Source of the DNA: Selaginella moellendorffii
Lineage: Eukaryota > Plantae > Lycopodiophyta
Direction of reading: 5' to 3'
DNA: 64,000 nt
NCBI RefSeq assembly: GCF_000143415.4
Contig: NW_003314313.1
Span: forward strand, 142,418-206,417
The translations under genes were made by a program, and so were the position numbers. How positions within the stretch are numbered: the stretch's first letter is position 1; each line of letters starts with the position of its first letter. Of this stretch, positions 1-64,000 are shown piece by piece. Under the pieces are notes generated by a model. The model was not told the DNA's origin and ran no database searches. It saw only the letters and a program-made list of their open reading frames with translations.

Positions 1-3000
1 ACTTTTCTAAAAAAGGTGACCCTTATGCCTTTCTTTTATAGCATTGTGCTTGGTGGCAGATTGCATCTTGCATTTCGTTAAACTTTATGAGAGTAGTGAC
101 CTCTCATTGATCTTGACTTAGTCTTGGTGACTTGTGCATTGGTTGAGGATGGTGATGTCTAACTTAGTTGTTTGAGGTTGAGATGTTGGTATCTGTATTA
201 TAGCTTTGTCTATGAGGAGGTTGTGTATTGATATGAGTCCATCTTATGGTCTTCACTTTAGTTTTGGCTAAATGTTGATCATACATAGCTAGCCTCTTCA
301 AAGCATGCTCAGAGCTAGTGGCTAAATGTATTAGTGAGCTTATTACGGTTGAGTTAGATTTGAGTGGTCATCTAGTTTGTGCTTGTCAATGAACTTTTAT
401 CTGGTACCTGGGGTATTATGTTCATGTTGGACAAGTATATAACTTGATGACAAGAGTTGGTGTTTGGGTCTTGTGAAGGCAAGTTGAGGAGTGATTGTTA
501 GTTGCTTTGCGATTAGTGATTACTTGTAGACTTCATCAAGGACCGTTAACATTTGCTTTGCTCGATGATGATTTAGCAGTGATGGGCTTGCTTTACTGGA
601 TTGGGTTGCGAAGGATCGTGTCGTTAGACATACATGGGTTTTCCATGTTGGCATGTCGATTCTACCTCTATCAATATCATTTGGTTGCATTTAGTCCGTA
701 GTGTTGGATTTCATTGAGTCGTGAATATAGTGAATCACTCCTTAATGATGTGTTATCTAAAACTGAGTATTGCTGAAGGATTAATCTCAGATATTAACTA
801 AGGTATCTTCAGCTTTGGTTAGCTTAGTTGCTAAAGAGTTTTGAGTGGTGATTCACTCTTGCTTTCTTTTAGCTTTGTTCTGGTATTGATAGCATTCAAG
901 TGATGTCTCGTCATTGACATTATTAATGTTGAGATTTAAATGGGATGAAATGTCTCTCCTTAGGATTGATATTGAGTTTCATTAGTCTCGATGTAAATAG
1001 TGTTAATGATTTGGCTTTAGATTTATGTTGTTAGCATTCATGCATTTGCTAGTAAATAACTGTGTTGACGTTCAAATGAACTGAGTGGCAAGTTGAGTTA
1101 GTTGTGTTCTAGACAAGATTGCTTAGTTGAGGTTGAGCTTTAGCTTTTCCTTGAAAAGTGATTTAGTTGTGGACTATACTAGCTTTACAAGAGGAAGGAT
1201 TAATTTTCAATATTAGAATATTTAAGTCTTTATTGAATTTGAGTTCGGGATATATCGATCGTTGATGATTCTTCTTGTGCTTGTTATAAAGTAAGTTACG
1301 TTTAATTATAGATGGATTCATGGAGCATCCATTGTGCTTAGCTTTTGGGTTGATACAGATATACTCTTCATTAGCTTTGGCATTATAAAGTTTCACTTAT
1401 GGATGTGTTGAAGAGAGTATTGTGGGTTATACTATGATTTCTTCTTTAGCATTGAAATTAGTTTATGCGAAACTTGTGATCATTGTTAGGCAAAACTTAG
1501 CTATAGGCTTCTTTGAGTTTTATGTTCATTGTTTTATTTGTTCGGAGTTGTTCGGGGACGGCATTTTAGCTTATAGCTTCACTGTTGAAGTTAATATTTG
1601 CATCTAGAAATCAATGGTGATGATTGATTGTCATCTAGGATAATTGATTATCCTTATCAAAAGTTTTGCTTGATTGTTGTTGATATAGAATGATTCACTG
1701 TTCTTTAAGATGGTGGATTCTTTCTTCAACAATCATTATGCATCTCTTTTTTGATGAGATGATTGATAGTCTTTCATGATAGTTAGTTATTCTCTTTGAT
1801 AACTTCTGGCTTTTCGCAATCCCATATGTTTTTTGTGGTTTGCTCTAGATTGGTCTTTTGGGTTTAAGACATCAGTAGGATGTTGCTGACACTTGCTTAA
1901 GCAACTTGAGTTCCTTTATATTGTTGGCCGGGATCTATTCAGATTAGCTAGTGCAATGGTTGGCATGAATGCTATATTTGTTGGTTTTGCAACATTTATT
2001 CTGTTTTGTTGATTATTGTTTGAGCTAGTTATGATAGATTGGGATGTTATTTCCTTTGGGTGATACATTCGTGAGCATTTTGCTTGCCAGTCAATGATAC
2101 TTTATGTTTTTTGAGTTATCTTTTGTAAGTTGTTTAGCATGCTATTTGCCATCTTTGGTAATTAAGTTTCATCATTGAGTTTCCTTAATGATACATTTTC
2201 TATTGAATTTTGTTAGATGGTGAATCCTACGTTTTCCAACTATAATGATCTTGGTGGTTCCTATACTCAAATACTGGTTTATCGGATGATAACTTACTTG
2301 GAATACTTTTGTGTTTTAATCTAAGATATATTCACTGATAATTAAGACTCTAAGATATCATTCTCTGACTTTGATATTATCCATTTATTGATCTTTGAAG
2401 TTTGGGCCAATATAGGCAAACTGACTTCGGCATTTCGTGTGCATGGTGAAATCTCTAGTCATGGGGTAGCTACTGTTGATTGGTCATATCACCCACCTCT
2501 CTATGAATGTTCCTTATTCCGTTAAAAGGGCGTGACCGTGTAAACAACTCTAACTATCTGTTGACAATAATTTATCTAAACCTTACCGACAGGTTTGGTT
2601 TCTTTGCTCAGGAGGGTTGGGGCCTTTGGCTTCTCTCTCTATGCCACCTGTGGGCAGGGGCGTATCACACTTTTATAAGCTGGGTGACTTCTAGAGCAGC
2701 AAGGGTGGCTAATTCCGTTGGTTATTTCCTTTTCAGTGACGGCTGGAAGGTGTCTGAGTTGGTAGCACATCCGTGTTAGACAAAGAGGTTACCCCTAACT
2801 CATTTAAGTTAGTGCATTTCTCACATAGTGTGAATACCGTGAACTTTTTCTAGAGTAGTTTCCTTGGCAGTATTCTAGACTCAAGTATGCATCAACGAGG
2901 ATGTCGATCTTCCTTAGGGGGGGAGAGTGTCGTGAATGTGACTTCGGGTATCGAAAGTTACCTGTCGACTAGTCCTTACGGACACTCTTTCCTTATTGCC

Positions 3001-3998
3001 ACGATGGTAGGAGGTCGATATTGCTAAACCCTTTATCAGCCCCTCTTGTTCAAGTGTTAGTAAACTGGACTTTGCATCTATACTTGGCCGGATGAACATA
3101 AGGACGGAATTCCTAAGTGTCTATTTAGCCAAGTATACTTGGTCTGGCTTTTTAGTTCTCTTTTGCTTTGTCTTGCACTAGCTTGACAAGAACCCTTGCA
3201 TATTGAGATTAGTCCCTCAATATCGCTGGATGATAGCTTACCGTGTTTGTTAAACACCCTCACTATCATGCTCTTTGTGTTAGTCTCATTTCAGTCCCAA
3301 ATGGTATTTATGGAAAGTGTCCAGATTTGCTCATTTAGCATATCTACAGAATGTAGAGATTGACCTGAACACAATGGTGTTCATCCTGTGTCCAAATTTG
3401 CAATCTAGTGCCATTCCATATTTAGTAAGTTTTGAGCTTGTCCTAGAAACTAACTCTTAATACTAAAGGAGGTTTGGGGTGAAAGCCCAAAGCGTGTGTT
3501 CCTCAAGGGGTGGGGGGGGATAGTGGGTAGGTCGGGCATGGCCAACCAACCTGAGGCATAGTTTAGTTCCCTCTTATATGTCTATCCTTGTTCTGCATTC
3601 AACTTGGATCTAAGCCCAAACTCCACACCATGCTAACTGGTGGAATACCCATATCCTCACGTTAGGCCACCGGTATGCTGAAATAGCACTAAACTCCGTT
3701 TGGCTCCGTTTTGCATGCTGGTCCTGGCATTGGGATGCTGGATACTCTAGGATCGCTCCTTAGGCTGTATGTTTGAGAGTTGCTCTGTGGTCCAGTTCCA
3801 TCACTCTTTGGCTCTATGCTTGGGAGTTTGGCACTGTTCTTTCGTTCAGTAGCCTAAGGCCTTGAACCTTAGGTTCCACACGACTGTCTTATGGACATGT
3901 GGCATATGACATGTGGCACATGGGTTCAGGTTCCACTCCGTGGTGTTATCCTATAGTAAATCACCATAGGATAAAGGGTAAAAACCACATGCGCTACA
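1..3998 (+). mobile_element. 3' part of a degenerate LTR retrotransposon (probably Ty3/Gypsy): decayed internal region, PPT and 3' LTR
   Basis: Polypurine tract AGGGGGGGAGAG (2916-2927) directly abuts TG at 2928. The upstream 2.9 kb is AT-rich with no intact ORF. Assigning 1-2915 to the same element is inference. Confidence 0.55.
2928..3998 (+). repeat. LTR (3' LTR), TG...CA termini
   Basis: Starts TGTC, ends CTACA; colinear with 6462-7601 over its whole length (e.g. ttcgggtatcgaaagttacctgtcg, ggccaaccaacctgaggcatagttt, aaaaacca). Confidence 0.85.
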
Positions 3999-4001
3999 GT
4001 C

Positions 4002-4150
4002 TTAGACTTGATCTTGTATCTTGGATTCGGTCTTGAACTTAGTCTCAGACTCGGTCTTGAACTCGGTTTCGGAATCGGTCTTGGACTCGATCTTGAACTC
4101 GGTCTCAAACTCAGTCTTAGAGTCGATCTCGGACTTGAGCTTGGACTCAA
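4002..4150. repeat. Degenerate 12-bp tandem repeat (consensus ~GTCTTGAACTCG)
   Basis: About 12 imperfect units are visible; they explain the low-complexity ORFs at 3926-4266. Confidence 0.75.
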
Positions 4151-6461
4151 TATCATCTGATGAACTCTTTATCATTTTGGTCATGCTTTCAAGAATCCTT
4201 CAACCTACAACACCTCGGGAGTTGGTTCCTTACAAACACTTAATCATATTTACCCTTGTCCATTAGGGTAAATTTTATATCATGCTTGGTTATGGCACTC
4301 TAGATCACAAGGCTCTTGAATTCTCAACAACTTTAGTATGTTAATCATGGAAAAATAGCTATACAGCAATTTGCCATGGTCATGAGCATAGTTGTCATAG
4401 TGCTTTAATGCCCTAGTGCTTTGCCACGGCCTTACAACTTCCCAACAATGCCCTCATAGTCATCATAACAATTATGGTGATATAAATTATCTCATTTGCA
4501 AGTTCAAGGACTTCTTTTACCAAGATAAGGTTTTTTGCAAATTTAGTATATATGTTTTGAGTATATCATTCTCTTCTTTGTTTTTTTATATGATAATCAA
4601 AAGTATTGTGTGCACCTAAACACTAGCATTATCATAGCATAAATCTAGCACAAAAATGGAGAGCATATGAATGCCAAACTTTTGGGTTGTTAGTTACAAT
4701 TTAAACAATTATGTTTCTTTGATTCTTTTCTCTGAAACAAAGAATTGCTATCTAGTCCTAAGCTGTTAATGGCAAGACCATGGCCAATACATCATTGGCA
4801 TTTGTGTGTACACACAAGCTACAAGTAGAAAATTGGACTATTACTTCAAAGTAAGAATTGTATCATTAGCTATGAGTCCTCTTCTTTCTTTCTTTTTCTC
4901 TAGTTGGTAAGGTTGAAAAATCTAGTTTTGTATACAGGCCAAGGAGTTTGATAGGGCCTTGTCAAAGTTTTAGGTGTGTCTCATCCTAGATTCGTGGATC
5001 AGGAATTTGTAGATAGATTTTTTTCTTTCATTTATTTTCTTGTAATGTGAGGTTAAGTGGATAAGTGGATAGAATGTGTTCACTTCAATTATTGAATTAT
5101 TTGACTTGGAGGCACATTATGTACTCTCAATCCCTTTTCTTTCTGAATTATTATTGTTTTTTTGTAATGAAGGCAATTAACATGTTTTATCTTCACAGAC
5201 GGCTACTTGTGTTTCCACCGACTAGAGTGAGCAATTATTTATAGTCTCCACAACATCAAGTTTGTGGCTTTACACATTTTACTCAAGCCTATTCTTCTAG
5301 AGCATTTTCATATTGAGGAATAGTAATTTTTATTATTGCAAATGAATAAAACTATTATTTTACATATACAGTTCTAATTTCTATTATATATAGCTTCTTA
5401 TATACTAATTTTACATATAGTTTTGCATAATATAGTTTGTATTTGACCCATCAAAATCCTTTTTAAGTTTAGTTTTATTATACAATTATATCAAAATTAC
5501 AAATCTTTGTAAGCTGAATAATAAGCTCCCTAAGAGGAGAGAGTGAATAATGGAGAAGAGCTTGAGAAAGAGAATTAGCGTTAGTTATAAAATTTCCTGA
5601 GCAATCAACAACTTTGAAATTATATATTTTAAGCTTCAAAACCTATTAAGCAATATAACGAACTAAATTCTTTTTCTTTAATAATAAAGTATGATCACCC
5701 CGTAATTAAAGCTTTTTAAAACCCTAAATTGCTGCTAAACACTCCTCTATATTATCTTTATAGTATTGTGTGATCTGGTACAAATCATTTATGTATGCAA
5801 AGTGAGCAAGTGATGAGATTCAAAATTAACAAATCCTACAATAGTGCCACCCATTCTCTTTTACATTAACACACTTAAAAAATTAATATTAGAAGCATTC
5901 ATATACAAATTGTGATATGCCACAATTAAAGGAGTTTTTAACACTTCTTTAAAATTTGTAAATACCCACTTAGACCAAACAAAAGATAGTATTGATAACT
6001 TAAGCAACAATCTCAATAGTGAAATATCAACAATTTCAACAATGTTTGCAATAATAAAATATGATCAAAAAGATGATTAATAAAAGAATTGAAATATTAC
6101 ACTTTACCAAGGAAATGTTTTAGATCATTAATATATCTTCAAGTAAGGAATTTTAGAACAACCACAAGTTTATTAAGATTAATATACAAGTCTTTAGAAG
6201 AAAATTGGTACCCAAGATAAATCATATCCTTAGACCCAAACACATTTTTAACCACTTTAGTTTTAAACCGAATTCTTATAGTTAATTTAACATCTTGTAA
6301 TGTATCATACATTTTTAAAACATTTTATTGAGAACTTTTGGAAAGTGTTTAAGAATCTTAATTTGTTCACTTGCTTTGGAAAGATGCCACACTTTCACTC
6401 TATCAAACTTTAATGCATCTATAACAAAAATTTAGGATCAATCTAAATGCTACTTTCTGGG

Positions 6462-7601
6462 TGTTACAAATGTGATTTCGGGTATCGAAAGTTACCTGTC
6501 GGCCAATCCTTATGGACACTCTTTCCTTACTGCCACAATGGCAGAAGGTCGGTACTATTGGTTCCCTTTATCAGCCCCTCTTGTTCAAGTGTTAGCTTAG
6601 TGGGCTTAGCATCTGTACTTTGCCAGATGGATATAAGATAGGAACTCCTATGTGTTTCTAGCTGAGCATACTTAACCTGGCTCTTAAGTCTCTTTTGCTC
6701 TGTTTTGCACTAGTTTGACAAAAACCCTCGCGTATTGAGACTAGTCTCTCAATAACGCTAAATGATAGTTTATTGTGTTTGCCAAACACTTTTGCTATCA
6801 TGCCTTTTATGTTAGTCTCATTTCAATCTCAAATGTTATTTATGGAAAGTGTTTAGATTTGCTCATTTGGCATATTTACGGAATGTAAAGATTGTCTTGA
6901 ACACAATGGTGTTTGTCCCATGTCTAAATTCACAATCTAGCACCATTCCATATTTAGTAAGTTTCAAGTTTATCCTAGATATTAACTCGAGATACTAAAG
7001 GAAGCTTAGGGTGAAAGCCAAAAACATGTGTTCCTCAAGGGGGGAGGGGGGCTGTGGGGTCTAAATGTATAATAAGGATAGTGGGTAGGTTAAGCATGGC
7101 CAACCAACCTGAGGCATAGTTTAACTTTTGCTTGCATGCCTGTCTTTGTTTTACATCTGACTTAGGTCTAAGCCCAAATTTCACACCATATTAGCTAGTG
7201 GAGTACCCATATCCTTGCATTAGACCACTGGTATATTGAAATAACACTAGACTCCGTTTGGCTCTATTTTGCGTGTTGGTTTTAGCATTGGGATACTAGA
7301 TGTTTTAAGACTATTCCAAGTCGCTCCATACTCCTATCCCTTTGTTCCTTAAACTATATGCTTAGGAGCCATTCTATACTCTAATGCTATCACTTCTTGG
7401 CTCCATGCTAAGAGTTTGGCACTATCCCTTTGTTTAGTGGCCTAAAGCATTAAAACTTGGGTTCCATACTATTGTCCTTTGGACATGTGGCATGTGGTAT
7501 GTGGCATATGATATATCACACATGGATGGTTTAGGTTCCGCTTTGTGGTTATCTTATAATAAATCACTATAGAATAAATAGTAAAAACCACGTGTGCTAC
7601 A
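6462..7601 (+). mobile_element. Solo LTR of the same family
   Basis: TGTT...CTACA termini flanked by ctggg (6457-6461) and ttggg (7602-7606), a 5-bp TSD with one mismatch; no PPT or PBS adjacent. Confidence 0.8.
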
Positions 7602-8201
7602 TTGGGTGTTAATTGTAGTAGAGCTAAAATACTAAGCAATTGCATTTTGTGAAATGTAATAATTTAAATATTTAATAAATAAAATTTTAGAATCTTTGAA
7701 TATATAATTGCTCAAAGCTTCAGATATACCTATATTTTCGATGCTTAAGCACATTCAATGCAAAGTAACTAATTGATTTTCTTAATACTGATTGAAAGGT
7801 GATGAAGCATATAGCAAGAGTGGAGAGGCACAACCAAACCCAATGTAAAAAAGTTTCTTTATAATGTAATTATATGAACTTACTACTATATTATCATGCT
7901 TTCAAACTTTATTATATTTGAAATATAAATGCAATAGCATACTTATATGGTAAATATATAATTTGACTCATGCTTTGGATAATAAAAAATTGGATTGTCT
8001 ACTACTGCAATTTTTTGGAGGAAAAAAATGTGCCAGTTTATGCTAATATATGTTACTTGCTTAATTCTTATCACCCATTGACATTAAACTATTAGAAATG
8101 GATAATATGTATTTGTTATGTGCATTATAGATAACCCAACAAACCAATTTAAAGTTTTAAAACATGTTTTTTGGGTTTTAGGGTTCTAGGATTTCCTTCC
8201 A

Positions 8202-9677
8202 ATGGAGTCTTTGCGACTGTCGATCGTCCAGCCCGATGATTGGCATCTTCACCTGCGAGACGGCAATGGTCTTGCATCTGTAGCGCCGCACAGGTAGAAT
8301 TCTTTCTCTCCTCGATTGGATTTGGTTTGATTGAGCGCTCTTTCCTTCTTTTCTTCGAGCAGTGCGAGTGTGTTCAAGCGCGCTATTGTAATGCCCAATT
8401 TGAAGCCTCCCATTACCACACTTTCTCAAGCGCTGGCTTACAGAGAACGAATCTTGAAAGCTCTTCCACCGGATTCCACTTTCACCCCCTTGATGACACT
8501 CTATCTCACCGATGACACTACCACCTCGGAGATCAAGCTTGCAAGTAAGTTCCTTCTTCCACATTCTAGTTGATTCTTAGAAGAGACCAAAAAAATTTGT
8601 AGAGAAGAGTGGAGCTGTTTTTGCCGTGAAGCTTTACCCCGCTGGCGCGACTACAAACTCGCAAGCTGGAGTGACGGATTTGTTTGGAAAATGTATGCCA
8701 GTCTTGGAAGAAATGGCGAGGAGTTCCTTGCCTCTACTGGTAACTGTGTTCGTTTTTGGTTCTTACTCTTTGATTTGCTAAGGCACGAACTCCAGCTTTT
8801 CTAGGTGCACGGAGAGGTGGTGGACACAAGCGTCGATATCTTTGATCGCGAGAAAGTTTTCATCGATACAATCCTCTCGCCGCTCGTCACCAAGCTTCCA
8901 GAGCTCAAGGTGGTCATGGAGCACATCACTACTCGCGATGCCGTGGAGTTTGTGGAGAGCGTTACTTCAGGTACGCGATTTCTTGTAGATTTTCTTTCAT
9001 TGTTTCTCTCAATCTCCCAGGAAATGTGGCTGCTACTGTTACTCCACAGCACTTGCTACTCAATCGCAACGCAATCTTTCAGGGCGGCTTGCAACCACAC
9101 TTTTATTGTCTCCCAGTTCTTAAGCGAGAACATCACAGTAAGTTGTTCTTTTGCTTTTATCTGTGTTGGATTTTCAATGAGTTTTCTACAAAAACAAAAA
9201 CCAGGACAAGCACTGATCAAGGCTGTTACGAGCGGGAGCAATAAATACTTCCTTGGTACTGACAGTGCTCCTCACGAGAAAAGAGCCAAAGAAGCGTCCT
9301 GTGGGTGTGCTGGAATTTACAGTGCTCCGGTTGCTCTACCTCTCTACGCCCAAGTTTTCGAAGAGGCAAGTCTCGATTCCTTTCTTTCTCTTGTTCCTAC
9401 CATTGTTCTTGAGTTGATATGTTTCCAGGCCGGAGCTCTTGACATGCTGGAAGCGTTTACGAGCCTAAACGGTCCAAACTTCTACGGCCTTCCCGCGAAC
9501 AAGGGAACTGTGACGCTGGTAAAGACGCCTTGGTGCGTGCCAACAGCGTATAGCTTTGAGTCGGGGACAGTGGTTCCAATCTTCGCTGGAAAAACAATCC
9601 AGTGGAGTGTCGAGAGCGTCATCAATGGTGAAGATAGTTGCGAGAAAAAGAACGAGCTGGAAAGCTTACGGGTTTGA
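8202..9677 (+). CDS. PYR4: Dihydroorotase (multi-exon)
   Basis: [21 protein letters not shown] (Zn-binding HxH), [48 protein letters not shown]. Short GT-AG introns and one GC-AG intron (~9367). Confidence 0.93.
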
Positions 9678-9689
9678 AATCGAGGTTGC

Positions 9690-10020
9690 TCAAGCTTTGA
9701 GTCAGTACAATCCTGTTTCCATGCTGGACGCTGATCTGAAAATGTTCTACTCGCTTTTCATTAAATGAGGCATACTAGCTGAGCTGAAAGATCGATCACA
9801 AGGACAGTTTATTTCTCTCTTTTGCAAAGTCTGTCACTTGTTCGATGACAGCATTTTTTTTTTCTTAGGTGCCATCGACAGCGACGAATTGCTGACAGCC
9901 TTCAATGTCCTGAGAATGCATGAATTCACTCGCAGCATGGCGACTTTGAAGTTTTTCTCTTTTTGTTTTTGGTTTTGTAGGTGGAGTATCCGTCTGTGCA
10001 GATCATGACCACAAAACTGG
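9690..10020. pseudogene. Scrambled remnant of the EF-hand gene (direct 3' end plus inverted internal fragment)
   Basis: ~9690-9741 matches 14840-14901 directly; ~9778-10020 matches the reverse complement of ~16000-16345 (gtgccatcgacagcgacga..., gtgcagatcatgaccacaaaactgg) with internal deletions. Confidence 0.85.
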
Positions 10021-12543
10021 TTAGCAACTTGTTCTTTTTCCATTTAGCTAATTGGCGTTTTTTATTTCATCTAACCTTGAAGTTCTCTATCAGATGATAA
10101 GTCTTTTTCACATAGGCTCTCGTAGTCTTTTTACATAGGCTCTCGCATACAAGGAGATTGATCTTCAGCATCCTCTTTCTTCAGCTTGTATTTGCAGCCA
10201 CCTAGTCAAAATTCACAGAGAATTTGAGCTCTGGTGCATCAATTCCTACAAACTCTTGCTCAGCGCCTCGTCGAGCTCCATTCCTCAAGAACCATAAGAA
10301 AGCCCTAATAATATCCGTCCACGTAGAATTCTACTCTTGGTTTCCCAACCAAGGGTTGTCCATTTCAAGTTCGGGCCAGCCTCGGTAGACATGGTTATGT
10401 GAAGACTTTGATGGATGCTTTGATAGGGTATGTGAAATTTGTAGAGAAGACTTGCATGCAATTCGTGTAAGCGCTGCCGGTGTTGCATGTTATTCGCAGC
10501 ACATTGACAAGATATCTAAGCTTCCCCAACATGATAGCCATACTTGTTAAGGCATTCTCTTCTAAGAGATTGAGAACAAACTTTGGACCACATTTTTTGG
10601 TGTTGGTTATACCTCCTCTCCACTTATAGAAGCATTAGGTATGCCTAACATCCAGCTCACAGCTCTCACTGAGATTGTGTTTTTAAATGTAGGAGACTTG
10701 TCTTTTACATGTTTTACCATGTTGTGTGCTGGGTGTGTCCTTTTGTATTCTGTCCTCTTCAATCTTCTGCCACACTTTATGCCTCATCATCTCCTTTTTT
10801 TATGTTGTACTTCATTCTCTCCATTGTCTTCTCCTTTCATATTGTTACACCTTAATACTTGCTGATTCTATGTTGCTGTCTTTGTCCTCTTTGCACAGCT
10901 TGCACCAGGCTTTCTCCCTTTTGAACCTTTAAAATACGAAAACATTATTGATTGGAATCAGAGACAAAGAAACATGCATGTTTATCTTGGCCATGAGTTC
11001 TGCTCTTGTGGACATTGGCACGTAGTCCACCCAATTTGGCCAGTCTAATTTGTTATAGAACACTTTGTAGAGCTGACTCTTAAGCTCATCAAACACGTTT
11101 GCTTCAAGGTTGAGATTTTCTTGCCATATTTCCTATTTTAACACACTGTTAACAAGCTACCAAAATCTTTTTACTAACTGGAAAACTCTCCTTCTCACAG
11201 AGATTCTTGCAATAGCAGCACGAATGATTTTATGCTTCTTGAGGACCAAGTGCAATAGACATTGATCCTTGCCTTTGTGGAATAGTTTATCAAAACTAAT
11301 AGAATCTAAGCACAACTTATGGAAAGATGGATCAGCCAATGCAAGCTTATAAAAGAAAATGAGCATTCCAAGTGCTAGTTCAATATGTTGAATAAGTTTA
11401 TCAACCCCCCTAAAAACATTAATTTTTTTTCATATACTAGATATTCAATTGAATATGGTCATGTTTGAGTACCATATTGGTTCGTTTATATTTTGGGTGG
11501 GCTATAACTAAATGCTTTGAATTACTCATTTTTCTTTTCTCTGTTTTAAATTTCTAATAGAGAGAAATGGGTATGAGCTCAACAATAATTACTTCTATGG
11601 GGTCATGGATTGTGTAAGAGAACTAGCCTAAAAGAGGTATAGTATTTGTAAAGTGTCTTTCATTTTAACATATTTTTCTTCAAATGTGGACTTTGAGAGT
11701 ATTCTTAACCAGAAGGAATGGGAACAGTCTCTGTATTTTAAAAAGCTACCTCAAGGTGGATTGGAGTCATGATGTTACAATAGCATGGTGCAAGGAAAAT
11801 TGAGAGGTGGGACGTTGAAAGAAAACGAGATTGACCTAAAAGAGAGGTAATGGTAAACAGCTGGGTAATTTTAATGTAATAATGATTGTCCTCAGTACAC
11901 AGATTCCAATACATCAAATTTATTATGCCAATATATATTTGCCAAATGAGCGTATAGCTGTGGTTTCACCACAACAAAGGAGGTTGTAAAATATTCATTA
12001 ATAAAATAATAAAATCATTAATTCAATAAGATTAAGAAAATCAAGTTGGAGGAACCACTTTTCAGGGGGAACTGAGAAACATGTATTGTCTTTGAACTTT
12101 ATTATCACCATGCATCACACTCTATAACAAGATAATGCCTCTTTTAAGAATTACAACTTGAATTTGACGTGAAAAATAAATCAATTATTTACTTTAGCAA
12201 ATATAGAAATATTCTTACCACTTTTTAATATACTAATTTTATTTTTATCACATATGGCTTCGATATTTACTCATGGGATTCGAAACTAAATAATTCTCAT
12301 ACAAATGCATGGCTCATTATTAATATCTAAACTAAGTTCCTCTATTAATTAGAGGTTTGACCAGATTAGTTTTCAGAGCTATAAAAGTAGGGCTTTTAAG
12401 ACTTTGTATTATACAATTTCATCTTACTTGTTTTTCTTGTCTTTGTTTTCATCTTTGTTTTTACTTTTTCATTGTCTTTTTCTTCTTCTGGACACAAGCT
12501 CTTGATAATATTTATATTTGACAAATTTCTCAATGTTATTAAA

Positions 12544-13422
12544 ATGGATAAAATTAGATTAATAAACACTATACTTATTATAGTTATATTGGTTTTACAA
12601 TTCAATAAAATTATTGCTCCAAAGAAACCTATAATTGGAAGAACAAACTATTTAAGTCCACATGATATTGGTAAAGTTATTACAGCGTTTTATGAATTAT
12701 TAAAAAAAATTAATAGAGATGAAAGTTATTCTACAACTTATGGAGATGAAGTTGAAGTTAGTACTTCAAAAGGAATTGTTTCAGTACTTATTCAATGTAA
12801 AGATAAATGTTCTGTAGAAAATACAGGTGCAACTATTATAGGTGATAAAATAGTAAGAGGTTTAACAAATTTATTAGCATTCACAATAGACACTATAAAC
12901 TTATATTCTTCAGATTCTTTTCTAAAAGATGGTACTAAATATATATTAAAATATAATCTAAAAACAGATGATTCTAATTCTTTATCAACATTTTTAAGTA
13001 TGAAGAGTCTTGATGATAAATCAGTATTTTGTGATATAAGATCTAGTATTTTATATTATGATTCATTTATTTATAGTGATAGTTTTCTAGTTTCACCTAA
13101 TGGTAGGAATATATTATTTTTAAAAATGAACTGTATTCTTATACTTTATTCAAACGGTAGGATAATTTGGGATAAATCATATTCCTTTATGAATTTGTTT
13201 AACTGTATTTTAAAATTGCAAAATAATGGGAATTTAGTTTTAAAATATAATGAGAAGGTATTATGGTCTTCAAATAAGTATTGCAATAATAAATTTGAAT
13301 GTTTTTTACCAACATATTTTACAGTTCAAAATGATTGTAATTTAGTAATTTATGAAGCAAAATTTCCAAACAAAGTTTTATGGGCATCTAATACAAATGA
13401 TCATATATTATGTAATGTATAA
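12544..13422 (+). CDS. Intronless, very AT-rich secreted protein with a C-terminal bulb-type (GNA/B-) lectin domain
   Basis: Signal-like MDKIRLINTILIIVILVLQFNKIIA. The C-terminus has LVSPNG, LKLQNNGNLVLK..VLWSSN and FTVQNDCNLVIY..VLWASNT (QxDxNxVxY motif). The N-terminal ~150 aa were not recognised. Confidence 0.75.
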   Translation: MDKIRLINTILIIVILVLQFNKIIAPKKPIIGRTNYLSPHDIGKVITAFYELLKKINRDESYSTTYGDEVEVSTSKGIVSVLIQCKDKCSVENTGATIIGDKIVRGLTNLLAFTIDTINLYSSDSFLKDGTKYILKYNLKTDDSNSLSTFLSMKSLDDKSVFCDIRSSILYYDSFIYSDSFLVSPNGRNILFLKMNCILILYSNGRIIWDKSYSFMNLFNCILKLQNNGNLVLKYNEKVLWSSNKYCNNKFECFLPTYFTVQNDCNLVIYEAKFPNKVLWASNTNDHILCNV

Positions 13423-14043
13423 ATTCATCTTGCAGCCTTGTCATTTATTAATATCTCAATCATATCAATAATTTATTTGAGCTCCAAAATGCTAAACCTT
13501 TTGTATTTTCACTCTTTCTTCTTCTTTATTCATTCTTTGAATACATGGCCTAAACACTAGACATATGATATTTTCTGCAAGTCCTTCTTCAATGAAATAA
13601 TCAACTTTTTATGGAGTTATTCTTCTCTGTAGAACACCTTTATGAAATTTGACACATATTTTGTTTTACATATAAATATTAAATCAAACTACAATAAAAA
13701 AAATAAAATTTAATGAATATTGCTTGTAATGGGATTGCTGCATCCAATTGGGCGTTGCAGGACCCTGTTATTAGGGTACTCATAGCCATGGTATTTAAAA
13801 CCGTTTGATACTCCGAGGATTCAGTATTAGTAGAGTATCTGTATGTGCTCCTGCCCATTTAGAGTCTAGCTCGGAACCATAATTAGAATCCATTGTGAGA
13901 AGTAACTGGAATCGCGGAATTGAGCAGCGCCAGAGATGTGCACGCCGATCGAACGTATCCCAGATAATCCCGCACGGAATCTTCTTAAGCTTAAGTTCCA
14001 TCTTCCTCATTCTCTTCGATTCTTCACTCTTATGAAAGGAGGG

Positions 14044-14826
14044 CAGCTCCTCTAGGTGCACGGTGAGGTGGCGGACACCAGCGTCGGTATCTTTGATCGC
14101 GAGAAGGTTTTCGTTGATAAAATTCTCTCGCTGCTCGTCACCAAGCTTCCACAGCTCAAGGTGGTCATGGAGCACATCACTACTCGCGATACCGTGGAGT
14201 TTGTGGAGAGCGTTACATCGGGTACGCGATTTCTTGTAGATTTTCTTTCGTGGTTTCTCTCGGCCTCACAGGAAATGTGGCTGCTACTGTTAACTCCACA
14301 GCACTTGCTACTCAATCGCAACCACACTAAACGAGAATCTCTTTTATTTGTGCTGGTTTTCTACAAACGAAAACCACGACAAGCCTGATCAAAGCTGTGA
14401 CGAGCGGGAGCCAAAAATACTTCTTTGGTACCGACAGTGCTCCTCACGCCAAAGAAGCGTCCTGCGGGTGTGCTGGAATTTACAGTGCTCCGGTTGCTCT
14501 ACCTCTGTACGCCCAAGTTTTCGAAGAGGCAAGTCTCGTTTCCTTCGTTTCTCTTGTTCTTATCATTGTTCTTGAGTTGGTATATTTCCAGGCTGCTGGA
14601 AGCGTTTACGAGCCTAAACGGTCCAAACTTTTATGGCCTTCCCGCGAACAAGGGAACGGTGACGCTGGTAAAGAGCCCTTGGTGCGTGCCAACAGCGTAT
14701 AGCTTTGATTCGGAGACAGTGGTTCCAATCTGCGCTGGAAAAACAATCCAGTGGAGTGTGGATAGCGTCATCAATGGTGAAGATAGTTGCGAGAAAAAGA
14801 ACAAGCTCGAAAGCTTACGGGTTTGA
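14044..14826 (+). pseudogene. 5'-truncated, frameshifted dihydroorotase duplicate
   Basis: Colinear with ~8793-9677 but lacks the first exons, has a 1-bp insertion (gttaactcc vs gttactcc) and several deletions (e.g. APHEKRAKE becomes APHAKE). Confidence 0.9.
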
Positions 14827-14861
14827 AATCGAGGTTGCTAAAGCTTTTCGGGTGATTTGAG

Positions 14862-16614
14862 TCAATACAATCTGGTTTCCATGCTGGACGCTGATCTGAA
14901 ATACTTCGCCTTGTTGAACTTGGTGCTGCCAGCAGCCGTCTCGAAGCCACACCTCGAAGCCGAACGGAAGAGCCTCCGGTTGTTCCTCTCGGCAATCTCT
15001 TGGATGGATTTCAAAGCCTTGAGATGGGTCATCTGCTGCTCCAGCACTGGCCTGTGGCGGACCTGGAACGATTTGCATCCTTGTTTCATCAGTATCATGA
15101 AGGAAGAGGTATGTCCAGTCTATATATCTTACAGCAGCACGACGTTTCTTCACGTCGATAAGCTCGGCTTGATAAACTTCTCGTATGTGTTGGCTCAGAG
15201 TAAACGGCCTTAGCTCCCTCCCACAAGGCAGGTGACTGGCTGTTTGGAACCAGGGCAAACCTTTTATCCCATGCTACGCACGTATCACAAGCTCTTACAT
15301 TTGACAAGAGGAGGTTTCTCTCTTTTGATGGTGAACTTCGGCACTTCATGAACACCCAAGAGCGCATCTCTAACGTCCTGGTCGATATTGTCAGCAATGT
15401 AGACCGGGAAGCCGGCATCTACACAAAACTCGAAAGCAGTGTTAGTGAACAATTCGTGAGTTCGGATGAACGCACCCATCTTTCGAAGCTGTGCTTTCTG
15501 GAAGAGGTTGAAAGACGTGAATTTTCGAAGATCAGGTGACTGAAAAAACAAGCTGAAGGAAGAGGAAAGAGAACCTGCTGCTGAAGATCAACTCGTCCAG
15601 GCTCCTTGTACGCAAGAGCCTATGTGAAAAGAAAAGTGAGCGAGATATATAGACACAAACATGATTTTCCTACCGGATTTTGTTTTTCTGCTTCCATCGC
15701 AGCAAGAACAGCCAAGCGTTCAGACTCTGCTTCATCAGCTTTTGCTCTCAGACGTTGCTGAGCAGCTTTGTCTCCTCCCATGACAGCTTCCATCATCTGC
15801 TAGAAAGCTTTCAGAGGTTAGAGGAAAGCACGAAGGCCAGGCACTACCTTCTTTCGACGATAAGCTTGTGCTAGCAATTGGAAAGGGAGAGGCTGAACCT
15901 TGGGCTTGGCTGCAAAAACTCGAAGCTGTTCAAGGTGGAGAATGCACAAGTTTCTAACTCCAACCTTCCTCTTCGAGGTCTTCTTTGGACTGGGAGTCCA
16001 GTTTTGTGGTCATGATCTGCACAAACTCAGGATACTCCACCTACAAGAAAACTTTAAGTGATCCAGGCAGATTCGTCATGCTGCGAGTGAATTCATGCAG
16101 ACCTCACCAGATTTATCTTCGTCGACTTCGTCCAGCATTCTGTCCACTTCCGACCGCTTGACATGCATTCCCAAGACGTTGAACGCTGTCAGCAACTCGT
16201 CGCTGTCGATGGCACCTGAGAAAAAAATGCTGTCATCGAACAAGTAAGTGGCAGTCTAAGATCAGGCACAAAGTTTTGGCAAGAAAAAATAAAAATGCTA
16301 GAGGTAGAGTTCGCTTAGTGATCGAAGATCTTTAAAGCTCAGCTCGAAAAAGAAGATTTTTATAAGAGGAAAGAGTAACATACCAGAGCCATCGAGATCA
16401 ATCAAATCAAAGCACTCCTTGAGCTCCTGCTTTTGCTTCTTCGTGAGCTCCGGCCTCACAAACTTGCCGTGCGCGCGCAACCAAGTGTTGATCGAGAGCT
16501 TCCTCAACAGCGACTGGAATTACGCCAAATAACAGCTCAAGAATGGATCAAGAGCAGTGGAAACACACGTACCATCACTTGAGGGCTCATCGGCATTCTC
16601 GCGGGCTCCGCCAT
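14862..16614 (-). CDS. Centrin/calmodulin-like EF-hand protein with a long unrecognised C-terminal region
   Basis: MAEPARMPMSPQVM/..ELTKKQKQELKECFDLIDLDGSG/AIDSDELLTAFNVLGMHVKRSEVDRMLDEVDEDKSG/VEYPEFVQIMT, i.e. two EF-hands. Further spliced exons run to ...SMETRLY*. Confidence 0.75.
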
Positions 16615-16748
16615 AGCCACAGCCCTAAAACTAAACCCTAGAAACAAGTTGGATTTCAAAAAGTGCCGGGAAACGCATATTCTCTGTATGGTGTTGAAGA
16701 TGCTTATCTAGTTTGAAAACTGGATATTCGTTTCCCATTGTGAGGAGA

Positions 16749-18234
16749 ATGGCTGTGCTAGCGGCTGTGGCGCTGGGCGCGCAGCCAAGAACGATCCGTG
16801 GCGCTCACATTGGGAGGAATTCCAGAGATTTTCCAGCGTCTCGGCGCCTGGAGTTTCTCGGCTTCACAAGGTCTGGAAAGAGATTGCGCTCCAGCTCCCT
16901 AGGGTTTTGCAAGCGCCGTGGTGTGGTAGCCGCCGCGGCTTCTCCAGCTCCAGAAACTACGGATGCGCGGTATTCGCAGAAGCTTGTGCTTGTTGTAGGC
17001 GCTACTGGTGGTGTAGGCGAGTTCTTATCGAGATTTTCTTCTTTTCTTCGCTGCCGAATGATACTTTTGTGTTTTTCCATTCAGGGCAGCTTGCGGTCGC
17101 GTCTTTGCTCGAGAAAGGTGTAGAAGTTCGTGCGCTGCTGAGAAATGCTGAGAAAGCTCGATCGTTGTTTGGCGATAAGCTACAGGTATTGCAAGCTCTT
17201 CTCAAAAAATTGTTTCTCTATCTTTTCTTGGTGAAACCATCGATAAAATTTGTACCAGGTTGTTGTTGGGGATACAAGGAATCCAGAAGATTTTGTTCCG
17301 TCCATGTTCGAGGTGATCTCTCTTTTTCTTTGTACGACTACCTTGATCTAACTATCATTTGGCTGCAGGGTGTCACTCATGTTTTATGCTGCACAGGAAC
17401 CACCGCGTTTCCATCCAAGCGCTGGGCTGGAGACAATACGCCGGAACAAACAGGTGCTAGATTGAAGTGGTACGTCTTTGGTTTGAAGAAAAAACTTTTC
17501 TTATCCTTTTCCACGAGCAGACTGGATCGGAGTACGCAATCTCATTGCTGCAGTTCCCAAAACCATCCAGAGATTTGTGTTGGTTTCGTCTGTTGGAGTT
17601 ACAAAATGCGATCAGCTGCCGTGGAAGTAAGCTCGATCAAGTTCTTTGCGTTTCCAACCTTTTCAACTTTTATGCTGGGCACCGCAGTATCATGAACCTG
17701 TTTGGAGTGCTCAAGTACAAAAAAATGGGTGAAGATTTTTTGAGAAGCTCTGGACTCCCGTACACTATAATCAGGTGCCAAACTCTCAAACTCTCATGAA
17801 GATTTCCCTCTCGAGCACGAGGTTTCCACAGGCCAGGGAGACTAACTGACGGACCTTACACATCGTATGATCTGAACACGCTGCTAAAGGCAACGTCAGG
17901 AACTCGTCGCGACGTTATCCTTGGCCAAGGTCGAGAAATTAATACTTGCCATAGTTTTGACCGAAGTTCTCTCACAGGTGATACTCTTGTTGGCGAAGCT
18001 AGCAGGATCATGGTCGCCGAAGCCTGCATCCAAGCAATGGACCTCGAGTGTACGTGTGGCCAAACTTACGAGCTCAACTCAGTCCAGGTTGGAGCAATAG
18101 AAACTTGCTTTTTATTTCAGCAAAGAATTCTCAACCTTACAGACGACGATTTTCCTGTGTAGGGGGACGGGCCTGGCTCTGACTGTAACAAATGGGCCAA
18201 GCTTTTCGTAAGCGCAGGCACCGGCACAAACTAA
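16749..18234 (+). CDS. Plastid-targeted NAD(P)-binding Rossmann-fold atypical SDR (Tic62/Ycf39-like family)
   Basis: Transit-like N-terminus, VLVVGATGGVG, CCTGTTAFPSKRW, VSSVGV, YTIIRPGRLTDGPY. Confidence 0.88.
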
Positions 18235-18338
18235 GTGTAGAAACTATATAGCGCCATCGTCGATCGGTATGTTGTAAGATTTCATAGTTTCGCTGATAAT
18301 AAGTGCTTGTCTCGTGACAAAATTTCCAAGCCTCTTCT

Positions 18339-21300
18339 CTAAGACACAGTTACCATGAACGGGCTGCCGCTGATATCCACAAGGCCAGCCATGATGGAGA
18401 GGTCATAAATGCCGGGCTCGCGAGCCACAAAGTTACCGACGAACATCCCTTCTGATACGTAGTCCATCGAAAACTCCTCCATGGTTGGGCCCGAGAGGAT
18501 CATGACGAAGGTCACAGTGTTTCCATTCTCGTCAACGTCGCTATAAGCATTGTTGCCGAATTTATCCCTGGTTTGGACTCTCACTTGCTTTGGAACCCCG
18601 GTTGTAGCTATGCTCTCTGCGGCCATCTCTATAACAGCGCAGAGAGGAACGTGAACAGCACCTGGAGGTATGAAGCTTTGAGAAACTGGTTTGCAACTCC
18701 GGAAAGAGAAACTAACTTGCCTGGTTTGACTTGCAGAGTGTAAGTCCCTTTGATTTGCGAACCATAGAGGGTAATGTCAGCAATGTACGAGCCCGAGAGC
18801 GTAGCGTTGATAGTCGCAGAATACTTCCCATTGCTTTCGTCGGGTATCAGTCCCACCGTAAGCTCTTCCGACGCCAACTCGACTATGAATTTCATTGGCT
18901 TGTTGGTCGTGTAATTCGCAAAGATGGTGACGGTCACGTCCTCTCCAGCAGGTAGACTGGTGTTAGGTGAAATCGTGGCTCTGAAATCTTTGGCTGTCTC
19001 TTTAACTGCAGTGAGCAGAGTAAGAAGAACGCAAATACTTGACCGATGCAAAATGCGTTACCAGATCCAACAGATACGTTGAGCGGACACTCGGGAAGAA
19101 GGAGATCCTCGTACGAGACCGTGACCGCGTAAAATCCTTGCGAAGGGACCTTGTACGAGGCAAGATACTTCCCTGGCGAAAGAAGGACGAAGCTCCGATA
19201 AGTGGAAGCTCCAGGTCCCGTGACACTGAGTTTAAAGCCGGAGCTGTCCACCGTCACTGGATTCTCGAAGACGTCCACCATGATCACCACGACTTCGTTC
19301 CATTTAAGCACCGATGCTAGAATTGACACCCCTTCGCCGGTGACATAAGCAACGGTCGTGTCCGGCGGCCCTGGAGGAAGAAATTTTCATCGCGGCTATA
19401 CCAAAAAGAGAGAAACTTTGCGAAGTTGGAAGTAGTACCTGGATAAATGGTGACAGGGAAAGGACTGCCTGGGAGTGGCACTTGAGCGTCGGAACCCACC
19501 GCTATGACAGTCATGCTGTAGTTTTGAGCCTTCCAGATGGTATAATTCACCGAGAAGTCCTGGCCTCCAACCCAAGTTGCGGCCATGCTTGCGAACGGTG
19601 GATCGAACTGGACGCTGAAAGAGATGGCGCCGGGAGCACAAGGATTGCGAAACCGATCGTATGCTGAGATGTTGAACTCTAGATTCGTTCCAGCTTCGCC
19701 ACCCGAGAGACCATCGCCACTGGCGACACACTGCTCTGGCAAAGGAGGACCTGAGATACGAGAAAAACTTATGTTAAGTTTTAGAAAGAATGCGAGGAAG
19801 TACCTGGAGAGACGGTCTTATTGTAAGAAACTAGACGAACATCCGACCATGAAATGGAAACCGTGTAATCGCCAGCGACGGTGGCGGTGTAGTTCGACAC
19901 GTACCTTCCATCTTCTGCTTGAAGCTCGAAAACCTTCGCGAGTAGAAAGAAGGTGTCGTCCATTGACGAAGCGTTTACGACGATGAGGCTTGTGTCCGTC
20001 ACGACTGGATAGCCAAAGTGGTCCCTGAGCGTGATGGAAATCGTAGTAAGGTCCCCGGCAGTGGAGTCTATGATGCCAGTTCCGTTGAAGGTGCTGTTGA
20101 GCACGCTCGGAGCTTCTGCACGGTGCAAGCCGTGAGTTATGTCATACAGAGCACTAGACAGTGTGCTTACCTTGCACGATAGAAAAATAATATGGGACTC
20201 CGGAGTTTACCTTCGTAAGGCCACTGGCAACTTGGAGCTTGAAATCCCCGCGTTCGGTCATTGTAAAAGCGATCAACACCTGGTCGCTTGCGTAAGTAAA
20301 TGTAGCAAACTGCTGGACGGTCATGTCCGACGTGAAAACCGGCCCCTCGCCACCAGTCGTGTAGACGGACGCCGTAAACATGGCAGTGACTGTTTCATTT
20401 AGAACCTGGTAGACTTTGTTCTTGAACTTGTCTCGCAGTAAGAGAAGGAATCTCACCGCACTGCCTTCACTTATCACATTTCCGTCCATAAACACCCCGC
20501 GACATTGAGATATTGCGATTGGACCTGTTAAGAAGAATCACACTCAGGCTTGAATCGTCGAGGAAAAAAGAAGTAGAACCTGATGAAACAGTGATCTGGA
20601 ACGGGCTGCCACTGGTGAGATTGCTCGGCGTTAACGATCCGGCGTAAACAAACACACCGTAGGTCCCAGATTTTGTGACGTTGCACTTGACAGTATACGT
20701 TCCATTTCGATTGTTGGTGATGGTTGTGGCCTGGGTGACAGCCGGAGAAAACTTTATAGAGATATTCACTGGCCCCGTCGGCATTGTGTTGTTAAATGCG
20801 TCGAAAGTTGTGACGAGGAAGCTCGTAGTCAAGCCCGCTTCTCCCTGTGAGACCCCAGAATACGTAGCTCTGCACCACGGTCCATATATACTCGCTACAA
20901 CCATTTACGAAAGGCATCAGTTCAAGAAACGAAGTGTGCAAGAAAAATATTCACCTGGAAGAACGCTCTTTTTTATTGCAGGACCTCCCCCTAGAACGAG
21001 CCCTTTCCATTGCGTCACAATCTTGTAGTCCCCAGCAAGTGTGGGCACATACGCGACTAGGAATGCACCACTCGATTTGGGAACGATAGAAATGTTAGTT
21101 GTTACGTTGATAGGAAGGCCGAACCTCGTAAACTGGACGCTCATGTCACTAGCGTTTGCGTATGCTGTGTTTCCTGCACTGTCGCGAAGTTGGACAAGAA
21201 ACTCCGACTTGGCACCAGCGGTTGAGTTCTTTAGCCCAGTACCATCTATTATGGTTCTCGAAGGATCCACGTTGTCTACAAAAAGTAGGAAAAGTGATTA

Positions 21301-24300
21301 GCATAACATCAAAGAACGTTATGTTCAAACCTGTGGTCACTGTGAACAAGTATGGCGATCCAGAAATGTCTTCTGACGCATTTCCAATCTGTAAGATAAA
21401 TCTTCCAACTTTGGTCATGTTAAATCTGAATGCCAGCGAGTAGTTCGACATCTGTGTCACGGTCAAGCTTGGAACTCCCAGCATACTCAGGTTTGATTGG
21501 AAATAAACGAGCGCCGTAAAGTTTGCTGCGGTGAGGCCATTGCTGGATAAAGCGTTCCCAAACACATCTTTTGGATAGAGCAAGAATGTCACAGTTGTGT
21601 TCTGTAGGTAGAACTCTATACCACTGAGCCACTCGCCAGAGCAATCCGGCACGGACAAGAATCCTGTGTTTAACTGTTAATATATAATACGGTAAAAAAG
21701 AGGTAGTACCTGGGTTTACTGTCAATGGAAACGGCGACCCGGATATGTTCTTCGACTTGCTTCCAATCCTTAAGTTGAACTGTCCGGCATCCACCGGAAA
21801 GAAAACTACGGACTGGTACCCGGAGAAGTTCTGAGGAACAACCGTAACATTCCAGTTGTTTATAGCATCAGGATAGCCTTGTACTTCGACAACAAAGTTG
21901 TAGGAGTCGTTTCTTCCTGTTGCCAAGCTGACATTATTCCCGTACGCATCCATGAGAAGGATTTGGATAACTGCTTGAGTTCCCGCGTCGAAGACATTTA
22001 CGCCACCAAGCCAAGAGGCTGTGCAATTCCAAACAGATACAGAGCCTATACGAAAAAAAAAGACACAATAAGCCAAAAGAAGGTACGAAAAGTAAAGATT
22101 ATCTCAGAGACCTGCTGTAACAGCAAACTGGAAAGGTGACCCTGTTAGATTTGCACTGGGACTCCACAAACCCAGCCAGTAGCTACCAGCCAAGGTCGGA
22201 TAGAATTTGACTGTTTTAATGCCTGCAGAAGGATTATCGGCAAAGCTCACGTTGTATCCTTGAGAACTATTAGCACTTCCAGAAATGTCGGCTGACAGCT
22301 GAAAATTGTAATCATATCCGCCAGTAATTGAGCTCACGGTGTTGTTGTAGACATCCTTGAGTAGGACGTGAAGCGTGGCTTCAGTTCCCGCAGGAAATCT
22401 ATTCAAGCCCTTCGGCCACGATGGTAGACATGCGGAAGTGGACACCGAACCTGAAGTAACAAACCACTTAAGATGAGATATATACTAGCAAAAACTTACT
22501 CGCATTCACGAAAAAATCAAGAGGCGAGTTTGTGATGGTGTCAGTGCTGCTTCCAACTTCACAGGCAAAATCTCCAGAAAGAGTTGACATGAAAGTCATC
22601 AGGTTGTAATCCGTGCCGTTGATGTTTTGCACTTGCACTCCCAGATCCGGCAAGCTTCCTACTGGTATGTCGCTCGAGAGGCTCACTATCGTAGCTACAA
22701 AAACATAAGGGTCATAAACGCTATTGTTGTACTTGTCTCGCTTAAAGATTTGCAAACTGCCATTCACTCCCGCTTGAAATTGGCTGCCATTTGGCCAAAA
22801 CCCCATGCAGGTCGGTATGCTGATAGGACCTGCAAAGAAAAGGAAGTCAGTTCATGATGCAAGGCCACATATTTATATACATGCCTGGAAAAACTCGGAA
22901 TAAGAAGGGAGAATTCGAAATATTGACGATGTCGCTGCCAACGTTCAGCAAATATGTTCCCGAAACTTGAGGATAAAATGTTACGATCCTGTAAGCTGAT
23001 CCAAGCTCCGGAGGAAGTAAAGCCAGGCTCGGCATTGAAAACAGTTGATAGTCGCTCGCAGTGCTCACGTTGACAGAAAAGTCGTACGAGCTTAAGCTGC
23101 CAGTGGATAAGCTGACATTATTGCCGTAACCATCCATCTGCAACACATTAAATTCAGCTCGTTCTCCAGCATAGAAGGTAGACTTGAATCCCGTCCAGGA
23201 ACCCTTGCAGTTTTCCACTGCAATTGAACCTGGAAAAAAATTATAAACTCTGGTTACCCAGTTGATTGATTGACAACTTACACATTCACCTGAAAATACC
23301 GAAAATGTGAAGGGTGAAAGTTGTAATTCTTGTGATCCATTTCCAACGTGCAGATAATATTGGCCTGCTTGGATTGGCATAAAAGTTGCAGCAATATAAT
23401 CCGTGTCGATTTCGAGGGGAGCAACTGTTACATTCAGAGGCGCCAGTGTACTGCCATCCGAGTAGTAAAAGCTTAGAAGTAGCTCCATATTTGGAATAGA
23501 ATTGCTGAATCCATCGAGTTGTAATATTGCTAGAGAAGAATTAGACCCCGCCTCAAAGGAATTAACTCCGTTTGGCCAAACAGCTGAACTGTCATTCATA
23601 GAAAGAGGACCTGATATATCAAAGAAAGACCAAAAAAGAAAAAATAAAAAAAGAACATCAGAAAGAATACACGTTGCTGACAAAATCTTTTACCTGGAAC
23701 CACGTAAAAGCGGAACGGTGCCTTTTGGATAACGTGAGTGCCATTTCCAACTTGCAAGTAGAATCTACCGGCTGTAGTAGGATAGAAAGAAACAGTTTGA
23801 GAACCTTCAGTCGCGTTACCAGAGACATTGAAACTGGGAAAGCTCGTCGAGGTGTTCACGGCAGGGTTGGCAATTACGGCGAGCTGAAAGCTGTATAGTA
23901 CACTTCGTCCAGTCTTTCCACCAACAGTGTTATTGAATGCGTCTTTTTGAGTTATCTGCAGCGTAGCCATTGTGCCAGCAACGAAGGTGCTGCTATTGTT
24001 GGACCATGTAGCAACACATACAGGAACATACACAGGACCTGAGAATCAGAAAAAGAAAAAACATTAAAACTGCGGACGGATAACACTGTAAGCATACCGG
24101 AAATGATAGTGATGGCCGGGCTCGAAAATCCGATAGGAACCACCCAAAAACCATAGGAAAAGAGAGTCACAAAAAGGATGTATTGAGCATTGGCATCTGC
24201 AATGGAATTTTGAGCAAGGCATGACACGGGAAATACTCCAGAACTGGACCCCTGGCTCACGTTGCAGGCAGTATTGGGTGGAGTAAATCCAGTTCCGGAA

Positions 24301-25027
24301 TCGAAGATACGTACTTGAAAAAGGCTGGGCGATCCGTCATAAGGTGTAGTGCAAGAGCAAGTCGATCCACTGCAGCTCGAATCGATGGCAACAATATTGA
24401 AAGTGAACGGCACTCCCTCGACCATCGTGATCTTTACAGCAAGAATGTCGATAACGCTGCAGTTTCCAGGCCCTGGTATAACTGCATAGAAGAACACAAA
24501 GATATAAAGAATGAAAACTTTTCACGCAAACTCAACGATAGAAACTCAAAGAACTATGACAACTTCTCAAGATGGTTCAAGCAAAAGAAGATGAAAGCCT
24601 TTCAAGAAAAATCATGATCAAGCATAGAACAAAGAAAAAAAAACCAAGAAGAAAAATGAGCATAGAACAAACCATGATCAAGCAACGAAGGAAAAAAAAT
24701 GACAAAAAATTTTACCAGGGAATAGTGGAGTCCATAGTGCTACATACTGGGGGCCGGAGTTGGAGGCGGCGATGGAGCGCTAACGCAGCAATCGCTCACA
24801 TCGAGACTGGAGACATAGCAAAATGGATCACAAACAGCGCCGGGGCGAGCTGAATCGCAAGTGGAGCTGCAGCAATCGAAGTCACACGCCGCGCATTCTA
24901 ACGCGCAGGTGATGTTCTGCGAGCACAGCATCAAGCAATCGCGCCCTGGCTGCGATATTACGAATCGCGGCGCCCACAGAAGCCAGCTCCACCAGAGAAA
25001 CCAATGCACGAACCTCGAGAGCTCCAT
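18339..25027 (-). CDS. GEX2-like secreted protein with ~16 filamin/Ig-like repeats
   Basis: Signal peptide and Cys-rich exon 1, then about 16 exons each with C..W....F.AG, D.[FY]GN, G.Y.L.V and GSPF.F.V.PG, joined by phase-1 introns. The pattern resembles GAMETE EXPRESSED 2 repeats. Confidence 0.8.
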
Positions 25028-25129
25028 TCCTCGCTCGCCCTCTCTAGAAACCCTAGAACAAGATAAGTTATCCCCCCGCCATAAAATATTCCATCGAATC
25101 TTTCTAGGGTTTATCTGGATGATGGGTTT

Positions 25130-26896
<1,767 letters not shown>

Positions 26897-26904
26897 AGCG
26901 AGGC

Positions 26905-27589
26905 TCAAGCACACAGCGATTCCCAGCTCTCTGTTCATCAAACAAGGTATCAGATTCAGGTACTTTGCAAGCAAAAATAACACGTAGTTCTTACTTAGAG
27001 CTCCTTTCTTATGCGCAGATGATTCTTTCACAGCTCCACAGTGATACCCAGGCTTCAAAGTAAAGTTCTTAGGAAGATCAACCGTGATAGTGCTCATCCC
27101 TGCTTCGCCAACGGTGACCAGGAAAGAGACAACCTTCTTCTCGTTTTTGTCACGCTTCTTCGCAGCTGGAACCAGGACAAGCGAGCGATCACAAGCAAGA
27201 GGCTTGTTTCCAATGAAGCGAGTACAGTTGCCTTGATCCTGGACTTTAGCTCCCTCGAGCTCCCAGATCACTTCCTTCTTCGCCCAAGTCCAGCCGTAAG
27301 CCCATCCGTGCTTTGAAAAGCTCTTCTCTCCAGACGAATCCAGAGTTACTAGAGCCTGGAAGAGATCGATTCACATCAGCACTGCGACGAAGCAAAGAAT
27401 GTAAGGAGCTGGAAGATCAAACCTGGTAACCATCTGTAGTCCAGTTTAGAACATCCCACTCGACGTTCACTCCTCTCGAGTCTGACGAACTTGATGTTAG
27501 TTCCAGGAGCTTGAGAGATCTAAGAGTAACTCACCAGTGCCACAAACGAGAAGAAAAAGAAGAGCGCACATAAGCTTGATCGCCATCAT
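26905..27589 (-). CDS. Short COBRA-like protein
   Basis: Signal peptide MMAIKLMCALLFLLVCG; VNVEWDVLNWTTDGY; GWAYGWTWAKKEVIW..GAKVQDQGNC; LPKNFTL.PGYHCG. Predicted spliced end ALKSWESLCA*. Confidence 0.78.
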
Positions 27590-27736
27590 CGCGAAGTTTG
27601 TTTGCTCGAACACCATATTTATGTTTCTTTGCTGGAAGAACAATGAAGGACAATGAAAGAGCCGGAAGAACAGTTGCTTACGCCAGCAAAGGGGTTAAAC
27701 CCTAAATCTTAGGGTTCTTGATACTGGCATTTTCAG

Positions 27737-30252
27737 ATGCTAGAGAGGCGAGGCTTGATCGCGCTCCGAGGTAGTGGCAGTAGGATTCTCACGGGCATTG
27801 GCGTGCGGAGATTGGGATCGCGAGCGTCGGACAGCGAGCGCGAGAATCCGGTGCTGGAGGAGCGGCGGCGGCGGGTCAGGGAGCTCGCGAGGGCCAGGTT
27901 TGCTGAGCAGCAGCTGAAGAAGAGAGGGGAAGTAGAGAAGAAGTATAAGAGGGGAGAGATCGATGGGAGGAAGTTCGTGGATTGGGGAAAGGATAAGTTT
28001 AGACTTCCTCTCAGAGATGGATCGGGTCTTTTGCTGGGCAAGGCAGAACGAGAGAAGATCGAAAATGCAAAGATCGTGAGGAAGAAAGCGGAGGATTTGG
28101 AGAAAGAAAGGGAGAATTTGAAGAAGAAGACGAAGAAGACGTCTCAGGAGGTCACCAAGAGCAAAGATTCCAGAAGTTCAAACGTAAAGGCCAAAGAAAA
28201 ATCGTCCAGCATTGACACAGAGGAGGAAGAAGAAGAAGAAGACGACGAAGAGTTTGAGCCGGGGAAAAAGCTCAAGAAGAAAAAGAAGAAAAGTAGTGTT
28301 CCTGTGGCAAAGCCCAAGAGCCAAGGCACAGAATTGATCGAAGCTGCGATAAAATCCTTGAAGTCTCTCCAGAGGGAAGTTGACGGAGTAGTGGAGCCTC
28401 TTGATCTTCCTCCTGCGAAGGTGGAAGGATGGAAGACTTCTTACCGGGAGAGAGTTGAGAGAGCTTTGGTTGACAAAGGCCTCGTCCCACAAGAAGAAAG
28501 TGGGACTGTCGCTACAGGAGAAGAAGAGATTCCGGAGAGCACTGCTATACTAAACAGCTTCATGGAGAGCAACGAATTCGAAAGCTCGGAAGAAGACGAT
28601 GAAGACTTCAAATCATTTGAGGAAATCGTGATCAAGGGAGGTGATGATCAGACAGCTAGCTGGGAAAGTGAAAAGATGATTGAGGAGTTTAACACAGCCA
28701 CAACGTCTTCGTCCGCTCAAGGTGATGAGAAAGTCTCGGACGAAGATGACCAGCCGGCTAGCTTGGAACGTGAGAAGATGATTGAGGATTTGAACACGGC
28801 CACAACGTCTTCGTCCGCTCAAGGTGATGAGAAAGTCTCTGGAGCGACTCAAGTCAAGGCACTACTGGCAGCCATCGACGATCGCTCGGCTGATATCGGA
28901 TCTGTGTCACTGGACGAGCAAATGTCCGTGAGAGTCGGGATAATTGGAGCTCCCAACGCCGGGAAGTCTTCACTCTTAAACTTCCTGGTAAGCGATTCTA
29001 TCTTTCTTCTTCGTATGTTTTCTTTACTTCCCATCCAAATGCAGGTTGGAACCAAGGTGTCGGCAGTCTCTCGAAAGACAAACACAACACGAAACGAGAT
29101 CCTCGGAGTTTTAACAGAGAATGATACGCAAGTTGTAAGCTTTTGATGCTTTTTCTTGAGGAATATGGAGCTTATCTTCGGCCTTCGCAGCTGTTTTACG
29201 ACACTCCTGGTTTGATGATGCGCTGGAAGGGTCAGGCCGTAAGACGAGACGTCAAAAGCCGAGTCCAAAGCGCCTGGATGGTCACTGGCCACTGCGAAGT
29301 TCTCATCGTGCTGGTGGACGCTCATCGCCAGATAGAACGGTAAGGACGTATACATTTCCTCGATGAAGCAACTCAGACGTGGTTCTTCGCTTGACAGTCC
29401 CGACCAGAGAGTGAGAAAACTGATCGAAAAGCTGGGCGAGAAGAAGGATCCAAAGCAAAAGAGGATCTTGTGCTTGAACAAAGTCGACTTGATTCGTCAA
29501 AAGCGGGAGTTAGTGCCGCTGGCGCAGGAGTTTGGCTCGCTCCCTGGATACGACAGGTATCAAAAAAATTCGTCACTTCCCATCTCTTCAACGTTTCACG
29601 TCACAGGGTCTTCATGATCTCCGGCTTGAGAGGAAGCGGCGTGAGACACTTAAAAGAGTACCTTTTAGAGAAAGTGAGCTTCTTTTCTTTTCTCTCTTTT
29701 CGGCTTTTGGTTTTGCTCACACGATTTGTTTCTTCGTTCTAGGCAGTACCCAGGCCTTGGGAAGAAGAAAAGGGTGTCGTGACGGACATGAGTCCTATCG
29801 CAGTGGCGAAAGAAGTTGTGTGGGAGCACGTCCTTGACAATGTACACCAGGTAATACTTGCAAACTCTTGCAAATTCTCGAGAAGAATTTATTTGATCGC
29901 TTTATTTGTTTCCAGGAAATACCGTATCATCTTCACCACAAGCACGTCTCGTGGAAAATCTTAAAAGACCGCTCCATCCGCATCGAGCAGCAGATAATCG
30001 TGCCTACAGACTCTCAAAAGAAGATTCTCGTTGGCAAGAATGGAGGTCTCATCAGGTAACTCGGACGATGCTAATTTCCACAGGCTAAAGAGCTCGCGAG
30101 CGTGTTCTTCCAGGAAAATCGGAATGGCTGCAAACGAGGAACTGTCAGCGCGGTTTGGAGCTAAAGTCCACCTGATCCTGGACGTGAAAATCGCTGGCTC
30201 CGACAACATGTACGCTGCCTCTGAGAACGCGGCCGACGAGATGTGGCTGTAG
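27737..30252 (+). CDS. Era-family GTPase (ERG-like) with a long charged N-terminal extension
   Basis: G1 GAPNAGKS, TTR, DTPG, NKVD, MISGLRGSG; KH-type region EIPY...ILVGKNGGLIRKIG. Confidence 0.9.
28643..28840 (+). repeat. In-frame 102-bp tandem duplication inside the Era N-terminal extension
   Basis: DDQTASWESEKMIEEFNTATTSSSAQGDEKVS and DDQPASLEREKMIEDLNTATTSSSAQGDEKVS start at 28643 and 28745. Confidence 0.9.
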
Positions 30253-30396
30253 CATTTTCGCGAGTGGCAAGTAACTTCTTTTTGGAGTTTCTAGCATTCT
30301 TTTATAACGCACAGTCTTCCTGCTTCAAGACGCACGTAAAGAGAATGAGGCCAGGGATAATAAACCAAGAGCAGCAAACCTTTCGAGCTCGGGAGG

Positions 30397-30886
30397 ATGG
30401 CTTTGTTCTTGGGCTCCTTGAAAACTTCGATCCTGGCCTTCGTCGTCACAGCAGCTGTGCTCCAACAAGTTAGCGCTGTAAGTTTGATGCTTGATAATCA
30501 CCGCATCACTTCTTGACGTCTTGTCTCGTCTCTGTGGCTTGCAGAACTGCGATGTCAAAACTTTCAACAGTACCGAGTGCCGGGACATCCACTACGACAG
30601 CATCGAAGATTACCTCTACGTGACTTGCCGCGCGCACGGCAACTGGTTTAGTGACCGCTACCACCTCCAGGTTCTCTTGCAGTACGAGAACAACGAGCTC
30701 CAGTGCGGGGATGCCAGCCACAACTTTGTAACAAGCTGCCAGACTTCGACACTCACGATCCAAGGAACAGAGATCTCTGTTGTTTGTGGCGGAAAGCCGG
30801 CGTCGATTGATCTCTCAGACTGCCTCGGAGTGGATGCCGATGATGAGATCTTGTTTAACTGCGACTACGATAACTACTACAATTGA
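30397..30886 (+). CDS. Secreted cyanovirin-N homolog (CVNH) lectin-like protein
   Basis: Exon 1 (30397-30477) is a 27-aa signal peptide. Exon 2 has two CVNH-like half repeats: FNSTECRDI..LYVTC..GNW and NFVTSCQ..ISVVC..SIDLSDCLG. Confidence 0.72.
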
Positions 30887-30964
30887 ATCCATCTTCATCA
30901 CCATCTGCGAGAATTTAGAGTTATCACTATGAAACGAAAAAGAGAAAGTCCCACCTTACCTCTC

Positions 30965-31738
30965 TCAAGTGTACTCCATCCTTTGCTTGGGATTGACGAT
31001 CTTTCCTCTCGCGAGCCTCTTGAGTTTCTTCTCGCGGCCCTTCACCTTCGCAACCTCTCGATCGCTTCTCACGGCTCGAGCAGCGGCTTTTGGCAGTGGC
31101 CTCGGCCTTCCAACTTGATACTCCTGCCTGGGTTTCTTGAATGGCCGCGTCCACGGAGCTCTCCATGAATCGATCTTCTTCACCACCGGCTTGCAATAGG
31201 CAGGAAAGTTGGGTGGTGCCACTGCCGCCGGCACAAGCTCGGTACGTCCGCTGGGCTTGACAAACCTCGAGTAGAAATCCAAGCCGGGAGCAGCTCTACC
31301 GGAGAAATGCTGCTCGCTGTGGCTTCGATCCATCCGGGGCGCATCCTCTCCTCCATCTTTGTTTCCGGCAGCAGCGGCGGCAGCAGCAGCCTCGCGATCG
31401 GCAGCCCTTTTGAGTCGCCTCTCCTGAGCTTCAAATCTCACCCTGCTGTACACGCGCCTGGCTTTGATCGTGTAGGGACAGAAAGATCTGCGATTCTTCT
31501 TTACCTTCACAGATTTCCTCCGCCAGTCCCGGGACGAAGGCTCGACGCCCTTGGGACGAGGAAATCCGCGCGCCCAGCCCGCCATTGGCGTCGGCACACG
31601 ATATTTCCGCGCCTCCTCGCTGATCTTCCGACAATGGAGCAATGCCGCCGGCTGTGATTGCGGGACGATCGCCGCCCGCTGCATACCTCTGTGAATCGAG
31701 CTGGAAGCTCGCCAGAGGGCGATCGTCGCCGCTCGCAT
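30965..31738 (-). CDS. Intronless basic protein of unknown function, possibly mitochondrion-targeted
   Basis: 257-aa ORF, Arg/Lys-rich, presequence-like N-terminus, telo-box directly upstream; no family recognised. Confidence 0.55.
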   Translation of the reverse strand: MRAATIALWRASSSIHRGMQRAAIVPQSQPAALLHCRKISEEARKYRVPTPMAGWARGFPRPKGVEPSSRDWRRKSVKVKKNRRSFCPYTIKARRVYSRVRFEAQERRLKRAADREAAAAAAAAGNKDGGEDAPRMDRSHSEQHFSGRAAPGLDFYSRFVKPSGRTELVPAAVAPPNFPAYCKPVVKKIDSWRAPWTRPFKKPRQEYQVGRPRPLPKAAARAVRSDREVAKVKGREKKLKRLARGKIVNPKQRMEYT

Positions 31739-31804
31739 TCTCTCCTCCTAAAACCCTACCCAGTTTTGGTAGAGCCCTAAACAAAACAAATGTTTTAGGG
31801 GAAA

Positions 31805-34020
31805 ATGCGGTCGCTATGGACGCTCACGGTGTTCTTGGGAGGCCTCTGGATCGCGTCTTTGCTCTACGGCGAGCTCCTCGCGTTTTGGATCCCCCGGTGG
31901 AGCTGCTCCTGGCCGAATCTAGAGCAGGCATTCGCACATTTCCTCCAGGAATTTTCAATTCTCTCACGCAAATTCTTTCTGGCAGAAATTTGCGAGCACG
32001 AAATTACCGCCGGGAGAGAGGCCGCTGAGAATCGTCCTCATTGCCGATCCACAGGTCCGTGTTCTTGGCAAATTCCCCGAAATATTTGACTCCCCTGACG
32101 CATCGATCGATAGCTGACCGACAGGACATCGTATGGAATGGATCCTCGCTCGCTCCTGCTGAAGATCATCCAGTTCTACTCCGATATCTACATGAGACGG
32201 GCATTTCGATCGTCTGTGCTCGGTCTAGAACCAGATGAGATACTTTTCTTGGGAGATTACTTCGATGGAGGACCTTACCTCGCGGATGACGAGTAAGAAT
32301 TTCTTCTACCTTACAAATTCTAGCTCTATAAGAACAGCTCTTCCACAGGTGGGAGGAGTCTTGGAAACGTTTCGAGCATATCTTTGATCAGACCCAAAGA
32401 GGTTTGAAGTCGAGGAAGAAAATTCCCACGTATTATTTGTGTGGAAACCACGACTTGGGATATCATGAGGTGTTCTCTCAGAAACCACAGGTATCGTTTC
32501 CTTCTCTCTGTTTTCTGTTTTTCTTTGGCTCGAAACTATGGACTTTTTCGCAGATAGCACAGAGGTACCAGAAGAAGTTCGGTGAAACCGATTTCATTCA
32601 CAACATTGGTAGCTTGGACTTCGTGTTTGTGAACTCGCAAGCTCTTGATGGTACGCGTTGGAGCCAGTTTTCTCTTTGAGTTCTTACAGTCCAAACGCTC
32701 TTGTTCACAGGTTCAAGAGCGGACCCTTTCACAAATGCTTCTTGGAGTTTTGTTGAGAAAGTCGCAAGCTCGGGTAAAGCAATGCTGTTCATAGTTGATT
32801 TTTGTTTTGATTTTTCTATTCCACAGACCGTGCAGCTAGGCCTATGGTTCTGATGACACATATACCATTGTTTAGACCAGACAACACACCCTGCGGATCC
32901 GATCGAGCGTCCGAAGTTATTAATCAGGTAAGCTTCTCTTAGGCGATTTCTAAGATGTTCTCACTGTTGATTGGCTAGAGACTGAGAAGGACGAACTGGT
33001 CACCCGGAAGGGTAACGTAAGATGTTCCTCCACAGTGACTGCAACTCAACTCATTTACTGTTTCACAGATATCAAAACTACTTGACGGATGGAACGAGTC
33101 AGAAGCTCCTCAACTTGACGAAACCTGTACGCTTGTGTCTTACATTTGATTTGATTTGCAAAGAAACTCGTGTTCTTCTCAGGTTATGGTGTTCTCGGGT
33201 CATGACCATGACCAGTGCAAGACTGTTCATGCCACTCCCGAAGGGTTTTATCCAGAGGTAAGATCAAATTTCACCAGACAAGCTTCTGTAATTTGTGACC
33301 TTCGCAGTACACAGTGGGAACGTTCAGCTGGCAACAAGGAAATATATATCCCTCCTTCATGATGCTTTCTGTGCCTCGAAGCTCATCGGCAATGACAGAC
33401 ACAATCATCTCGGAGAGGCTTTGTTTCCTTCCGGCTCAAGATTTCAACTATGCATGGTATGAAAGTATTTCTTTTCTTTTCTTTTTTCTCTTCGTTACAT
33501 GGTAACTTTGTTGCTTCACAGGTATGGTGTCCTGTTCGTGATATCTGTACTCGCTCTGTTCTTCTGGCCCAGCCAGGGAATAGATCTGTGGCAGTCATTT
33601 CGTAGCCTCTACGACGCACTCAAGGCCGGCTCTGAAGGTGTCAAAGCCAAGGACGAAGACGCAGAGTGGGAGATGCTCTGGGACGCGGAAGGTGGCATGC
33701 ATCTCGTAAAGAAAAGCCTCCCACAAACTAGCGTCTCTTCATCTCAAGGCTCCGAGCGAAGGTTAGCCTTGCGCTACTTTTTATCAATCTTCTAACAAGG
33801 ATTTTTCTACAGAGGAAACGTCATCCAACGAGCAACAGCAAAGTCGAAGGCCTCCACCGTCCCGGACGAAGTTACCGACACTGATACAAGCAGCAATCTT
33901 TCTCCGAGCAGCAGGAATAGATTTCGGCGAAGACTCGTCCAAATGGTCGGGCCATTGACGGTTCTCGCCACAGTGAACTTTTCTCTCTACATGATGCTGG
34001 TGATGAAAGACTGGACGTAA
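31805..34020 (+). CDS. Calcineurin-like metallophosphoesterase (MPPE1/Cdc1-like)
   Basis: N-terminal TM, IADPQLTD, LGDYFDGG, GNHDLG, THIPL, SGHDHDQC, GTFSWQQGN, C-terminal TMs. Confidence 0.88.
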
Positions 34021-34159
34021 CACTTTGCTTCTCTCTGGTAAGCCAGCTTCTCAAACTAGTTCCACTTCTCTAAATGTTTTCCCAGATCCAGTGCTTCCAA
34101 TTTGATCGCTTATTTCGACTAAGTGATCGATGGCCTCGTTTTAAGCTTGTTTCCGCTGT

Positions 34160-36208
34160 ATGGATTGCTTGAGCTTGGATCTTCCAGACGCTCCCGTGAA
34201 GTTCTCCTCCTATGCCTCACTCTTACGGCAAACAAAGAATTTAGAGCAAGGCAAACTTCTTCACGCTCATATTGAAAAATTTGGCCACAGCTGCGATACG
34301 TTCCTGGGAAATCTCCTCGTCCAAATGTACGGCAGGTGCCAGGACGTGGACTCGGCCAGGGCCGCCTTCGACTCCATCGTACGGAAGAACGTCTTCTCGT
34401 GGTCTTTGATGCTCGCGGCATATGCCCAGAACGGGCATCTTGATGATGCCCGGAAAGTGTTCGACCACATTCCGGAACGGAATGTCGTTTGCTGGAATTC
34501 CATAATGGCGTTCTACGCGGAGAATGGCCGGCAGATGGACGCTCTACATCTGCTGGCGGTTATGGATCTGGAGGGCGTCCCGCCGTCGGATGTGACGGTC
34601 CTTGTCGCGCTGGAGTCGTGCGGCGCCGTTGGATGGCTCGGCTTGGGGCAGTGCCTTCATGCGTCTCGAGCTTGCGAGCTAGGGCTTGTCAAGAACGCGG
34701 CAGTAGGCGCTGCGCTAGTGACGATGTATGGCAAGTGTGGATCGATCGAGCGAGCTAGATCGGCGTTTGTTGCTCTTCCCAAGAGGAATGTGGTGTGCTG
34801 GACATCGATGATCGCAGCGCTTGCCGAGAACGCGGAATTTTCAGATGCGGTGGGGGTGTTTCGATCGATGATCCAGGAAGGATTGAAGCCGGACGCCGTG
34901 GCTTTGATCACTATTCTCGACGCTTGCGCGAGTCTTGGATCCCTGGCAATGGCCGAATCGGTGTATTCTTCTGGTTCTTGGCAGTGGAATCCCTCGCAGG
35001 ATGTTAGAATCGGCAATGCGGCAGTGAATATGTTTGGCAAATGCGGCAGCGTGGAGAGATCGATGGAAATTTTCGACGCGATGGAACAAAGAAATATCGT
35101 CTCTTGGACAGGCATGGTTGCGGCATTCGCACAGAACGGGTGCTTTGAGCAGGCATTGGGGTTATTCAGGACGATGGATCTCCACGGAGTCTTCCCGGAC
35201 GAGATCACGTTTGTGAGCGCAATCGTTGCCTGCGGCAGCCTGGGAGATCTCGCAACTGGGAGATTACTCCACCAGGAGTGCTGCGCAGCCTCGTCCTCCA
35301 ATTTCGCCGTCGCCAGCGCTCTGATCGATATGTACGCTCGATGCGACCACATCGAGCTTGCCAGGGCGGCCTTTGACGCGATCCTGCCGTGCTGCTGCAA
35401 GGTCGGCGCCTGGAATTCGATGATCTCGGCTTACGCTCGCAATCGCCAGGGAAGAGAGGCGATGCAGATCTTCCGTGCCATGGATCTCGACGGCGTCGCG
35501 CCAAACGCGATCACCTTGATCACTCTCCTAGACGCTTGCGCCAACACCCCATCCCTCGCGCACGATCGATTCATCCATTCCAGCATAGCCGATCTGCAAA
35601 CCCTAGAGCACGATCGCCGCGTCAAGAACGCGCTCATCAACATGTATGGAAAGGGCGGAAATTTCAGCAAAGCAAGAAGCATCTTTAAGAATATCCGCCA
35701 CGCTGGCGACATCGTGACGTGGACTGCCATGGTGGAGGCATATGCCCAAAACGGCTATGGTGACATGGCAGTGGCGACCTTCATGGAGATGGAGCTCGAG
35801 GGGATTATCCCTAACGAGATCACATTCACGAGCATCGTCTCGGCGTGTACGCACTCCGGCCTCGTCAATCAGGGCTTGTTCTTCTTCGCGTCACAGATGG
35901 AAGATTACGGCATCGCGGCGCGCAGCGATCAGCCACTGGTCGGGATCGTGGATCTCCTCTCGAGATCGGGGCATATTTCGGAGGCGGCGGGAGTGATCGA
36001 TTCGATGCCATTCCGGCCACATTCCGCGACGCTGACGACGATCCTCAGCGCTTGCCGGATCCACGGCGATCGCCAGACGGGATCGGCGATCGCTCGCAAG
36101 ATCGCGGCGGAGGAGCCGGAGAGCCGCGCGACGTATCAGCTGCTGTCCAACATCTATGCCGAGGGCGCGTCAGGTGAGTCGCTCGTTCTTTCTTTCGCGA
36201 GATTTTAG
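34160..36208 (+). CDS. PLS-class PPR protein with E domain, no DYW
   Basis: Repeated LVxMYGKCG/VSWTxMIxAYAQNG motifs; ACTHSGLV...MPFRP...YQLLSNIYA. Confidence 0.93.
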   Translation: MDCLSLDLPDAPVKFSSYASLLRQTKNLEQGKLLHAHIEKFGHSCDTFLGNLLVQMYGRCQDVDSARAAFDSIVRKNVFSWSLMLAAYAQNGHLDDARKVFDHIPERNVVCWNSIMAFYAENGRQMDALHLLAVMDLEGVPPSDVTVLVALESCGAVGWLGLGQCLHASRACELGLVKNAAVGAALVTMYGKCGSIERARSAFVALPKRNVVCWTSMIAALAENAEFSDAVGVFRSMIQEGLKPDAVALITILDACASLGSLAMAESVYSSGSWQWNPSQDVRIGNAAVNMFGKCGSVERSMEIFDAMEQRNIVSWTGMVAAFAQNGCFEQALGLFRTMDLHGVFPDEITFVSAIVACGSLGDLATGRLLHQECCAASSSNFAVASALIDMYARCDHIELARAAFDAILPCCCKVGAWNSMISAYARNRQGREAMQIFRAMDLDGVAPNAITLITLLDACANTPSLAHDRFIHSSIADLQTLEHDRRVKNALINMYGKGGNFSKARSIFKNIRHAGDIVTWTAMVEAYAQNGYGDMAVATFMEMELEGIIPNEITFTSIVSACTHSGLVNQGLFFFASQMEDYGIAARSDQPLVGIVDLLSRSGHISEAAGVIDSMPFRPHSATLTTILSACRIHGDRQTGSAIARKIAAEEPESRATYQLLSNIYAEGASGESLVLSFARF

Positions 36209-36243
36209 GGTTCTTGAGGGTTTTCTTCGTTACTCGTGCCAGG

Positions 36244-38022
36244 ATGAAGGCGGTAGGACCTGGAGCAGGACTGGGATTGGCTCCCGTTGTGGGTGTTGCC
36301 ACTGCGAGCAAGAAGAAGCGCGAGTATAAGCTCACGAATCGACTCCAGGAAGGCAAGCGACCACTCTATGCCATCGCGTTTAATTTCTTGGATATGAGAT
36401 ATCACAATACCTTTGCTTCCGCCGGTGGAAACAGAGTAAGCAAAGTTCTTGTTATCCAATCTTGTTAGCTCCAATGTTGTTTTTTCCAGATTACAGTCTA
36501 TCAGTGCTTGGAAGGAGGTGCTGTGGCCGTGCTACAGGCTTATGTCGATGAGGATGTAAGTTTTTTCTGTAAATCCATTCTTTCAATCGACCCACATTCC
36601 TCTAGAAAGACGAATCGTTTTACACAGTTACTTGGGCCTGCGATCTCAGTGGCTTGCCTTTGCTCATTGCGAGCGGAAGCAACGGGATTATACGCGTTAT
36701 AGACTGCGGAATGGAGAGATTGTCGAAGGTTCGGCTTTTACGATTTGGTGGTCGTGCTGAGTTGCTGATATCCATAGCTGCGTTTCAGAGCTTTGTTGGG
36801 CATGGAGATTCTATCAATGAGTTAAGGACGCAGAGTCAGAACCCGTTTTTGATAGCGTCTGCAAGCAAGGTAAAATATTGAGTGATCACTTGTGTTTTCT
36901 ATCAACATGTTTTACCTTGCCAGGATGAATCTATACGACTTTGGAATCTACAAACAGGTGTCTGCATCTTAATATTTGGTGGAGCTGGCGGTCATCGGAA
37001 CGAAGTACTTAGTGTGGTAAATGAAGTCCTTTTTGTTTTTTTATTTTCATATGTTTTTCGACAGGACTTCCATCCATCCAATACATTTCTTCTAGCTAGC
37101 TGTGGAATGGACAACAGTATAAAGATCTGGTCGTTTAAAGGTTCGTTCAAAAGCTTGACACATCCCCAAATTGATTTGCTCTGTGCATCCAGATTTTTGG
37201 ATATATGTGGAGCAATCTAAAACCTGGACTGACGTATCCTCTCGTTTTCCCACCAAATACGTGCAATTTCCGGTATGCAGCCACGTTCATCCTACTTATA
37301 AAAAGCTGTAGATTTTTAACGCAGTTGTACACTCAAACTACGTGGATTGTACTAGGTGGCTCGGCGACTTTGTCTTGTCCAAGGTTAAGCAAGTCCTTTA
37401 TTTTAACTTCTACCACAAATGATTTTTGTATTCGCAGAGTGTGGATAATGAAATCGTTTTGTGGGAACCAATCTTCAGAGAGCATTCTTCCAACGACGTG
37501 AGCCTCTATTTTTTTTATTTTCATTTTTCTAGAACGGGCAATATCATTATCTCGTAAACAGGGTGCTGTAGATGTCATCCAGAAGTACCCAGTGCCAGAC
37601 TGCGACATATGGTTTATAAAATTCTCGTGTGACTTTTACTTCAGTACCATGTCAATAGGTAAAAGCCCGCAGGCGATATCTTATAACTTTCTCGCGACTC
37701 TACTTTTCTTATCTGTGTGACAGGCAACAGGGAAGGCAAGGTTGTTGTTTGGGATCTCCAATCCAGTCCTCCGGGCTTCGTTGCAAAGTAAGATCTTATT
37801 GTTGTCGAGCTGAATGAAGAAACGTGCATTGCATGCAGGCTCTCACATTCGCAGTGCAAGTCGCCCATAAGACAAACAGCAACTTCTGTGGATGGAAGGT
37901 ACCAATTCTTCTCATTCTTTCATCATTTTTCGGTGCTTGATGGTTTATCTGCTTTTGGCTGTAGCACCATCCTGTGCTGCTGTGAAGACGGCAGCATTTG
38001 GCGCTGGGACTCTGCACCGTGA
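36244..38022 (+). CDS. FIE: Polycomb WD40 protein FIE (ESC/EED)
   Basis: [90 protein letters not shown]. Confidence 0.95.
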
Positions 38023-38302
38023 CGATCAACTCAAAATTCCCAGCGGGTATTTTGTTTTTTGGTAAAGCTAGCTCTAATGGTTTATTTACAGGATCTTTAC
38101 AATATAGTTCGGTACGCGTACATATACAAGACTTGAACTTGAGATCAAAGGAGTGAATTATTTGATTTGCATCTGATTTTGGTAAGGTCGGTAAGCTGTT
38201 GGACTTTTTGGGCACTGCCTCTAAATAAAAGGGCACCTCGTTATCTTTGCATTTGTAGTGCTTAGTGAGATTTTATAGTGCTTAGTGATTATTCATCAAA
38301 AA

Positions 38303-38815
38303 ATGGCTTGCAATCTGCCATCCGTGTTAGCAATGCTGGTCATGATCTCTCTGGTTTCAAGCTGCACGGCAGACAGTTCTATAACTTGTTAGTAATTTGA
38401 TCTCAAGGAAAAGCTTAACGCTGTGGTTCTAATCGATCTTTCTCTTGCTGTGCTTGCAGTTGGTAACATCACCAAAGACTTTGTCACGATCCAGCAAAAG
38501 CTCCAGTATTGCAACAAGACATACCCGCAAGCTTCAGGCTTCTTGTCTCCACTCATCGACTACGCTGGCTTGGGCACCACGGGCAGTCCTCCAAGTCTCA
38601 TCGCCGTCCTGCGCGGGATCATAGACCTCCTCGATGATTTGCTGTTTGCAAACTTTGGGAGCACTCCAAAGCTGCCACCCGGTTTCTCATCATGCCTCCA
38701 GGAAGTGATCGACAGGCTACTCCGTCTTTTATACTCCACCACTGGAACTTACAGGATTCTCGTCTCGTTCTTGCTCGCAAGTGTATACCTCGTCAAAGGC
38801 ATCTTGGCTCCTTGA
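38303..38815 (+). CDS. Small secreted/membrane-anchored protein of unknown family, copy 1
   Basis: Signal peptide MACNLPSVLAMLVMISLVSSCTA, one phase-1 intron, helical body with 2 Cys, hydrophobic C-terminus. Confidence 0.7.
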
Positions 38816-38929
38816 GGCGAGAAGATCTTCCGTTAGTTTGAGAAACGAGCATAGGCCATCTCTACATTGATATGAATAATAGTAATAATACTAAGATGCA
38901 AACCAATAATTGAATTATATTTCTATACA

Positions 38930-39650
38930 AGCCCTCCTCTTTTCCTCTGAAAAATCATCCATCGTTTTAGTATGGTCTTCATGCCAGGCCTGCGCCAGTG
39001 TTGAGAAAGTGGCAACCTCGGGTGGGCGAAAGAAAGCAATGCGTTCATGGTTTTATTTGATGGTTTCCATCCACAGATCGTGCAGCTAGGCCTATGGTTT
39101 TGATGACACATATACCATTGTTTAGACCAGACAACACACAATGTGGATTCGATAGAGCGTCCGATAGAGCGTCCTGTGAAGCAAACAAAGTTACCATGTT
39201 AACGAAGAGAGAGAAAAAAAACAAGAAAAGAAATGCTTTCATACCATGCATTGTTAAAATCTTGCCTCTCGTCCAAATGGTCGGGCCATTGACGGTTCTC
39301 GCCACAGTGAACTTTTCTGTCTATATGATGCTGGTGATGAAAGACTGGACGTTGTTCTCTCGGCTTCTCAAACTAGCTCCACTTCTCTTAAATGTCTTTC
39401 CAGATCCAGTGCTTCCAAATTGGTCGCGAGCTTCGCGCTTAAGTGATCGATGGCCTCGTTTTAAGCTTGTTTCTCCTGTATGGATTGATTGATGGTTTCT
39501 CTGCTTTTTCTTTTCCGGTAGCACCATCCTGTGCTGCTATGAAGACGACAGAATTTGGCGCTGGGACTCTCCACCGTGACGACCAACTCAAAAATTGATT
39601 TGATTTTGGTTTTGGTTTTGGTAAGGTCGGTAAGCGGTATCACCCTGGAC
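38930..39650. pseudogene. Mosaic of fragments of DUF1218, MPPE1-like, PPR start and FIE 3' end
   Basis: 38930-39003 matches 40411-40513; 39004-39165 matches 32756-32915; 39174-39265 is the reverse complement of 33436-33523; 39268-39487 matches 33934-34147; 39490-39595 matches 37938-38036. Confidence 0.9.
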
Positions 39651-39751
39651 TTTTTGTACACTTCCTCCTAATAAACCCGCACTCGTTGTCTTTGCAGTTA
39701 TAGCGCTTGCTTAGTGAAATTTTATAGTGCTTAGTGATTATTCATCAAAAA

Positions 39752-40261
39752 ATGGCTTCCATTCTACCATCCGTGTTAGCAATGCTGGTCATGATCTCTC
39801 TGGTTTCAAGCTGCACGGCAGACAGTTATACTTGTTAGTAGCTTGATCTCAAGAAAAAACTTAACGCTGTGTTTCTAATCGATCTTTCTCTTGCTGTGCT
39901 TGCAGCTGGTAACATCACCAAAGACTTCATCACGATCCAGCAAAAGCTCCAGTATTGCAACAAGACATACCCGCAAGCTTCGGCCTTCTTGTCTCCACTC
40001 ATCGACTACGCTGGCTTGGGCACCACGGGCAGTCCTCCAAGTTTCATCGACGTCCTGCGCGGGATCATAGCCCTCCTCGATGATTTCCTGTTCGCAAACT
40101 TTGGGAGCACTCCAACGCTGCCACCCGGTTTCTCATCATGCCTCCAGGAAGTGATCGACAAGCTACTCTGCCTTCTCTACTCCACCACTGGAACTTACAG
40201 GATTCTCGTCTCGTTCTTGCTCGCAAGTGTATACCTCGTCAAAGGCATCTTGGTTCCTTGA
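39752..40261 (+). CDS. Small secreted/membrane-anchored protein of unknown family, copy 2
   Basis: Near-identical paralog of 38303-38815 with intact frame and the same intron. Confidence 0.7.
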
Positions 40262-40458
40262 GGCGAGAAAGCTCTTCAGAAAGTTTGAGAAAAATCCAAA
40301 GGCCGAAAACATTTGGTATGGTTTCTAGAAATAACAGTATTGATACTGATATTAAGGTGCAAACCAATGATTGATTCAAGGACTATATCTCTATACTAGC
40401 TAGCAAAATGCCCCTCGTCTTTCCACTGGAATGGAAAATCATCCATCTTCTTCGTCTT

Positions 40459-41338
40459 TTAGTATGGTCTTGGATATGGCGTCATGCCCACGCCGGGGCC
40501 TCCGCCAGTGTTGTAAGTCTGCCATGCGTTTTCCTGGGATTTGACGAAGCACAAGTAGTAGCCTTCGCTCAGGAGCAGCGTGAAGAAGGTGAACGCGGCG
40601 CCGGCGGAGAAGACTCCCTTCCTCAGCGTCTTGCAGTCTAGATCGAACGCGCCCTGGTAGCCGCGAGAGCGCGTGCGGTACGCTGCTCGTGTCGATCCGG
40701 CCAAGAGGCAGAGCTCGGCGACCACGAAAGTGAACCTGGAAAGATCACGGGGAAAAGAAGAATCAGAACTTTCCCAGCTGCCAAGTCTATGGAGTGATAA
40801 ATGATACGAAGGAAACATCAAACCATACAGCCAGTGAAGAAGTTGGACTGTGGAGATAGATGGGAAGAAAATGCTTCGATGGTTTTGGATTGATGGAACG
40901 GGAATTGATGGTCGAAGAACTGAGATGAATTGAGAGAGATGGGCTTACCAGGAAAGGATGAAGAACACGACCGCGGCAACTCTGGATCCCCCAGGACGAA
41001 GTGGCGAGGAGCAACACAGGCAGCGAGTGACACCAGTGATGATAAGCTGACCCAAGAGCAAGAACAGGAACGCTCCAATGCCGAGACCAGTGGCAATGTC
41101 CTTGCTGTACCGGCAAGTAGTATAGGAATCACTCACGTCCGTCTCAATCGTGACCTGGTCGTGGTACCACACGAAGAAAGGAACGTTCAAAGCCAAATAT
41201 TTCCGGGACAAATCTGGGAGAGAAAGAACTTACGTGATTTCTCCGCGACTCCGCTCCAATCGCCAGCCCAAAAGCAATGATGTCAAACACCAGCGTCGCC
41301 AAGATCACAAAATACGAGGCGCCATAAGCAGACCCCAT
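40459..41338 (-). CDS. DUF1218 family membrane protein (MWL/DEAL-like)
   Basis: FDIIAFGLAIGAESRR, CRYSKDIATGLG, RCLCC, FVVAELCLLAG, CKTLRKGVFSAGAAF; 3 exons. Confidence 0.88.
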
Positions 41339-41924
41339 GATCTCGCTACCTGATCAAGCGCTGTGAGAATTCGCACAAGGAAAGGAAATGGCGGAGATCT
41401 GGGCCCTAGAGCTCGAAATACTGCCCGCATTCCACGAAATCTCAAGAAAAGAGAAGAGAATGCGTGGGAAAACACCGGGCACTGCGAGATGCCAAGCAAA
41501 GCCGCGGCGGATCTAGAGGAGCTTGCTTACCAGTGTGGATTGAAGCGCCAGACCAAGGATCGCAGCTAGGGCGCGGCGCGTCTTCGTGCGCTCCTCCTCG
41601 GGCTTCGATAATCTCGCGTTTGACGCAAACCTCCGATGGATGTAACACGTGGACGGCCACAACCGACACTGCTAAAGAGGTCTGGGGTTCGAATCGCGCC
41701 AAGGAGGATAAAGACACTCCACCCTCTGTTTGGTAGCTAGATTGCCAGTGACAGTTTAGCTATAGTATATCGCGATAGATGCTATAGCTCAAATCTAATG
41801 CTATAGCTCAAATAGCTCAAAAATTCTGGCAATCTTGGGTGATCCTCCACGAAGTATTTTGAGAACTTGGGTCTCTTATAGATTGGTGTTCTTGTTTGAG
41901 GAGTCTATACGATGAGTCTCTCCA

Positions 41925-43895
41925 ATGGTGGCACTCTTGAGCGAGCTCCGAGCGTGTCTAAAACGGTGTTGCGATTTGAGAGACTTATCGACCGGCAAAA
42001 GTATTCACGAGTGGATCTCGCAAAGCGAGTACAGAGACCACAAGGGCCTGGCGAGCCAGCTCGTTCTTCTGTACGGGAGGTGCGGCCGCGTCGACGAGGC
42101 ACGTACGGTGTTTGATTCCATCCATGATCCGAATCTACAAGCGTGGAACACTATGACGAATGCGTATGCCCAGAACGGGTATATTGCAACGGCAGAGGAG
42201 ATGTTTCACTTGACGAAGAACAAAGATGTTATCTCCTGGAACTCAATGATTTCTGCTTACAATATCAACTCGCAATTGCCAAATGCTAGCAAGTTTTTCG
42301 CGAAAATGCCTGCTTCTAATGTTACGACTTGGAACACTATGATCACAGCCTTTGCCGAAGATGGGTATTTGTTCCAAGCGAAAGAACTTTTTCTATCTAT
42401 GAAAGAGAGAGATGTAATATCATGGAACGCCTTGTTGAAAGGATTTGCGTTAGAAGGATCCGTCATGTCAGTGAGGTTCCTATTTTTCTTGATGCCTCAG
42501 AGGACACTCCTTTCATGGAGTGTGATGTTTCATGCGTGTGCCCAGGGAAGGTTCCATGACGAGACTTTAGAAATCTTTCAGGCTATGCCCGAGCACAACT
42601 CGATCCTCTGGAATACTTTGATATCCTCATATGCCCAGAAATCTTCTCATATCGACACAGTCAAACTACTTTTTGATGACATGCCTGAGCGAGATGCCAT
42701 CTCCTGGAACACGCTTTTCGAAGCATATGCCCGTGGGGGATACCATGAAAAAAGCAAGCTTATCTTTGCAAAGATGCCGGAAAGGAGCAGTGTAGCTTGG
42801 ACCATTATGCTGCAGGTATATGCCGACAACAATGAGCTAGAAGAAGTGAAGAAGACTTTTGAAACAATGCAGGGCCATCAGGACAATGTGTGCAAGACAA
42901 CTACGATCTTGGCGTATGCCCAAAACGGGCATCTCAGGGATTCCAAGGAAATCTTTGATCATATGACCCAACGCGACGTGATATCCTGGACTGCAATGTG
43001 CAATTCATATGTCCTGAACTACATTGTTTGCGATGCAAAGGTGACGTTCGATCGGATGCCTGCATGGAGCCTTGTGACACTAAACGCAATTTTAACTGCG
43101 TATTTCCAAAACCATCTCCTAGAATCGGCAGCGCAGCTGTTTGGTACAATGCCCGAAAGAGATGTTGTGTCTTGGAATGCGATTCTCTCCGGCTATGGAC
43201 AGAACCAAAGCTTCAAAGAAGGGATCAAAGCGTACACTTTGATGCCTGGACACAATGCCGTGTCGTGGACAAGCATGATCGCAATGTTTGGGTGCAATGG
43301 AAAAGTAGTAGAAGCGAAGGAAATCTTCGATCTGATGCGTGAGAGGGCATCACTGGCGTGGAACTGCATGCTTGGCACGTATGCCCAGTCTGGGCATCTG
43401 GAGAAAGCAAAGTTCTCTTTCATAGTTATGCCGTTTCATAGCCCAACTACGGTGGACATTATGATTTCCATGCATGCTCACTCGGGGAACTTTGGTGATG
43501 CGATACGAATTCTCTGCCACCTTTGTTTGCAAGGCCTAATGCCCACCGACATGACCTTTCTGGGCATCTTGAGCGGATGCAACCACGTTGGGCTTCTTGG
43601 TCTTGGGCGCGAGTGTTTTGTAGAAATGCAGGGTGATTACAGCATTGCTCCCAGCAAGCAGCACTTTAGCTGCATGGTGGACGTGTTGGGTCGAGCGGGA
43701 CAAATGGAACTTTGCGAGGATTTGATCAAGCATATGCCCTTTTTGCCGGACTCGATTGCATGGATCTCACTCCTGGCATCAAGTAAGATCAACAAGGATC
43801 AAGATTTTGCTAGGCTTGCATCTCGAGAGCTCCAGAACTTGATACCCAACCAAAGTGCACCATATCTGTTGCTCTCCAGTACTATAGTTGTGTAA
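41925..43895 (+). CDS. PLS-class PPR protein with many short 31-aa motifs, E domain, no DYW
   Basis: Tandem F..MPERDVVSWN motifs; CNHVGL...HFSCMVDVLGRAG...MPFLPD...PYLLLSS. Confidence 0.92.
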   Translation: MVALLSELRACLKRCCDLRDLSTGKSIHEWISQSEYRDHKGLASQLVLLYGRCGRVDEARTVFDSIHDPNLQAWNTMTNAYAQNGYIATAEEMFHLTKNKDVISWNSMISAYNINSQLPNASKFFAKMPASNVTTWNTMITAFAEDGYLFQAKELFLSMKERDVISWNALLKGFALEGSVMSVRFLFFLMPQRTLLSWSVMFHACAQGRFHDETLEIFQAMPEHNSILWNTLISSYAQKSSHIDTVKLLFDDMPERDAISWNTLFEAYARGGYHEKSKLIFAKMPERSSVAWTIMLQVYADNNELEEVKKTFETMQGHQDNVCKTTTILAYAQNGHLRDSKEIFDHMTQRDVISWTAMCNSYVLNYIVCDAKVTFDRMPAWSLVTLNAILTAYFQNHLLESAAQLFGTMPERDVVSWNAILSGYGQNQSFKEGIKAYTLMPGHNAVSWTSMIAMFGCNGKVVEAKEIFDLMRERASLAWNCMLGTYAQSGHLEKAKFSFIVMPFHSPTTVDIMISMHAHSGNFGDAIRILCHLCLQGLMPTDMTFLGILSGCNHVGLLGLGRECFVEMQGDYSIAPSKQHFSCMVDVLGRAGQMELCEDLIKHMPFLPDSIAWISLLASSKINKDQDFARLASRELQNLIPNQSAPYLLLSSTIVV

Positions 43896-43967
43896 CACTT
43901 CGAAAATTCTATATCAGTTTCAGTTTCTTAACTTTATAATTACAAATTAGTCATACTTTTCTGATTT

Positions 43968-46289
43968 CTAAGGACATTTTCTTTGGACATACGATGGCCC
44001 GTGTTCTTCGTACCTGCGCTTGTTTGAGAAAAGCTCAGAGACCCGAACGAGGGAAAGAATGAAATCTTACTCTGCTTTAGAGAACCACATCTGCTGGAAC
44101 GACCCCAAAGAAGCGAGAATACTTCCACCAATCCATACGCTGAAAGGAAACCGCACATTTATGGGTGAGGAGAGGTGTTCAAAATGTATCTATTACCTGA
44201 AGCGTCTCTCGATTGTGTTCCCACTTGCAAGAACCTTGACGCGAGCTGCTTGTGGTGCTTCCTGGAATAAATTTGTGTGTGAAACTCCCGGAGAGAATTT
44301 GAGTCAGGCAAACCTCAACCAAGTCCTTTTCTAAACGCTCTTTCAATTGCTGCATTGATGCGGTTCCGCCGGCGAGCTGCACAGAGCAAAGTTCATAAGA
44401 TTTAAGATTTGCGAAAACTCAATTTCTCCTACCAAAATAGTGCTGAAGAGCTCTCTCCGGATATCAACATCGCATTTTCCTATGCAGTCGCTAACCTGGC
44501 GAGAAAAAGGAACCATAGCTCGAAGGAAAAATAGAATAAATATTTTTACCATCTGTGGTAGTCCGCGTAAGGTGAGCCCCGTATCAACACCATATTTCTC
44601 CATCCCAGGTATTGTCTGCTCCGAAAAACAAGAGTTGAAAAGCCTGGAAAACAGACAGCAAAGTTTACCTGTATCAAGGCAGGATTGAACATAAGGTCCG
44701 GAACCTTGAATCGTTCAGCGCCAACTTCAATCGTACTGCAGTGAGTTCAAAGTTCCATCAGAGTATCGAGATAAGAAGACTAACATACTGGCCATCGGGA
44801 AGCTCATACGGAGTTGTAGGAATGTTGGCATACGAGTGTTCTGCAGACACAAAGAATAACGCTCATATGGGAAGAAGGTGAAAACAAAAATCCAGTTTAC
44901 CATCGAAGATGCCATCCGGGACCCGGCAAACGGTTTCTTTGATATCCGCGGCAATCACTCTCTGATAGAGCAAAGGTCAGCATCTTCTAACTTCCAGCGA
45001 CAGCGAGTACCTGCATGTACCTACGATAGCTGTCGGTAGTGTTGGGAAAGTCGAGGTTCACAATCTGAAAGAAAAAGCATACAAAACGTACTGTCATTTG
45101 CGTTGAGCGTTTAAGAAAAAAACTTACTTCGAACTCCCCGTTCACAGGTTCTTTCTTTTTGAACGAATACCTTGGCCTGATCTGCAAAAAACTAGCCAGT
45201 AACTACCAAATGAATACAGAACCGAAGCCAAGACTTACATTGACATTCTTCGATTCCAAAATCTTCAAGAGGCAATCTGTGAGGACTTCCCCGCCAATTG
45301 GGGACCGGAGAACAGCCTGGAATCCAAATTAACACAAACAAGTTAAAGATCGGCAAACTCAACCTTGTGCAGAACATAGCCATCATGTACAGCAGCAACA
45401 GTAGTAGAACCGCCACCGCTGCAATCGTTCAACACCATGAATAGCTTTTCCAGCAAGAAAATAAATTACCAGTCAGCAACAAGCGACGTCGCTCGTCCAG
45501 ATGCGAACGAGGTGAGAACCTGAGAAAGAAGAGAGAGAAAGACAATCACACGAGATTGGAATGATAAATGAAGAAGACTAAAAGGAATAGAAACCACACT
45601 TACAGCATTCTTTGCAAGGAAGACCGCAGGCACACCATATTTTTCAAACATCAGCTCCACAGTCCTGCATCACCAAGAGTATGACATGAAATTTTAAGTT
45701 GAGAAACAGCTTACTTTTCTCTATGCTGTTGAGGATTAAAAGATGCCTCGGCAAGCAGCATTGGATGCTCTTTGGGATCTATAAGCAGCCGTTCCCTGGA
45801 AAAAGAAAAAGGAAAAAAAAAAGTTACTTCAGCCATTTCTGAGAAAAGATGAAGTAAAGACTTGAAAGCGTGATCCCAGATGCTCTCAACTATGTCCCAA
45901 TCTGCGACGAGACCATCTTTCAATGCAGAAGCAACCTGTCACAGAACAAAGCTTCAATTAAAAACAGGAAGAATGGCAGAAAAATACCTCCATGAAATCG
46001 CGTCTAAACTGTATTGCTTGATTTCCCACATAGTACGTGCTCGGTTTTTCTCCCACAGATCCTACAGCCTGGAAGAAATTCGCACAAAGAAGAAATGTGA
46101 TAAGATTCTAGCAAAATATCTCTTCTTACCGATGGAAAAACAGCTTTGGGAGCGTCCTCTCCAGCGTATCCCGCCTTGCAAGAATGCGATCCCAGATCCA
46201 CGACAATGGCGGATACCTCGTCTAATCACACGAGAATGGTCAAGATCCAGCATTGCCGCGCACAGAGCGAGCTCACCTCCGCCATACAT
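43968..46289 (-). CDS. ARP4: Actin-related protein 4
   Basis: [35 protein letters not shown]; [11 protein letters not shown]; [19 protein letters not shown]; [35 protein letters not shown]. Confidence 0.95.
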
Positions 46290-46377
46290 CGCTTCCCTTT
46301 CGCCCTAGAGCCCAAAAAACCCTAAAACCTCGATAGCCGTTTAGGGCAGGGTTCTTGCTGGAAAGAAGGCGAGAGCG
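46290..46377. promoter_or_regulatory. 88-bp bidirectional spacer ARP4/CCT7 with telo-box
   Basis: aaaccctaa at ~46318 and ttaggg at ~46341 between divergent ATGs. Similar telo-boxes occur at ~8177, 16634, 25048, 27698, 31751, 55079, 57309 and 57349. Confidence 0.6.
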
Positions 46378-48895
46378 ATGGCGGCGATGCTGGTAAGCTC
46401 CCTCTCGCTGGTTCTTCTTCTTCTTCTCTCTCTCTTTCGAGCTCGATCTCGAGCGCGCGGCGCGCGCGGCGCCATCGATCCATCAAGTTTCATCTGATCG
46501 TGTTCTTGGCAGCAACCATCGATTATTCTCCTCAAAGAAGGCACCGACACATCGCAAGGGAAGCCGCAGCTCATCAGCAATATCAATGCGTGTATCGCTG
46601 TGGTGGATGTGGTGAGGACCACTTTGGGTCCTCGAGGAATGGACAAGCTCATCCACGACGACAAGGGGACTACCATTTCCAACGATGGAGCCACGATCAT
46701 GAAGCTCTTGGACGTAGTTCATCCCGGCGCCAAAGTTCTTGTCGACATTGCTAAGTCGCAAGACGCAGAGGTTCTCACACTTCCATTTCCTGAATGAAAG
46801 TTCCAAAAAACGTCTTTTTTTTTTTTTCCACAGGTGGGGGATGGCACGACTACCGTTGTTGTTCTGGCTGGTGAGCTCTTGCGAGAAGCAAAGCCTTTTG
46901 TCGAGGAGAATGTCCATCCACAGCTTATAATCCGGAGCTTCAGGACCGCTGCTGACTTGGTAATCTTGTAGCAACAAAACTTGTCTAGTTGGAGTTAACT
47001 TCTTTGTTTGTGCTATAGGCTGTCCAGAAGATCAAAGAAATAGCAGTCAGCATAGAGGGGAAGAGCATCGAAGAAAAGAAGTCGCTCCTCGAGAAATGTG
47101 CCTCGACTACGCTAAGCTCGAAGCTCGTGGGTGGGGAGAAGGAGTTTTTTGCGAAGATGGTCGTGGAGGCCGTGACGGACATGGGAGAGGACAGAGGATT
47201 GAAGATGATTGGCGTGAAAAAAGTAAGAAATCTCTTGCGTTTATGATGTTGAGGTGACTTAAGTGTTTTGTACTGTAGGTACCCGGAGGAACAATGCGCG
47301 ACTCTTTCTTGGTTAACGGAGTTGCGTTTAAGAAAACATTCTCGTACGCTGGTTTTGAGCAGCAACCAAAGAAGTTTGACAACCCGAGTATTTTGCTTTT
47401 AAACATTGAGTTAGAGCTAAAGTCGGAAAAGGAGAACGCTGAAATCAGGTATTTCAATTACCACTGACTGAATCTCGTCATGTTTGAACGACAATGTAGG
47501 CTCTCGGATCCCTCTCAGTATCAGTCCATTGTGGATGCGGAATGGAACATCATTTATGACAAACTGGACAAATGCGTCAAAAGTGGTGCCAAAGTGGTCT
47601 TGTCACGTTTGGCTATTGGTGATCTGGCTACTCAGGTACTATCTCTGTTTTGTGTTTCCTTTTATTTATCTCACATGCTCGCTTCAGTACTTTGCAGATC
47701 GAGATATCTTTTGCGCTGGGCGTGTTGTAGAAGAGGATTTACAACGCGTGGCCCGCGCGACTGGAGGGGCTGTGCAGACTTCCGTCAACAATCTCATTCC
47801 TGACGTATGCGCGGCTGTAATATTTGGTCTGATTAACTCACAAGGTGTAAATCTGTAGGTTCTTGGATCGTGCGAAAGATTTGAAGAGAAGCAAGTTGGA
47901 AATGAGAGGTTTAATATTTTTACGGGATGTCCTACCGGTGAGACTGCAACAATTGTTCTCCGTGGCGGGGCGGATCAGGTGCGTTCGTTTCTGTCTTTGA
48001 TTTTTCTTGTTTCACGAAAGCTTCTATCTTTTACTTGCGGTATCAGTTTATCGATGAAGCAGAGCGTAGCCTTCACGATGCCATTATGATCGTTCGTAGA
48101 GCTCTAAAAAACTCCACGGTTGTTGCCGGAGGGGGCGCTATAGATGTAAGTCTTGGAGGCCTTTTTTTTTCCCTTCATTTCGTCATCGGTGTTCTTATTG
48201 TTTTAGATGGAAATAAGTCGATACTTGCGACAGCATGCACGGACAATCCCTGGAAAAGCTCAGCTTTTCATTAACGCGTTTGCCAAGGCACTAGAGGTAA
48301 GGCGTTTTACTTTTATGTTGTACCGCATCCTCACTGGGCTTTTCAGGTGATCCCACGGCAACTGTGCGACAACGCAGGATTTGATGCCACAGATGTTCTC
48401 AACAAGCTCAGGCAGAAGCATGCTCTCCCTTCAGGTTCTCGGTTCTCCTTGTATTTTTCTCTTTGGTTCTCTTCTCATGGCGATTTCCTGTGCGGCTTAC
48501 AGGAGAAGGTGCCTTGTATGGTGTAGACATTAACACCGGTGGTATAACAGACACATACGCTAACTTCGTGTGGGAGCCTGCAGTGGTGAAGGTATGACAA
48601 GCACTGTTCTTTGTTTGGTTTTTCAGCCAATGATAACACCACTGTTACATATTCACAGATCAATGCGATTACCGCTGCGGCAGAAGCTGCAGCACTGGTT
48701 CTGAGCGTCGATGAGACAATCCGGAATCCAAAGGTAAGAAATTCGAGCGCTCGAGAGTTGAAAGAAGCTAAACTTGAATGTGTGCAGTCGGAGAGTGCCC
48801 AGGGTGAAGCAGCCGCTAATGCAATGGCCGGACGAGGGCGAGGAATGGGGGGAATGATGGGCAGGGGCCGAGGAAGGGGAATGAGGCGGAGGTGA
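46378..48895 (+). CDS. CCT7: T-complex protein 1 subunit eta
   Basis: [81 protein letters not shown] tail. Confidence 0.96.
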
Positions 48896-50176
48896 CCATT
48901 TCAAAAGGGAAAAAAAGAAGAAGAAAAAAGAGGAAGAAAGAAGAAAGATTTTTGTTCTTTTTGTAACACTTTTATTTTTACTAAAGCCCAAAACTAATGG
49001 ATAAATTAGGGTTTGTGGCTATTTAGATAAGTGATGAAAGGCATTTGACCTTTTATCTTTTGGAGCATATAGATCTGTGCAGTGATACAGTGTTTAGTAA
49101 TCTCCAAGAGGAAGATTGCCAGGTTGGCATTGGGATGGTTTAGGAGTGTAGTGGAACTTGAGCCTTGTGCCTATAGTCTTATCAAAAACTGATTTTCTTA
49201 GCATTAGATTTGCTAAATCATGTCCCACTGATGCTTTCAGAAGCATGTTTACAAGAAGACGGCCCACAAAATAAACATTCAAATACCTTGGGTGTAGCTT
49301 TGAACATCAAATGTTATAGTCAAGGTCCTTGATTCTACATTCTAATCAATGATCAATTTTAAGTATATATTTAAAACTATACCAAGTACCTAGACTCTTT
49401 TTGTCGGCAATAGCTCTTCCATTCGTTCTCTCTCCCTCGTCGCCCCCAAACGCGCACCGTGTGTCCTCTCTCGCCCGCGCAATATCGCACGACATGTTAC
49501 CATCCAATGAAAACGTCGCCTGAGCAATCGATTCGATGGGAAACCAGGAGTTAAAGCTGTTGATACATCGGCGTCAGAGTAGATCAATCTGGAAAACCAG
49601 GTGCCAGAGTAGATCTTCGAGGGGAATCTAGAAACCAGGCGCTCTCTCTCGTTTTTTTCTCTTCACCGTGGGAACAAGGCAAAGTGTTGATAGATAGACG
49701 CCGGGTGAGCCATGCGTTCGCGTCGATTTGCACAGCCATGCTCAGCGGTGATTCTCCTCCATTTCCCCCACGTTTTTCTTGAGCATATAAATCTTTTTCT
49801 TGAAAGAGCGTAAGTGCTTTATCTCTTTTGCGCAAAAGAAGCAGTGCTGCTTTTCTTAACTTTTGTTGGTCCCATCTGTAGTTCGATACTACCATCACCA
49901 ATCCTCTAATGCTTGTACTCGTTTGCCCAAGACCACATACAGCATATGTACAATGTGATACCCACCATACACAAAAGATTTCCACCAACAATGTCCCATA
50001 TGTACGTAAGTCATTCAAGGCAACGCGCTACCAACCATTCCTTTCTTCAGGGATGTTTTAAACTCGTTTCATCAACCTCACTAAACACTGAATAATCACC
50101 CCACAAATTTACATTACTTGCATATTGTACACACCTTGCACCCAGACAGACAACGAATTCTGCTGAACTTTCACTT

Positions 50177-51299
50177 TCACTTGTGGTGCGTGTAATTTGC
50201 GTTATCCAGGAGGTGCTTCTTGATGCCCTCGGGATCATAGATGAGCTTGCCGTGGTAGAGGAGTGGAATCTCCACAAATCCCACGCTCTTGCGATCCACA
50301 AAGTAGCCACCCGAGCTGGGCGGCGGTGGCTCCAGTGCCAGCCACACTGCAGTGAGTGCACCCTCGGACGGAGAATGCCCCGTGTGGCCTGACATAACGC
50401 AACTTGTGTGCCCCGGAGAGGTGCAGTTGATTCCGATCTTTCTTCCCTGGGCTGCCGTCTCTCGGGCCACAAGCCGCGTGTACGCATTCAGGGCCATCTT
50501 GGCGACGCAGTAATCGGTTCTTGCATACAGCTCCGGCCACCCTTTGCCGAATTGCTTGCCTTCCTCGACATCACGCAGATATGCGCTCACAAAGTCGTCG
50601 ATGAGCTCCTCGCTCAGGTTTTCCACGTCGGAGAGCTTGTCCTTCCATTCGTTGCCGAGGATCTAGCATCACCAGAGAGGCAATTGTGTTGAGAACGTAT
50701 AGACGTGAACGAGGAAAAAGGGAAATGAAACAGGAGAACTCTGGGGAAGAGTTTTGCATACGTCTAGGCGTGATCCAAGCGTGCTAAGGTTGACAATGCG
50801 AGACCCATGGTCGGATTCTCTCATGAGTGGGAGCATCTCCTGTATGAAGCGTTTGGTGCCATAGTAATTGACTTCCAGCACGGGTTTTGCTTCCTCGAGG
50901 TTGTGATGAACAGGATCCAGCAGCAGCCCCGCATTGTTCACCTGGAAATTAGTTCCACATTGACAAGAACAAAAGGAAGGGTATGAGCAGTGACCAACTA
51001 TGAACGGTGACCAACAATCTTACAAGAATATCAATCCCTCCAAACTTGTTTTGGATCCACTTTCCAAACGCTTCCACAGATTCCGGAAGTGTGATGTTCA
51101 GAGGGAAGGCGTAGACCTTGAGCTTGGGATCCGCGCTTATCAGATCTTGAGCAACCTTTTCCGCCGCAACTTGGTCGCGGAGCGTCAGAACAACAGAGAT
51201 ACCTCGGCTTGCCAAGGCTTTCACGATTTCCAGGCCAATTCCCTTGCCAGCACCGGTGACCACTGCCACGGTTTTCTCGGACCAGCATTGGGTAGCCAT
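50177..51299 (-). CDS. Classical SDR, carbonyl reductase / (+)-neomenthol dehydrogenase-like
   Basis: VVTGAGKGIG, DILVNNAG, VNYYGTK, RIVNLST, YCVAK (YxxxK), PG.T. Confidence 0.9.
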
Positions 51300-52271
51300 G
51301 ATCGATATACAAGGAAGAAGGAAGAAGATATCTAAAGCCACACAATTGTGGCTTCATAGCTGGGCCTTTTAAGCAATCTCTCCTCTGACGAAAAAGCATC
51401 TAATTACTAGTTCCATTACTTGTTCTTGGTCAATACTTTGACTCACATAAGAGTAGAAAATTACAACCGTTGGATTGAAGAATATTTTAGCATATATCTA
51501 GAAATGGATTCAAATAATTTGCTTGGCTTGTTTTAAATTTATAATAAAAATTAAGAATCTTGATGAATAATAAAAAAAACTATAACTAGAATCAAATATC
51601 TTGTATCATATATGTATGTATGACCTGTTCCTTCATAAATCTTAGAAATCATGCAATGTTTGTTATCAAAGCTAGCATATTGCATATGAGATAAAAGAAT
51701 TGATAGTATAACATAAATCAATTTCTCTTTGGAATTTCTTATCAAATTTTGTCAAAATGGCAATCTTGGCCTGCAACTCTTTTTGCAAATGAAAGAAAAA
51801 CCAAAATTTTAGCAAATTTTATCTCACTCTTTTACATACTTACATCATTCTTACAGATGCAAGAAGCTGTGAACTTGATGGTTCTGAAAGAGTCCTAGGA
51901 ATAAACAGTAGCTAATAGCAATGATACATATATTTTTGTGATGAACAGTCTTTGGTAGGATTAGTCACAATAATCTAAAGTTCTGTAGAGTTTTATAGTG
52001 AGCTGCTCTAAAGCTATTTAACAAGATGAAAATGATAAATGTCATACTTGGTTACTTGCTCTTGAAGTTATTTTAGTGTTCTAGGCAAATGGAAAAATCA
52101 TGTCAAGAAGAAGAAAAAGTTAAGAGATGTTCTGGTTAAACACTTGGCTATAGGATTATGTCCGCAAAGGTCGTTTTGTAGGGCTTGTTTAAGAACCACT
52201 ACAAAATTGACCTAACAGCGACGTCTCATTTTCAGCCTTTATTTGCTACTCGTCGAAGTCCGCGTAGCTGA

Positions 52272-53189
52272 TCAGTTTGAGAGGTTTTCCATCAAAGTTC
52301 TCGCGCTTTTGAGCTCTGCAAGGCTTGTGTTTAGAAGAAGACGAGAAAGCGAGAGGAGGAAAGGCAAAAGAGAAAGACCTGTCAAAAGAGTTGTGAGCTT
52401 TACGTAACTTAAGTTCATATCGGTGTTTTTGTCCTCGTCCTTGTTGTTGTTCTCACAGGGCTGAGTTAATCGCAACAATATATCATTGCTGGGCTTGTGC
52501 ACTTGCCATCCAGTAATACATATGGGAGGAACTGCAAGGAAGTAAAGAAAAACAAGAAAGAGCTTTAGCCAAGCACATATCTGGTCCTTACTCCGTGGAG
52601 TTTGTCCCGAGAGCCTTGACAGCAATCTATCTTTGCTTTCCTTGTAAACAACGCAGAAGGAATCGGTATGCTCTGTAGCAAGCTAAGCTCAGGGACGCAT
52701 TTTTATAACAAAGCAAGGAAAAAGAGCCTACCCGCTGGTAAACCGAGCTGTTGAGCTTCTTTAGAAACGGTGACGTCGTCCACATCAAATCTCGCTGCAC
52801 TGGTTATAAGAAAATGGAGTGCTGCGATACATGCCTTGATATCTGCAAAAGAAATCAGGTTGCTTCGATTACACTCGTTTCAACTCACCAAGAGAGGCAC
52901 TCGCTGAGGCTACTTCCAACGCTTTCTCATACTGGGAAAAGAAAAGAACAAACGAATCAGGGACGACACTAATCAGTAAGCTTGGCACTCACATCAAAAG
53001 CTTCTCCCAAGATCTGGCGAAGTATTTCGAGTGTCAAAAGCTGAAAGTCTGCAGAGCTCTGAAAAGACTCCACTCACTTAGATACTCTAGTCGTGAGAAT
53101 CGGATGCCAAGTACCAGTTTGGAGAGCGTGTAAATTCCGGAGAGGACCCAGTCTGGAGCATCTTCTCCACCGAAAACCCGAAACTTCAT
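52272..53189 (-). CDS. COMMD4: COMM domain-containing protein 4 homolog (about 7 short exons)
   Basis: Exon 53115-53189 is MKFRVFGGEDAPDWVLSGIYTLSKL; later exons give DIKACIAALHFLITSAARFDVD..QQLGLPAEH, GWQV and ELKSARTLMENL. This follows the animal COMMD4 pattern MRFRFCGDLDCPDWVL...LQQLGLPKEH...ELKQAQTLM as recalled. Confidence 0.82.
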
Positions 53190-53946
53190 CCTCGCTAGAG
53201 CCCTAAGATCTGATAATTACAGGTGTTGGTACAGCCTACTTACCCGAGCTCAGAAAGCACTTGCGTCACCAACAAAGCTGGAAACCGCTTCCTTGGGATC
53301 CAGAACTTTCTCCCGGAATCCCAAGACCTCGAGATGCCAACGTTGTCAGATTCTGGTCGATCCTTCATGCCTGTCCATAAATGTATCAGCGACCATTGTG
53401 TGCAACCAGAAATAACAGGACCCATAGCTTTCCATTCGTCAGGACGATTCCAAGGTGGCATGTATATCGTCTCCCGTCAACAAAGCCGGTGCTTATATAT
53501 ATTCCTCTACGCGCGATTCCACTCCACTATAGCCTGTGTCGGAATTATTTGGCACTGGAACAACACAGCGCTGGTAAAATCGCAGACCAACTTCCAAGAT
53601 GTTACCTCAGTGCTGGGCAAGGCTTACACTTTAGCACCCATAATATCCCACTGTTGGCCTACTTGTATTCTCTTTCCTGTCAAACGAGTAATAGAGAAGT
53701 AAAAAACATATGTGGTCTACCTTTAAAGGATCCATTGGCCATTTTCCTCCCTCTTTCCTCCATTTTTTTAACCTGTCCATTTGATCCGGATCCTTGTGAA
53801 AGATCGCATTGTTCCCAGTAAAAGCTACAACCAGGTTATGTTAGTCTAAGCAGCCTTTTCAGCTGTTGAGAGGATACGCTATCGCTATATAAATCAAAAG
53901 AAAAAAACTAGCAAGCCATACCTCGAGTCACCTCGGAAAGAGATAA

Positions 53947-54396
53947 ATGGCGAGAGCTCCTGTTGCAGTAGCAGTCTTCCTGGTTCTTCTCCTCCTATCC
54001 TTGCTCCAAATCTCTCCTGCTGCAGGTTTGTTGTGCTGAAAGAAGGTTGTTCTTTCCGCTACTAACAGATTTGAACTTTCAGCATCCAATCTAGTAGCAC
54101 CGCGTAAGCTGCTTCTAGTCGTCTTGCATGATGGAGAACCCGCTCCTCCTGGAAAGGTCTGATAACTCTCTTCTTCTCAAACCGTGTTTCTTCAGTAGCA
54201 AGCTTTAGAGAAAAGAAGAAGAAAAGAGGGAAATCACCTGACAGTTAGTTTGAATTTCAACTGTTTGCAGCTATATCACTCGTCTCGCTGGATTTCCGAA
54301 GAAGGCAGCTTTGATGAGCAAGTCTTCCATACTGACTATCCCAACCCACACCGGGGACCTTCACCTGGTGGACATTCTAACAAGCCAGGAATCTAG
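53947..54396 (+). CDS. Small secreted peptide-hormone precursor (RGF/GLV-like with CEP/PIP-like tail)
   Basis: Exons 53947-54025, 54083-54156 and 54271-54396 give MARAPVAVAVFLVLLLLSLLQISPAAASNLVAPRKLLLVVLHDGEPAPPGKLYHSSRWISEEGSFDEQVFHTDYPNPHRGPSPGGHSNKPGI*, with canonical GT-AG introns. Confidence 0.72.
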
Positions 54397-54401
54397 AAAC
54401 T

Positions 54402-55033
54402 TTACTCGGAAGCCTGCGGTGCTCGAGCCGAGCGAGAGATATCCTCAGTCTCTTCGATAATTCGTCCGTCCAGGGGTATCAGATTAGGAATTCCATCGAT
54501 GATCTGCGGGAAAAGCGAGCAGTCAGAAGGAATGAACAAGAGAAACACACGCATAAAGAAGAAAAAAAGAAGAAAGAGAAAAGAATAAAAAAAGAAGAAG
54601 AAGAAGAAGAAGAAAAAAAGTAACCAATAAAGCTACGAAGTTTTGTAAGTCACAGTCGTGTAGAGAGCTCTCATCACACGCACCGGATATGCGACGCCCA
54701 GTTCGTCGCTGATGAGCTCCTGTCTCTTCTCACTATATCTGTGAATGATGGATCATCAGTGAGCATACCAGTGTTTTTCAGCATCTAGAGAAAATTTTAA
54801 CTCTATTTTCTTCCGAGGATTCGATGCCGATTTCCTGGCGGCAATGATAAACAAATGAAATAGCAGGGAATTCCAATCCAGTACAATGCCAGGCGCGACG
54901 AAAGAGAGAAGAATTTTTGCTGCCTATCGATTCCATAGGTCGATGATTGATCGTACCTGAGACCCGTCTTGCTGAGCGGGCACACCAGGAACTCGAGCAG
55001 CTTTGGATCGAACGCGCGCTTGGCCATCGCCAT
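54402..55033 (-). CDS. Trm112-like UPF0434 / PreY (PYURF) family protein
   Basis: FDPKLLEFLVCPLSKTGLR/YSEKRQELISDELGVAYP/IIDGIPNLIPLDGR; 3 exons. Confidence 0.88.
54555..54620. repeat. GAA/AAG-rich microsatellite in the PreY intron
   Basis: Visible (gaa)n run. Confidence 0.7.
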
Positions 55034-55134
55034 GAAAATCCACTCCCGGTGAAATATTTCTCTCGGGGAAGACGAAAATTAGGGTTTATGGAATCTAACA
55101 ACTCGATTTTATACCACTTTCTTTTGCAAGTGCC

Positions 55135-55207
55135 GCTCCCGTGGCCTAATGGACAAGGCATCTGACTTCTAATCAGGGGATTGTGGGTTCGAGTCCCACC
55201 GGGAGTG
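55135..55207 (+). tRNA. tRNA-Arg(UCU)
   Basis: Acceptor stem GCTCCCG/CGGGAGT, D-arm TGGCCTAATGGACAAGGC, anticodon loop CT-TCT-AA, T-loop GGTTCGAGTCC, TTTT terminator at 55209. Confidence 0.95.
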
Positions 55208-55830
55208 CTTTTAAAACCTTCGTTTTAAGCTGTATGCCGTCGGATTTGAACGATATGGGCCGTTGGATTTTAAGCCGTCACGGGCCGTTGGATTTAGGGA
55301 CTAGAGCTGTTACTAAGCGTTGGATGTAGGGCTCTTGGTTTTCTAGGTTACATTCTTTTTTGCCCGTGATGACGCGAAGTCATGCACCACTCCAAGGAAG
55401 GATTCGTGCGATTCCTCTCTCTGTGCGGAGATGACTATAGGCTGCTGAGGCTTTTGGGTTTTAGATTTCAATGTTTCGTTCCCGATGATTATCAACGAAG
55501 TTGATAGGATTGATGCTCGCTCTCGTGGAGCAGAGCGTGATGCCAAACCTTTCTCCAAATGAGGGAACGAAAGAGATATAGATCGTGGTTCCTGGACAAT
55601 CCCCATGATTAGAAATCAAAGTATTAGCTCTATCTGAGACAATGCCTGCTGAAAACTCTCAATGAGGGATTGCAAGAGAGGAACTTTAGAAGGTTGAAAG
55701 TTCCAGGGGATTTTTTGGAAGTTCTTCGATTTATTCGTTTAATGCACAAGCCTCTCGAGTCCTCCACGGCTGGGGATCAAGAGCATAGCCATAAATAATC
55801 TTTGTCTTGGGTGTAAATCTTCGCTGTCTG

Positions 55831-56752
55831 TCAATACGCGCTTAAATCTGTCACGGATCCAGGGGCCGGCAATCGAGTCCCCAGTGGTGTGCTACCATTG
55901 TCTTGCTGCGATTGAGAAGGGCTGCCTTTGCCACCCATAACGTTGAGCATCTTTAATCTCAGCATCTCTCTACCTGCGAGAAAACATCGAGAAAACTTTG
56001 ATCCAGCCAAGCCAAACTTGAGAAACTTTCGCTTACCTTCTTCCATGGAAAGCATCAGAGCTCGGTACTCCAAGTTAAACGCATGCCCGCTACGAGCAGC
56101 GGCCGATAGAGATCTCAACGCTGCGAGGAGAAACTTAGAGCTACGATCAAACAGAAACGAACTTTTGGAACTCACCTTCGAGGAGATCTTTCTGGTCAGC
56201 CTCGTCACAGAGCTTGAGAAACGCTTGCAGCTCGAGGAACCGCTTGTGGTGGCTTTGCAACGACGATTCCTCGCTCGAGTTTGACGACGGACGATCGTCA
56301 CTGCTCCCGCCTGGAGTTGCCACCGACGGGGATTTGCCATGATCTCCAGCGGCAGTGGAGTCGCTCCTCCGGTTTGGAGTCGTGCTCGGCGATGGAGTCT
56401 CCTCGGTGGTGACTTCCATCTCCACGTCCGTGTCCACCGACAGCAAAGTTGGTTCTCTAGACGAGAATGTTGTTGTGTCAGCTTGGATTGGAGCGTGGGC
56501 CGGGAATGTTAGTATCTTCGAACTAGGCCGCCTCCAGTGGACTTCTTCGTTTCCTTCTTCTTGCTCGTGTTCTTCCTGTTCTTCCTGTTCTTCCAGCGTT
56601 TTAGTAACTTCTAGCAGCTCGATATCTTCGTTGTCTCCTTCCTCTTCTTCCTCGTCACCGTCTTCTTGACGGCTTTTACAATCGTTGCCCGACTCATCTT
56701 CTTCCGCCAGTAGATTAAAATCCATCGCCGCTGCTTCGCTGCTATCCATCAT
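55831..56752 (-). CDS. LIN52-like DREAM complex subunit with an acidic disordered N-terminus
   Basis: C-terminal RFLELQAFLKLCDEADQKD..ALRSLS..GHAFNLEYRALMLSMEEGREMLRLKMLNVM resembles the LIN52 motif (A.QL.L.E.REM.R.K.LN.L); 3 exons. Confidence 0.68.
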
Positions 56753-57235
56753 TCTAAGCGACTAATCCTTCCTGCAGTTCTTCCGCTACTGCGATCTTCC
56801 CTAGACCTCATACCACGACCTTATCCGATATTACCATGAATTATCCCATGCCAGGTCCTCTCCGATGGAAATCTCGAGAAATTCCTCCAGGGATCGCAGC
56901 CGCCAATCCGGATTTCGCGGGAAGCCGCAGAATTACACTGCCGGGAGAGCCGCTCGCGGCGCCCTCGCCTGCCCTACCTCGTCTTCGTCTTCGTCGATTG
57001 GAGCCCTAAACACGGCGCAGAGCTACAAACCGCTACGCGCAGCGCCTCAATCGTCCTTTGCGGAGATCTCGCCTCGCCGATCCCAGGCCAAATCGTCCAC
57101 CCGCTCGCGAGAAACTGATTGATTCTCTCTTTCCCCTGTTCACTAACGGAAAGCAAGGGGAGGATATCCGCAAGATGCCGGCACCTTTTGGCATATTCCT
57201 GTGTCTGTTGTTAAACAAACAGGGCTGTGGGTATG

Positions 57236-57308
57236 ACCAACGGCTCTGTTAAATGGAGCCGTTAGAGAGCCATTCCCTAACAGAGTCCGTGGCTATAACT
57301 GACGGCAT
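57236..57308. promoter_or_regulatory. Cluster of MSA-like (YCYAACGG) elements
   Basis: ccaacggct at 57237 and agccgttagag (reverse complement ctctaacggct) at 57257, plus degenerate copies. Confidence 0.4.
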
Positions 57309-57384
57309 TTAGGGTTCCTCTTTTTCATCATTTTCACTTTCCTAATTTTTAGGGTTCTTCGCTTTCCGCCAAGGGTTCTCCGCG

Positions 57385-57606
57385 ATGATCGAGGTGATTC
57401 TCAACGATCGTCTGGGCAAGAAGGTGAGAGTCAAGTGCAACGAGGATGATACCATCGGCGATTTGAAGAAGCTCGTGGCGGCGCAGACGGGGACGCGCCC
57501 GGAGAAGATCAGGATCCAGAAATGGTACACGATCTACAAGGACAACATCACTCTGTCCGATTACGAGATCCGCGATGGAATGGGGCTGGAGCTCTACTAC
57601 AATTAA
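57385..57606 (+). CDS. UBL5: Ubiquitin-like protein 5 (Hub1), intronless
   Basis: [38 protein letters not shown]...GMGLELYYN. Confidence 0.97.
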
Positions 57607-57739
57607 GGTGTGTTCTTATGAATTTTGTTTTTCCGTCTCACTGACTGAAAGATCTCTCCTCTTTTTCGCAGCGTGAAGGAAAGTTTGTGTTCATAGCTAT
57701 GGAAGCTTAAGAAAGAGGTGCTTTCCTTGTAAGCGTTTC

Positions 57740-59062
57740 TCACAAGTAATGTAAAGCAGACTTTTCTCTTAACTTGTCCACGAAGAAATCTAAGCTCTTG
57801 GGCGCTCGATCGGCAGCGAGCTTGAGCTTCTGTGCGTTTCTCCGGATCTCCTCCGACTCCATCACCTCCTTGATCGCTTCGGCGATCTGGAAGCTCTCGA
57901 GAGTGGCCAGTTTGACCCCGGCCTTGCGAAGCTCCACTAGGAGCTTGCAGTTGATGGGCTGATCCATAAAGGCCGGGAAGCCGAGGATTGGAACGCCGAG
58001 GCTGGAGCTCTCGAGGCATGAATTCCATCCGCAGTGCGTCAGGAACGATCCGGTGGATGGGTGTGATAGGATTCGTAGCTGCGGCGCCCAGTTTCGCAGG
58101 ATCAATCCAGATTTTTCCGCTCCAGTGGGGACGTAATCGCCATCGCCACTGAATTTCCAGATGAAAGGATGGCCGGATTGCTCGAGCCCACTCAAGATCT
58201 CGCGAGCGTCCTTCTCGTTTCGCTGGATGAGCGTTCCAAACGAGACGAAGACCACCGAGGATGGAGCTTGCGCGTCGAGGAACTCCATAATCTCCGCCTC
58301 TTCTTCCTGGCGGTGGGATCCGACGGTCGAGGATGGCTCGGGGATCAGCGGCCCAACCGCAAAGACGGGCGCACGGTGAGGATTGAGGCACGTGTCACGC
58401 ACCATGCCGGATAAGATTGACGGCTCCAGCTCGCGGTACGTGTTGACGAGGATGCCGTCCGATGCCTGTGCCTCAATGGCGCCTTCGAGAAAGTAATCCG
58501 CACGCCACGGGAAGGTATCTAGGTACGGGCTAAGATATTCCCTCGCAACGACCGTCATCCCGATAAACGGAATATCCACCGTCTCGTTCCTCGCGACCTG
58601 GAGCGGGAGCTTGGAATCCCTGGCGAGCGATGGCGCGAGTAGCGTAGCGGCAAATGCCGACGCGGATTCTGGGACGAGGATATAGCGCGGGATGCCCAGC
58701 AATCGTGCGGATTTGGCGAGTGTTCCACACACCTCGTCGCTAATCAGGCACGATGGTGGTGGCTGGAGCGATGAGACGAGCTGCTCGAATTCCTGGGCGA
58801 GCGAGGGCATGAGGAAGAAATCCCGGCTGAAATCGTTGGGCGCCGAGTCGAAATCGCGGGCGTGGAGCGCGACGAAGCGGATTTCTGGAGAATGTGGCCG
58901 GGACCTTGCGTCGCAGAGGCGCGATTCGTGGTGGGCGGGGTAGAGGAAGCTTACCCTAGCGCCGGAATCGACGAGGCGCGAGGCGAGAACCATGGCGGGG
59001 ATGATGCGGCCATGGACGGGATAGACGAAGACGAGGACGTGAAGAGCACCATCTCCTCCCAT
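57740..59062 (-). CDS. Family 1 UDP-glycosyltransferase, intronless
   Basis: PSPG box WAPQLRILSHPSTGSFLTHCGWNSCLESSSLGVPILGFPAFMDQ; SVVFVSFGT; likely start MGGDGALHVLVF. Confidence 0.92.
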   Translation of the reverse strand: MGGDGALHVLVFVYPVHGRIIPAMVLASRLVDSGARVSFLYPAHHESRLCDARSRPHSPEIRFVALHARDFDSAPNDFSRDFFLMPSLAQEFEQLVSSLQPPPSCLISDEVCGTLAKSARLLGIPRYILVPESASAFAATLLAPSLARDSKLPLQVARNETVDIPFIGMTVVAREYLSPYLDTFPWRADYFLEGAIEAQASDGILVNTYRELEPSILSGMVRDTCLNPHRAPVFAVGPLIPEPSSTVGSHRQEEEAEIMEFLDAQAPSSVVFVSFGTLIQRNEKDAREILSGLEQSGHPFIWKFSGDGDYVPTGAEKSGLILRNWAPQLRILSHPSTGSFLTHCGWNSCLESSSLGVPILGFPAFMDQPINCKLLVELRKAGVKLATLESFQIAEAIKEVMESEEIRRNAQKLKLAADRAPKSLDFFVDKLREKSALHYL

Positions 59063-60713
59063 TTTTGTTTCTTCGTTCTCTCTGTCCTCCTTTTGAAGAC
59101 AACCGGCAAGCTTGACTTTGTCGTGTGCTTGTTTGTTTTTTCCATTTTCGCACGAAAGTTGACAGAAAGTTGACGGATGCTGTCTTTTACATGAAAGTTC
59201 AATTGTCGAGTAGAATATTGCGGTGTTTCGTAGCAGACGCGTAGAATACTTCGCGGAAATAACTGCCCCACGGCGCACACAGTGAAAGCCAGTCAAAACC
59301 CTTCTAGTAGCCGTTGACTGGCTCACTCAATGCTGGTCAACTCCATCAACTATAACACGCCCAACTTTCTCCGCGCTTGTCTTTTAGACTGGGCCTCCTC
59401 TGCCAGAATTGTCTTTGCACAGACCTTTCAAACCTCGAGAAGATTCCTTTGCAATCCAGGCCGTCGGATCCTGCGACGTGGAATATTCCTCGCTTTGGCT
59501 ATTTGCCACCCGAGGCTGAGGCTCGGTGTGCGTGTGCAGGCAAAGGGCCACCGAAAACGCCCCGCCATCCGCCTTATCCGCGCGCACGACAGAATTTTGG
59601 AGGCACAACATTTGATACATGTCACCGATCTTTGGCCAGCCAAGCATTTCAATCTATACAATATACATTTATTTGCCTTGTCACAAAAATCAAAGAACTA
59701 CCCTAGGAAGAACATTGTAAACAATCTATCTCTGTTTCACTGGCCGCTACTACCGAAAGAATTATTAGTTTCCTTTCCCCCCACCTACAAAATTTAGTAT
59801 AAAAGAGTTTGTATGGCTTTGAATCTGAATCCAAATGGATGGATCGATCCCCACACTTCCACTGGCGATTTAGCTTAGAAAACAAGGGATCTCACATCAC
59901 ACACTGTGATTCATATCGTTACAAAGCCCTCAAGGATTTGCAACAGGGCAACACAAGAGATTTGCTTTGGTTTCTATGATGAAACTTTTGACCTTCCGAT
60001 AAGATGTCTGTTTCTAGTGCTTGCGAGGCCCCCTCACACAGTAGATACATACGTGTTTCTACGGCGTATATTATCACGTCCCTATTGTAGAGGTGTCCAG
60101 TAACGCTGATCGGTAATAATTTTACATCGTCGAGGATTTGTCCAATGGCCCGCTGGCCACTTGGCTGGTCCAAAAGTCAGTGTGGCGCCACGCCCCGTCC
60201 GTGCGAATAATGTCCATGAACGTGCACACAATGAATGATATGAGCCGTACAACTGGCGCTGTTTCTTACGTACGCATTGGCCACTCCGACCCGGCCTGGC
60301 AGCTCAGGCTCGGTGCCGAGCCTAGTCTCCGGACGCCAAGCTGGAATTCAAACATGGTTAAAATATGGACACACAAAGCAGCAAAGAGGAAGAAGCAAGG
60401 GCGATGGCGATGGCGAGGGCGATCGGCGAGGGAGAGTGCCGTAGATTTTTCTAGGGATTCACTCGGTTGATCGATCGAGCGTGTTGGCGCGGCGTGCCCT
60501 GCGATTGCTTCTCCGGCGGCAATCTTGTGTTTTGGGGGATTCGGCGAGGCATCCTGGGATTTCTACGGCACTCTAGCCGACCCTAGGGAGCAAGAAAGCG
60601 CGTCAGCGCCAGGAATGCGAGCTCTTCTTCTAGGTCTGTGTGACGATCTGTGCTGAGCGCCGGGGTATCGGACGGGAGAACACGAAATATTTCGGGAAGA
60701 GATTGGGGAAAGA

Positions 60714-62203
60714 ATGGAGGACCATGTCGTTCTGGATGTAGATCGGCTTTCCAGCTCCCCCGGAGCTTCTACCGCGTCGCCAGATTCATGCGCTGCTCAA
60801 GAACACAAGCCGCTGCTCTCATCCGCCAGGGCGCTCCAGCAATCGCCCCAGAGCGAGCACGTCGTCATCTTCTCGCCGGCCAGCGAGGAGGAATACGTCG
60901 AGGGCGGCGGGGGTTTCGTGGTCAAGAAGGGCAAAACCATTGACGACGACCTCGCATCGTTTGGAGGAGCCACGGGGGTGACTGTGGAATGTAGAATCTG
61001 CCAGGAGGAGGACGATGTGGGAAATCTGGAAGCTCCATGCGCGTGTTCTGGCAGTGTCAAGGTACTGGTTGATCCATTCCCATTTTCTTGCTTGCCTTGT
61101 TTCGTTATTTCTTTTTTTTTTCTTTCTTCATTGCTCATTCGATTCTTTGCAGTACGCGCACAGAAAGTGTGTCCAGCGCTGGTGTAACGAGAAAGGCGAT
61201 ACAACATGTGAGATTTGTCAAAAGGTTGGATTTACTCTCGCCCATGTTTTGCCAACTCTTTCTAGCGCTAGCTGATCGATTGGAATTTTTTCTTCCTTCT
61301 TTTTTGCTTTTCAGCCATACCAGCCTGGGTATACAGCTCCTCCTCGTCCTGTGGAACCGGAGGGAACCCCGATTGATTTGAGGTAAGCTATAAGCAGCAG
61401 CGCTCACTGTATTCGTTTCTAATTTCTCTCTTTCTTCTTTTCCATCCCCTGCTTGCATTGATGGCTCGTAGTGGCAACTGGGGTATCACTGGTCCTCATC
61501 AGCTCGATCTACGGGACCCCAGGATCCTGGCAATGGCCGCCGAAAGGCACTTCCTTGATTCGGACTACGACGAATACGCCTCCGCCAATGCAAGCAGCGC
61601 TGCCTGTTGCCGATCGGCCGCCCTCATCGTAAGCAAGCTCTCTCTCCGTCTCTCTCGCTCCCGAATAATATCTCCCTTGCCTCTCTCTCTAAGCACCATT
61701 GCGCTTTCTTTTTGCTAACTTTCTGCTTTGTTTGATCCCAGTTGATGGCCCTTTTACTGCTTCGCCACGCTCTGGCGATGGCATCCTCTGGCGCTGACGA
61801 TGACACATCGGCGCTGTTCACTGTAAGTCCGAGTCTATCCTTCTCTCCATGTGGAAGTACTAACATATATATATATATATATATGTATATGTTCTCTCCA
61901 TGTGAATTGGTCCAGCTATTCCTATTGCGAGCAGCGGGATTCCTTTTACCCTGTTACATCATGCTCCGGGCGCTGAGCATCCTACAACGACGTCGCCAGC
62001 AGCAAGTCAGTAAAATCTCCTTTTCCCCGAGTAAACAGCTTCTTACTTTTGTCCCTGCGCAGGAAGCCACAATGGCCGAAGTCGCGATTCTTATACAAGC
62101 CGGGCAAGCAGCCAGGAATGGCCAGTTCCCTCCCGCTGTTCCACCACCACCGCCACCACCACAATCATCAGCATCCACTATCCCGGTTCCAGCAGCAACT
62201 TGA
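60714..62203 (+). CDS. RING-CH (MARCH-type) E3 ligase with DUF3675
   Basis: [75 protein letters not shown]. Confidence 0.92.
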
Positions 62204-62596
62204 TCATCGAAAAGTCGAGAAGAGCTCACGAGAACACGCCGCGCGCTCTCCAGCTGCTTCTTGCGAGTCCCATTCGACCCCGTTGCCAGCGAGAGAGCTC
62301 TACACGATCACCATCACTACCATTAAGTTCCAAGCTCTATTTGTAAATAAGAAAAGGCCGCAATACCTTGGGAGGAGATCAACAGCAAGGAGGGAGGAGG
62401 AGACGTATCGTCTCTCCTATCCCTTTGGGTCTCCTTTTTAAAGTTGAGCTTCATTCTCTCTCCTGTCCCATGGGGAGGAAAGCTGTCTGAGCCGTGCATT
62501 GGGCTTTATCAAAAGAAAGATTATTTTTTTCTTCTTCCCCGTTGTCTCTCCACTTGTGCTCCGAAGAGGCAAGGGACGATGCTTTTCCTTTTTGCC

Positions 62597-63897
62597 TCAC
62601 AAGCATTCCCCGCTTTTGAGTTTTTGCACGAGATTTAGGTAGCCCTGTTGTTCTGGTCGGATGTATCTGTGGGAATCCACTGGTAAAAGAGAGCAAACGA
62701 ACAGGAGAGGAAAGAACAGTACCCGTGGCGAAATAAAAAGTCGACAACGACCAGTGCGCAGTTGGGCTTGTAGTTTCCCAGGCTCTGGACCACATTTGGG
62801 ATAGAATCCAGACGGAAGCACTCCACTTCGCCATCTAGTGACGTGAGCCATTGGAAGAGGTGAACAAGAACACGGGGGAATTGAATGTATCAAGATCATG
62901 TACCTTTGTTGGATGGCTCAAAGTCGAGTGGCAGCTCGAGGTCATAGCAGAAGAGCACGTCCCGTTTGCATTGCTCGGCGTAGATTGTCTCGTAGCTGAC
63001 TGCTCCAACTGGAATCGCTCTGCAAAAAACAAGAAGAAAACAAAAATGTCGAGTGAGCAGCGATGGAGGAAGCTCACTTTTCCGCCAGTAGTTTTGGAAT
63101 TCCGGCCTCCTCTTCGCACTCTTTAACAATATTGTCCGAGCAGCTGAGTCCCACTGGCTGGAAAAACACATCATGGAAGGACGAAGCCAACATCAATGAG
63201 TGTAACGCACGAAAAAACTTGGTATTTTATGTTTTAATACCTGACCACCTGCGACTAGATGATCGAGGTAACCGGGATATGTTTGTTTTCTTTTGCTCCG
63301 CTTGGCCACCCAGAGCTGCTTGGAGCCATCATAATTGGTGACATATCCATTCATGTGAACCCCATAAGCCTAGAAAAGGCAAAAAAAAAAATCACTCACT
63401 CCTTTGGAACCGACCGAGAAAAGCAACACACCTTGGTCCCGAAAAACGGAACAGCCGCTCGCTCCAACGAGAAGAAAGCCGGCGAACCAAATTGTAGAAC
63501 GACCGGATAATGCTGCGAAACGTAGAAGTATAAGAGCCTGTGATTATACGCATAAAAGAAATGCTGTAAAGGAAAGTCGTGCAAACGCAAAGTACCTCGT
63601 CACGCCAGCCGGGAATGAATCCATCTCTTCTCAAGACCCGCAAAGCATCGTCCACGGCAGTTGTGCGCTGCTCGGGGGTTTCGAGACGTTCATGGATCTC
63701 CACAGACGCATAACCTGTCGAGGTAGTAGCAACTGTAAAAACCTGTGGAAATTTCTCCAAGAGCGCTGCAAATCTGACAATGGAAATCTATTCCTATCAA
63801 CACCGCTAAACTTTGGTCACATAGAGCTCACCTGGGATGAATGTAGCCAACCGTGTGTCCTTTCACTAGAAAGCGAAGAAACTCCGACCTTCGCTCC
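62597..63897 (-). CDS. Nudix hydrolase (NUDT20/24-like, DUF4743); 5' end beyond the window
   Basis: IPGWRDEHYPV, LERAAVPFFG.KAYGVHMNGY, LWVAKRS..K.TYPG.LDHLVAGG, KECEEEAG, CYDLELP, DGEVECF, KPNCALV. Confidence 0.9.
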
Positions 63898-64000
63898 TGG
63901 TGAAAACGGAAAGAAATAAGAAAACATACCCTCTCCTGGTGAAAATCCAAAGAAATAAGCAAACGATCTCTCATTCCTGGTGAAAATGCAAAGAAATAAA
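63894..64000. repeat. ~40-bp tandem repeat (3 copies) at a Nudix intron 3' end
   Basis: tcctggtgaaaa....aagaaataa starts at ~63895, 63934 and 63975. Confidence 0.8.

Follow-up and report, generated by a model that had tools for sequence, protein, structure and literature searches.

The window analyzed here, a 64-kb stretch of the Selaginella moellendorffii genome, carries on its + strand a predicted three-exon gene (53947-54025, 54083-54156, and 54271-54396) with two GT-AG introns, as read from the sequence. Joined, the exons form an in-frame coding sequence of 279 nt (93 codons) specifying a protein of 92 residues that contains no cysteine. The features of the locus, numbered from the first nucleotide of the window, are:

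53886..53894, + strand: TATA-like box, TATATAAAT, 53 nt 5' of the ATG (read from the sequence)
53910..54500, strand not given: approximate transcribed unit (rough bounds, from word shares only)
53947..54025, + strand: exon 1, 79 nt, with the start codon and signal peptide (residues 1-27)
54026..54082, + strand: intron 1, 57 nt, GT..AG (predicted from the sequence)
54083..54156, + strand: exon 2, 74 nt, pro-region with RKLL (54103-54114) within APRKLLLVVLHDGEP
54157..54270, + strand: intron 2, 114 nt, GT..AG (predicted from the sequence)
54271..54396, + strand: exon 3, with the acidic stretch, peptide domain, short tail, and TAG stop (from translation)
54322..54339, + strand: pre-motif VFHTDY, a flank conserved among lycophyte RGF precursors of Group H
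54334..54375, + strand: predicted mature 14-mer, DYPNPHRGPSPGGH (from translation)
to 54381, + strand: alternative 16-mer, ending ..HSN (from translation)
54382-54393, + strand: tail KPGI (from translation)

The first-pass annotation had described three short exons, missed by the listing of open reading frames, that join through GT-AG introns to encode about 92 residues. This predicted model was reproduced exactly, and none of the three exons holds a meaningful stand-alone ORF. An in-frame TAA (53944-53946) lies directly 5' of the ATG at 53947, and intron 1 includes a branch-point-like TACTAAC at 54060-54066. The exons are richer in GC (0.50-0.53; 0.53 for the two that flank intron 1) than are the introns (0.39 for intron 1, 0.38 for intron 2). 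GC3 of the predicted coding sequence is 0.42, versus 0.56-0.71 in three neighboring genes; this counts against the gene model, but with only 93 codons the point is weak. No paralogue of the peptide gene was found anywhere in the 64-kb window.

The surroundings are varied. Two intronless pentatricopeptide-repeat genes lie on the + strand, at 34160-36208 (682 aa) and 41925-43895 (656 aa). The first is present exactly in NCBI, and its 90% cluster representative is XP_024527226.1 (Selaginella), from a different, longer contig. A UDP-glycosyltransferase ORF occupies 57740-59326 on the - strand (Pfam UDPGT, E 1.4e-31); no recorded protein corresponds to its product when translated from the first plausible Met (59065), and the annotated model probably differs. 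The beginning of the MMR_HSR1 GTPase domain is matched at the C-terminal end of a 469-aa ORF (27737-29146, + strand), which probably represents a single exon of a larger gene. Farther upstream, an AT-rich stretch (12001-14000; GC 0.27) adjoins an ORF (12472-13422, + strand) with a weak B_lectin match below the Pfam cut-off. Just 3' of the peptide gene lies a purine-rich (AAG/AAA)n tract (54540-54620).

Transcription was evaluated through word-share searches of sequencing runs, using the spans 53947-54396 and 53700-54700; the RNA nature of the runs was guessed. Within 53947-54396, the share of sampled words is 0.67-1.00 in fifteen RNA-like runs drawn from nine studies. The same runs hold 0.43-0.70 of the words in 53700-54700, which corresponds to about 0.20-0.54 in the flanks. 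The resulting ratio of words inside to words outside is 1.6-4.6 in the RNA-like runs, versus a flat 0.9-1.5 in three DNA runs. Such a contrast is characteristic of a discrete transcribed unit enclosing the ORF, at roughly 53.9-54.5 kb. The position of the TATA-like box at 53886-53894 fits the left edge of this unit, and a promoter role for it may be proposed.

These RNAs are at least partly unspliced. For an RNA spliced at both introns, the share of words in the coding span could not exceed 0.45, whereas every RNA-like run holds at least 0.67; each of these runs therefore includes RNA that retains intron sequence. Splicing at 54025^54083 and 54156^54271 is predicted from the splice signals. 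In a separate observation, the 2024 DNA runs (X1, X3, and X6) hold 0.65-0.72 of the words in 53947-54396, and the RNA-like runs X11, X8, and X9 hold 0.96-1.00. The DNA sample of the 2024 runs may represent an accession or haplotype different from the assembled one.

The translated exons display, in order, the parts of a secreted peptide precursor. Exon 1 encodes what reads by eye as a signal peptide: a basic n-region with R3; a hydrophobic core spanning V6-I22; and Ala-Ala-Ala before S28. The mean Kyte-Doolittle value is 2.94 for this 17-residue core (residues 6-22), versus -0.75 for the remainder. Exon 2 encodes ..APRKLLLVVLHDGEPAPPGK, and exon 3 encodes the acidic stretch EEGSFDEQ, followed by VFHT-DYPNPHRGPSPGGH-SNKPGI and then TAG. 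The strong signal peptide, RKLL motif, and acidic stretch reported in the first-pass annotation were all recovered on the translated exons, as was the near-terminal peptide motif at 54334-54375.

Precursors of the RGF/GLV/CLEL family are recognized by several shared properties, of which the following have a counterpart here. A secretion signal heads a small precursor, as judged by reading the sequence. The pro-region contains a predicted S1P/SBT6.1 site (RxLx or RxxL), namely RKLL at 54103-54114. The domain near the carboxyl terminus opens with Asp-Tyr (D73-Y74), 20 residues before the stop. Finally, VFHTDY corresponds to the [VL]FH.DY flank that precedes the peptide in lycophyte Group H RGF precursors generally (PMC8329595). 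The exact string VFHTDY is present in an RGF from Pseudolycopodiella caroliniana, and SRK[ILM]L occurs in the pro-region of many lycophyte RGF precursors (PMC8329595 supplement). One Selaginella apoda Group H precursor carries SSRKLLLVHDRPP (PMC8329595 supplement), which is echoed by the RKLLLV..HD block here (APRKLLLVVLHDGEP). The three RGF-precursor features (signal peptide; RKLLLV..HD; and VFHTDY with DY..P) each occupy an exon of their own and follow one another in the expected order and in a common frame.

A profile HMM was built from eight published Group H ends (supplementary sequences, Furumizu & Sawa 2021, PMC8329595). Exon 3 receives 15.3-16.0 bits (E about 1e-3) from this profile and is the single match among 1978 pieces of the six-frame translated window (97,647 residues); the runner-up has 4.7 bits. 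In 5000 shuffles of the tail, the exon 3 score was never attained. The match is restricted to positions 1-11 (EQVFHTDYPNP), leaving the HPPHSH half of the profile unaligned. By eye, no canonical HPPHSH is encoded in the other reading frames of exon 3. Within the six-frame translation of the window, the pattern [VLIF]FH.DY occurs only once. A similar AH[TL]DY is found in PSK precursors, and the flank may be shared more broadly among precursors of sulfopeptides. Kinship to RGF/GLV peptides, suggested in the first-pass annotation from the peptide itself, is thus backed at the level of the precursor, by the profile match in the flank and by the likeness of the RKLL block to lycophyte RGFs. Assignment to the RGF family is made because the precursor features match; the mature peptide by itself does not decide.

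Neither exon 3 nor the full 92-aa protein has a word-search match in a protein collection that includes the proteome of this genome; therefore the gene is unannotated. Comparison of exon 3 with 1.84 billion representatives (phmmer) returned nothing at E 1e-3 or better, a search with little power for a 41-residue query, and neither Pfam nor the ESM Atlas yielded a match for the peptide precursor. No orthologue or paralogue emerged from these searches. A search for an allelic or orthologous copy proceeded through neighboring genes (the UDP-glycosyltransferase and two ORFs), whose products are not on record. The peptide motif strings are absent from searchable papers and from the supplements of two RGF catalogues.

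The locus might instead produce a non-coding, unspliced transcript, with the 92-aa reading a chance assembly of short ORFs. Such a transcript would account for the intron words in every RNA-like run; for the lack of a recorded protein, homologue, or Pfam match in the collections searched; and for the low GC3. Chance would then have to place a signal peptide, RKLLLV..HD, and VFHTDY..P in a single frame, joined through GT-AG introns and accompanied by TACTAAC. It would also have to supply a profile match that is unique among 97,647 six-frame residues and equaled by no shuffle. We therefore regard a non-coding origin as distinctly unlikely.

The mature peptide domain is less orthodox than its precursor. 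The defining marks of Group H are His8, which is highly conserved, and Pro9-Pro10; those of Group R are a central R/K (positions 7-8) and an end that is invariantly Asn12-Asn13 in lycophytes and His12-Asn13 in seed plants (PMC8329595). The central residues here are His6-Arg7-Gly8-Pro9-Ser10. The Group H hallmark is absent, with Gly8, Pro9, and Ser10 in its place. Of the Group R hallmark only Arg7 is present: Gly occupies position 8, the end is out of register, and there is no Asn-Asn or His-Asn.

The length of the peptide can be read in two ways. RGF peptides normally comprise 13, rarely 14, residues and end in His or Asn. The candidate 14-mer (ending ..GGH) fits catalogued 14-residue variants; the 16-mer, with the end ..HSN, is just as possible. 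Peptides of 14 residues would result from several Group H sequences that contain a third proline (PMC8329595). Against one such catalogued lycophyte 14-mer, DYSGPSTHPPPEGH, the predicted DYPNPHRGPSPGGH aligns gap-free with 7 of 14 residues identical (D1, Y2, P5, P9, P11, G13, and H14). Two substitutions in DYSGPSTHPPPEGH, P10 to S and E12 to G, suffice to generate the "SPGGH" appearance.

To gauge the affinities of the mature domain, the 14-mer and 16-mer were aligned with 19 reference peptides, the null being shuffles that keep both composition and the DY start. The near-match of the peptide start to Arabidopsis GLV1, pointed out in the first-pass annotation, holds: residues 1-9 are identical at seven positions. 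AtGLV1 (p about 0.02) and AtCEP1 (p 0.04-0.05) give the sole scores nominally better than chance, and neither survives 19 comparisons; these are the two peptides that had been picked beforehand. PIPL3, IDA, CLE, CIF1, and PSY1 score at or below the shuffle mean. By these alignments, the mature peptide shows no significant affinity to any family beyond what its composition would give.

The first-pass annotation had proposed a chimeric RGF plus CEP/PIP motif that bridges these families. In its strongest form, the peptide would be a true hybrid ligand or represent an ancestral family: its G.SPG.GH end would be homologous to that of CEP/PIP peptides, an RGF-type sulfotyrosine head would precede it, and an HSL/CEPR-type receptor would perceive it. 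A GxGH end is indeed common to CEP and PIP (PMC8462819), the peptide could end ..GGH, and the AtCEP1 alignment contains 10 identities. That alignment requires four gaps, and its nominal p value, for a peptide chosen in advance, fails over 19 comparisons. The 15-residue CEP pattern, (D/A)F.PT.PG.SPG.GH, is broken by Tyr2, by the lack of Pro-Thr, and by the absence of one residue before GH. The cores expected of PIP/PIPL and IDA peptides (SGPS with GxGH; PS.PS..HN) likewise are lacking, and the scores are those of chance (AtPIPL3, p 0.42-0.50; AtIDA, p 0.80-0.89; MpIDA1, p 0.23), as they are for CLE.

Phylogenetic distribution also speaks against a hybrid. CEP genes, reported only from seed plants, are said to be absent from S. 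moellendorffii and to have originated after lycophytes diverged but before seed plants (PMC4197245; PMC8462819), and PIPs are reported to have arisen in angiosperms (PMC8462819). (The scan that found no CEPs required signal peptide and domain in one ORF and would miss a three-exon gene.) Moreover, the precursor features are those of RGFs, and the same end is explained by a catalogued RGF 14-mer carrying two substitutions. The chimera is not supported, its CEP/PIP likeness being no better than composition provides, and a hybrid ligand of this kind is very unlikely. The suggestion of a new or ancestral peptide family fares no better: no relative bearing the motif was found in the searches, and "ancestral" is without basis. 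On its sequence, the predicted peptide is a mosaic within the RGF family, its flank and frame being those of Group H and its His-Arg center resembling Group R, and is no fusion of RGF with CEP or PIP.

Other sulfotyrosine families come to mind, notably CIF (about 21 residues) and PSY (about 18), for which the whole 20-residue carboxyl terminus, DY..KPGI, would serve as the peptide. The opening DY, a PSP core like that of CIF1, and the 20 residues to the stop are all compatible with this, and CIF and RGF peptides are said to be hard to separate except by length (PMC8462819). However, alignment scores lie at or below the shuffle mean (AtCIF1, p 0.83-0.97; AtPSY1, p 0.68-0.77), the end, ..KPGI, offers neither Asn nor His, and flank and pro-region match RGF precursors. 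Membership in either family is extremely improbable.

Our preferred reading, held with moderate confidence, is an unannotated Selaginella gene for a 92-aa RGF/GLV/CLEL prepropeptide of lycophyte Group H descent with a divergent mature domain. Its closest counterparts are the lycophyte Group H RGF-like precursors (PMC8329595), notably the 14-residue variants DYSGPSTHPPPEGH and DYSGVSTHPPPRPH of Lycopodium deuterodensum and the Group H sequences of S. apoda and S. moellendorffii. Shared with these are the signal peptide; the RK[ILM]L site (RKLLLV..HD here, RKLLLVHD in S. apoda); the [VL]FH.DY flank; and the DY start. In the 14-residue frame, P5, P9, P11, G13, and H14 agree with the Group H 14-mers. 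The differences are Gly for His8, Ser for Pro10, the His6-Arg7 center, and a precursor of 92 aa versus about 130-190 aa. The carboxyl-terminal tail is short or absent in Group H precursors as it is here, the six residues SNKPGI being counted as a difference.

Comparison with other peptides yields partial likenesses. With Arabidopsis GLV1/RGF6/CLEL6 (DYPQPHRKPPIHN, Group R), the product shares DYP.PHR.P, an S1P-type site in the pro-region, and the Asp-Tyr amino terminus, which in GLV1 serves both TPST and aspartate-dependent cleavage (PMC7162652). Unlike GLV1, it lacks Lys8, Pro10, and the I-H-N end. The Group R genes of Selaginella differ from this locus in their flanks (..MRTDY or ..MSMDY), their invariant Asn-Asn end, and their tails of 9-18 residues (PMC8329595). 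CEP1 (DFRPTNPGNSPGVGH) and PIP/PIPL peptides (..SGPS..G.GH) resemble it in a Gly/Ser/Pro-rich second half able to end in G-H. Unlike them, it has Tyr where CEP has Phe at position 2, lacks P-T, and has one residue fewer before GH; CEP peptides are not characterized by sulfation.

The catalogues place the gene in context. Two from 2021 list for S. moellendorffii only the RGF gene models 404292/438132, 407655, and 412527/441866. In a pan-species RGF study of 2026 (PMC13503966), six RGFs and five DY motifs are counted in this species, and the locus may be among them. One outcome named in advance as fatal to the first-pass proposal was assignment to an RGF or PSY gene already catalogued. The locus is absent from the two RGF catalogues, and its precursor features are those of RGFs. 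A divergent member of the known RGF family is most likely, rather than a new hormone family.

A divergent member need not be a functional one. The gene could be a decaying or neutral RGF paralogue, transcribed and perhaps spliced, that has lost the RGI-binding residues (His8, Pro10, and a His/Asn end in register) and with them hormone action. The altered hallmark positions, the lack of a motif-bearing relative in the searches, the low GC3, and the intron-containing RNA in all RNA-like runs are in keeping with decay. Decay would nonetheless have spared an ORF intact over three exons with canonical splice sites, along with DY, the acidic stretch, the pre-motif, and RKLL, and the unit is present in RNA-like runs from many studies. 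Accepted lycophyte RGFs, moreover, vary in length at the same site (PMC8329595). Decay is unlikely on this balance.

If the gene instead encodes an active RGF, as we favor, its maturation would resemble that of Arabidopsis CLEL6/GLV1, whose route is documented and in which TPST needs Asp before Tyr (PMC7162652). By this analogy, the signal peptide would be removed upon entry into the ER, and a Golgi subtilase of the S1P/SBT6.1 type would cut at RKLL. Tyr74, preceded by Asp73 and the acidic stretch, would be sulfated by TPST, and one or more prolines may be hydroxylated. An aspartate-dependent subtilase would free the amino terminus before Asp73, and trimming of the carboxyl-terminal tail would leave the 14-mer (..GGH) or the 16-mer (..HSN). 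Splicing, the identity of the receptor, and each of these processing steps, including sulfation and hydroxylation, are predictions.

RGF peptides are perceived by RGI/RGFR receptors, in which an RxGG motif reads the sulfotyrosine. S. moellendorffii is reported to possess TPST as well as three RGI orthologues (PMC8462819). The receptor presumably would be a subfamily XI LRR-RK, most likely one of the three Selaginella RGI-clade receptors.

A more adventurous version of the RGF reading treats the product as a functional intermediate: a Group H-type precursor that acquired the GLV1-like His-Arg core of Group R and a CEP/PIP-like, Gly-rich ..SPGGH end. We consider this quite improbable. Were such a form conserved in Selaginellaceae and active, it would illustrate how a single sulfopeptide scaffold can drift between the ligand classes of LRR-RK subfamily XI, and it would bear on how Group R RGFs originated.

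Short motifs rich in Pro, Gly, Ser, and His readily mimic several ligand families, which urges caution toward claims of chimeric hormones based on motifs. Small peptide-hormone genes also routinely escape annotation. In this long-standing lycophyte model, the RGF repertoire has been taken as three loci, and the locus adds an atypical member that is listed in neither of the two catalogues. Its Group H precursor features, together with the GLV1-like His-Arg center, are relevant to the question of where the RGFs of Group R came from (PMC8329595).
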